From: Zootoca vivipara
Taxonomy: Eukaryota
Assembly (NCBI RefSeq): GCF_963506605.1
Contig: NC_083283.1
Span: 67,332,001 to 67,396,000, forward strand
Length of the DNA: 64,000 nt
Direction of reading: 5' to 3'
The position numbers were made by a program, and so were the translations under genes. Position 1 is the first letter of the stretch. Every line of letters starts with the position of its first letter. Below the pieces are notes generated by a model. That model ran no database searches, was not told the DNA's origin, and saw only the letters and a program-made list of their open reading frames with translations. This document shows, piece by piece, positions 1 through 64,000 of the stretch.

Positions 1-6
1 CAGCTT

Positions 7-198
7 ACAGGTAGGTAGCCGTGTTGGTCTGAGTCGAAGCAAAATAAAAAATTCCTTCAGTAGCACCTTAAAGACCAACTAAGTTTATATTTTGGTATGA
101 GCTTTTCGTATCTGAAGAAGTGTGCATGCACACGAAAGCTCATACCAAAATATAAACTTAGTTGGTCTTTAAGGTGCTACTGAAGGAATTTTTTATTT
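7..198 (+). mobile_element. Penelope-like element (PLE) terminus with inverted pseudo-LTR arms
   Basis: Arms ~42-109 and ~132-198 are reverse complements with one 1-nt indel. They enclose a hammerhead core, an arrangement typical of truncated reptile PLE insertions. Confidence 0.75.
108..145 (+). ncRNA. Minimal type I hammerhead ribozyme motif (PLE-associated)
   Basis: GTAT(108-111)-CTGAAGA(112-118)-A-GTGTGC/AT/GCACAC(120-133)-GAAA(134-137)-GC-TC(140-141)-ATAC(142-145). Helix I is GTAT/ATAC and helix III is reduced to the palindrome AGCT. Confidence 0.65.
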
Positions 199-281
199 CA
201 TTTCACAGCTGCTAAAGAGAAAGAAAGGTTCTCTGGGTGGCAGCCCTGGTCTCAGATCTGCTAACTACCTAACGTTTCCTT

Positions 282-283
<2 letters not shown>

Positions 284-319
<36 letters not shown>
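284..319. repeat. (GT)n microsatellite
   Basis: Direct reading of the sequence. Confidence 0.95.
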
Positions 320-320
<1 letters not shown>

Positions 321-1282
321 AGAGATGACTTTTATTTCTGAAACTGTAAACCTGCCAACAGTTTATCCCCATCTCATAACCTGCAGGTACAAGCGAGCCT
401 TCAAGTTGTGCAAATGTATTGACTTTTTATTTTATGCATTTACATTTATATGTAGGGCAGGTGCAGGGAACGCAATGCGAAGTTTGATGCCAGTTCATCC
501 TGTAATGCCTGCAATATGTGGTAACCCAAGAGCTAATTTATCTCTTCTTGGTACTGACATTTATAACGGCTAGCTAGAAGTGACATCTATACTATCCGGT
601 CCTGACCTTGCTGATTGCCTCAACTCCATGAAGGAATACTATTAGCTAGCAAGATAAAGAACATTTTCGGCTGTCTGTGAAATCAAACTAGAAAAAGAAA
701 CAAGAGTCTTTCGGTGTATGTATAACTATTTGAGGTGCTACTGAACTGTCTACCTTGTTCTTATACCCAGGCTTCAAAGGACCTCTGGGAATATGAAATA
801 CGAGTCCATGGCCTTCACAGCAGTCTTTCTGGCTAAAAGAATAAAGGAAAAGGAAATAAAGACACCTTCACCCCTTTTGTCCCACAACGGTCCAAAATGC
901 TACAAAAATTGAAGGGAGCTTCAAATGCCACCTCAAAATCTATGCATTTTGCTCCTTCAGCTCAATGGTGGCCCCACTCTAGAAGAAAACTGTGTGAGGT
1001 ACCATACAACTGACCTAGTCAAGGCTGCAAACTATAAGAAATAACAATGTACTTCAGTGTGAATATGCCACAACCCAGGCTTGTTTTCATTGCCAAAGAT
1101 AAGTGCTGTACAGCCTTTCATGTCTTCCCCCAAGGCCACACAATATATATATATATATACACACACATATGCCATCTGTGTGGATTTGTTGTTGTTAAAA
1201 CAGCACAAGTGTTTTAAGCTGGGAATGCATGAAGTTTGTTCACAATAAATGTGTGTTCTCAATAGAATAGTTTCCCAATATA

Positions 1283-1708
1283 CTGTATTTTGCTTTTTTG
1301 GGACTCCAAATAGAGACAAAGGGGTGGGGGAAATTGCCCACAGTTGCCGAGCTTTTGGGGGGTGGATTGCCCAGACTTGTTGAGCTTTTTTGGGGGGGGG
1401 GGGTTGCTGAAAACCACTCACCCGCAGGAACGCGACAGCCAATTGCACTCGCATCAGCGAAGCCACCAATCATCTGCATGCTTGCCGAAAGCAAACACCA
1501 ATCGCCCGCCCAATTGCCTCAGCAGCCAATAGCCAGCAGACTTTGCAGCACCCACCATTCACCCGCAAAAAAGCCGCAGACAATATCCTGCTCTTGGCAG
1601 CCGCCAATCGCCCGTCCCACCTCTCCACTATTTGTGTAGAAGACAACCCCAAGTTTTTAGCATAATATTTTAATAAAATGACCTAGTCTTATACATGGAA
1701 AAATATGG
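1283..1708. mobile_element. Non-autonomous Tc1/mariner-pogo-type DNA transposon
   Basis: TA|CTGTATTTT...AAAATATGG|TA degenerate TIRs with TA flanks, and a GC-rich interior with repeated GCCAAT/ACCCGC motifs. Confidence 0.55.
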
Positions 1709-4341
1709 TATAATATAAACAAGGTATTAATTAATGTGCATGCTGGTTGCATGAGAACATGGAACATCAAAGCAATACTGTGTGGATTACTGTATTGCAT
1801 TCTTTCTTTTCTAAAAAATGGCATTTAATTGCATTTTCTTCCAAACATAAATCCAAAGGAGACCACATAGTCACATTCTTAAGCTCCTTTCAGGTGACTG
1901 TTTGTTGGGCTCCAAGTGTTTGAGGAACGGCATGGGTGACACCACTTGCATGCTTCATTGCATGTCTGCAACTTGCATACACTTGTTGGAAGTTAAGGCA
2001 CACCTGTACCTGCAGGTGTGTGATAAAAGGTGTTTATGGTGGTGGGGTAGAGCCTGCCATCACCCCACCACACAAACATTCATTCAGTAGGTCTAAACAT
2101 CTGCACAGAGCTATACTCTGAAGAGTATCTGAAGGCGAGTCACATTAACTGGTGGTGACTGAGCTCAGGATTGTTAATTATTTTAGAATTTAATTTGCAC
2201 TGCAGAATTAGTCACCCCCTTTATACCCAGAACTGCCCTGTGAGTTAGCTTATACTGAGAGACCATGCCTGGCCCTAGGTCACTTGCTGAGCTCCATAGC
2301 ATAGCAAAAATTTGAAACCAGCTCTTTCCCTCACCTGTTTAAAACCCTTCATTGTCCTTAGACAATACTGAGCCAGATGAAGCAACGTTTGACTTAGTAT
2401 AAGGCACTTTCCTACTTATAAACCCATCAAACAGTTTAGTTGCCCCTACACTAAACTGGGATCCAATAACAAAGAATCTGAACTGTAGTGATTGTTGTCT
2501 AACAGAAACAGTTCATGGGATTTCACAGAGCTAAACAAAGTTTGCTGGAGAAATGAAACATGCACACACTAAATGGAAAGCTGTCAAAAAAGAATTGTGA
2601 GAATATTTCTTGCACAGTACTGTCTACTTACCTGAGATTTTCACTATTATCCCTCTCTATTTGTACACTTCATCATTTATACACTTTACGCAACTATTTT
2701 TTTAATGTTTCATATTTGAAGATTTAATAGATTAACCCTATGCATGCTTACACAGAAATAAACCCAGCTGTGTTAAAATGGAGTTTATTTGTGGACAATT
2801 GGCTATAGGATTGCACCTGTAATGGTAGTTACATTTTTTCCACTACAGCATTCACTAGAAATATAACTGGATAGTAAATTAGCTAACTATGAAAGTAGTC
2901 CAGAGATGACGCGTGCATTAAACCAATCTATGTACTGTACCGAATAAAATGGTACTACTGAAGGAAGACACAGATGGCAAGCTGGATTGCCACAAGAAAC
3001 AAGGGCACAAATAATGTGTTTTTGAGAGTTGGAAGGCAGAATGATGAAATGGTAACACCATCATTACCTCTGATGTACACACTCATTTATTTTGACCCAA
3101 TGTTACCTCCAGTCAAAGAGGGTTTACAAGTATCTGAAGCATTGGTACAATATATAAAGCCTGACTGATTAGAGATAACAGCTCCGTGAGTAGGCATGGC
3201 ATGGGCAATGATGACCTCAAGCATTCTATCTTCAACTCTCTACAGCCCCGGTGTCTTCACAAAAACAATGAAAGAATGCAATAGAAATAGCCATGCCATT
3301 AACGAGGAGTTTATTTGAGCACGTATAAATATATCAGTGGCACTAAGGATAAGGAGGGAATAGACAACAGATTCAAGTTTGAAACCTGGCACTAACATTA
3401 ATACAGAATATTCTCGTTTTCTTTTAACAAACCATTTTCCATCAGACTCAATAGCTACAACTTCTTTTGTTTCTTTTCCCACAGGGTGCAAAATATTCCT
3501 CCGCCTGTGTTTTAAAATGTGGATTGAGGGAAAAGCAACAAACGCCTCCTGTTCCATTGTGACTGCTGCAAGCTTCTTTTATTCGGAGTAAGGGATGGAT
3601 AATACGTAGACAGGCCTCTTAATAATTGCCCTAATCTTCCCTAATGTATTGCCAGTAGAAATGAATAGAAAAAGTCTATAGTGGACATTGTATCAAGACT
3701 TCTTTGTTTGCAAGGTAAAATGCCCTGATTTCTGAAATCTTTAATAGAATGGTATGCGGTTGGGTTTTTTGGGCCTATAATTAATTACAGCTATGGTGTC
3801 TTTAATCCCCCTTTCAGAAAACATTAGTTGCTTGTTTGTCACCTAGTGGCTTGCTTTATTTCCATCAATTACCATTGTGTTGAGTGGAATCACTCTGGAC
3901 ATGTAATTGTAACGTCCGGATCACTGTAAGCTGCCTTAATGGTTTATTACAGTAAACCTTAGAGTGATCATCTTTATTAGACAGATGTAGCATTTATTCA
4001 GAAAAGATTCCTTCCTTTCCAAGGGCTGGCTGAGATCTCTGTGAAAGATGAGCTGAAAACTCCTAAACACAATATTTTCCTCACAGCAATATCAAAGTAT
4101 GCATTATGAAAGCACTGAGTTTTTTTATAAAAAAACCCCACCATATGTATTTTATTGAATGTTTGACATCCCACCCACCCCTTCTAAGTAATATGAACTG
4201 AAAGCAAGCAATTTAACAACATAACCTCTACCCTGAGTATTAGAGAAGGTTAGGCTAGTTTTGGAAAAGTGAAGTCCCATTGAGTTAAATGGGGCTTTAT
4301 TCTACTCAGGAGATGCATGGGATTGCAATCTCTTTGCTATA

Positions 4342-4611
4342 CAGGGGTACCTCATGTTGTGAACAGGATCCGTTCCAGCAGCCCGTTCGCAACATGAAAA
4401 GGCCAAAACATGAAGTGCCGCATCTGCGCATGTGTGTGATGCAATGCAGCGCTTCTGCGCATGCGCAAAGCGCGTTTTAGTGCTTCTGCGCATGCAAGCA
4501 GGTTACAGATGCGCTGAACCCAGAAGTAACCCATTCCGGGACTTCTGGGTTCGGCGCGTCCGTAATCTGAAAAGACGCAACATGAAGCAGACGTATCATG
4601 AGGTATAACTG
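4342..4611. mobile_element. Tigger/pogo-like MITE
   Basis: TA|CAGGGGTACCTCATG...CATGAGGTATAACTG|TA; TA TSD. Confidence 0.75.
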
Positions 4612-4755
4612 TAATCTTATACAGTACTTGCTCCTTCGTTGGTGCTAAATTTTGGAAATGTTTATGAATAGTGTCAGGATTAAAGTGCAATCTCCATTTT
4701 TCACATGCTTCCAACAGCTTGTAACATCTGAATTGGGCCTCTTCTTTAAGAAATA

Positions 4756-5140
4756 AAGGTAAAGGTAAAGGACCCCTGTTAGTTAAGTCAAGTCGCAGAC
4801 GACTCTGGGGTTGCGGCGCTCATCTCGCTTTACAAGCCGAGGGAGCTGGCGTTTGTCTGCACACAGTTTTTCCAAGTCATGTGGCCAGCATGACTAAGCC
4901 GTTTCTGGCGCAACGGAACACCGACACCAGAGCAGTGCACGGAAACACCATTTACCTTCCCGCTGGAGTGGTACCTATTTATTTACTTGTACTTTTTGTC
5001 ATGCCTTCGAACTGCTAGGTTGGCAGGAGCTGGTACTGAGCAACGGGAGCCCACCCCGTCGCGGGGATTCAAACCGCCGACCTTCTGATCGGCAAGCCCA
5101 AGAGGCTCAGTGGTTTAGACCACAGCACCACCCGCATCCC
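4756..5140 (-). mobile_element. Sauria (Squam1) SINE, full length
   Basis: tRNA-like head with A/B boxes on the minus strand, (ACCTTT)n tail, TSD TCTTTAAGAAATA at 4743-4755 and 5144-5156. Confidence 0.92.
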
Positions 5141-5794
5141 TACTCTTTAAGAAATACTATGTCCCTAATTATGAAATATAATTATAATTTATCTGACTAG
5201 CAAATTGTTCAGATGAGCAAAGGCAAAGAGGGGCAAAAGCTGCAAAAAGATAGAACAAATTCATTCTATCTCTTCAGGACATGGAGAAATCATGGGGATA
5301 TGATTAATTTATATGCCAGTAATGATGTTCAAGTAATAGTAGACTGACCTTGATTGAATATCGCAGGCCTCATAAAAAGAATAAAAAGAACTTCCATAAG
5401 GGTATGTAAAACATTACAAGAAAACAGAGTTGTATCTTCAAAACAACAACGCTTGTGCAAAATCACGGGCTATAGTCTTATCCTTATTTCACTTAAGGCC
5501 TGCAAGGCCTTTCAACAAAACTGCTTGAAATCAAGAGGACAAAATATCAGGCTTACTTTCGCAAACTTGCTATGCTTGCTATGCTTGTACACATAGAGAG
5601 TTTCTTGTGTGAAAGTATCAAAATATATAGCACCTTGCCTGCACTAGCTTCAAATAGGAAAATCAAGACAAAGTTGTACTTGCTAATTCTGCTGATTATA
5701 CTAATTTGCTGAATGAGGTGCAGCCTTACGCGCCAGTGGATTCACAAGATCACTAACCTTTCTCTCCCACAGTTAGTCAATTGTAATCTTACTG

Positions 5795-5893
5795 CGGGAG
5801 GTAGTGGAAGACAGGAGTGCCTGGCGTGCTATGGTCCATGGGGTCACAAAGAGTCAGACACGACTAAATGACTAAACAACAACAACAACAACA
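5795..5893 (+). mobile_element. BovB (RTE) LINE 3' end, 5'-truncated
   Basis: GGTCCATGGGGTCACAAAGAGTCAGACACGACT terminus, (CAA)n tail, TSD AATCTTACTG at 5785-5794 and 5894-5903. Confidence 0.88.
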
Positions 5894-6387
5894 AATCTTA
5901 CTGTGTGAAAATGATGCTATGCATGAGCCCTGGGTTTAGACAGCAGCACTGGCATTATCTAGAATGTATTTATCTCAATATTTGACTAGAAGTGAATCAA
6001 TATACAGTATATTTCTGTACACTTCTGTCTCTCAGATATGAAAGAGCCTCCTTTTCTTCTCAATCTCTCATGGAAGTTGGCACTGTCAAAATATGAAAGA
6101 TGGGCCGCAAATCACACATAGTACTTAACTATGTTCATTTACTTGATGATTTTTAGCGGATGTCTACAATTTGTTACTGTCAATAGTCTCTCTTTAAGTT
6201 TAAGTTATTATAAACCTTTCAGTGCAGTGATAGGGTGGTATATAAATCAAATAAATGATAAACAACGTGTTGTACAGGACTTTACAAACTTCTGGGATAC
6301 TTCGCAATGCATCCACATGTCATTTATAAATGGCTGTGTGAGAAAGAGATAGAAGCCATCGCAATAGCACCTCAGGTTGGACTTTTG

Positions 6388-6388
<1 letters not shown>

Positions 6389-6430
<42 letters not shown>
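6389..6430. repeat. (ATT)n microsatellite
   Basis: Direct reading of the sequence. Confidence 0.95.
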
Positions 6431-6432
<2 letters not shown>

Positions 6433-6810
6433 ATTTTATTGACAGGTTGGATTATGCCATCTTATTCAATGGAGTCCATTCACATATTCAGCTGCCAGTT
6501 ATGAAGGGCTGGCTCACCCATTCATGATCCTCACCATTTGGTTGTTCACTGTGTGAATTGACTCCATTAACAAACACATGTGTCTGAAGTGATATGAATT
6601 GATTTGAAAGTTCTGTTTCTACTGCATGATCTGTCCTGGCTCAATCATACATGCAAAGCTTCATCATTAGTCAACTGTTTATACATACAAGCTCCTACTG
6701 GATTCCTTTCTTAAGCTCCCTTTCTGCACTGTAAGCCTGCGTACATCTCTCAGTTTAATCCACACCTGCATCTTTAAGTGCATAAATCCGAATATTGAGT
6801 GGTCAGAAAC

Positions 6811-6812
<2 letters not shown>

Positions 6813-6858
<46 letters not shown>
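6813..6858. repeat. (CA)n microsatellite abutting a MITE
   Basis: Direct reading of the sequence. Confidence 0.95.
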
Positions 6859-6862
<4 letters not shown>

Positions 6863-7099
6863 GGTACCTCGGTTTTCTAACGTAATACGTTCCAGAAGAC
6901 CATTCGAATTCCAAAACGTTCAAAAACCGAAGCATTTACTTACGGCAGCATTTACTTACAGAAAACTCAATACGGAAGTCAGGAGGTGTGTTCAACTTCC
7001 GAAAAGCATTCAAAAACCAAAGCAGTTACTTCTGGGTTTTTGGCATTCGAAAACTGAAGCTTTCAACTTCCGAGACGTTCGTAAACTGAGCTACCACTG
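6859..7099. mobile_element. Tigger/pogo-like MITE
   Basis: CAGTGGTACCTCGGTTT...AAACTGAGCTACCACTG|TA; interior related to the copies at 23368 and 46327. Confidence 0.8.
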
Positions 7100-8933
7100 T
7101 ATATGTGTGTGAATCAGCCCTCAGGGACTGTCTTCTCAGGCTCTTTGCCCCACTGGTTTTATAGTCCAATGAGACTGGTCCCTTAATTGGATCTTCTGTT
7201 TAAAAATTAGGAACTGGCAGGGCACATCCAGTGACCTTACTGGTGAACTCCTCCTAACTCTGCAATTATGTCATAACCAAAGTCTGTTCCTAAACACCTC
7301 CCATTTTTTTAAAAAAATATTAAACAAAACCAAGACAAATCTAATTGCAAGTTACATTTTTATGTTTTGACCAGGTTTTTAAAATTTCTGTTCGTTACCA
7401 TGAGCTGAATGGGAAAGTGTAGGAACAGACACAAAAATAACACATTGAGATCTAAAACATAAGTTATAGGAAAGTAAAACATTTCTCTGAACTGCTTTAT
7501 ATTTATTTCGGTATGTCAGGACTAGACGAGTGTCTAACATTTAATTAGCATAGCAGGGCTCCATTCAGTCATTGTAATTTGTCTCTCTCTTCAAAGAAAT
7601 ACATACATTGTTATAGATCCCTCTTTTCTTTTGCTATGAGGCATATATCAAAAGAGCAAGCACACTTCCATATGCAATACCATATCAGTCTGATTATATC
7701 CTACATAACAAGACATGCCCCAAGATAAAATAACACTCAGATATTTATTTGGAAGGACTACTTTGATGTTAAGTGAGCTAAATAATTCTTTAAACTCAAA
7801 AGGCAAGATGGAGAATTTTTTGTGTCATTGCAATCAATCTAAATCTACAGTAGAAGGCAGGCACTCTTTTTACAAGTTCAGCCATTGCAACATAATCCAG
7901 TTGGGATCTTCTTTTGTCCAGTCCCCGTTTTCTGAAATTGCTACGCATGCTTCTAGGAGGTTTTGAAAGCATCCTGATTGAATTGGTGGCAGTGGAAAAC
8001 TGAAGAAGTACGGATACTTAACCTGCGCTCATACAAGTGAGACTGAAGGAACCCAGAACCCCTGAGAGTGGTAAAGAAGCAATACTTCCCCACCACCATG
8101 CATCCTTCCAGACTACCCTGTGGATTTTTTCTGGTTGGTTTGGGGCCTTTCGTATGAGGTGAGGCTGATATGCCAACTGCTGCCCCTCCTGGGCAGAGAG
8201 AAACTAGCCACAGTAACCCATGCTCTGAGGTTTGAAACAGCACAGAATGTGGTTTATGTAGTGAAACAGGAAAGGGAATTGACCAAAACTAGAACCTTTG
8301 TTTCACGAGTGGGAGTCTCTTTCTACTTGCATAGGGACCACTGGATCCCAGCTTTTAAATAAAACTTTGGCTCATCTAATTTGATTCCTATATATAGCCC
8401 CCTAGCACACCAAAGCAGAAAGACTTTGTCCCAACCACTGACTGTTAACTTGCCTCAAATTCCTCCATCTGAATTGTAAATGGAACTGTGGAATACATAC
8501 AGGCTATCTGAAAGTATGGACGAGCCTCCATTTAATTAAGCAAGCTCCAATTAATTCATGTTTTAAATTTCAGACCTTAAAGTGATCATAACACAAGAGT
8601 TTCAATTCAGGTATTGTTTAGATTTTTTTTAAAAAAAGGGAAATTAACTCACACTTAACTTTTCAAACCGTAACAGGAACTTAGCAGTTATCTGAACACA
8701 CTTACTTGGGCACAAGACTGATGGTGGAACTTACATTTAAACAAATATACACAAACTCAGCTTCCATGAAAGTTAACTTGCTAAAAAGGAAAACTGTATC
8801 TGCAGCTTCTTTTGGATTTTATATCCAAAGCCATTTATTTCTGGACAGCTGGCAGAATTTCAGCCAGTTGCCTTCTGGAAAAAGGAGGGATTCAGAGCAC
8901 ATCGTGCCATACAAAAATAGCATTGTATCGTAC

Positions 8934-9085
8934 CTTCCTTTTTCTTTTACTGATGTCACTATGTTGGCCTTTCCTCTGAGCTCCTGTCACTTACTGCTGC
9001 AGCTGAGGTTACAGGTAGATACTTCATTCAACAGCTTCTCTGGCAGGAGCCTCTGCAATTCTCTCCTTTTATCATCACACTGTAG
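8934..9085 (-). other. Candidate non-coding (5' UTR-like) exon
   Basis: Minus strand: pyrimidine tract TCTTTCTTCTATGGGTTAAAG| acceptor and AAG|GTACGA donor. Stops occur in all three frames, and the exon lies in the TE-poor island. Confidence 0.4.
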
Positions 9086-9499
9086 CTTTAACCCATAGAA
9101 GAAAGATATATATATGAGAAAAGATAGAAAAAGAGTGTTTCATTTGTAATTTAAGATTCCCCCTTCTCTCAGGCAGGAAATATAATCTTGAAGCTACAAG
9201 AGAATTTTTATTCTGATATTTTTTTTTTGCCTCCTTTTCTGCTTGAAGCGCTAGCTAGATGCTGAATACAGCAGGCCACAAGGCAAGGTATACAGAAGCC
9301 ATTCACAAGGAAGATGCTGATGGTACCCAAGCCACTCGGATGAGAACAATAGGACACCGTTTTATGACAAGATGGTTTGGAATGAATAATGCATGTATGA
9401 GGATAACAGCTACCCGCCTTGACTTGGGAAAAAAAAAAGAATGAACTGGGGCATCCCAAGAATTCTTTATACAAGCCCGTGAGCCAAGTTGAAAATAGC

Positions 9500-11800
9500 T
9501 TACACCACTCTGCATTTCGCTCATGATGAGACAGCAGTAGCAAACTGTTGGACTGAAAACTGCGCAGTAGTTAGTTCTGCAGTCAGTATAGCAGAAAAGC
9601 CCTCTTGCAGTATGGGAGACTAGGTGCAGCAGAGGCAGGTCACCTCTGCCACTAACAATTATGCAGAAAGGGGAAAGTCAAAGCATGCAACTTTTATCAC
9701 CCCTTCCTGAGAAGATGCACATATACGGTAAGGATTCCGCCTTTCCCACATCTATTGAACAGAACAACTCAGCCCTCTAAGTGCATTTGGCCATTCTTCT
9801 CGTGTATAAAAAATGTACCTACAAACACACAGCCTGAAACAAGTATGTGCTTGTTTCTGTAGCTACAATTTAAGTTGCATTACTGTCGGAGGCGTAGGAA
9901 GGGGGGGTGCGGGGTGGTGGTGGAACGCCTCGGGTGTCATCTCAGAGAGGGGTGGCATTTGGCACGCCGGCCAGCCGCGACTCCCAAGCCTATCCCTGAG
10001 TCGTTGAAGGGGAGAATGACGACAAATAAATTCTGCACCGGGTACCACCTGAACTTGCTATGCCTCTGATTATTGTCCAGCTTGACTAAATGTAGCATTT
10101 CAGCTCGACTCCCTTTCAAAGTGTTGTTAATTAAATAATGCCCCCTGAGAAATCTTTCATTAACAACAATGTGGACTGAGCTGGTTTATTTTGCTCCCCT
10201 CCAGGCTCTTGGAAGCTTTAACAAACCAGCCACTAACATCAGCACCAAACTTTATTTCATCCAGGCTTTCTCTTGCTTTTTTGGGGGTGGGGGGAACTGC
10301 TTCATAAAATTCTTTCCCCTGCCAGAATCATTGCTGTTTGCACAACTTGACCAAGAGATAGTCAGAGGGTCGAGTCACTCTTGGTTTCCCATTGAAATAG
10401 TTTGTTTATAGGAAGAGAGAGGCAGTACCAAGTTACAATGGCAGGAAGCACTGCACTGTTTTAGAATAGTACAAACTCCCCACCCCCCAGAAAGGGTACA
10501 GTTCCAATGCTTATCATTCTAAACAAGGTGCCTGATTGAAGTTTCACTTGTCACTTCAGAAGCCTTTGGAAGAGGTCACTTTCCTAGCGAGGTATATTCT
10601 GTTTGTTAGTTTTCAGTTCACATCACTGATTTTCCTTTGAAATGTATGTTATTAGCACAGTGGGGGCCTGTTAGTTGTATGTCATGAACCTAACTTTGAC
10701 ATCTCTCCCTAACAACTGCTTTTGGGATGTCATATGGCTAGAACCAATTGTCAAACTTGCTAAACACAGGAAAAAGTAAGGAGAATTCAAGCAGAAACAG
10801 AACAAACTAAGAATTTAAAGTGATTTCACTGGCAAAACCCTTTCCCCCACTCTTTTACTTAAGAGCTGAGAAGAAGAAGAAGAAGAGGAAGTGGGGGCGG
10901 GAGCTGTAAAGGAAAAACCTACCCTTGTCATCACACTTTTTAACAGCACTCGCATGCCAATTTAAAAAGAACTGCAGCCTCAGCGATTTCTTAAATAACC
11001 TGTTCCTTTCTTCATAATCATCCAATATATTTGCTTCACCTTTTGACTATTTCAAGGCTTTTCAATAAAGTAAAATACTTGGATTTTGCCAGAATTATAT
11101 TTTAGAAAGCTCAGAAATATATTATCCTTACATATGCTTTTAAAAGGATTGAATTAATGTGGAATTCTGATGTTGAAAGAAAGAAAAAATGGAAGGAGCC
11201 AACTTGTAGCCTGCCTTCCAAACAGACTTTTCTTCTATTCACACTCTCAAATTAATGTTACAGTAACCTTTATCAGTAATAATAGAATAGTCCATTTATC
11301 TATAAATAACATACAAAAGCATTACAGTAATCTACGGAAGTAAATACACAAAACGGATCCTACCCTCATCACACCAGCTCACAATTTGTGTTCATCTCTC
11401 CAATTTTGGCTCTCACTTGATAGCTTTTATTCTTTTCTTTTTAAGGTTCTCCTCTCTCTTTCCTTCGCCCTCCCTCTCTCTCTCTCTTTTCCCCATTAGG
11501 ATTCGAATGGGCTGGTTCTTTAGCCAATATGTCGATACATGCCTGAATACACTTGTAGAAAAGCAGCTTCTCCTTTTGTTTGGGTCCTGTATGGGTGAGC
11601 GTCCTTCCACACCAATAGGCAATGGCTTCCCTCACAGTGGGAACTTTCCAATAATTGCCAGAACAAATTAAAATGAAGCTTATCTGTTCCCTTCCCCTTT
11701 CAGTTGGAAAATGGGGGAAACTGAAGAACAAGCCCAATTTTAACTGGTAACAATATAGCGTAGAAATAGATTGGATACAGCTAGAGCTGAGTCTTGTTGT
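9500..11800. promoter_or_regulatory. Candidate promoter/regulatory region
   Basis: No recognisable TE. CpG-retaining G-rich patch ~9885-10005, GC box GGGGCGGGA ~10894, several CCAAT boxes (~11524, ~11612, ~11648, ~11733, reverse ~11770), purine/pyrimidine tract 11428-11495. Confidence 0.45.
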
Positions 11801-12519
11801 GGACATGCTGGGTTTTTTTTCATGGGTGAAATGGTATTGCATCACGAGCAAATCAAATCTACAGTCTTTGCAATCTAATGAAGAATATCAAAGTGTCCTT
11901 GTAGGTTAACTAAGAATCCACCCATTCAAAACTGTCTAAGGCACCCACAACAGGTTTAATATTATTTCATGTAACATGTGACAGCAAACAGTGTATTTGA
12001 GGGCTTGGCATATTTTACTATGGGAGAATAACAGTGTGAAGGTGACAAAGGGAAGATTTTGATACTATAATTATGCAAATTTTAGAACTGGGGCCCTAGT
12101 CATGAGAATTACAGTTTACCTAGGAACACACTGGTTCACCTTATTTAAATAACTTCTGCACCACTTCTACTTTGGGCAAGTGGGAAGGATACAGACACCC
12201 ATGTTTGCCTAGCAGTACGTGTGAACTAGTGCTCATGGGTTGTTTCCTTTACAGATAAACCATGACAGAAAAAGCCAAGGTTTTGTTCTTGGCTTCCTCT
12301 TGTGAACTGTTTCAAGTAAAACTAACAATGAGTGCTGGAACACAGCAGACACAATTTAAGCAGCATAAGCAAGCACTCTGGGGTGTATGGGGTTTTAGAG
12401 GAGGAGGAATTTTTATCAAACAACACACATACAAAAAGAAATAAAAATAAAACTTCTCCAGAACAAAGTGCCTAGATATTGCAGACATGATGGAGTGCAT
12501 GTGGTGTTAGAGGAGGGTT

Positions 12520-13752
12520 AGTGCCTCTGGTGGAGGACATGTTGTGCTCCTTCTGGAGTAGTTTTTCCACCTTTGGTCCTCTCACCCTGCACTCAGCTCC
12601 CACCTGTGGCTCCTAGAAGCTGGTAGCTTGTAGCAGGAGCCACATCCTGGGAATGGCCAGCTAAACCAGGTTGGGGTAGGTCTTAAACCCTCAGTGAATT
12701 GGGGGCTTGTCTATCCCCTGCATGTGAAGACAGGCTCTGGCAGATTGAGCAGACAAGATCAACAGTGGGTCCAAAGGACAGGAAGGCAGTCACTGCATGT
12801 GCTGTGGAGGGAAATGAGGGGCAGATGGGGCTCATTGACCTGGGAAGGTAGCCCACCTAGGAAAAAGAAAACTGAGCTTAAACCTGCACTGCCTTGCAGT
12901 GATACTCATTCATGAGAAAGTCTTCAGGGGTAAAACCTGAGGAATAATCCATATTCACTGCCTTGTGGGACATATTTGGGAGAAGAAAAGGCCAAGGAGT
13001 AATTGCTATACAAATCTGGAGTCCCTAACTCGTTTGGATGGTGCCTTGCATGCCCCCTTCCAGCAACTCCTGCACCAAGGCTGGCACCAAATGTATTGCT
13101 TTGCTTTCCTTTGGACCAAATCAGTGAGACCGAGAGAGGGGTCATGTTGCCTGGGCAGCCCAGGACTTCTATATACACTGCCAAGGCTTGTGTCCCGGAG
13201 AAGTCACTTTGGTGCTGCAAATGCAGCAAAAACAATGAGGGAGGCAGCAGTTATGAGTTATAAGCTCAACCTGATTGGCAGAAGGTACGAGACCTATGGG
13301 CTGCCTTAGTTGGTGGGAGAGATCATCGTGTGTCACTGGTCAGCTACTGCCTTCCTTAAACCAGGCAGCCTATGGTCAATAAAGTGCCAATCTGCTACTA
13401 GGTCTGTTGGCAGACCAAGATGTCTGTAAACGTGACATGAAGGTTGGCAACACAAACCCTGTTGTATGGGATTCCCTTGCATATGATAGCAGGGTCCAGA
13501 GACGGACGATCAGGTCATGTACCCGGAGCAGTGACCAGAGGAGGAATTAGTGCAGAGAGAAGAAAAGCCATGGTGCACCTGTAGCTGCAAAACCAGATGC
13601 CTTCATCCGTCCCACCTGCAATTAAAGTATGTGCCTCCCATATTGGACTCCAAAGCCACAGCAGGCACTACAACCTTCCAACAGTTTGACTTCACTGCCA
13701 AAGGCATACTCTTCCACTGTCTCCTGAGACAGACAGATGCTAACAACAACAA
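12520..13752 (+). mobile_element. Internally deleted RTE-clade LINE (5' UTR-like part joined to ORF 3' end)
   Basis: ~13420-13670 gives decayed DVCKRDMK...WDSLAYD and a C-terminal FIxPTCN...SHIGLQSHSRH zinc-finger motif. It ends GAGACAGACAGATGC-(AAC)n. No RT core is visible; the 5' boundary is approximate. Confidence 0.6.
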
Positions 13753-14224
13753 ACAAGCACTCGGCTTGATCATGCTAAGCCATATGGCTTACTGTTACAT
13801 GCAGATGGGGCCAGTGACATCATGTGGAAGTTATTTCAATGAGTCCTCTCCTGGTGTCTGTTTTTCTATCATTCCATCCCAGCCAAGAAGCTTTTACTTC
13901 TTTCTTGATTATGGCACTTGCTGATCTTGTGAGTTTAAGCACTCTATTGGCAGTACAAACAACGGCATGACTGCATATTTTTCCTCCTTCAATGACATTC
14001 AGTTCTACATTACCACCCTCTCGTAGTGGGCCATACCCTTGCCCTATTTCCCTTAGATGCTAGAGGACAGTTCCGAGATAGGTAAGGTTACCTTGGGAAG
14101 TGATAAAGAGTTGCTTACATTTTGCAAAATAAGTGGTTCAGGACTTGGCAAATATATCCCCCTTTAGGAAGAAGTACCTATTTCCTTTTGTAGTATGTAC
14201 AGTAGGTATCATATCATCTTTATA

Positions 14225-14390
14225 CTGGTGTTGGTGTGGCCACATTTGGAATATTGCATACATTTCTTGTTTATCATAATGCTGGGAAATGATACAGAAA
14301 AGAGGCAGCCGAAATGATAAAGGGGTTGGAGTAGCTCCTCTAGGAGGAACTTCAAAAACATTTCAGTTTTTTAGGTTAGGAAATAAGAAA
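14225..14390 (+). mobile_element. Old CR1 LINE ORF2 fragment
   Basis: Decayed 'LVWPHLEYCI(Q)F...LEMIQKRxxxMIKGLE' type coding relic. Confidence 0.55.
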
Positions 14391-14400
14391 CTGCTTTATA

Positions 14401-14403
<3 letters not shown>

Positions 14404-14471
<68 letters not shown>
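14404..14471. repeat. (CT)n microsatellite
   Basis: Direct reading of the sequence. Confidence 0.97.
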
Positions 14472-14477
<6 letters not shown>

Positions 14478-14569
14478 AGAACACTTACATATTATTACAA
14501 CATAATCACATGCATTGTTAAGTAAATATTATTACAGCACAACTGTATTCATTGTGAACTACTGCAAAT

Positions 14570-16030
14570 ATTTATAGCCTGCTTTTCTGTTGAAACAACA
14601 TCCAAAGTGGCTTATGAACAAGTCTATAAAACGGCAGCAACAAGGGCAATAAGTACTGTACACAAAAACCCGAATGGAAGAGAAGTAAAGTTCAAATTAA
14701 ATCAAAATCAACACAATAATAGAAATTATAAAAAGGCAAGCAAGCAAAAAAGGCAAACAAAACACTAAAGGTCTTGGTGAACAGAAAGGGCACCTCAGTA
14801 GCATAGCTGCCAACTTTTCCCTTTTCTCGCGAGGAAGCCTATTCAGCATAAGGGAAAATCCCTTAAAATAAGGGATAACTTGGCAGCTATGCTCAGTAGA
14901 TTATTTTCTAAAAGACAGAAGAGTTGGAATTCCTTTTACTTCTCGTGGAAGCCCATTCTTCAAATGAAATGCCACCCCCAAAAAGCCATTCATACAGTTG
15001 CTACCCACTTAACCTCATTTTATAGGAGTAACTAAAGGAGGAACTCTAATGCAGGTCTTAAGTTTCAGGCAGGTTCATATGGGAGAAGATGGTCTATTAA
15101 GTATCCTTGCCTCAAGTAAATTAGGGGTTTAAAGGTTAAACTAGCACATTGAATTGAGTCTGGAAGTGCAGTAGAGGCAAGATCACATTTTTAAAGATGG
15201 GTGCTGTTTGGTTACCGGTAGATCTATCCAGGAGAGACTGCAACTGGAAACCCAGCCTAAGCCAATGGATGGCCATCCATGCTACAGACACCATCTGGCC
15301 ATCCAAGTAGCACCCTCAAATAAGAAGCTTATTCCTTAAGGAACCCACCAAATTCCTTAAGCCCTGTGCAGAATTAGTAACACCACCTCCCAAAAACACT
15401 GAACTGTTAAACAGCAGCATCTCTGTTTTGCATGGTAAGATTTGTGTATTATTAGCCTTCCTCCAGTCAAAGTACATGTTCAACACAATAGGATCCCACC
15501 TGATTCTGAGGTAAAGGAGAAATACAGCTGGTTGTCATCAACATAGACACCTCAGCCCAGAACTATGGACACCTTCTCTCATCTCCCATTTCATGCAGAT
15601 ATTGGATAGCAGAGGCGACAGCATAGAACCTGCTCAACACAATAGCAAAATCCAAAATAATGTCTGCCATCCCACCTTCTACCACCTATCAATCAGGTAG
15701 GGATCCAACTACCATAAAACTGTGCCCTCTACCTGCTTCCTGGACAGGTGATCCAGAAGGGTACCATAGCCAAACAGAATTTACAACTACTGACAGAGCC
15801 AAGACCACCAACATCACTTCCTGATGATTCTCAGGTGATTCACTGAGCAGACAATAAAACCAGACTGAAATGGGTCCAGATAATCAGTTTCATGCAGAGG
15901 TTATGGAGTTGTGTCGTAGCCATTCAAATACACTGGTCCAATTTGAGATAGGTTGTTAGCTGTTATAACCATCTAGGTCCAAATCAGGCTCTATAAGGAG
16001 TACGGACACGATCCCTCCTTATAAATGATG
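14570..16030 (-). mobile_element. Old L2 LINE fragment (decayed RT/3' region)
   Basis: Degenerate similarity to the younger L2 at 34.4-35.4 kb (e.g. GGGTTTAAAGGTTAAACTAGCACATTGAATTG). A YxDDxQLY-like relic (AAATACAGCTGGTTGTCATCAACATA) lies at ~15520-15545. Confidence 0.6.
14802..14891. mobile_element. 90-bp hAT MITE nested in old L2
   Basis: TIR CATAGCTGCCAA/TTGGCAGCTATG; 8-bp TSD CTCAGTAG at 14794-14801 and 14892-14899. Confidence 0.9.
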
Positions 16031-16074
16031 GTGTTCTCTCTGCGAAATAACTTCAATATGTTTTATGGGAAGCA

Positions 16075-16265
16075 CACTGGCAGAGGAAGAGGGGCGCAGG
16101 GGGAGCGCACTGCCCCCAGTGGGGTGCCCTTGTGGCTGCTCCCTCCCCCACGCTGGGCAGCACACCACACCCCTCCAGGTGGTGTGCCACACCCCAGGAA
16201 GCATGCCAACCACGCCCCCACCTGCTCTCCGCCCCACGGTGCCAGAGCATTAAGCTCCGCCACTG
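16075..16265. mobile_element. GC-rich hAT-like non-autonomous element
   Basis: Degenerate TIRs CACTGGCAGAG...CTCCGCCACTG around a GC-rich interior. Confidence 0.5.
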
Positions 16266-17388
16266 GGGAAGCACTTCATAAATGGAATCAAATAAATAAA
16301 TAAATAAATGATCAGTCCTGCTCATAATGAGGCAATAATTACCTCTTAAACTCAGCTGGCTCTCTCTCTCTTCAATTACATGAGATCAATTAAGAAGGAA
16401 AGAGTCATGTGGACAAGTGGTAGGAATGTAGCTACATCCCAGGAATGTAGCAATAAATTCTGAACAAGCATGTCAATCCCTGTAGCAATGCCCCTTTCTA
16501 AGAACATAAAACAAAAATGCATTTAGACCAATGCATACCTTACAGCTTCATTACCAAGCTACCTTTTTCTCACACCTCTCCTCCTGCTTTCCTGTAACAT
16601 CCAGCCTGATGAAAAATTTCGGTTTTCTCACTATTGTGTAACATTTTGGGTTGGTCATAATAAAAGGACTTTGGTTTTCTTCAGGACCTATAGCAATTGC
16701 ATACTGATGCAATTAGCCTCTTCCTTTGTTGAGCTTATTTGGTGGGTTCCTCTGTAAGAATTCAGAGGAATGCAGAGGACTGGCAAATAGCACTCTAAGA
16801 GATGGCATCATTGTCCCTGCTGTGAACTAAGTGTCCCTTCCTGTCCCTGCTCTACTGCACCACTGCTGTATGTCCCGAGCAATTTGTCCACATCCTCAGA
16901 CTACTATAACTGAAGCTCATCTCTGAAACCCCTCCTTCATCCAAGCACGCTGCAATATAGAGACCTACAAGGACCAAGTCTTCCTTTTCACTATCATTTG
17001 CAATTCCACAAGGACACTTTGTTTGACATTTCTATCAAATCTATTTGCATACCGGATGGGAAATAATGAAATGAAACTCAAACAGCTATGAGGAAAATAA
17101 TCTGAAGAGAGAAATAGATCACATTAATTAAACTATTAAAATTTGATCCTAACCACATTCTCTTTTATGTCAACACACATAAAATTTAGGTACGCTCTTA
17201 AGGTGCTTTAATATAACACTTGGATATTAAGCTCTATTATAACATTACATGCTTTTTATCTAACTATAAATCTACACTGTTGCCTTAATTTATGGTTACA
17301 AAATATACAATATATGTATTGTATAATCTATTGGGAGAATTCTTTTTCCCGGCAGGGAAGTAAAAAAAAATAAAAAATTAAAACAGTA

Positions 17389-17633
17389 AAGTGGTACCTC
17401 GGGTTACAAATGCTTCAGGTTACAAACGCTTCAGGTTACAAACTCCACTAACACAGAAATACGTAGTACCTCAAGCTAAGAATTTTGCTTCAGGATGAGA
17501 ACTGAAATTGTGTTCTGGTGGCGCGGCGGCAGCAGGAGGCCCCATTAGCTAAAGTGGTGCTTCAGGTTAAGAACATTTCAGGTTAAGAACAGACCTCTGG
17601 AACAAATTAAGTTCTTAACCAGAGGTACCACAG
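17389..17633. mobile_element. Tigger/pogo-like MITE
   Basis: TA|AAGTGGTACCTCGGGTTA...AACCAGAGGTACCACAG|TA; reverse-orientation relative of 32386-32611. Confidence 0.8.
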
Positions 17634-18458
17634 TAGTTAAAAATGGCTATTGGTTTAAGCTAATAAGAGAGTAGTCCTATGGATATGTAGTCAGACATGT
17701 CCCACTGAATTCAGTGAGTCTTACTCTGTTAATTGTGTATAGGGCTGCAGCCTCAAGTACTTTAAAAGATGGATTTCCCCTCTAATAAGGGTCAAATCCT
17801 ATGGCCACTTACCTAGGACTAAGGTTGTAAACCTATACAGCATTACCTGGGAATAAGTCTCATGAAACTAACTGAGACTTGTGGGATAACCAGCCTCATA
17901 TAACCAACATGCTTACTGTAAGTCTAATTAATGCATGAAGAGGTTAATACCACAGAGTAAGCTGCCCAGCCAGGCTTAGCTATGTCCACTTCACTTTGGA
18001 GGAACTAAGTAATCAAGCCTTTGTTCTCCTCAGTCTACCTGAGAAGCTTAGCATGTGAAGAGGTTTGAGCTGGTTGCTTCAGCTCAACTGCATGGCTCTC
18101 ACAAGCCAAAATTGTGTTCCTATACCAATAATATTGAAACTTTCACCACTTTGTAACTAAATTAAGTTTTACCGCCTGTGCAACTTTTCTGAAGCACATG
18201 AACCTGACCTTTGAGGAGTTTGTAAGCAAACCATTTTTTAAACTTACCAATTGTGTGGTCTTTTTCTTATGCAGGGGGAAGAAGGGAATTTGGAAGGAAA
18301 CTTTTTAAGGGACATTGTATTATAACTGAGAAAAGAATTGTCCAGTATGAACATCATCTATTGGTTCATTACTTCTAAGGAGGATTGGAAATTTCTCAGG
18401 AAAACTAAATTTTGGCTAGGGTGTTGGTAATTACCGTAATGGCTTTTAACCAGCTTTT

Positions 18459-18815
18459 GGGACGGGGGTGGCGCTGTGGGTTAAACCACAGAGCCTAGGG
18501 CTTGCCGATCAGAAGGTTGGTGGTTCAAATCGCCGCGACGGGATGAGCTCCCGTTGCTCGGTCCTTGCTCCTGCCAACCTAGCAGTTCGAAAGCACGGCA
18601 AAGTGCAAGTAGATAAATAGGTATCGCTCTGGCGGGAAGGTAAATGGCGCTTCTGTGTGCTGCTCTGGTTCACCAGAAGTGGCTTTGTCATGCTGGCCAC
18701 ATGACTGGGAAGCTGTGCGCCGGCTCCCTCAGCCAATAAAGTGAGATGAGTGCCGCAACCCCAGAGTCGGTCACGACTGGACCTAATGGTCAGGGGTCCC
18801 TTTACCTTTACCTTT
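18459..18815 (+). mobile_element. Sauria SINE, full length, followed by captured flank
   Basis: GGGACGGGGGTGGCGCTGTGG head, B-box-like GGTTCAAATCG, (ACCTTT)n tail. TSD TAACCAGCTTTT at 18447-18458, recurring at 18912-18923 and 18927-18938. Confidence 0.93.
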
Positions 18816-18912
18816 ATCCCTTTAAAAATCCATTGCCTTCCCTGTGGAACCAACTGCCATAATAGTTACCAACAGTTATAAGGTTGAAGCGGACCTCTGC
18901 TTCAGAGTATCT
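18816..18912 (+). repeat. 97-bp dispersed duplicate of 37740-37836
   Basis: 96/97 identical by manual alignment. Confidence 0.95.
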
Positions 18913-20554
18913 AACCAGCTTTTACCTAACCAGCTTTTACTGTTTCCACCAAAAAAAACCCAGGATAATCAAAATTGATCTAATAGACTAATGAAAATAA
19001 ATGTCCAAACCTTATTATGAAATTTGACAATGCTTTATAATTATAGTTTGATTTAGAATACCAAGAGCCTTATCTGAACCTGTACCTCAAAGAAACCGTA
19101 AATGAACTTCTGAAAGAGAAAATGGCTTGTTTGGCAATGCAGTTGAGCATTAAACAAGGAATGGGGATGATTATGGTTAATGGTCATATTAAGCAAATGA
19201 ACAGCATTCAGACAATTCCTTTTCTCTTGGAATGCTATTCCAGCCACTAGCAGCACCTCAGTTGCTAAATGCATGTATTTGCCTTGACCACTTCAAATCC
19301 ACATAATGGAATGTTATTATTATGAAAAAAGAAAGAACTGCAATACACAATAAAGGTAGCACGTCAGGAAGATGGCTAGGCTAGAATCCTTCTTCCCGAT
19401 ATCCAGTTTTCGCTGACCGTGATTTACTTTTGATTTTTAATTCAGAGACAGTGTTCATTCATGTGAACCCACACTGGCAGTCTGAACTGGTACAGCTCAG
19501 ACACAGATTTATGACCTCATATGCTATTTGTGAGAACAAGGCCTCAGTGAGGATAATGAATCAAATAAAAATTCCGCCCCCCCCCTTCAGGGCTCCAATT
19601 GGAGGTCAGGAGCTCCCAGATCATGCACATACTGAGAAAGTTCATGTGCTTGGCAAAGTGTCCAAGGGCTATGTGCTACTTTGTAGTGGATTGTTGACGC
19701 TCAACTATAAAATACACACAAAACTGGCATATGTTAGGTAACTAAGGTATATGTATGTAAAATCTCTGGCTTTCCATTATTTTTTTTCCCTAGCTGGATG
19801 AAAAGATCTCTTCCCTTAGGTGTTAATTTTTTATTGTTTTTAAACCCATTTCCAGTTGTTTTGTACTTTTTTAATTTTTAATTGGTTTCATGATATGACT
19901 GGATATCACCTTCAAACATGCAAAAGGAGATTCATAATGAACAGTATGAACAGACAGAGAATTTTGTTGCACACATATTAAAGGGGATTTCTGCCCATCA
20001 AATCTGACATGATATGCACTTTGTGCTTGTTTATTGACTAACAAGTAATATATATATATAGGAGTACAAGAATGGAAGATGCAGAAGTTAAATACACAGA
20101 TTTAACACAGATTTAACACAGAAAATGGAAGTTTGAAAGCAAACTCTGTGAAGAAAAAAATTGTACTGAAAAGAACAGAGACACTGGGAACACTGGTGTT
20201 TTGTTGGGGCAACTAAAATCAAACTTTGAAGACAGCAGACAGGAATATATGAAGCTGCTTTATGCTGATCCAGATGTTTACTGATCTAGCTCAGTAAACC
20301 AGCATTGCCTACACTGGTGGGAAGCAGGACTCTGGGGTTTCAGGTGGAGGCTTACCTGGAGACGCTGAGACCTTTTGCATGCAATATATGTGGCTTCATC
20401 ACTGAGACATGTACCTTTCCTGGGCAGACGTAGATAAACTGCTTTGATTTTGATTTTTTACATTCACGTGGTATATAATTTTTTAATGAAATAAATATGA
20501 ATAGAAAGCTGTGGTATTATTTGGAAAAGTTCCAAACAATTCTTTACTGTAAAC

Positions 20555-20681
20555 CAGGCATGGCCAAACTTGGCCTTCCAGCTGTTTTTGGGACTACAAC
20601 TCCCATCAGCCCTAGCTGACAGGACCAGTGGTCAGGGACGATGGGAATTGTAGTCCCAAAACAGCTGGAGAGCCATGCCTG
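20555..20681. mobile_element. Palindromic hAT (Charlie/Buster-type) MITE
   Basis: CAGGCATGGC...GCCATGCCTG; 8-bp TSD CTGTAAAC at 20547-20554 and 20682-20689. Confidence 0.9.
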
Positions 20682-21320
20682 CTGTAAACTGTCTTCAAAC
20701 CACTATTGCAACAGTCGCAGACCCATCAAATGCAAAGTATTCTGGGTGCCAAAGAGAATCAACCTATAACATGCAAAAATGTGTTCACTGTTTTAATATC
20801 TCCATGCGCAGGCAGAAACCAGATGATGGCACTTACAAAGCCAAAGATGTTCATGAAGGAAAGCACATATGGAAAACTTAACTACACCACAATCTTTCTG
20901 TCACCAGGTTACGCAATTTTCATTTCCCCAGGGATTGTGTGGCTGTCCTCCGTCCTACTTCAACAGTTTTGTATTGGGGTTGTCTCTCAGTGTTATTTTT
21001 GTTTGAAGGATATTATGCTGATTTCTTATATCATATTTTTATGATTGGACACTGCCCTGGGAATCACAAGAAGAAGGGTGGTCTAGAGTTCTTTTAGGTA
21101 AATAAAAATAAAGATCCACTAAAAGCTATGCAAAGCTAATATTAAGAGGACCAATGCTGAGCAAGGTTGCTAAGTAACAGTAACATAGCTTTCATTGTGA
21201 CACATCATCCAGCTGGGTGACTTGCCACAGGTCTTTGGTGAGAGCAAGTCTTTGAGGGGAGTTCGAAGACAGAGGAAGCAGAGGGAGGAAGACAAGAGTC
21301 AGGGAGTTATTGCATTAGAG

Positions 21321-21989
21321 CAGGGGTTCCCAACAAAATTTTCTCGAGGACCCCTCATCGAGCCACTATTGTGACAAGGACCCCCATTAATTCCTAATCC
21401 TAAAATTAAAAAGAGAGAGCCAAATTAAGAGTCTTTTTATATTTTATATTTATACGTTTTTTACAGTTACAACAGAGTACTCCATCAGTATACAGTTAGT
21501 TTTAATTTTCAGTTCTTAATGCGATGAACCACTTTTTAACCAACGGTCCATTTTTAACTACGCGAACTGTAGCTTCCGCGAAAAACAACGCTTTGTTTAC
21601 AAACACTACTGTTTTGCAAAGAGGCAGTGCGCGCCAGGGAGGAGGGAGGGGAATGGAGAAGACAGGGTACCTGCGCAGTAGCGCACAAATGAAGCCGACG
21701 CGCGCAAAGCATCTTGGGGAGGTGAGCGTTAGTAGAATGCGTGCGCTGCCTCTTTGCAAAACAGTAGTGTTTGTAAAGCGCCACCTAACGGCATACAGCA
21801 GAACTACTGCCTCTATCTAATTCTAGTTTTGCGCTAGACTCTGCTCATGCAGGAAGCGGCCAAAACAAAAAATCTGTTATCATACGAAATATATTTAATA
21901 TATTTTTTATTCTAATAGCATCTTGCGGACCCCTCTGGCATAGCTCGCGGACCCCTGGGGGTCCCCGGACCACCTGTTGGGAACCACTG
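21321..21989. mobile_element. 669-bp non-autonomous hAT element, young
   Basis: TIR CAGGGGTTCCCAACA/TGTTGGGAACCACTG; perfect 8-bp TSD CATTAGAG at 21313-21320 and 21990-21997; CpGs retained. Confidence 0.9.
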
Positions 21990-23367
21990 CATTAGAGAGT
22001 TACTGTGTAACAGAGATATCATTAGTTAGAGTGTCATTTTATTAGTTAGAGACTTATAGTGTTAGAGAGCTGTACTGATTAATAAGACAGGGAAGGAAAG
22101 TGTACAGAAAATCATTGTACCTTTTAAAATGTAGGTAGAATTTCTTAGTGGTTTCTGAATTTTCTATCATTATCCAGGAAGGTTCAGAATCACAGGGGAC
22201 TATCCCTCCCCAGGCTGGATTATTTTCAAAACATTGTTGTCAGGCCAGCTTAAATGCTTCAGGTGATATGGCTTGCCTTTCATTTCAGGGGTACATTCAG
22301 AATGAGGACATATCCAAGTTCTGGAGGATGTTTTGACAAGATGTTATCAGTTCCTCCAGCTTATTTGCTGCGCTCTCTGCAAGTTGCTCATGACAATAAA
22401 TTCATGTCAAGCCTGGAGGTGTCAGCTGCCTTGAGTACAGTGCAGTGATATAGAGCATGGAGACATTACAATCACAGTTTCTCAACTTTTCACTCTGTTG
22501 GGTTGCAAAAGCTTTGGGAACTCTTAACAAAGAGGCATGCCAACGATGAGTCATTTAAAGCATGGAGGATGTGTTTCTTAAGCAAAAATGAGCTTTGCGG
22601 AGATGAAGGAGGAGGCAACCAATGTCAGGCATTGCTGCCAAAAGTGGCCTGGAAGATTGAGCCTCAAATTCATTTCATTTTTGAGCAGCCCAGTGCCCTG
22701 GAGATGGGTAGGGCTTGCTCTGAATTTTCAGGTGAGGAATACTTATCTGTGCTGATGGTGAAATGCTGCGAGGCCAGTCAGAATCCAGCTAATTAGATAA
22801 GAAGGAGGGATATCTCTAATTCAACAAGAATTGGGGGGAGGGCAATGGCATCCTGTTTGAAGAAATGAGATAGTAATGTCTCTTCACTTCTGTCCCTCCC
22901 TGTTGTTTCACAAGCAAGGTCATTTGATTCATCCATTCATTTGCCATTGGAGGTCATGGGCGTAGCTTGTGTGTGTGTGTGTGTTCAGTGGTCAGGTGGT
23001 CAGCAGTCCCCCCCTAAATCAAGTAAATAAATAAAAAATACTTAACTAAAAGTAGAAATAATCAGAATGTTTGAAATTGAAATGCTCACTGATGTCACTT
23101 GGATGATGTTGTGGACATTCTAGTTTTACAACTGGCAACCCAACTGAGCGATAGACGTATCTTCCATGAACTGGCCAATCATTTCACAGGCAACTCAGTT
23201 CTGGATGCTTCTAACAGCTTCTGGCATTTTCTCCTGAGAGCGTACACCTGCAGGGACTATCTAGGAATGATTGGAAGTTTCCCATAGGCTATTTATACTG
23301 CAGAAAGCCCTTGGGCTTCAGTCAATGATATACCGTAGTTCAGCTTATTCAGTTTATTTGCAAAATA

Positions 23368-23617
23368 CAGTCATACCTTGGAAGTCAAACGGAATCCGTT
23401 CCGGAAGTCCGTTTGACTATCAAAACGTTCAGAAACCAAAGCAAAGCTTCAGATTGGCTGCAGGAAGCTCCTGCAGCCAATCAGAAGCTGCTGAAGCCAT
23501 TTTGGACGTCCGGCTTCCAAAAATCATTTGAAAACTGGAACATTTGCTTAAGGGTTTTGATCATTTGGGAGCCGATTGGTTCAGGAGCCAAGGCGTTTGA
23601 GATCCAAGGTATGACTG
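23368..23617. mobile_element. Tigger/pogo-like MITE
   Basis: TA|CAGTCATACCTTGGA...TCCAAGGTATGACTG|TA. Confidence 0.88.
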
Positions 23618-26007
23618 TATACTTGTTAACCACATGAAAGTCACTTCCTGACGTTAATTTTTTTAAAAAATATATTCTAGTTTTCAAATGACTGAAGATT
23701 TTGACACATTTTTCTGAGCATTTGGGGTCAAAAGAAAGTAATTCAAAGCATTTCATTCTGAATCTGCTAGACAGAGCCAGATAGAGGATGGTGACAGGGG
23801 GGTGTCCCACCCCCCCTAACATTTCACTAATATCTTCATTTTTATGTACACTTTCCCCTAATATATGCATTTTTGTAAACATTGTTTTGGGTGGAGAACG
23901 GCACCAAAATTCAGATAAGTATGATTTTCAAAGGTTAGCTGTGTTTCAGTTCACATAGGGTTTCTGAAAGTGTGAAATTGACAGCTCAGGCTTTAAATGC
24001 ACACTGAACTGAATTTCTTCCCCATTCCCTACATATGACTAATATCATGCACACACTTGTCACAACATAAACCTTGTCAAAAGGAGATAATGAAGATGAG
24101 ATTGTTTATTACACTATCTTAATACACATAAATTGAAATGAAATTGTTGTTTTCCTTATTGTCCTAGTCATTTACCATGAGATCTAACAACTTCTATTTT
24201 TATTTTTTTCCTAAAGAGGTTGAACCAGATATCTCAAAGTGCCTGAAGATTACAGAGTGCCACTGTCTGTTTTTGGTGTTAAGGGCATATGAAAACAATG
24301 AAAGCATGCTTGGTACACTAAAATTCCAGGTTGCCTCAAAATACAACATTTAACACCTGGGCTAAAGCACAAACCTCTGTCAAGCCTCCTGACTCCTCCA
24401 GAAAGTAGAGAAACAGGACCAATTGCTATTTTTCTTGATGAGGTGTTGGAATAGCTGACTCCACTCCTGAAACATTAATTCTGCAGTCCTGTATGAACTG
24501 AAATTCCCACTGAACTCAGTGGGACTTGCTTCTGAGTAGACATGCAAAAGATTGCCCTGTAAGTCTAACTGGTGGTACACTAACTGGTGGTACACTAACA
24601 GCCAACTCCTTTGTGTGTGTGTTTTGTGTGTGTGTGTGTGTATGTGTTTCTAATATACGTAATTTAGCTAGTACATAAAAAGATATGACCACCCCACAGC
24701 AGAGTTTGTTCATGGTTGTGACTCCTGCTCCCTGCCCTGCAGGCCTTTTTCCCAACTGGCCTGGGAGGGCAGAGTCCTGATTGACTCCAGCTACAATAGC
24801 TACAATTGCTGAACAGACTCTTTGGCTGGTATATTGTTTAGGGGGTATTGTTGTGGGGAGAGGAGGGTTGTTGCTATTATTGCTATTACTTTTTGTGTCT
24901 TAGTTTTAGACAAGATTTATGTGGAAAGTGCTCAATTTGGACATGTTTTATTTATTGTTTATGACTACTTTTGTTATGTTGTAATTGTGAGTTTTTAATG
25001 TTGTGAGCTGACTTGAGCATACCGGTAGTTTGGACTATGGAAAAGCAGCACATAAAAATAAAGGAATGTATGCGTGTTTTTCCCGATGAAGCTTATTGTG
25101 CTTACGTTACCGGGAATTCAAGGCGGAGGAAAGGGGGCAACAGTATGGCAATGCCAAACTATATGGTTGATTGCCATGGTTGATGTGGCCTCCTTCATGC
25201 ATGAGGATTGGGGTAATTTTCCTCATCCCCCAAAAGGTTATGCCCCAGACTACTTCCCCACACTTAACACTGGCTCTCAAGTCCACACTTCAAAAGACTT
25301 TCATCAGAACAGAATGAATTACTACATTTCCTATTTCTTTAGACATTGTATTCTGTTTAGTTACTCAAACAATCTCAAGTATGGAGGAATTTTTCTTTTT
25401 CTAACCATACTCATTCTAGGGAAAATTCTCTCCTGTCTCTCACAGACTGCAAACAAAAAAGTGGAAAGGTGTGATCACATCTTAAGCTTGCCACCACTTG
25501 AATGAAACCCTTTGACCTTCCGGGGGGGGGGGGGAGAGAATCTGTTGTGACTTGTGAATTTCACACAGAAAATGATTGTGTTTGTAAAGCAGTCTGGAAA
25601 GAAGCTAATTGCCCAAATGAGGCCTATGGTTTTAGATTATTTTTTTAACGTCTCTGGAGGAAGGCAAAACTCAAATTCAAATCATTTTCATTACCACATG
25701 ATGAAAGCGTAATGAATTTCGAAAAGTAATAAAAGATTAGTTCAATGCAAGTCCTGAAAGCTGGATGTGAAGTTTTGTTCAAAAACATGATGATGTGCTA
25801 AAGACCACAAAGACAAATTCCAGTTTGCAAAACAGTTTTTGTGACAGTCTTTCTTTATAAAGAAAACCCAGCTTTCTTTATAAAACAAACAAACAAACAA
25901 AAACAAAAAACAAAAAACAAAACCTGTACTATGGAGTTTTCAGCTGCATGGTCAATTGTGAGTCATCCTCTATGTAAAGAACGGAAAGCTCAACTAATAG
26001 TTGATTA

Positions 26008-26362
26008 AGGTAAAGGTAAAGGGACCCCTGACCATTAGGTCCAGTCGTGACCAACTCTGGGGTTGCGCGCTCATCTCGCATTATTGGCCGAGGGAGCCGG
26101 CGTACAGCTTCCAGGTCATGTGGCCAGCATGACAAAGCCGCTTCTGGCAAACCAGAGCAGCACATGGAAACGCCGTTTACCTTCCCGCTGTAGCGGTTCC
26201 TATTTATCTACTTGCATTTTGACGTGCTTTCAAACTGCTAGGTTGGCAGGAGCTGGGACCAAGCAACGGGAGCTCACCCCGTCACAGGGATTCGAACCGC
26301 CGACCTTCTGATCAGCAAGCCCTAGGCTCAGTGGTTTAGCCCACAGCGCCACCTGGGTCCCC
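26008..26362 (-). mobile_element. Sauria SINE, full length, young subfamily
   Basis: Complete body; TSD AATAGTTGATTA at 25996-26007 and 26363-26374; near-identical to 62611-62965. Confidence 0.95.
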
Positions 26363-27589
26363 AATAGTTGATTAGGAAATGCTTTTTATAAGTAATTTGC
26401 TCTTCAATTCAGATTTGGATTGCAATGAAGGTAATGGGTTAGGATGGAAGTCAACATTGTGCTAATATGTTCATTCTGTCAGCACAAGTCTTTCTGGTTG
26501 CTAGATGGAATGATCTCCTTTTCCCCCATGCACTGTTCTGAGGGTTCCCCTCACGTATCCAAGCTGATTTCAGGGCATAGAGGAGGGGGAAAGCCCCAGT
26601 GAACTAGCAGGACTCATTGCATGGATGCCTGTTAGCACAACTATTTAGTTCGATCCAGTCCTGAAAGACCTAGTACACACAAGGATTCCAATCCAGATCA
26701 GGTAAGATAAGAAAACAGACCATTCCTAGGAGAGAATTTCAAGCTGCCTGGTATCTTAATCAGCTGAGGTGACTTTTCTGACTTCCCCTGTTGTTCATAT
26801 CATGGTTTGGGGAAAGCAATTAAAAATCACAGGCTAGCAAATGACACGGCTATAAATCAAGGTTGAGGAATCTGCGACCTTCTGCTAGACTGTATCTAGA
26901 CAGTGACTCCCATCATCTCTGACCATTGGCCATTCTGGCTGGGGCAAACATCTGAAAGTTCCGCATTCCTGGTATAAATGTGTTTCTTCAAACATGGCTT
27001 CCCCTCCAATAATAGCTCACTTGTTATCATGAAAGCTCAGTAACAAAGTGCTTTTGCAGATTGTGCCACAAAAGTATCTTTAAGGAATACTTCCAGCTTA
27101 ACTAAATTCCCCACTAGCTTTCCAGTGACATATGTTTTTCTAATGATATTTCCTGCTGCAAGCTATGCATGTTTGTTTTCATGTGAAGCTCATCAATAAT
27201 TCTCTTATTCCAAATGTGATTGGAATTAACTGTTGAACAAGGCAGTTTTCTTAGATCTGCCCTGGGAGATTTTAAGCGTGAGTGGTGGCATCAATGGCAG
27301 ATACAAGTTTACCACGAATCAGTGCTGTTATTGCAAGATTAAGTTGTTTTCTTTGGTCTGTACAAATCTCACTAATATGCAACTTCATTAAAAAATATTT
27401 CTCCCATTTTACTTTTAACAGGAAGGAGTGAACTTTACAACTCAGAATCAAACTAGGAGGCTATTTTTAGTACAAACTTCTTCACTACTCTATAATGAAT
27501 TAAGAGATGAAAGATGCAGATCAAACCAATAGTGCTTTGAGAGGCTTCAGAATGAGATTAACCAAAACAGTTAAAAGTCAACCAATATA

Positions 27590-28100
27590 AAGGTAAGTTA
27601 AATGACCCCTGGATGGCTAAGTCCAGTCAAAGGTGACTATGGGGTGTGCCACTCATCTCGCTTCAGCCCAAGGGAGCCAGCGTTTGTCCACAGACAGCTT
27701 TCCAGGTCAGGTGGCCAGCATGACTAAACTGCTACTGGTGCACAGAGGACCGTGACGAGTGCCAGAGCACTGTTTACTTTCCCACCACAGCAGTACCTAT
27801 TTATCTACTTGCACTGGTGTGCTTTCAAACTGCTAGGCTGGCAGAAACTGGGACAGAGCAATGGAGCTCACCCCGTTGCGTGGACTCAAACTGCCAACCT
27901 TCCAATCATTAAGCCCAAGAGGCTCAGTGGTTTAGACCAGTGGTCCTCAACCTTGGGCCTCCAGATGTTTTTGGCCTACAACTCCCATGATCCCTATCTA
28001 GTAGGACCAGTGGTCAGGGATGATGGGAATTGTAGTCTCAAAACATCTGGAGGCCCAAGGTTGAGGACCACTGGTTTAGACCACAGCGCCACCCGTGTCC
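27590..28100 (-). mobile_element. Older Sauria SINE interrupted by a hAT MITE
   Basis: Diverged SINE body; TSD CCAATATA at 27582-27589 and 28101-28108. Confidence 0.88.
27938..28073. mobile_element. Palindromic hAT MITE nested in SINE head
   Basis: TIR CAGTGGTCCTCAACCTTGGGCCTCCAGATGTTTT and its reverse complement; TSD GTTTAGAC at 27930-27937 and 28074-28081. Confidence 0.93.
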
Positions 28101-28933
28101 CCAATATAGCACAATATGAGTGGAAAATGGATGTTGGATTCTGTACATGTTAACTCAACACTCACTGTTATTGCAAAGCCTGTCAGGGCTGATTAGCTAT
28201 TAACAATAGTTAAATCACTTATTTTTGAAGTTTAAACAAGTGTCTTGTTTCCTACAAATCCCCAAATTTCAGCAGAACTACCCAGCATTATCAAGTACTC
28301 ACATAGATATTTGACGGATCTGTTCCAGGAAGCTGTGCATTTGCAAGTTCTTAAATTTTTAAAAGTGCATTTACAATTTTGCAAAATAATAATAATAAAT
28401 TGCTTAGTGTCATGGAACACAGTGAAACCAGTGATCCATATCCTTGGTGAAGCAGCAGCAAATTGCTACAAATAATAGCCGTGATTTTACACACTATTAT
28501 CAAGCAAAAATACTGTTTTTAAATAATTTTAATTTTTAAAAGTGAAGACTGCTTGCTAGCATATTATTAAAAAGGAATGAACTGAAATTATGGAGACAAA
28601 TTTCTGTTGTGACACTGGCTTTTTCTTAAGATAAGCCACTATGTTAAATCTGCCCTGTGCTTTCAAGCAATCAAAAAGCGATGACCACTGTGGTCATCAC
28701 CTAAAGCCTAAAAGAAGTCTGTGAGAATGAGCAAAGCTACACTGCCCTCTTTCTCCCAACATGCATCAATCACCAGAGTGACCCAGTCAGTTTTTGTGCC
28801 AAAATCAGGCCTGGAACCAGGCTGAAATGGATCTAAATAACCCGTCATTTGAGAGTGTCTTGAAGCAACTCTTCCACCTTGCCCAAAAGGGAATATCTGT
28901 GATCAATTGTTTTAATCCTCTGGATCCAATGAG

Positions 28934-28934
<1 letters not shown>

Positions 28935-28976
<42 letters not shown>
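28935..28976. repeat. (AAT)n microsatellite
   Basis: Direct reading of the sequence. Confidence 0.95.
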
Positions 28977-28981
<5 letters not shown>

Positions 28982-29520
28982 TTTTCTTGGTTTACAAAAG
29001 TACATGCCTTGTTTTTTTTTCAATGAGGGTTTTTAAAGTGTGTGCTCACAATTGCCTCTTACAAGGCATTCAGGGCCATCTCCTCTTGCAAGGAGGCATA
29101 TGTTACCTCCTGGAGCCATTCCCTCCTGCTAAACATTATTAGCCAGGAAGGCCAAACCAGAATGTGGACAAGCCACACTCCTGCAAGCAACTTGTCCATG
29201 CTGGCAACCTTATCCTGCAGTAGCCTTAAACCCTGGGCTTCCTGCAGTTCAGGCAAGAGATGTGCAGGAACTGCAGAGGCAGCCTCTGAACACCTCAGTC
29301 ACTGGCACTTACTTGGAAGGTGTGGGGTGTGTGGCAGGGTAGCAGCAAAGCTGGGGCTGTGTGGTCGCACCAGCATAGCTAATCTGTAGCTCCTGCTGGT
29401 GCACCTCTGCAGCCCTGACCTCATCACCACTCTGCCCCCACAACATCCAGATAAGAAGCAACAACACCGGTGACATGAGAGCAGCTCCACAGCACCACCT
29501 CACTATGCCACCTTACTTAA

Positions 29521-29533
29521 AGGTAAAGGTAGA
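29521..29533 (-). mobile_element. Tail-only Sauria SINE-type micro-insertion
   Basis: AGGTAAAGGTAGA between perfect 16-bp direct repeats ATGCCACCTTACTTAA (29505-29520, 29534-29549). Confidence 0.7.
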
Positions 29534-32385
29534 ATGCCACCTTACTTAAGATTCCTTAAATGAACTGCAGAACTGCTGCAAGTCCTGGATAAGGTTGGCC
29601 ACTTTGCTTAAGAGTTGAGGAACTCACGAAAAGCATTAGCAGAGAGGAAGTGCGATTGTATCACAATATCTGACGCCCACTTATTCCCTCACCATATAGG
29701 AGTAGGGGGCTGGAGTTCATCTAAGTGTGGTCTATGGAACAGCTCTTAAACTTCTGGTGGAACATTTAGGCAACGAAAAGTCCAGTCTGATTGAGAAGAG
29801 AACAGCTTTATATTTCTATATTTTTAATAGTAAAGCTAGAATTTTACCCTTTTCACCTTCAATACCCTTCACATTTATCATCTATTACAGCAAAAATAGG
29901 GACCCGCAACCTGAAGGGGACTTTTCTGTGCAGCTGTAATAGGTGGAAGTAAATAATACATAAAAAGCAGCAGTTCTCATACAGAGGCATATACGCTATG
30001 CTACCATTTCTCTTTATTTATAACTTCAGCAAGCCAGATATCCCTGTATGGCTTCTGGTTATGACCTTTTCGTGGTGACAGCTCTAAAAGACATTTTGAA
30101 TAATTACCCATGAGGAAAGATCTTTTTATATGATTTTATAGGCATCCTACAGTGAGATGATCTTTCACAGAATCTTCATTCACATTCGGAAAATAATAAT
30201 AATTAATGATTCTCTTTAAGTTTGGGCTGAAAAATAATGTACAACTTTAAATTCATGCCAACCATTTCCTTTTTGGGTGCTGGGCTCCTATCCCAACTCT
30301 CAAATTATCTCAGCATTGGGAGTGATGAGAATCCTTGAAGGATGTAAGCGCAACAGGATAACTTTTCAAAAAATGCAGGAAAGGTCAGATTAAATAAGCC
30401 ACAATCAAACCAACTAAAAGAAAAGCTCTTATTAAATTGTGGGACTTGTGGTAACAGCTCTACACTGTTATCCTATGAATGCCAAAGACTAAAAATGAAT
30501 GTGGTACATTCATGTGGGTAGCTTATGTACCAGATCATCATGTGACTCAGCCAGGTTGTGTTAAGGGGAATGTGAGTTGGTCAGTTAATGTGTGTAAAAG
30601 CAGCCATTGTGTACACTTCATGAAGAAGGTGCCACATATTCATTCCTGGAAGATGGAGCTGTGCACATTTCCTGGTCAGTATACATAATTCCCAGCAGGC
30701 CTTGGGGAATGTGTTAAATATATAAGTGCATAAAATGCAATGCTTGTATGCACTGTGTTTGAAAGCATTTTGCAAAGAGAAGTTTGCATAAGGCACAGGA
30801 GGTTTCATTGTGGCAAAAGCAACAGCAAAGGTTGGATGCTTCAGTTTCAATCTTTCGGCTAATTCATGACTCATCCTGGCATCAGCAGTGAACCCGCAGC
30901 AACAGCAGTAGTGGCTAAGTTCCATGATGGTGAACAAGCAAGTTGGGACCAGAAAGAGAGAAAAAAGTTTATTGAACTGAATTAAGGACTGGACCTCGTT
31001 GCTTGTTTGTTTAAGAGCAATGTGTTACTTTGTATTTTGCAATGTTTTAAACTGTTCTGCATTAAAGCTTTCAAACTCATTCTTGTGGTGGAGAGCAAAT
31101 TCTTTTCTACTCTACGCAAGGTCCAGATTAGTGTTTCCATTGCAGCAACTCCAACAGAATGTATTGACTTTTGTACACTCTCTCACTATTATGCATAATC
31201 TCCAACAGGCTTTGTGGAATACAGATATGCAGACTGCATTTTGTACAATCTGTGGGCAGTATGGACATTCTCTGATCAGTATGCATAGCCTCGAAATTTT
31301 AAAAAATATTTATTGTTCAGACATGTTGAAACTGCATGCCTTGGGCTACATCCTGGCACACTGCCTAATCTTACATGGCCCACAACAAACCTTCTACTCC
31401 CAATTTATCAAACAAACAGGAGGAAAGGAGGGGGCTCCAGATAATTGTTATTTATTTATTAGTTATTCAATCTATATCCCACCCTTCCTCCAAAGGAGCT
31501 CCTTTATTCTGCAGCCCTTTTAACTATTCTTGGCTGTTCCCCGGTCAGGTGAGCATAATCTAGGAACAAATTTGCATTCCAACTGGCTGTTTGAAAAGTT
31601 TGTATGTGTGTAAACCTAACAAAATGTCCTCTCCACCCCGCAAATAGCAATAGCACGCATGTTTAGCTCTAGTTATGCTTTTGTGAGGTGATGGACTACT
31701 CATAATTCATTTCATGAATTTGGCATTATTGCCTTCCTGGATTAAGGTCAAGCCTAGGTGGGATGTAAACCCTTTAATCCACAAGAGAAATCCCAGATCA
31801 ATATGCCTTCTTCATTTCCCCTGCACTTTCAGAATGATAGACAGAACAGAGAATAGGACAGAGGAAAAGCAATTTATCCATAATACCCATTACTGACAAA
31901 GACACATATATTCATGAAAAGAAATCTGCATGAGGGCAGGTTGTATTCAATTATTTATTTATTTTAAAAAATACTTTGATCATTGAATCCCTAGTATAGT
32001 GATTCTAACACCAACACATACACATTTCCAGAAGAATGTTACCCTGAAACATTAGAGAACCGACTGTGAAATTCAAATAAAACACTAGTCTTTGAAAACT
32101 TAAAGAGCTTCAAACCCTAGCCACACAACCTTTACCATAACTGAACAGATGTATTAATGACTTCAGCAATTTATCGGACTATACTAAAGCAGAGGTCATG
32201 GATGAAAACTGATGGTGGTGTTGTGCAGTGGTTAGAAATGTGAGCTCAGATGTCACCAGTTCAAATTTCACATTCCATGGCTTTACATTACAGCCCCCCC
32301 CCTCAGTTATTGTTCTCCTCCTTACTTGAAAAATTATGGCTTTTGTACAAAGCAGCACAAACATTAGTGCTGTCTAACACTATTA

Positions 32386-32611
32386 CAGTGGTACCTCTGG
32401 TTAAGAACTTAATTCATTCCAGAGGTCCGTTCTTAACCTGAAACTGTTCTTAACCTGAGGTACCACTTTAGCTAATGGGGCCTCCTCCTGCCGCTGCATG
32501 GCCACCGCACGATTTCTGTTCTCATCCTGAAGCAAAGTTCTTAACCCGAGGTACTATTTCTGGGTTAGTGGAGTCTGTAACCCGAAGCATCTGTAACCCG
32601 AGGTACCACTC
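32386..32611. mobile_element. Tigger/pogo-like MITE
   Basis: TA|CAGTGGTACCTCTGGTTA...TAACCCGAGGTACCACT. Confidence 0.82.
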
Positions 32612-32899
32612 ATGCAATGCTACGATTGCATGTGTTAAATGCTATATAGACAAAGTCGCCATGTAGTAATTGTAATAGCATATTTATATTTTGTTTAAAA
32701 AATTGCTCCAAGTACCTATGGTGGGTAGCAATCAATAGAAGACCACAAAATGCAACAGCAACAATGAAACCACATGATCACAAACGAACAAGAATTACAC
32801 AATAAATATCTAAACCAATCAGCCGAATGAAACTGGTGGAAAGCAAGCACCAAACGCTGACCCTTAGCAATTCATAACATTTCAGCACAAATGCTTTAC

Positions 32900-33220
32900 A
32901 AAAAGCCGGGTTTTAGCTTATCACTGGAAGCTATATAAAGTCGGGGCCTGGTGGGAGGGCATTCCACAATGTTGGTGCCACAACTGAAAAGGCCGTGCTC
33001 CTAGGGAGTCCCTGTCCATTAGGCATACAGAGCAAGTTCTCAGATGGTAACCAGAGTGCATTGGGCAGCCCACAAGGGAGAGGGCAGTATATTGGGCCCC
33101 AAGCTTGTCTTGAACCTGCATGGTGAAAAAACAGCACCTTAAATTGAGTCCATGTGTGAACAATGCACATCCACGAGCAGCACTGACCTGCTTTCAAATT
33201 ATTGGATTATCCTGGCTGAA
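32900..33220 (-). mobile_element. Old L2 3' fragment
   Basis: The minus frame gives 'AFSVVAPTLWNALP', an L2 ORF2 C-terminal motif. Confidence 0.7.
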
Positions 33221-33240
33221 AGGATTAAGTAAATGGCAGC

Positions 33241-33286
<46 letters not shown>

Positions 33287-33412
33287 TTATTTATACCCCG
33301 CCCCATCTGGCTGGGCTTCCCCTGCCACTCTGGGCGGCTTCCAACAAACATTAAAATACATCAAATATCACAGATTAAAAACTTCCCTAAACAAGGCTGC
33401 CTTTAGGTATTT
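33241..33412 (-). mobile_element. L2 LINE 3' UTR with (ATT)n tail
   Basis: Reverse complement matches the L2 3' end at ~60960-61070 (CCCAGAGTGG...CCCAGCCAGATGGG.CGGGGTATAAATAAA). Confidence 0.8.
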
Positions 33413-33524
33413 TCTATATTCTATTTCTATATTGTCTATACAGATAAAATGTATGCCTCTACCTAAATTCAAAGCGTCAGCTTTGTGTATGCCTCATATT
33501 GGCTGCTCCAGAGAAGTTAATGGA

Positions 33525-33715
33525 GCACCGGAGCCAACTCGCAGGGGCCGAGGGGGTCTTTGACTCCCCCCAATAAAATATTTGAGGGGGCTGCACCTCC
33601 CCAAAGTTGATGGGTGCTGCCATTCTAATGGTGCACATGCACCTCATCATGCGATCAATTGTGTGGGGACAGGGCTTACCAGCCTCCCCCAATATTTTGT
33701 TCAAGTTGACACCCC
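33525..33715. mobile_element. Non-autonomous DNA-transposon-like repeat
   Basis: Homologous to 40488-40685 (GGAGCCAAC..AGGGGC.GAGGGG...TGTGGGG.CAGGGCTTACC). Confidence 0.55.
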
Positions 33716-34097
33716 TGAAATAAACACACCTGTACACCTGTTTCACATGTGTGTTAGAAAGCACACAGAGCTCTGGAACAGACACTTGAATCTGATATGT
33801 TCACCTCTAGTCAGTGCTTCCCTCGCCCAGCTGAGTAGACTTTGTAAGACCCCAAGTTCCCTTTAATTAAGATACTGACAGGTATGCTTTGCCTGAATTT
33901 ATGCCACACGATTTATTTAATCTCCTTCTTTTATGCTTTCCCATACCACAGAAATTTTTTGGGGGGGGCACCTAAATCCTCCCATGACAGGAATTCCCTG
34001 ACTTGCTTCATAATGATACTGAAGACCATTTTTTTTTAAAAAAAAAGTTACATTTTTTAAAAAGGGAAATATAAAATAAAACCAGTATTTTAAAACA

Positions 34098-34240
34098 CAT
34101 AGAATCATAGAGTTGGAAGGGACCCTGAGGATCATTTAGTCCAACCCCTGCAATGCAGGAATAGGCAGCTGTCCCTTACGGGGATCAAAACTGCAACCTT
34201 GGCATTATCTGCAGCATGCTCTAACCAACTCAGCTATCCA
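34098..34240 (-). mobile_element. tRNA(Ile)-derived SINE with CR1-type tail
   Basis: Minus strand TAGCTGAGTTGGTTAGAGCATG...AAGGTTGCAG...GATCCCCGTA head, ending CCCTTCCAACTCTATGATTCTATG. Confidence 0.75.
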
Positions 34241-34398
34241 GCTACTAAAAGCCTGGCTAGACTTTGCTGGAACAAAGAAGTTTTTAGCAGGTGTTTTCTG
34301 AAACAATGTGAGGAACAGAACTGAGCCGTTCTCTGAAGTCCACATTTTCCTGAATTGTGCTATAGCTCTCCAGCCATGTATTGTGAAGAAAATGTACA

Positions 34399-34437
<39 letters not shown>

Positions 34438-35380
34438 TTTTTTATTCATACCCCACCCTCCCCAGTCAAAACCAGGCTCAGGGCGGCTAATACCAATAAA
34501 ATTACAATAAGACATAAAAGAAAAGAAAACAATTAATTAAAATACAGATTAAAATACAATATTAAAATTTAAAATGCAGCCTCATTTTAAGTAGTCCATA
34601 AATCCAAACCATGAGGGAGGAAAACACAGGGGTCAGACTGAATCCAACCCACAGGCCAGGTGGAACAGCTCTGTCTTGCAGGCCCTGCGGAAAGATGACA
34701 AATCCCGCAGGGCCCTGGTCTCCTGTGAAAGAGTGTTCCACCAAGTTGGGGCCAATACTGAAAAGGCCCTGGCTCTAGTTGAGGCCAATCTAGCCACCTT
34801 ATGGCTCGGGATCTCCAGAATATTGTTGTTTGTGGACCTTAAGGTCCTCTGCGGGGCATACCAGGAGAGGCGGTCTCGTGGGTACGAGGGTCCCAAACCG
34901 CATAGGGCTTTAAAGGTCAAAACCAGCACCTTAAACCTGATCCTGTACTCCACCGGGAGCCAGTGCAGCTGGTAAAGCACTGGATTAATGTGATCCCGCG
35001 GCCGGGACCCTGTAAGGAGCCTCGCCGCGGCATTCTGCACCCGCTGGAGTTTCTGGGTCAACTTCAAGGTCAGCCCCGCGTAGAGCGAGTTACAATAATC
35101 AAGCCTGGAGGTGACCGTCGCATGGATCACTGTGGCCAGATCAGGGTGAGAGAGGTAAAGGACCAACTGCTTGATACGGCGGAGATGGAAAAATGCCACC
35201 TTAGCTGTGGCTGCAACCTGTGCCTCCGTGGAAAGGGAGGCGTCAACGATTACACCCTAACTCTTGACAGAAAGCGCTGGCACTAATTGAGCCCCTGCAA
35301 GAGATGGGAGTTGGCCCCCCAACCCCATGTCGTCCCGACCCAGCCAGAGGACCTCTGTCTTCGAAGGATTTAGCTTCAAC
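34399..35380 (-). mobile_element. L2 LINE, 5'-truncated ~1 kb copy
   Basis: ORF2 C-terminus plus 3' UTR and (ATT)n tail at 34399-34432. Confidence 0.92.
34633..35199 (-). pseudogene. L2 ORF2 C-terminal coding remnant (188 aa open)
   Basis: Motifs SRLDYCNSLY, LQRVQNAAARL, LHWLPV, FKVLVLTFKAL, RAFSVLAPTWWN. Confidence 0.9.
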
Positions 35381-35623
35381 AAAGTACGATTAAAAATGGA
35401 TATAATGCATTATATTAGTGGAGATTGCATACAAAAATGTGTGTGTTAGGGGAAATGTGCAGAATAAGGGCTGATGAGGTTCTTTTTTTAGAATTCAGAG
35501 AACTGAATTTAAGAATGGGAAAATGAGAAATTGAAATGGAAAAATTTGGCCATATCTAATGGGCAGAGAGCTCCAGAGCATAGTTGACACCACACTTTAA
35601 GATCAACTTAAGATCAACCTAAA

Positions 35624-35877
35624 CAGTGGCGTAGTAATGGGGGGGTGAGGCTGGGCGGGGGGCAGCAGGCAGGACAGGAGGCATACAACGCGGCAACGCG
35701 GCAAACCCCGCGGGCAAGCCGCAGAGTGAGGCAGTCTCGCTTGCATCACTGCCATCGAGGAGAAGCCCCGATGCAAGCAAGACTGCCTCACTCCGCGGCT
35801 TGCTCGCAGGGTTTGCCGCGCCGCCGCGTTATATGCCTCCTGTGCATGCGCACATCAGGCAGCTAGCTACGCTGCTG
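35624..35877. mobile_element. GC-rich hAT-like element with long internal hairpin
   Basis: CAGTGGCGTAG...CTACGCTGCTG termini; internal inverted repeat 35674-35843; TSD not evident. Confidence 0.6.
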
Positions 35878-37388
35878 GGAATGAGTATTATATGGCACTT
35901 GCAAAAGTGCCAGTTCTGCAGTTTTAAGCCATCCAGTGGGCATATCTGGCCCCACAAGTAAACCGGTTCCATGCTCTTGAGAACGTTGAAGTATACTGAA
36001 TCAGAAATGGACTGTACATACCTTAATTTGCCCTGAACACCCCGTGTGAACATAATATTGCACTTATTTACCTGACCACTTGTAGCATTATACCACTGTG
36101 GTACCTGTAAGTGCTCATGTGGCCTACAGCACCCACTTTTCCCATGGCAATTAGGCTTGGAAAAAAGCCCTATTGTAGCCAATAGAAGGGTGTTTTTCCA
36201 GACTAATTGTAGCCCAGGGGGTCTTTTTGGGTAGAGTGTCAATGCTGGTGGGTCGTGGTGGGGAAATAGTTCTCCCCCCCCCCGTGATACCACCACCCTA
36301 TCAAAAATACCTCCTACATCAGAATTAGGCTTGAATAGTACCTACGATAGTGAATACTCTACTCTCTCAAAAATCTGTATGGCACAGTCATTGCAATTAT
36401 CAACATAAAAACAGCAAGATCTCAGTTCATTGTGAGTAGACACAGCTTTCTGAAAGGTAGCAGAAGGTGTTGAAGTGTACACATTATCTTCTGTTTTTGA
36501 ATACAATATATGGGGCAGCTCCCTGTAAGTTTCATTTTCTCTCTTTCTTTCTCATTTTTTAGTTAAATCAAAACTGAGAAGTCATTTTTCTCCCTTTCAT
36601 TTCTATAATCTTTGAGGTGTTTTTTTAAAAAAAAAAACCAAATTTTTTTCCTTTTTTGTCTCTGTTTAATAATGTACTCATTAGCTCACCTTATTACCTC
36701 ACTGTATTCCAAACTGTGTTCATTCAGGCAGAAATAGCTAAAGAATGCCTGATACAGGTTAGAAAACAGACAGCTTTCAGGAATCAGGCCTGTTTTCTCA
36801 TCTTGCTGTCTCATCAGTACTGAAAAACCTACTTTTATTAAGAATTCTGGTTGTGCTTTGCTTTAATTAAGTCCAATAGCAACATGTCTTGGGTCAGATG
36901 GCTTGTCTTTAAGACTCTAAAGGCACAAATAGAGAGCATTATCCAATTCCTTACATGAAAATAAGGATTCAGCATGAGCTAATTAAAAATAAAACTAGGA
37001 AAAATTCAATTTGCTTACACGTGGCAGGTTAATGCAAGGAATCAATGGTTTTACCATTTACCATCTCATTGTATATATGTGTCTTAACTTGCTTTAATCA
37101 TATTTCTTAACAATCTTACTTCACCAGTAAAATATGAAACAGAAACACTGACTTAAAGGTCATAATAAATAACAAGATGAAAGATGAAAAAAATATTTTT
37201 ACATAATTCTAGTAGCACCTTTAGGATCAATTAACAGCTGTCTTATTGCAATTTTTTTTAGAGAAGTTGCTGAATTACAACTCATTACCAAACTAAAAAC
37301 TATGGAGAGACCTGGTCTGAATAGAGATATTGGATTCATGTCCCATTATACATACTAAAGCTAATTTTGGTCATCTATCCCTTTAAAA

Positions 37389-37739
37389 GGGATGGCACTG
37401 TGGGTTAAACCACAGAGCCTAGGGCTTGCCGATCAGAAGGTCGGCGGTTCGAATCCCTGCAACGGGGTGACCTCCCATTGTTTGGTCCCTGCTCCTGCCA
37501 ACCTAGCAGTTCAAAAGCATGTCAAAGTGCAAGTAGATAAATAGGTACTGCTCCAGCGGGAAGGTAAACAGCGTTTCCGTGAGCTGTTCTGGTTCGCCAG
37601 AAACGGCTTAGTCATGCTGGCCACATGACCCGGAAGCTGTACGCCAGCTCCCTCGGCCAGTAAAGCGAGATGAGCACCGCAACCCCAGAGTCGGTCACGA
37701 CTGGACCTAATGGTCAGGGGTCCCTTTACATTTACCTTT
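37389..37739 (+). mobile_element. Sauria SINE (donor locus of the 97-bp flank)
   Basis: Near-full body with an intact B box GGTTCGAATCC; TSD TATCCCTTTAAAA at 37376-37388 and 37739-37751. Confidence 0.93.
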
Positions 37740-38175
37740 ATCCCTTTAAAAATCCATTGCCTTCCCTGTGGAACCAACTGCCATAATAGTCACCAACAGT
37801 TATAAGGTTGAAGCGGACCTCTGCTTCAGAGTATCTGACAAAGTAAATACACCTGAAACTGACTTAAATGAGTAGTTTGCATGATTATGGTACCATCAAT
37901 CCAGCTGCTTCTTTTACCAACATGTTATCTGCATTGGGTGCAACATAATACTGAATATAGACATGCACCCGAGTGCATGGTATAGTAGTGCGAAGAAAGA
38001 AAGATAAAAGTTCAAATGTGCATGGTGTAATGCATGAATTTTCAGCTCAATACTGTAATATCTTCTCAGAAGTAGGTCCTGTGAAGTTTAATAGGACCTA
38101 TTGCCGGGCAAGCATGTACAGGATTGTAGCCTCAGTCACTCAAACTAAATGCTCCTGGCTGCTTTAACTTGATAA

Positions 38176-38308
38176 NNNNNNNNNNNNNNNNNNNNNNNNN
38201 NNNNNNNNNNNNNNNNNNNNNNNNNNNNNNNNNNNNNNNNNNNNNNNNNNNNNNNNNNNNNNNNNNNNNNNNNNNNNNNNNNNNNNNNNNNNNNNNNNNN
38301 NNNNNNNN
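38176..38308. other. Assembly gap (133 N)
   Basis: Run of N. Confidence 1.
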
Positions 38309-38617
38309 CCAAAACAAAACCCACATTCCAATTGTTACACAACTTTTGGGGAGCAGGGGGAAGTCACTTTTGTGGCATAAAATGAGCTTCACTTTTAAGA
38401 AAAGGTTAACATAGGAACAGAGGAAGCTGTCATGTCTAATACAGAAGGTCGAAACATATTCTAAAATGTCGAATCTCCAAGATTTATGGGTTTCAAAGTG
38501 TTTCAAGGTTGATATAAATCCAGAAGGTTAAAAACTATTCCATAGCACATAGCACACTGGCTATTAACCCAGATCCTGGTGAGTTAACTGACATCAAGCC
38601 AGAATTCCCTGTTTTGG

Positions 38618-38796
38618 GACATAATAGGAACATAGGAAGCTGCCTTATACAGAGTCAGACCACTGGTCCATCACTGGCAGCACCTCTCCAGAGTTTCAGA
38701 TGAGGTATCTCTCAGGCCTTCCTATGAATGATTCTGGTGATTGATTCTAGTACTTTCTCTATGCAGAGCAAATGCTGTGAGCTGCATCCCTTCCCC
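38618..38796 (-). mobile_element. Old tRNA-derived squamate SINE
   Basis: Tail reads TATAAGGCAGCTTCCTATGTTCC on the minus strand; related to 57812-57976. Confidence 0.6.
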
Positions 38797-38955
38797 TGAA
38801 ATTTAAATCTAACAATGTATGCATTTCGTTTGCCCACTGGCTCTAAACATTTGGAACTCTCATGCACTTTTCTACGTCACTATTCATACTCCCCCCCTTT
38901 TTTGCAGAAGACTGGATTCATCAGTAAGGGACAGGATGCAAGGATTAATCTAATG

Positions 38956-39091
38956 CAGACATAGGCAACCTTGGCTCTCCAGATGTTTTGGAACTACAAA
39001 TCCCATGATCCCTGACCACTGCCCCTGTTAGCTAGGAATCATGGGAGTTGTAGTTCCAAAACATCTGGAGAGCCAAAGTTGCCTATGCCTG
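38956..39091. mobile_element. Palindromic hAT MITE
   Basis: CAGACATAGGCAAC...GTTGCCTATGCCTG; TSD ATCTAATG at 38948-38955 and 39092-39099. Confidence 0.92.
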
Positions 39092-40487
39092 ATCTAATGG
39101 AAAAAGTAAATTAAATACAACGTTAGATGTCAAACAAGTGTGCAGCGGGAGAAAATATATAAGCAGGAAGACAAACAGTCTCACAGATGGAGCTGGATTT
39201 ACATTTTGTTTTTGTTCTGAAATTGAAAAGGGAGGGAGACACTTATCTAGACATAAAATTGACAGGTGCCTGGGTAGCCACGCCTGATCGCAGGTATCTG
39301 GTGCAGGTCTCCACGTGCAATGTACCTTTCAAAATTAAGTGATTATGACACTAAATGCTGAAGTATCTGAACTGCACAGAAGAGTGGAAAGCAATTATTA
39401 GCTGTAAATATGAATATCTGCTTGCCATCAATTTATGCTAAATGCTTAGGTATTCAGAGATATTTCTATGTCCGGGCCTCCTCTCGGAACAATAATAATG
39501 AACTTTAACTTTCTTCTACTAGTCAGATCAAATTGGTAAACAGGGGATCTCAGAGAGGCATTGTTTATTTTGGAGCAAAATGCCAGAAAGTGAGATTTTT
39601 TCTAATCAGCAGATATGCGCCTTCTTTTGCAGGGGGAAATAGGTGAGGGGGTTACTACTTTGGAGCAAGGTGAGCTTGACTGATCCCCCTAAGGTTTGAA
39701 AAAGGTTAAGGCCAAACAGATTTTAAGATCTGCAAGTTATTATACTCAATTTTGTCACGCATTTAAAAAAACCCAAACACGTCTGCTTCAGAGTCTATCA
39801 TGAAATATAAATGAGAATTTTCATTTATTGTTTCATGGGCCAGTAATTTCTTTTCATTATGATTGTTTCTTTAATGTCAAAAACTCTGCCCATGATTGGG
39901 TGAACACAGGCACTTAATGAGTCAGTGTGTTTCTATATCTGTGCCTCCTCTGAGAGCAATAATCATCAACTTCTGCTTTCTTTTAATCAGTCAGATCACC
40001 AAGGCAAACAGTGGATCCCCAGGGCCACTGCTTATTTTGGAGAAAAATATTAAAATGTGGGATTCCCCCCACCTCCTAATTCAGGCTACCTTACAAAGCT
40101 GCACATCACATAATGGCAATATAATATACACCCTGCCTGAATTCATCACAGCACATAATTTAATATGCAATAAATTAGTAATGCAAGTGCTTAACACTAC
40201 ACACCACTTATCACATAAATGAGCAAACCACATAGCTGATCCACTGCATTATAAAATAAAAACTTGCCTGTTAATTCAAGAAATGCATGCGCTCACCAAA
40301 GGCACTTTTACACACAGGAAACAGGTAGAAGGACATCAGGACGCCATTCCCATTCTCATGTTTTTGGATTGGATGGTGAGCCTAGCTCTGTGCTGGAACA
40401 AAATGGACTCGAGAGGAGCAAAGCACTTGTGAGCTCTTCTCTAGCAGCCTACACATTTGCACAGTCCTGGGAAATGACAGTTTGGCT

Positions 40488-40685
40488 CATAGGAGCCAAC
40501 GCCTAGGGGCTGAGGGGTCTTCAGCCCCCACCTTAATAAAATACTTGAGGGGGCTGAGCCTCCCACATAGTGGATGGCCATTGGCATTCAAATGGTGTGC
40601 GTGCACCGTGTCATGTGATCGATTATGTGGGGCAGGGCTTACCTACTGCCCCCACCCCCCAATATTTTATTCATGTTGGCACCTC
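40488..40685. mobile_element. Non-autonomous DNA-transposon-like repeat
   Basis: Homologous to 33525-33715; termini AGGAGCCAAC...GTTGGCACCT. Confidence 0.55.
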
Positions 40686-40734
40686 TTGGTTTAGTTTACT
40701 GTGTTGTGCAAACTAGGCTCTGTATGGAAGATTC

Positions 40735-41056
40735 ATGACAGATAGTTAAACTATGGAACTTGCTCCCATGGAGGCAGTGATGGCCACCAACTTGGAAGGC
40801 TTTAAAAGAGGATTAGACAAATTCATGGAGGATAAGGCTGTCAATGGCTACCAGCCATGATGGCTGTGCTCTGCCTCTGTGGTTGAAGGCAGCAATGCTC
40901 CCAAATACCACTTGCTGGAAACCACAGGAGGGGAACGTGCTCTTGTGCTTGGGTCTTGCTTGTGGGTTTCCCCATAGACACCTGTTTGGCCCCTGAGTGA
41001 ACAGGATGCTAGACTAGATGGGCCATTGGCCTGATGCAGCACTTCTTATGTTCCTA
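40735..41056 (+). mobile_element. CR1 LINE 3' end
   Basis: 'VKLWNLLP..V..A...GFKRGLDKFMED' relic, 3' UTR ending TTCTTATGTTC. Confidence 0.85.
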
Positions 41057-41374
41057 TAAATATATATTGCTTTTTGGGCACAAATTTGAGGGTACCTGTC
41101 TATTTCAGATGCACTGCTCCTTTTTGCAGTCTCTGCAAAATGCCCTTCTGCTCTTTCCACTCAACTCTTAAAAGCAGATGGAGTCTTTCTGAGGGCAGGG
41201 CATGCTACACAATAAGGGACTTGTGAGAGATGTGCTCCTAAGAAAGGCAGGGACATGGGGTAGTAGTGGTAACAGCATCACAAGACCCAAAATGTTGAAT
41301 TCAGCATGGGCCGAAGCTGGTACTAGCTGCCATTCAGGGCTCGCTCCACAAGCGCCATAGCACAGTAAACTACA

Positions 41375-41445
41375 CAGGGCCGTCTTAAGCATATCTGGCG
41401 CCCTGGCGCCCTGCGCCACCCAGCCTTGCCGTAGGGCCGGCCCTG
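41375..41445. mobile_element. 71-bp hAT (Tip100-like) MITE
   Basis: TIR CAGGGCCG/CGGCCCTG; flanks AAACTACA and AAACTATG are both explicable as CpG decay of an AAACTACG TSD. Confidence 0.75.
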
Positions 41446-42484
41446 AAACTATGTCATCAGCAAGGGTCAGCTCTGTAATTGAAGCACTTGAACAAGCCAG
41501 GTCTGCCTCAGCTCTCTTCATAAGACGGGCACAAGAATTGTGAAGTAAGAACAAAGAACTCGAGAAAACTTTTGAAAAACAAATGCCACACAGTATTTAG
41601 GCAAATTGACTGAATGCTTAAACCTGTTTAATTTTTGAATCATCTCATTTCATATAATCTACAAGTTGAAACAGCTGAAGCATAAAATGTGTTTGAAATT
41701 GAACAAGTTTAAATATTGAGTCAATTTTGTCACAAATGTGTTTGCATATTAAGGCATTAAAATGAATTCCAGCTCCAATACTGAGCTGATGAAGAAAGAG
41801 TTGGACCAGGGGAGTGGGGGGGGGGAGATGATTAAGGGCAGCCAATAAAATTACCAAACATCAAATGCCAGAAAACCCCAGAGTTTATTTAATCTTAGCA
41901 AGGCTGCCCAAGCAAATGAATAAGAGGAAACTCAGTAAGGCAGCATATAAGCAGAAGCTGACAGTAGATTCGATATCATGAAATACGGAACACTCAGCTC
42001 CAGGAAGTTGGATGCATTTCTCAAAGGATTCAATGTTTATTCTTCAAGCAGAGCATCAAGCTGGGGAAGGTAGCAGGAAAGTCCAAGTATTCTTCCAGCC
42101 TTCAGAAAGTAGACTTGCATGTAACTAAGCTCTATTTCCATTTGAATAGTCAAATACATTAGGGGAAGGGCCATAATTTGCTGGTTTGGCATGTATTTTG
42201 CATACACCAAGTCCCAATTCAACCCTATTAGGGCTGGCAAAGATCCCCCCCCCCGCTGGAATCTAAACACATGGGCTTGCCTGAAGTAGTTTTGGATTGC
42301 AACCACTAGTCCAATGTGCAACAAACTTACTAGGAACTTACTACACAGTCACAGTTAGGAACTGACAAAATCTGTCTCTCCCCACCCCCTGAGTTTCTTG
42401 GGGTTTTCCCCCCATCTTAAGTTTAGTTTGCACGAAAATTCTTGCCTGAGACATTAGTGTGCATTTTTCTACAATGACACTTTG

Positions 42485-42660
42485 GTCAAGAGCTGCCAAG
42501 AGGTCATGGAGAATGAGCTGGATCACACTCCTTCCCCCATTTCTGTCCTGGCAAATGTCATCAGCCAGAGTGACCAACATTTCTTCAGGGCCAAGACTGG
42601 TCCTCAAATAAGACCGAAATGAATTCTGATGTTCAGTTTCCTCCAAACATGCCTGAAAGT
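42485..42660 (-). mobile_element. Old L2 RT-domain fragment
   Basis: The minus ORF contains 'QNSFR...EEMLVTLADDI...LILHDLLAALD', a decayed RT motif (Q.GFR; L.LLDLSAAFD). Confidence 0.65.
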
Positions 42661-44774
42661 GGGCTGCCAAAAAGGCCAAAAAGGGAATAGTCACCAATAG
42701 GCGATAGTTGTTGAACACTTCTTGGTTCTAAAAAAAAAGGCCCCCTTAAGAATGGAACACACATCACTTTCTTCAAGGCAGATGGAACCTCCCCCTATTC
42801 CAAGGAAACAATCTCTCAAGGAAAGCATGAATATATGCATTTTTATGCACACTTTCCCTAATACATGCATTTCTGCACACATTATTTGTTTGGAATATTG
42901 CACTTCAAAATTTAGGGAAGTGAATTTTTTTTTTTGACAGAGCTGCATTTTAGTCAGTGTATTGTTGAAGAAATGTGAATTGGATAGGTTTGTATTAAAC
43001 TGTGAACTGACCCAAATTTCTCCCTCCATCTTAGAGGCAGGAGAGGACTATTTGTGCAGCTGGTGTGGAAGCATGTCGTAGTGCTCATTTTATCCACAAT
43101 GGTCTTCTTAGATGCTCTTTACATGCCCACCCAGAGCTACCAGCCAACCACACAAAACAAAATGAACCATATTAGTTCAGGTTCAGCATCTCTCTCTGAT
43201 TTTTCATATCACATATCCCCTTTTGAGAGTGTATCCCGCACTTCAAGAGGAGTATTGGTTTCTTTTTCTGGTGGACAAACAAACTGGTATTATAGTCTGA
43301 AAAAAAATATCATAGTTTAATAAATATAATAGATATAAATACTGATTTTTCCCCTTGCCTTTCCATCACACATAAAGCAACATGCGCATGTATGTTCCAG
43401 ATATTTGAAGTGTCTTCTTTTTAAAGATTGGGGGGCACTATGTTACCATTCCTGCTTTCTTGACTTGAATAGGATAAATTGCCATGGTTACCTCTTCCGC
43501 ATTGTTGAGACTTTGAAATACACCTCTAGTTCACTTCACTTTTCCAAGTGCAAAGCTTAACTCTTAACAAATTTAGGAAGACTTTTCGTAAGGGTACTAA
43601 TGTGTCTCCCCACCACACAAAACGAAGAAGCTCTTTTGAATTTTCTTAATGCCTCCAGCTTCCTTCCATGCCTGCCTAAACCAACAGTTGCAGCAAACCT
43701 CCAAATCAACAGCCTTGTCAGAAAGAATAATCTAAAATTAATGTGCGCTTGTCGACATGTATTACCACTCCTGACAAGGATGCTTTGCCTGCACTGGCTA
43801 CAAACCGACAATCTTTCAGAAGCTGTTTGCTCATTGCCAAGGTCTAACAGCTGATAGAGAGCAGAGATAAAGCAGGGAGTCTGATTTCAAATGATAAGCG
43901 CAATGGTTCCTGACACGTAAGACTCTAAGTGAATTTTCAGAAGCTTTTCAAATTGCTTACTCCCCCCCCCTCCTTCCTATCATTGTTTGCTTTATTCTCA
44001 CTGGTGATTGTTATCTCATTTATACAATCCACTCAGAAGAACCATCCTGATCAGTTTTCAACATCTTTGTTCAACACCGTTAAAATGTAACTTGCTGGGA
44101 TTTAACATGAATAATCCAAAATATGGTAAGTCTCAGAATGCACAGTCTAAATTGTTAACTTTATGAATTAGCTTTATATTTATGTTTTAGCTCTGTTTAG
44201 AATTCAAAATAAATATTTGCTGGGTCAACAACTGGAAGCTGAACTACATCGGTGCCACACTGCAAAGCCATTGATGCAAACTGAATTTCAACTACAGTTA
44301 TGAAGCATACAAAAATAATACATTAAAATGTTCACATTACACCATGTTTAAAAATAGGGAAATGGGTATATGTGAGAAAATAACATGTTCATGAAAGCAA
44401 AATATTAGTTCATCTGAAATTAAATCACGAACCTAAAAAAAAAGTCCCCAGGCTTTTATATGTTAACACATAAAATGGTGATATTCTCATAATACTCATT
44501 AAAAGTGAAGAATATCTTAGTTTGTTCTTTGTTAGAACAAAGCACAACAATTACTAGGACTATTTGTTAAGTACGATCGTAAATAATTGCAGGTTGCTTC
44601 AGGAAAGAGGTAGCAACACAGTTTCTCATATTATTCTCATTTTCTCAATTTACAATAGCATTTTTTCTTAAGGAGCCCAAATCATCATCATCATCATCAT
44701 CATGTCAGATAAATATCAGCCTCATAGTATATGCTTAGCTCTAGTTAATACACGAAGGGGTTAAGACCATAAAG

Positions 44775-44910
44775 CAGGCATCCCCAACCTTTGGCCCTCC
44801 AGATGTTTTGGACTACAGTTCCCATAGTCCCTGACCACTGGTCCTGTTAGCTAGGGATCATGCGAGTTGTAGGCCAAAACATCTGGAGAGCCACAGGTTG
44901 GGGATGCCTG
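44775..44910. mobile_element. Palindromic hAT MITE
   Basis: CAGGCATCCCCAACCT...AGGTTGGGGATGCCTG; TSD CCATAAAG/CCACAAAG. Confidence 0.9.
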
Positions 44911-45049
44911 CCACAAAGTAAGCAGTCCAACCAGACTAGGTCATGCCTCCTCACTTTGGGAAGAAGGGTTACCAAAGCCTTTGTTCATTCTCTTCCACCA
45001 TTTGAATCCGACCAGAAAGGACGTCTGAGCTAAATAGAATCTAATCATC

Positions 45050-45306
45050 ATCATTATATTTATACCCCACCTATCTGGCTGGGTTTCCCCACTCACTCTG
45101 AGAGGCTTACAGCAAATATAAAAAATTGTAAAACATCAGACACTAATACAATCCACTTACAAAAAATTGTAAAACATCAGACACTAAAAATTTCCCAATA
45201 CACGACTGCCTTAAGATGTTTTCTAAAAGTCAGAGAGTTGTTTATTTCCTTGACATCTGATGGGAGGGCACTCCACAGGGCGGGCATCACTACCAAGAAG
45301 GCCCTT
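45050..45306 (-). mobile_element. L2 3' end with internal local duplication
   Basis: Reverse complement of the L2 3' end at 61.8-62.0 kb; AAAAAATTGTAAAACATCAGACACTAA occurs twice. Confidence 0.78.
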
Positions 45307-46115
45307 CAAGATTAGACTGCATGGCTTTAGCAAGCCATTTTTGTGTTTCTATACAAATAATTTAGAAACTCTTACCTTTTCAAAACTAAGTTAAACTGTT
45401 TTCTTGCTGCTGTATGGGAAAGCACCTTCAAAGACTTTGTAAGTCAACTATTTTTAACTTGCCAAACATGTGGTCTCTTTCCATGCTAAGGGAAGTAAGG
45501 GGAACTTTGGAGGAAACTTAAAAGGTGATATTTCCATGCATTACTCTGCTTCATGCTTTGTGATTTTAAATCTCTCCTAGGGCTCTCTCACCAAGAAAGT
45601 ATTTGCCCAAAACCTGGATATAGGCATCCAGGGAATTTTCATTCTATTATTTTACACCAATTAAAACAAAGCATTAAAAACCAACACATGAGAGGGTATA
45701 TCTATGCTACAGATATATACTGAAATAGAGCATTCAAACCACTTCACACATATTCCCCATACACTGCATACAGTGATGCTGAAAAAGAATTAAGGTGCTA
45801 CTGGAAGGATTTTTTTTATTTTGTTCAGGCCCATGAGACAGCCAAGATTCAAACTAGGAATTTCCTAATTCACAGCTCAGTGTCTTAGCCACCACAGATT
45901 TCTAATAGTGTACTCAGGTGGTTGAGCACTGACACTACTGGAGCAAAGCTTGGCAACTCAGAGGTAAGAACCCCAAAGTATATAGAAGTGCACATTTTTC
46001 TTAAAAAAAACAAAAGCAAAAACAAACCCAGACCAATGAGGACTGAGGATGTGCAGTAGCCTTCAATAATCATAAAATATTGTGTGTCAGTTGCAAAACA
46101 CACACACATACAGAA

Positions 46116-46117
<2 letters not shown>

Positions 46118-46200
<83 letters not shown>
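46118..46200. repeat. Compound (TG)n(AG)n microsatellite
   Basis: Direct reading of the sequence. Confidence 0.97.
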
Positions 46201-46204
<4 letters not shown>

Positions 46205-46326
46205 TGCCTGCCCAAGTCTTTACCAGCTTTGCAACATTTGTTGGAGTGTTACCTGGATTTATTTGATAGTGATTCCTTCATTATAAGGATTCCTGCCCAG
46301 TTCCATTAGATGGGCTAAGACTAGTA

Positions 46327-46558
46327 CAGTGGTACCTTGGATCCCGAACGCAATCCGTTCTATAAGTTCGTTCGACTTCCAAAACATTCGCAAACCAACA
46401 CAAACTTCTGATTGGCTCCGGAAACAATGCTGACAGCCGAAACAGACATTCAGCTTCATAAGAAACCTTCACAAACCGGAACACTTACTTCTGGCTTTGC
46501 AACGTTTGGGAGCTGATTTTTTCAGGAGCCAAGCCGTTCGGGAACCAAGGTACCACTG
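46327..46558. mobile_element. Tigger/pogo-like MITE
   Basis: TA|CAGTGGTACCTTGGATCCCGAACG...CGTTCGGGAACCAAGGTACCACTG|TA. Confidence 0.9.
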
Positions 46559-48350
46559 TATCCCTAATGAAATTGCCAGCATACTCAGCAGATGACGATT
46601 CCCAAGATCCCCAGAGTGGCAGCCTTGATAGTTAAATGGATATAAACCGGATATGAATTTGCAGTACTGTATGCTTGGAACGAGCTTTCTACCTGGTGAT
46701 GGGTTGATGTGCTGGAGGGAAGTGAGGATGCAGGGAGTTCCATTCACTCTGCACTAACTACACAAGAAATTGCCGCTGGCATCTCTGTGCACAACACAGC
46801 CTTATGCTCAACACGAGCCATCACTGTGTGGTTTTCAAGTGTTTGTAAATCACCGTCTGCTCTCCATTGATTTGTGCCAGATGGAAAGAACATACTATGT
46901 CTGGGAAAGGAGGAAGCGAGGTGAGTGGCGCTAAATACTTATGCTTTATTTCCTACGTAACAGAGATGGATGCCTCTTTCCTCAACCCAGCAGGAAATAT
47001 CTGCCAGTAGCGACTCCCAACAGATCCAAAAATAGTTCCAAGGTTTTCAAAATGTCTCCCAGAGAAATGCTGCATGTCTTTATCAATACTATGAATATGT
47101 GTCAGGCTTCCTGCCCATGTTTTCTGCTTCCCGCCAGCAAAGAGCTTAAAGCCTAGCCTCCCAGTATCTTTCTCTTTGCTTGAAGCGCCAGGCAAAACAG
47201 CTCTAGTAGCTGATGCAAGCAAGGCAATGGATTTTTTTCCCTACTAGTTGCCTGCAGTCACAAGGGGCTGCTGAATAACCATGAAAAGAACAGTCCAAGT
47301 GAGGGAGTGTTTCAGGCCTTTTCCACACAGTCAATTCAATCAGTTTTGGTTTAATTCATGTGGAAGAAAAGAAATAAAAAGAGAGCTGGTGTAACACAAC
47401 AGCTATGAGTAGGAGCCGGGAAGTCTCCACTTCAAATATCCCTCTAGGATTAAGCTCACTAGGTGGCCTTAAAGAAGCCATCGTTTCTCAGCCTCAGTCC
47501 TTGATATGTAATATGGGGACAATCCTGCTCTGACCAACCTGCTCCGACTTTCAGGACTGGTGTAAATATTGCTGAGATTATGTGCAATTCAACGAACACG
47601 TAATGTATAAATCATGTGAATAGTAATAATGCTATTGGCATTCCTCTGTCTCAAGAGACAATGGAGTGCACCTCTGGGGGTGAATAATAACAATACTATT
47701 ATCATCGTAACAGCACGATGTAAAATACCCAAAGATACAGGCTGGAATCCACAGAAGTCCTACATGAGTGGAAATGCATTTCTGTTTGTAGGAGGGAGCC
47801 AAGCGAAATTCTTTTGATTTTCCCGTTCCATTGCAGACCCCCCGATCCAAATAAATAAAGATAACAATGAGTACTGCTGTGCCAGAGATGGCACAATTTT
47901 AGGAAATGCATATATGTTTAAATTTATTGTACAACATCAGTTGAAACACCTAACATCAACTACAGGATTCATAAGAGAGGCGCATGGCATGGCACATGTA
48001 TCAGAAGAACCTGCCAACTGGTAAACATCCACATTAATTTTGCAAAAACTAGTAGTTAGCTGTCCACATGTCACCCATAATTTAATACTGCACACAAACT
48101 GGATTACAGAGTCTGACATGACAAGAAGCTAACAGCACCAGCAGACCTTTTAAATAAACAAAGAGCATCTGCAGGAAGAGTTGCAGTGTTGATACAAGAG
48201 ACTCGCTCGTAGTAAAATGTACACCTAATTAGAGAAGGAGAACACCACTGCTTTGAGATTTTATTTGTGGTATAGAAATGAAAGGGAGAACAACAATAAC
48301 AATCAGGATCCCGCTTTAAGGCTCCCATTTGCACACTGGTAGCCACATCT

Positions 48351-48594
48351 CTGCCAACCTAGCATTTCGAAAGCACGTCAAAGTGCAAGTAGATAAATAG
48401 GTACCGCTACAGCGGGAAGGTAAATGGCGTTTCCATGCGCTGCTCTGGTTCGCCAGAAGCGGCTTTGTCATGCTGGCCACATGACCTGGAAGCTATACGC
48501 CGGCTCCCTCGGCCAATAACGCAAGATGAGCACCGCAACCCCAGAGTCGGTCACGACTGGACCAAATGGTCAGGGGTCCCCTTTACCTTTACTT
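48351..48594 (+). mobile_element. Sauria SINE, 5'-truncated
   Basis: Lacks the tRNA head; TSD TAGCCACATCTCT at 48340-48352 and 48595-48607. Confidence 0.92.
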
Positions 48595-50858
48595 TAGCCA
48601 CATCTCTACCTGCCCCACACCTGATGTCACATATTTCAGCTATGGGGGAAAGCTGAAGTGGTTTGGGGAAACAAGCTTCATTTTAACTCCTGGTGGAGCA
48701 AGTCTGGCTCACAGAGCCGAGGTTTCCCACCTCTGGATAGTTTGCTGAGGCTATTAGTAATTGCAACTTAGTGTGTTATTTATTATTTGTTGCGTATTAA
48801 TAAGGACAGGGTTGCTTTTATGAATTCCTTTTTATCATATTTATGTTGGGCTGTATCTACCGGTAATAAGGGCATTGTGCTTGTGCAATGGAAATTCCCC
48901 TCCTTCAAATCTGCTCTGGGAGCAGATTTAGGTGGGCACGGGAGGAGGGGAAATTCTGTTGCACGAGTGGAAGTCTTTGTGTGACCATAATGACTTCATT
49001 GGAAATAGCCCTATGCTGTAAACTGCCTCGTGGCTTGTGCAAAGGGCAGCATATAAATCACGTAAATCAACAGATAAATAAATCAAAATTCAGGGCATGG
49101 GAAGGAGACCCCAAGTGTTTCAAGTAGAGGATTTTGAGACGTCTATCAAGTGGTATGGTGAAATGTGTCCAGTCTGTGAAGATGCAGACTTTAAATGTTC
49201 AAGTGAGTCAAAGCCTAAAGCAAAAGAACAAGGCAAAATCGAAAAGATGAAAAAGATGAAAGAGCAAATGCCCAGTCCGACAGTCACAGGAAAGAAGGCC
49301 AAGCCCAGAAGAAGAAGGTAATAATAGCACCATGCCTACAGCTGCAAGAAAGAAATGGAAAGAGCCAAGCTGAAAGCTAAACCCTTGAAGCTAATGATTA
49401 GCAAAGGGGAAGCCTCAAGACACAGAATCAAGCACAGCAAGTCAGAGAGGACAGCCTGAAGATGACATCGCAAAGCTATTTCAGAAAGTCCAGAGGTTTC
49501 AACAGCCTGTAAATCACAGTTTGTGTCATCTCTATACCTAAATCTATATTTGTATCCGTTTCTATCACTCCGGCATGCCGCACGAATCAAATGGAAAGGT
49601 GATGAAGTATTTTGTACTTTAGGAAGGAGAGGGAAAACAGGAGTAGCCTGATGTGCTCTCAACAGTCCTCCCAAGTATTTGCAAGAAACCGGAAGCCGGA
49701 TCATAGAAGTGATTACATCTGTCCGAGGTTAGTTTGGTTAAATGCCTACATCAGAGGAAGAGATGGTACATAGGCTCAGCTTTTTTTTTGCTCCTCCTCT
49801 ACTCCTTAAACTATTTCCATGCAAGCTGCTCATTATTTATACACATCGAGCTGTGTAACTTTTAAGAACTGTTCCATGAGTTTGCTTGTTTCCTCTTTCC
49901 TTCCCATCCCCTTTGTCTTTTATATTGTTCCTTTTAGATTGTAGGCCTGAAGGGCAGAGAATAAATTTCATGGAACAGAATTATTGACTTGTTGTTTTTT
50001 CAGGAATAATTCAGTTAGTATCTACGGATACCTACCACAGGAACTGCAGTACACTAGGGATGCCATATCACATCTGATTTCTTTATTTTCATTTAAAGGG
50101 GTAGGGCCAAGAGGGAGGGGTGGGGGTTGAGGTGGGAGGGGCCAGGGCCCCCACTAATAGCCCATGCCCAAGGACCTCGAGAGACCTGGAGCTAGCCCTG
50201 TTCACCTGGCATATACATATAACACTTCATTTGAATAGCCCACAGTAGTATGAAAGAACAGCCCTTAAAGTTTTTGACCAGGTTGTTCAGCACCTTGGAG
50301 ACCTGTTGGGTATATCCTAACATTAAGTATACAATGTTCTCCAACTTGCCAGAATTAATCTAATTCCCCATTCAAAGCTGGCTTTGCATGACTGCAAATG
50401 TGCATCACTCATAAAAGAGAGAGAGAGAGAGAGAGAGAAACAAATTCACAAAAACGGAACACAAAGCTACAGTAAAAGCAGATTGGGAATGCTAGACAAC
50501 ACACACGAGTGGGAATTCTAGACAACACACACTAGACAACACACATTCTCCACCCCCAGAGATGGCGAGAGGATGTCTTCACCTGATGCACAGAACCTGA
50601 TTTGTTTCCCCACACCTCCAACACCCTATAGCTCCTATTCAATGAAGCTGTCACCTGTGCATATGCAACAAACATCTTCAATGTGCACACCTCAGCTTGA
50701 CTTCGGCTGATTTTTACAACTTAGATGGAAGCTGGTTTGAGGGAAAATACACTGAACAGGAGTATTTCTCAAGAAACTACAGGATACATAAGGATTATGG
50801 CTAATGTAATATGTGCTCGGCTTCAAATGCCTGGTGCAGGAATGCACTGGAGCAATGT

Positions 50859-51211
50859 TTAAAGGTAAAGGGACCCCTGACCATTAGGTCCAGTCGTGAC
50901 CGACTCTGGGGTTGTGACGCTTATCTCGCTTTATTGGCCAAGGGAGCTGGCGTACAGCTTCCAGGTCATGTGGCCAGCATGACTAAGCCACTTTTGGCGA
51001 ACCAGAGCAGTGCACGGAAATGCTGTTTACCTTCCCGCCAGAGCGGTACTTATTTATCTACTTGCACTTTGCCGTGCTTTCGAACTGCTAGGTTGGCAGG
51101 AGCAGGGACCAAGCAATGGGAGCTCACCCCGTTGTGGGGATTTGAACCGCCAACCTTCTGATCAGCAAGCCCTAGGCTCTGTGGTTTAGACCACAGCCCC
51201 ACCCGCGTCCC
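50859..51211 (-). mobile_element. Sauria SINE, full length
   Basis: TSD CTGGAGCAATGT at 50847-50858 and 51211-51222. Confidence 0.94.
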
Positions 51212-51824
51212 TGGAGCAATGTGTACCCAGTCCTAAATTATTTCTGGGAAATCTCCGCATAAAATCATGATACAGAGTACAGTGTAGGGCAGAACCAAGT
51301 CATGGGAACAGGAAAAACCCCAATAAATTAGTACCTGCACCTCAGGCCAGTCAGCCATCTTGTTGGCTTCTCTGACTTGTCTCCCATACTTCTCAATGAC
51401 TCCTGGTCACAGTTCATCCTCATACTAGGTCTAGTTCAGGCCTTCAGAAATTTAAACTCATCATACCAAAAGCATGCCAGGTGCTTATTGGCTTCCTGCA
51501 CTTCACAGTCCCAAGCATGCAGCAAAAACAGGGGCTTTATAGCAAGCCTCTGGTGGGCTGCCATAAATAGCTAGTGGATTGCCTTCAGAATGTAGGTCAT
51601 AAATTGTGCACACCTAATAGGTTCTGCTGCCCACTATATCTTGCTAATACTGGGGTCTGTTTCTCATTTCTCCTTGCATTTCTGCAATATCCAGTCCTTC
51701 AAGCTTCATTCTCCTTACACAATTTCTGAATAGAAGCATTACATGCACCAAAAAGTGCTACTAAAGAGCCAAATTCTTATCTGAATCTGGTAGGAAAGAA
51801 GCGGCCCATTGACTATGCTCTAGT

Positions 51825-51942
51825 TCCCTCACTTCTGAGGCATAAATGCTGGTTGTATCGCTTAGATGTTCAGCTGGTATATACTTGAGATAAGAAGTAT
51901 AAGCTCTTTAGTAGCACTTTTTGGTGCATGTGATGCTTCTAT
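51825..51942. repeat. Composite inverted duplication of 52853-52933 and 51730-51769
   Basis: 78/81 and 39/40 identity to the reverse complements; the two parts overlap by GCT at 51903-51905. Confidence 0.93.
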
Positions 51943-52035
51943 GTCAAAATCTGAATACTACCGTAACCTTGCCTTGAATTGACTTACAAATAACCTAACC
52001 AAACAAGCGACTCCCAATACCACTCATGTTTCTAT

Positions 52036-52127
52036 CATAGCTGTCAAGTTTCCCCTTTTCTCGCAAGGAAGCCTATTCAGCATAAGAGAATTTCCCTTAA
52101 AAAAAAATTGAGAACTTGACAGCTATG
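52036..52127. mobile_element. ~90-bp hAT MITE (same family as 14802)
   Basis: CATAGCTGTCAAGTT...AACTTGACAGCTATG; TSD GTTTCTAT at 52028-52035 and 52128-52135. Confidence 0.92.
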
Positions 52128-52393
52128 GTTTCTATTGGAATTTATATGGAAGTCACTAAAAAATTAATTAGATGATTTACAGGAATCAAGACTCTTAGGA
52201 GTTGTCAATCCCAATTGAAGGTTTTTTTTTGTTTTTGTTTTTTTGCAGTAGGACATCTTGTGGACTGCACAGAGCAAGTGGAGAAATGAGGTAGTGAGTA
52301 GGGAAAACAGAAGCAATTAAGTCCTCTCCCCACTTATATGGCTATAACCATACCATATCCTCAGAGACAATAGCAACCAACTTATACATGGTA

Positions 52394-52725
52394 CAGTGGT
52401 ACCTCGGTTTATGAACACAATTGGTTCTGTAGGTCTGTTCATAAACTGAAGCGTTCATAAACTGAAGCGACCTTTCCCATTGAAAGTAATGGAAAGTGGA
52501 TTAATACGTTCCAGATGGGTCCGCGGAGTACTCAACCTGAAGCATACTTAACCCGAAGCATGGGTGTAATTGGTTCTGGAAGTCTGTTCATAAACTGAAG
52601 CGTTCATAAACTGAAGCAAACTTTCCCATTGAAAGTAATGGAAAGTGAATTAATTCGTTCCATCCTGCGGCGTTTGTAAACCGAAAATCCGTAAACCGAG
52701 GTGTTCATAAACCGAGGTTCCACTG
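52394..52725. mobile_element. Tigger/pogo-like MITE with internal ~90-bp direct repeat
   Basis: TA|CAGTGGTACCTCGGTTTATGAACAC...GTGTTCATAAACCGAGGTTCCACTG|TA. Confidence 0.92.
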
Positions 52726-53954
52726 TATCTGAATATTACAAGGGTTCAAGGCAAGCTGTTTTAAAGTTCCTGCCTATAAATAGGCCAGGTAAGCAGCATT
52801 ATATAATCTTACTGCCTCAGATGGGCATAAACTCCCCCAAGTGACTAAGATCAGCTTATACTTCTTATCTCAAGTATATACCAGCTGAATATCTAAGTGA
52901 TACAACCAGTATTTATGCCTCAGAAGTGAGGGATGATCTTCCGGCTGAATGCATATAGAGACAGGCTTCCCAGTGCCCCCTGATTTTCTGGAATAGGATG
53001 AATAATGACAAAGGTGACCCATTCTAGGTTTAGCTGGCCAGCTGGTGCATGTATAAGGTATGAATATTATCCATTTTGCTATCTGGGTACTTTAAGCGGC
53101 TCATAAGAAACATGGGCCTCATTTTGTTTGCAGGGAACCCTTATCGTTTTAGAATCAACCCCTAAACTGAGTGTTGCTGGGGCCCAAAAAGCAGAGGTAC
53201 TTCCCAGAAACTATGCTATTAAGCACTAAAGTTCTATATTTTTATTGCTTTGTAAAGCTAATGTATTTATTATGGTAACTTGTGCCTTTCCAAATGCCCC
53301 TTAGTCCTTTGAATAGGTTTTTCTGTCTAGGAGGAATGACCAGGGAATTTCCACAACACAAGAAGAAAAAGAATTTTAAAAAGGCGACAGTTGTGTGTAG
53401 TGAGCAAACTTAAAATATGTAGCAACTCTTTGGCACAAGTGATCCTGGAGGGGTAGATTTGTTCCCGAAGTTTGTCTCAGAAGTTTTCCCCCCGCATATG
53501 TTAAGAGTTGCCTTAGGTCAATTTTAACTGAAGTATGCTGAATTTGCTCACTTTTTGAAAGGGAATTCATGCAAAAAGTTCAACTGCACTTTAGGCAGTG
53601 TTTTTGCTATACCTGAACTAATTTTTTTTTTTTTGCCAAGAAGCACTTCTTCTGAGGTGAATATCTCCAACCAAATATAACAGGTGAAACCTCCAGGGTA
53701 CACATCACTGGGTTTAATATGAGAAGAAGACAGGAACCATTCCCTCCCCCCAATTAAACAGCACAAAGCCCTCTTATTATTCTCAGTCACCTCTCACATG
53801 GAAATCATTTGACATAAATCTCAAATGATTTCCCCCCGTATCATAGCAAAGCTCTTAAATTTTAAAAATTAGGAACTGCTTTTACTTGCATTTTTATGAA
53901 TCTAATCTGTAAATCCAACTGTATTCTGTTGTGTTTTAACATTATACGACAAGA

Positions 53955-54690
53955 TTAGACATAAGGACACAAGGAGAGCCCTGCTGGATCAGGCAAAAGG
54001 CCCACTTAGTCCAGCATCCTGTTCTCACAGTGGCCAACAAAACACCTGTGGGGATACGGCAAGCATCCTGCCCACTTCTGATTCCAAGTAAATGGTAGTC
54101 AAAATCTTACTGCCTCTGGCAAGTGGAGGTAGAACAATAGCCACCACGACTAGTCTCCATGAATTTGTCTAACCTTCTCTTAAGCCCATCCAATTTGGTA
54201 ACCATCACTACAACTTGGGGGAGCAAATGGTAAAGTTTAATTATTGTCTCCATCCTAAATCTTCCAACATTCCTCTTCACCGCATGGGACCAGGTTTCAG
54301 CGCTACGAGAGAGGCGGAAAAATTGATAATCTTACATACTTCTACCCTGTCTCTCACCGTTTTTTTCCTTAAAGGCCCACAATGCTGCAGCCTTTCCCCA
54401 CAGGCGAGTTGCTCCAACCCTTTGATCATTTTGGCTGTACGTCTTTGAACATTTTCCAGCTCTACAATATCCTTTTTTGAGATGAGGCTATCCGAGCTGT
54501 ACACAGCGTTCCACATGCACAGATTTGTATGACAGCATTGTGATATGGGGCAGTTTGATTTTCAATCCATTTCTTAGCTTGATACTTAGCATGGAATTCA
54601 CCTTTTTTCATAGCTGCCACATACTGGGTAGACAGCTTTATCTAGCTATCCACTATGACCCCCAAGGTCTCATTCCTAGCCCACCACTGC
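53955..54690 (-). mobile_element. CR1 LINE 3' fragment, decayed
   Basis: Minus ORF 'KKDIVELENVQRRTAKMIKGLEQL...ERLQ'; 3' UTR related to 40735-41056. Confidence 0.82.
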
Positions 54691-54811
54691 AAGTTCAAAC
54701 CCAAATGCTTTTGGGATATGCACATTACCCTGTGGTGTTTGGGCCTCTCTGAACTGCAGTCATGTGTCCCTGCTTACTTCTACCTCTCTCCCCGTTTGAA
54801 TAATCACACAC

Positions 54812-55788
54812 TTTTCCCACACAAAAGGTGGTAAACATATACCATCAGTCCTGGAAGTGGTCCAAGCTAAACCCCTAGCACAGTTATTATATGGGGCTCA
54901 GATTTGGACAGGCACTCACCTTGGATCTACGGAAGGCAAATTTTCTCCGTACCACCCTGTGTCCCAAATGCATCATTGCGCCTAGAGGCTAATCTTTATC
55001 CTTGGTAGAATTACGGATCTGGCGTAGGACACTTAACTATTGGCTTCGCCTAAACTCAAATCCCCCCCCCCCCGGTCTAATATCCCTGGTGCTATAAGAT
55101 TGTCACATGTCACAAGAACGCCTGGACTAAAATCGTCTATCAAAAACTTCACTCTTGTAGTTTATCACCACAACAGCTACTCACTTTGGGTTTTAGTAAA
55201 GCTAACAGCCTAATTTGTCAGCGCCAAAGTGATATCGAGCGTCAGAACAACTTGGCCACAATAAGGAATTTTTGCCCATGTTTTGACTTTTCCACCTTCC
55301 CATTTTGACTCTCTGGCACCCTATCTGCATAACCTAGCAATTCTAAAATATAGAAGCGCTTTTACACTCGCAAGATTGAATGTATTGCCCTCGGCTGTAT
55401 TTGAGGGACGATTCCAACAGATCCACAAGAAAAACGCTTATGTCCCTGTGGAGATGGCAGTACCGAATTGGTGGGGCATGCCCTTCTGGCTTGCACTCTT
55501 TATAAAGACTTGGGGAATGAGATTATCACCCCACTTTTAGTGTCCATTCCAAGTCGCCCAACCACTGCCACAGTGTCCTCCCTCTTGGCAGATCAAGATG
55601 AGCAGGTGACAGCAAAGGTTGCAAGGTTTTTACTTGGGGCAATCAGAATAAGATCCACTATTTGACTATTGATTCGAAACCCTAAAATGTATTTTATATA
55701 ATTGACTTTTTAGTTCTATTCTTTGTATATCGTATTGTTGTTTTATTGCTATGGCCAATGGCTGGTGCAAAAAAAGATTCATTCATTC
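54812..55788 (+). mobile_element. 5'-truncated non-LTR retrotransposon with C-terminal CCHC knuckle (RTE-X-like)
   Basis: 'AQLLYGAQIW', 'YRSAFTLARLNVLPS...GR', CPC...HALLAC motif, (ATTC)n tail, imperfect TSD AATAATCACA(C/A)AC at ~54799 and ~55789. Confidence 0.7.
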
Positions 55789-57431
55789 AATAATCACAAA
55801 CATTCTCATCCTCAGCTTTCGTTGATGATTTGCTCCAAACCAGACATTCCTCTGTTTCTGCCCACTTTTTATTATTTTAAGTTCCAAAAGTCAGGTTCTG
55901 TCCTGGTTCAAAAGGAACCTTCCTCTTTTGTATAGCCCTGGCTTGTTCCAGAACTTACCCAATGCCTAACAAATCTAATCCCAACACCACTGCCTCACCC
56001 ACACATTGATGACCCACAGCTGTTCCCTGTGCGTGGAACTTGCAACATTTAGAGGAGGCTACCTTGAAGGCCCTGGCTTCCAACCTCCTACCTAAATTTT
56101 GCTTCCATCATCTCCTCCACATCATTGGTTCTGGCATGTACCATGAACTCATCCCCAGCACTAGCTAGATGACTATGCATGACGTCAGCAACCCTTGGGG
56201 CCAGGCAAGCAAGTCATTATGCAGTCTGCAGGTCCATCACACTCTCAGCCATCCATGCCCGTAATGACTGGATTGCTTTACCAGGACTGCCTCCACCCCT
56301 TGCCAGGAGAGTCTCCTTGGCATGGAAGCATAACTGCTTATCCCCAGAGGAATGGGTGCTTTATAAGGGATCATCTCCCTCTTCCTCAGAGTGACATCCT
56401 CATGACCCTGAAGGTTTCATACACCAACCTCTCTGCCTCTTTCAGCTCCTTCAGGTCAGTCACTCCACAAAGGAATGTACTAATTCCCTGAGGGTCAGGA
56501 GCTCATTGCATTGAGCACACACTCATATTTTGGTGAGGAAAGTGTAGAACCCTTTCTTCCCCAAGCATTGCAAGCCTATGCAGCTTACTCAGATGTAAGC
56601 CTGATTTAGTTCAATTGGGCTTACTCCCATGTGCAGGATTTAAGTTTTAGCTTGTCTTATTGTAATTCTTTCTTGCTTCCTTTATAATCTATACATGTTG
56701 AATCCCAGCAAGGACCTCCAAATTTCACTTTAGGCAAACTTAGGTGCCACCGTATCTGCCAGGTACAATTTCCTGATTTCTTTTTCTGTTAGTGCTGGAA
56801 ATCGAACCAGCCATATGAATTATTCAAGCTACTCTTCTAGCAGTGTGAAATCAGGAAGACAATCCACCTACTGTTGCAATTGTTTATTTTGAGGCATTTG
56901 AGATTATTCAACAAGAAGGGGGGATCAGGCTAGAATTTAGTTACAAAATTTTGCTAAGCCCATGGCAGCAATTGCCAGACCAGACCCTGTCACAGATCTG
57001 GAAGGCTTCATTGATGCAAGAGACATGCTTGATTGCACCATCACAGCATGCTGGTGTAGTAAGTGCATCCATGGCATGGCTTCCTACAGGGATAGAGAAC
57101 CAGTGGCTGTCCAGCTGTTGGTGGACTCTAACTCCCATTAGCCCCAACCAACATGGCCAATGGGCAGGAATGATGGAAGTTGTAGTGCAGCAACGTGACG
57201 ACAGCCACAGGTGCCTCAACCCTGCCTGGCTGAACACTGAGGAGTGGTGGCAGGATACTGATGAGAGGGCAACAGGAGAAGTGGGGTTAGAGATTGGCTT
57301 GGAATAAGGGATCAGTGATCTGGGGGAGCCTGTAACAGACAGGATATGAGAGTCAGAGGCAGTAGAAGCTGTAGGATTGGAGACCAAAGAACAGGTGCAG
57401 GTGGAGGAAAAGATAGGTCGGGCTAATGTAG

Positions 57432-57769
57432 AGTCAAGGCCTTCCCGCTGGAAAAAGTCTCCCGCTGGAAAATGTGGGATCAGCAGCAGTGCGGCACCGG
57501 AAGTCGCTTCTACGCATGTCCGGACATGTGTAGAAGCAACTTCCGGTGCCGCTCTACCCGATTTTCGCATGCGTAGATGCAACTTCCGGTGCCGCGCTAC
57601 CCATGTCTGGGCACCGGAAATCGGGCGGCGCCAGGACCCAAAATGGAGCCTCCCTGGCAGGTAGGAAATCCGGGGGATTTCCGGGAATTTTTTCAATCCG
57701 GGCTGCCAGCGGGAAACGGCTTTAAAAACAGGGGTTTCCCCGTGAAAAACGGGAGACTTGGCAGATATG
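57432..57769. mobile_element. hAT (Tip100-like) element fragment, one terminus visible
   Basis: Ends ACTTGGCAGATATG, matching the right TIR of the 14802 MITE family; subterminal CCGGG/CCCG repeats; CpG-rich. Confidence 0.65.
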
Positions 57770-57811
57770 CTCCACTGCCTCCCAGGACTAGAAAATTATT
57801 GAAGCGGGAGG

Positions 57812-57976
57812 AGCAGAAACAGGTCCTAGGTTCGACCCCAAGCATCTCCAGGTAGGGCTGGTAAATATTACCTGTCTGCAACCCCAGACATCCTCTGCCA
57901 GTCAGTGTGGACAATGCTGAGCAAGAGAGAGCAACGATCTGATTCAGTACGTATAAGGCAACTTGCCATGTTCCTA
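57812..57976 (+). mobile_element. Old tRNA-derived squamate SINE (partial)
   Basis: B box GGTTCGACCCC, body GCATCTCCAGGTAGGGCTGG, tail TATAAGGCAACTTGCCATGTTCCTA. Confidence 0.65.
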
Positions 57977-59582
57977 TGATGGCTTGAGAGGGTTCAGTAC
58001 TGACTAACTGGTAGAGAATGAAAACCAGGAGGGAGGGGAAATGGAATGCCTGGTATCCCGAAAAGGAGGACTTCAACATTTTGTTGCAGGTCCCATTTGA
58101 ATATAATAGCACAAAAGGAGCAATGCATCACACAAAACCCTTTAATATTTCATGCTAACTTATCATATTAGCTGGTCCAAGAAGACACTTCAATAGCTTA
58201 AGTAAAAATAGATGGTAATCTTGGGTATAAAATGTCCATGTTTAACATTTAAAGATGCATGTTTCTGGTCACAGTGGCCAGCAAATAAAATGGAAAGATA
58301 GAATCCTACTGTTTATCTATTTACTTCCTCCATGAAATAATGCAACCATTTTGTTCTCCTCCCATTCCAAGAAAGAGAGTCCAGTTTGTCTTCTACTGAT
58401 ATTGTCAAGTGTTATAAAGCAGAGCAATCCACCTAATCTTTTACAATTTATAAGGCAGATGGAATGACTGTGAGAGACCATTTTATATAGGACATCACAT
58501 AGTAGAAAGGCATACTCTTTACTGTGTAAACTACAGACTTCTTTCTACTCAATAAAATATCTTTATTAGGGGGGATGTTCTCTGTGGCGGGTAGAAAAAA
58601 TACGCCCAGCATGCTTCAAGAAAGGTTGAATAAAACTTTATAGACCTTTCTTATAAATGAAATCAACAATCTACACCAAGCCATCACTCACAGATTAGGG
58701 CACAGTATTGATTCTAGAATAAAAAGGTGTATTTTTTTAACTTAGGTCAGAGCTGGAAGTGTGCTGTGGCTATTTGGCAAACAGGACTAAGAAAAGTTAT
58801 GGTTTCATATCTGAAAAGTCACCATTTTCTAATTTGTTTCTCTGCCTAAAAGCTCTTTTGTCTCCTGTTTCTTCATTGCTCTTTCATACTAACCAGGTCA
58901 AGAATTCCACCCACCCACCAAGCCTCTTATCACCACATTGTGTATTACAGTTTAACATTTTGAGTGCTAGTGCATCTCTCCAAAGTAGTATAGGGAACTT
59001 GAAATGAAAATCCTAGTATTTTCCTTGCACATAAAGTTAGGCTGCTGGTAAATACAGAACTCATCACCCACAATGCAGAGACTAGTAGTATCTGCACCGA
59101 CAATAACTTATCACAATAATGAAATGCGAAGAGTAACAAGCAAATAATCAAGAGCTTTAGTGCATGGGGTTCAAAAAACTATTCCAAACATTCAATTAAT
59201 GATACCTCACCTATTTATTAATCTACACTCCATCTTTATTCTGCAAGATGAATGACATTATACACAACATATATTTTCCCAGCCACTTACTGACCAGACT
59301 CTTGATGGCAGGAAATGGGGGAAGAAGAGCAGGCGAGAGACTATACTTGCGTCTCCACCCCTCACTGCACATTGCATGCTTAATTAGGATTTAAATCCAG
59401 ATTAAACAAATGGTCACTCAACCACCATGCCTTTTGATCACTCCAGGTGGACTTGACCTGGAGCTGCCTCAGTCCACTCTGGGAAAATTCCTAGATCAAC
59501 CCAAATCAGCCAGATTCAATTTGGGATCTGGGGTTTCTCAAAAGCTGGTGCACAGTCATAGCTTTTGCAAGACTTCTACATC

Positions 59583-59715
59583 CAGGGTTGCCATATTTTA
59601 AAAAGTGAAAATCCGGACGCAAAAGTTGTTGATTTCTTAAAATTTTGCCTGGACGTTATTTTTGGTGGATGAATCCCAGATATGTCCAGGAAATTCTGGA
59701 CGTATGGCCGCCCTA
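59583..59715. mobile_element. hAT-like MITE
   Basis: CAGGGTTGCCATA...TATGGCCGCCCTA; flanking direct repeat CTACATC; internal CCGGAC-like repeats. Confidence 0.7.
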
Positions 59716-60699
59716 CTACATCACATGCCCTAGACTTTGCTCTGTGACCTAGCCATGTAACGACTCCCTAGACCTTTATAAGTATAATGGTCTATCAAAA
59801 GAGATAATTTTGAGCACAGCAGCTGGCTACTGCCTAGAAACTGAACAAACTATTCCATTATTAGGTGATTTAATATATAGTCAGTGAAAATGAAAATGTC
59901 ATGTATTTTTAAAACCTAGAGTCAAAGTGAGGAGTTCAATAAGAGCACATTTGTATGGTAATTATTGCCATAGGAAGCAAGAAAGAGTGTAAAAGATCTA
60001 TGGAAGAATGAAATGCACAGTGTTCTTGCTATTGGAATATGTAGTTTTTGTGGTTATCGCAAAGACCCTCTTTCAGTGAATTGCATAGGTGTGTTGTTGG
60101 GTAGCATCTGAAAGAACTACCGCAAACCAGATGGAAAGCTGGGATTTCGCTTCATCTGTATAGAAGTCCCTAGTAATGTCCATTCTTTAGCTCAGGGATG
60201 GAGAAACTCTCCCCTATTAAACTCATAGGAACCCCACATTCCCCTTACACTGACAGTATGAGGAAGCCTGAATTTCTATAATAAAAATATAGAAACATAA
60301 TTTGATTGCCAGTAGGCAATAAGCATCATTACACAATTATGTAATAAAACCCTTTGGCCATTTGTGGAGAGATAAATTACCTGCACTGGGTATCAAATCT
60401 TCGATGAAATAATTTGGGTTCAGGCAAAACTTTACATTTCCATGAAGCTGACACATGCATCATTAAAAAACCCCTGTAAAATTCAAATTGCGGTATACAT
60501 TTCCCTACAAAGTCTAGGCCACACAAGCCTCCTTCAGACAACATGACTACACACGTGATTGCCACAAATTCATAATAAGGTCTGAAAAGAGTACCGCCCA
60601 AGTACCAGTTGCATATTTAAGGCTTCTTCAAACAGCCAGGATGCCTGCAGACAGTTGTAGGTGGTGGGTGTGGACTCTTTTCAGACCTTACTCCCAGTA

Positions 60700-61072
60700 T
60701 GTTTCTGAGCATGATTCAAACTGTTGGTGATGACCTTTAAAGCCTTGAACAGATTTGGACCTGTATACCTGAAAGAGTGCCTCCAGTCTCATTGTTCAGC
60801 CTGGACACACTCCAAGAACCTTCTGGTGGTTCCCTCACTGTGAGAAGTGAAGCTACAGGGAACCAGGCAGAGGGCCTCCTCAGCAGTGGCACCATCCCTG
60901 TGGAAAACCCTCCCATCAAATGTCAAGGAGGTAAATAACTTTTAGAAGACATCTGAAGGCAGCCCTGTAAAGGGAAGCTTTTACTAAACTTTTATTATGT
61001 TTTTGTATTTACTGGAAGCGACCCAGAGTGGCTGGGGCAACCCAGTCAGATGGGCGGGGTACAAATAAAATA
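60700..61072 (+). mobile_element. L2 LINE 3' end
   Basis: CTGTTGGTGATGACCTTTAAAGCC... through GATGGGCGGGGTACAAATAAAA; homologous to 61525-62046. Confidence 0.85.
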
Positions 61073-61265
61073 ACGAATGCATAGAGGTTCAGCGCATGCA
61101 ATTCAACATTCCCAAAGTGGCTGTACTCCCATAGTTCTTGACTATTTGACCATGCTGGCAGGGCCTGATGGGGCTTGTAGTCCAACAACATTTGTAGGGG
61201 TCTGGATTCTTCATGCTTGGACCAGTGACAGGTGATGTGACTACAGCCCTCAGTATGGTCTAAAG

Positions 61266-61401
61266 CAGGCATCCCCAAACTCGGCCCTCCAGATGTTTTG
61301 GAACTACAACTCCCATCATCCCTAGCTAACAGGACCAGTGGTCAGGTATGATCGGAATTGTAGTCCCAAAACATCTGGAGGGCCGAGTTTGGGGGTGCCT
61401 A
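61266..61401. mobile_element. Palindromic hAT MITE
   Basis: CAGGCATCCCCAAACTCGGCCC...GGGCCGAGTTTGGGGGTGCCTA; TSD GTCTAAAG at 61258-61265 and 61402-61409. Confidence 0.92.
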
Positions 61402-61524
61402 GTCTAAAGCAAAGGAGGCGAACTCATTGCCTTCCAGATATTTTTGGACTATAACTCCCATCTCCCCTAACTAATGATTATGCTGGCTGGGACAGGCAGT
61501 TTAACTACTCCTGACATAAAGCTA

Positions 61525-62002
61525 CATGATTGAGCTACCTTTGAAGGTGACCTGGAAGGTCCAACTAATCCAGAATGCAGCAGCAAGACTGGTGATTGGC
61601 AGTGGCCACCGAGGCGACATAACACCGGTCTTGAAAGACCTACATTGGCTCTGAGCTCAATTCAAAGTGTTGGTGCTGACCTTTAAAGCCCTAAATGGCC
61701 TCGGCCCAGTATACCCGAAGGAGCGTCTCCACCCCCATCGTTCAACCCGGACACTGAGGTCCAGCGCTGAGGGCCTTCTGGCGGTTCCCTCACTGCGAGA
61801 AGTGAAGTTACAGGGAACCCGGCAGAGGGCCTTCTCGGTAGTGGTGCCCACCCTGCGGAACACCCCCCCCATCAGATGTCAAGGAAATAAACAACTACCT
61901 GACATTTAGAAGACATCTGAAGGCAGCCCTGTTTAGGGAAGTTTTTAATGACTGATGTTTTAATGTTTTTTTAACCGCCCAGAGTGAGCTGGGTAGAAAT
62001 AA

Positions 62003-62045
<43 letters not shown>

Positions 62046-62046
62046 T
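61525..62046 (+). mobile_element. L2 LINE 3' end with (AAT)n tail
   Basis: 'QLIQNAAARL', 'VLTFKALNGLGP', 'RAFSVVVPTL'; (AAT)n at ~62006-62044. Confidence 0.9.
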
Positions 62047-62610
62047 ACAGTATTATTATTATTACCCCACTCCTTTTAATATTGTATTTTTGAATTTTGC
62101 TATCTGGGGATGGAAAGAGTGACATATTATTTTGTGTTAACTGGAATTTTGCTTTCACTGCCTAGAGGAAGAGTCCCATGTTTCTTGTAAGATACACTTT
62201 CCCCTTTAGAGGCTCAATTTTTGCAGTTTTGGGGATACAGTAACCTTGTCTGGCCCCTGAATTTACAAACATTGCTTTTAAAAGCTCGATGCCAGCCTTA
62301 CCATGGGATCATCTTGGAGCAAAAGTAATTCAAGGTAGGGCTCCAAATATCAAGCGCTGATTTCTTTTGCATAGCCTTCTGTTCTTTATTTCCACATTGC
62401 TGCATAAACATCCACAAAGCCTCCTAGCCATTACATAATTCAGGTATAATACATTTCGGTCTCTGTGGAGAAAGTAACTTAAGTCTCTGCGACATGTTAC
62501 AAAATATATTACTTTGAATGCAAGCAATAGATTAAACAAGGAAAGACAAACTAAGGTCAGTGTCTGTAGTTTGGGTTTTAAAAGATTTGTTGGCACTTCT
62601 GCATATCATA

Positions 62611-62965
62611 AAAGGTAAAGGTAAAGGGACCCCTGACCATTAGGTCCAGTCGTGACCGACTCTGGGGTTGCGCGCTCATCTCGCATTATTGGCCGAGGGA
62701 GCCGGCGTATAGCTTCCAGGTCATGTGGCCAGCATGACAAAGCCGCTTCTGGCAAACCAGAGCAGCACATGGAAACGCCGTTTACCTTCCCGCTGTAGCG
62801 GTTCCTATTTATCTACTTGCATTTTGACGTGCTTTCGAACTGCTAGGTTGGCAGGAGCTGGGACCAAGCAACGGGAGCTCACCCCGTCACAGGGATTCGA
62901 ACCGCCGACCTTCTGATCAGCAAGCTCTAGGCTCAGTGGTTTAACCACAGCGCCATCTGGGTCCC
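62611..62965 (-). mobile_element. Sauria SINE, full length, young subfamily
   Basis: TSD TCTGCATATCATA at 62598-62610 and 62966-62978; CpGs largely intact. Confidence 0.95.
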
Positions 62966-64000
62966 TCTGCATATCATATCTGACAACATAAATGGTTAGT
63001 GTTGCAATTTTTTTTTTATGTGCACATTGTTTGAAGAAGATTTGACCAATAAAAGCAGCATTTCCCCAGTAATCTGCCAAAAGGAAAAGAAATAAAACAA
63101 AAGCCAAAAATTAAAATTACGCACAACCCGAAGCATCCTGTGCAACCATCAGCTGGATTTCACTGATAGAATTAAAGAGAGAATTTGGTCTTTTGTGCTA
63201 GGAAACAAAGCCCCCTCCAGTTGGTTAGAAGCAGAGATGCAGATCCCCATCTGACATGGATTTCGAGGACCATATGCATGTTTTGGCTTGAAATTCTCCC
63301 TAAGGAATCCAAGGCCAAACAACGCTTGTTTTACAAGCCACCCAAACGCAACAGGGATATTCAAGCAGAAACTGTAAATCATATGAGATAGTATTGAAAC
63401 TCTAAAAGAGAATTACACAACTGATGGTTTTGTTTAGACTGCTCTCAGTTTGGATTTCTTCATATTGCAGCACTATTTTAATTGTGTTTTATAATACACT
63501 TTATTTGATATACAGGAAACTACTTTGCGGTCATTGTGCGATAAAAAGAATGAAGGGAAGAAGCGGATCAGTCATATTATTTGTTGTTATTTAGCTTCGG
63601 GTAGTCATAAAGATAAGTTTGGATTAATTTGTTAAATGCATTAAGCATCCCTACTTATAAGTCAGTAACTGAAAATAACTGGGTATGATCCAAAAATTAA
63701 GTGTGGGTGTTAATTAAGTTTTTACTAAGAGTAGGGCCACTGAAATTAATGAACATGACAAAGTTAGGTCCATTGATTTCAATTAGTCTACTCTTGAGTA
63801 AAATTTAGTTGAGTATCATACTGTGATGTGAAGTCGCGTTGATTTCTGTAGGACAGAATTAAGCATATGTTTTAAACTGCAAACCTATGCATACATATGT
63901 GTTGGGTTTCTATTCCTCTCACTGTGCAGATATTGTGTAGGATTGGTTTATCACATGTCTGTGTTATGCATTCCAGCACCAACTGCTGGAATCACGGAGC

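Follow-up and report, generated by a model that had tools for sequence, protein, structure and literature searches.

Flanking sequence behind a SINE in Zootoca vivipara was probably acquired by DNA repair from a neighbouring SINE rather than by 3′ transduction

Background

A transposed element that lies together with the flank of its source between the target site duplications (TSDs) of the recipient has the arrangement produced by 3′ transduction of the L1/SVA type. In a 64,000-nucleotide stretch of the Zootoca vivipara genome, here called the window, a SINE at 18.5 kb is followed within its own TSDs by 97 bp that also stand behind a second SINE 19 kb away, which raises the question of whether this flank travelled with the SINE or was joined to a SINE already resident. 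A preliminary description of the locus had left two options, either (a) 3′ transduction from a local source element or (b) a template switch or ectopic repair event that invaded the paralogous SINE tail, and had regarded both as shuffling of unique sequence. We compared the two loci with each other, with copies of the same elements across the 1.44 Gb assembly and with public contigs from other sequencing runs.

Results and discussion

Structure of the recipient and donor loci

The recipient locus comprises the following features, all on the + strand:

18447..18458, +, left TSD of the recipient SINE, at a site that is empty in three other organisms
18459..18815, +, recipient SINE of Sauria/Squam1 type with an (ACCTTT)n tail; other genomic copies are at best 91-93% identical
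18807..18813, +, putative stretch within which the template changed from recipient to donor
18816..18912, +, captured segment, a copy of 37740-37836 (Penelope-like element, 3′ end region) that carries five donor-private variants and one recipient-private change (18867)
18911..18940, +, perfect 15-bp tandem duplication (units 18911-18925 and 18926-18940) containing both right-hand TSD copies
18921..18926, +, TTTACC, likely the repeat with which the SINE tail ended before the event
18927..18938, +, right TSD, presumably the original copy from the SINE insertion

Judging by the tail, we provisionally take both the recipient and the donor SINE to be members of the Sauria/Squam1 family, whose members have a head related to tRNA and a 3′ part related to Bov-B. 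The (ACCTTT)n tail and a TSD beginning with T, which PMC13295347 gives as characters of Sauria SINEs, are both present here. The recipient TSD, TAACCAGCTTTT, is found to the left of the SINE (18447-18458) and twice to the right of the captured flank (18912-18923 and 18927-18938), enclosing SINE and source flank together. The doubling on the right, already noted in the preliminary description, turned out to be part of the perfect 15-bp tandem.

At the donor locus we distinguished:

37159..37234, −, inverted piece of the Penelope-like element 3′ tail
37260..37388, +, Penelope-like sequence 5′ of the donor SINE (end of the ORF and 3′ UTR), terminating in the left donor TSD
37389..37738, +, donor SINE, about 6 nt short at its 5′ end, within the Penelope-like element
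37739..37844, +, right donor TSD and remainder of the Penelope-like element; the captured segment was templated by 37740-37836
37912..37915, +, first T4 3′ of the donor SINE, 75 nt past the end of the copied segment

The donor is intact, with SINE, both TSDs and Penelope-like sequence continuous. Its TSD, TATCCCTTTAAAA, measures 13 bp (37376-37388 and 37739-37751), one base more than had been claimed, while the reported lack of a T4 before 37912-37915 was borne out.

Among side observations in the window, two minus-strand SINEs 36 kb apart (26007-26361 and 62612-62965) are 98% identical as against 87-91% for most full-length pairs, and probably represent a young subfamily; each is bounded by a TSD of its own. 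A palindromic dispersed repeat at 38982-39065, probably MITE-like, gave below-threshold scores to the mir-5408 and mir-9457 hairpin models on both strands. A composition scan for host-gene exons produced no convincing candidate.

The captured flank derives from a Penelope-like element

The flank had been described as unique, a view that did not survive a genome search with 37740-37900, in which at least 41 matches were found (40 of 45 candidates scored). Copies of the family elsewhere run upstream into the sequence left of the donor SINE (37260-37388), and a longer copy (L007) encodes a GIY-YIG endonuclease (PF01541, 22.8 bits against a cut-off of 22.6, E 1.1e-4), a domain that in these elements follows the RT domain; the element that surrounds the donor SINE (37159-37844) is therefore Penelope-like, truncated and partly inverted. 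Both the GIY-YIG ORF end and the partly inverted tail arrangement agree with what PMC11167929 describes for Penelope-like elements. The captured flank is thus the 3′ end of such an element, and what moved was repeat DNA rather than unique sequence. On their own terms, the SINE and the Penelope-like element are each ordinary members of their families; what is unusual is that they are combined here.

The donor's Penelope-like sequence upstream of the SINE (37260-37388) shows no difference in 129 positions from another copy of the family, as against five private changes, two of them indels, in the 97 bases of 37740-37836 (Fisher p=0.014). These five changes downstream of the donor SINE seem older than the split from sample X1 described below.

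Hammerhead ribozymes have been reported for Penelope-like elements, and a motif resembling the hammerhead core is visible by eye in family copies; Rfam gave no hammerhead in the four loci searched. On inspection we rejected a capture ending at a ribozyme cleavage site: going by the motif, the expected site lies about 30 nt past the copied end, in sequence missing from the donor.

That the enzyme of the Penelope-like element itself moved RNA from the donor locus is very improbable. The captured piece is sequence of such an element and ends 6-9 nt before the end of the donor's Penelope-like sequence (37844), and the reverse transcriptase of these elements starts internally on its own RNA (PMC11167929). 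Most family copies, however, end at +211 to +224, about 120 nt beyond the recipient's end at +97 to +100 in the same numbering, which makes such mobilisation a poor fit; the donor copy lacks this downstream part, and neither the nearness of the source nor the targeting to a SINE tail would be explained.

The donor supplied the flank but not the SINE

Segments 18816-18912 and 37740-37836 are identical at 96 of 97 positions, as first described, the sole difference being at 18867. In the whole 1.44 Gb the 18-base junction of SINE tail and flank has just two occurrences, against none for a reversed control, which speaks for a link between the two loci beyond chance and led us to reject a SINE subfamily bearing a Penelope-like tail. 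The preliminary description had set a genome-wide search with the 97-mer against the chance that it was a common repeat subfamily tail; the flank by itself proved repetitive, yet it is not the tail of a SINE subfamily, and with the SINE attached it exists only at these two loci. All five donor-private flank variants recur in the recipient and are absent from the 20 other full-span copies examined, a set of distinct copies taken from 38 loci after duplicates and partial copies had been left out. A third match to the 19-base pattern of donor variants, on C1, has no Penelope-like context and was dismissed as chance.

The SINE bodies give a different picture. Recipient and donor differ at 41 of 351 aligned sites, 20 of 293 when CpG sites are set aside or 15 of 288 by a stricter rule, in line with the roughly 40 differences, more than ten of them non-CpG, counted at the outset. 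The contrast between body (41/351) and flank (1/97) is significant over all sites (Fisher p=0.0006), less so for non-CpG sites (p=0.034) and weakest on the strictest non-CpG count (p=0.083). Only three of 24 non-majority states of the donor body are found in the recipient, the majority having been taken from 29 copies selected as best matches to the recipient; two of the three are common in other copies (7/29 and 9/29) and the last lies at the truncated 5′ junction of the donor. An identical block at 18753-18805 is not diagnostic, 9 of the 29 other copies likewise showing no difference over 18753-18798. With five of five private variants shared in the flank against three of 24 states in the body, the donor is therefore the source of the flank and not of the SINE.

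The captured piece starts with the donor TSD, and the direction of transfer is therefore from 37.7 kb to 18.8 kb, as originally proposed. At 18806 the recipient keeps C, the common state, against a private A in the donor; this places the switch in the last tail repeat provided that the A is older than the event, an order compatible with X1 record 7 (see below). The template lies 18,924 bp from the recipient on the same strand, and homology to it is confined to the entry side, with 350 bp at 88% identity to the left and none to the right. A resemblance of donor 37898-37920 to the right end of the recipient (7/8 matches) was at chance level and was discarded.

Alleles in other genomes

We compared public contigs from four of 24 listed runs, representing organisms B, C and F and sample X1; such contigs show presence and not absence, and alleles can drop out of them. 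In B, C and F, which are about 5% diverged in the right flank, the site is empty, one contig apiece joining the left SINE edge to the right flank. Record 22 links 18458 to 18964 through 38 letters and record 13 links 18433 to 19213 through 107, while in record 29 the empty site is shown by its remaining 105 letters and by variants up to 19037. The X10 run, from organism F, also appears to be without about 170 bp of right flank (19040-19210), a contig joining across. Word shares for X15-X20 (0.75-0.82) were uninformative about the junction.

Sample X1 shares its organism label with the samples nearest to the window and differs at 17 of 680 bases (2.5%). Its record 5 (18141-18497) contains the 5′ junction of the SINE and continues 39 letters into the element. 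Tail and flank are found in a single unbroken contig, record 7, with two other letters and no gaps, followed by 215 unlike letters. This record fits the donor locus, and a second copy of the flank at the recipient would be expected to interrupt the contig at 18912. Record 8 is a right-flank contig whose exact match begins at 18921, preceded by 17 letters that do not fit; it has 23 letters on the SINE side, below the 31-letter rule for bridging. We modelled four hypothetical alleles (the reference, the empty site, flank without duplication and SINE without flank); a match starting at 18921 is expected from the last of these alone. The comparison with related genomes suggested in the preliminary description thus gave empty sites in B, C and F and, in X1, indirect indications of an allele that probably carries the recipient SINE without the captured flank.

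The flank-bearing recipient junction was seen in none of the four runs compared, three being without the SINE and X1 seemingly without the flank, and it is this absence from the independent data that leaves some room for an assembly or library artefact, with donor flank attached to the recipient locus by chimeric joining of SINE tails. We regard this as improbable: the copy is unlike the donor at 18867 and 18806, the assembly consists of 48 contigs for 1.44 Gb, and a simple mis-join would not leave the locus, copy 97 nt, return and duplicate 15 bp.

The same alleles bear on the first of the two original options. True 3′ transduction, or a switch of the reverse transcriptase between two SINE RNAs at insertion, would have to treat the X1 allele as a later, exact deletion between TTTA repeats that restored a canonical tail and TSD. 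The enclosing recipient TSD is as such a scheme requires, read-through of the donor is possible, and one difference in 97 is compatible with an age above the X1 split. The option nonetheless found no support, since the recipient body does not derive from that of the donor, no further daughters exist in the genome and a flank-less allele probably does. Nor does the segment end at a terminator or in a new tail (it ends at 37836-37839, with no added tail save the TTTACC that X1 also has), and the nearness of the source goes unexplained; we give this reading as little weight as the artefact.

A probable repair event in the SINE tail

The option of a template switch or ectopic repair reaching into the paralogous tail, which had been thought the better fit to the divergence contrast, is supported by these data. 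We consider it likely that capture took place at the DNA level, by break repair or replication template switch, and not by retrotransposition. With moderate confidence we favour a course in which the resident SINE was broken in its tail and only one end invaded the nearby paralog, from which 97-99 nt were copied before microhomology allowed rejoining and a 15-bp tandem duplication was left. The SINE would have inserted with a tail of TTTACC TTTACC and a 12-bp TSD, and its tail would later have suffered a break or a stalled fork. The left end may then have invaded the same-strand paralog 19 kb off, to which it is 88% identical over 350 bp and perfectly so over 53 bases close to the end, and been extended 97-99 nt past the homology. 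After its release, the new strand would have used two bases of microhomology (CT) to prime on the right end and been extended by 13 nt; re-annealing through the 5-nt microhomology TTTAC would have left the 15-bp duplication. The allele predicted by these steps reads, in order, resident SINE with its first tail repeat, last tail repeat of the donor through 37836, CT, 13 bases from the recipient right end, TTTAC, and the original last tail repeat with TSD. RAD51 and polymerase theta, taken over from known pathways, are the putative enzymes.

At the exit junction CT is followed by 13 locally templated bases and then TTTAC. The 2-nt match by itself is at chance level, and the imperfect 6/8 register of the microhomology is one of 17 equally good registers in 300 nt; the exit site is not specially favourable. 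Duplication and capture could have been separate events, and a switch at a replication fork leaves an identical sequence, indistinguishable here from break repair.

The distance to the template bears on whether RNA was involved. From 92 SINEs in 1.454 Mb we extrapolated roughly 91,000 copies genome-wide, and the chance that a random diffusible RNA template should come from a source this near is about 3e-5, which favours a DNA template in cis. We weighed this against secondary target-primed reverse transcription, in which the Bov-B endonuclease re-nicks the resident junction of tail and TSD, donor read-through RNA is copied and the cDNA anneals to the resident SINE. The flank-less allele has TTT in its tail 10 nt before the TA of the TSD, the Tn-TA target signature of Bov-B and Sauria SINEs (PMC13295347), and the donor has no T4 until 37912. 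SINEs inserted right behind the tails of other SINEs are seen elsewhere in the genomes of four runs (12, 16, 8 and 24 contigs), yet a SINE head within 40 nt of a tail was found at none of the 92 tails in 1.454 Mb. An RNA template would moreover be expected from anywhere in the genome and not from 19 kb away, copying stops 75 nt short of the T4, and the duplication lies entirely to the right instead of flanking the insert. On balance such a route appears unlikely.

Frequency of flank sharing

In 1,454,000 contiguous bases around the window, this locus provides the only flank-sharing pair among 92 SINE 3′ ends and the only doubled 3′ TSD among 41 TSD calls. Four other calls with a distant TSD were rejected, being two long target duplications, one TA/CA repeat and one 9-base chance match. 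The two long duplications (2/41 calls) belong to Sauria SINEs on the minus strand and are unusually long, with 67 bp (95.5%) at L178 (G000:C8:66694542-66695048) and 80 bp (96.3%) at L080 (G000:C8:67267974-67268498).

Comparison with known systems

Earlier work has dealt with one-sided invasion and with breaks in LINEs that were repaired from endogenous copies. The same class of outcome, one-sided ectopic recombination with non-canonical termination, has been obtained in mammalian reporter cells (PMC5104497), where, as here, entry is by homology at one end, copying continues past the homology, the ends are rejoined by microhomology and the breakpoints become complex when the second end makes additional short template switches. 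The reporter differs in its I-SceI cut, its sister or plasmid template and its tracts of hundreds to thousands of bases; here the allele is natural and apparently inherited, its template a SINE paralog of 88% identity and its tract 97-99 nt long.

Templated insertions are also known from polymerase-theta end joining, SD-MMEJ and MMBIR, in which a short local templated insert, here 13-15 nt, likewise creates the microhomology for the final join; unlike in those pathways, the main insert came from 19 kb away with entry through repeat homology. Class 2 templated sequence insertion polymorphisms (TSIPs) resemble the locus in that a genomic patch is copied in, the donor stays intact and one junction shows microhomology, and in that the allele is probably polymorphic within one species label (PMC5110952). 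Their donors are described there as distant and seemingly random, with a proposed RNA-derived origin, whereas the donor here is local and chosen by SINE homology. The likeness to L1/SVA-type 3′ transduction ends with the enclosed flank: the body is mismatched to the source, there are no daughters elsewhere, the end is not at a terminator and the flank was probably added after insertion. A literature search of partial coverage returned no paper on this exact SINE pattern.

Conclusions

The capture is probably not a transduction, and we see in it a natural instance of a known repair outcome; with the flank likely added after the SINE had inserted, the locus would only mimic 3′ transduction. The transferred sequence is a fragment of a repeat and shows no sign of function, and since such pairs are rare locally (one among 92 SINE ends) the biological weight is low unless the process recurs genome-wide. 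One doubtful route to recurrence is that an ACCTTT tail of two repeats rebuilds the Bov-B Tn-TA target at the SINE's own 3′ TSD and that resident copies are therefore re-nicked and repaired from the nearest paralog. If true, this would bring recurring false 3′ transductions and local movement of flanks in squamate genomes, and the inference of source elements would be misled. As it stands, the locus illustrates in compact, natural form, and with what is probably an allele series of three steps (empty site, SINE, SINE plus flank), a repair outcome so far studied mostly in reporter cells, and it warns that an element and a flank between TSDs are not alone proof of 3′ transduction or of an active source element.
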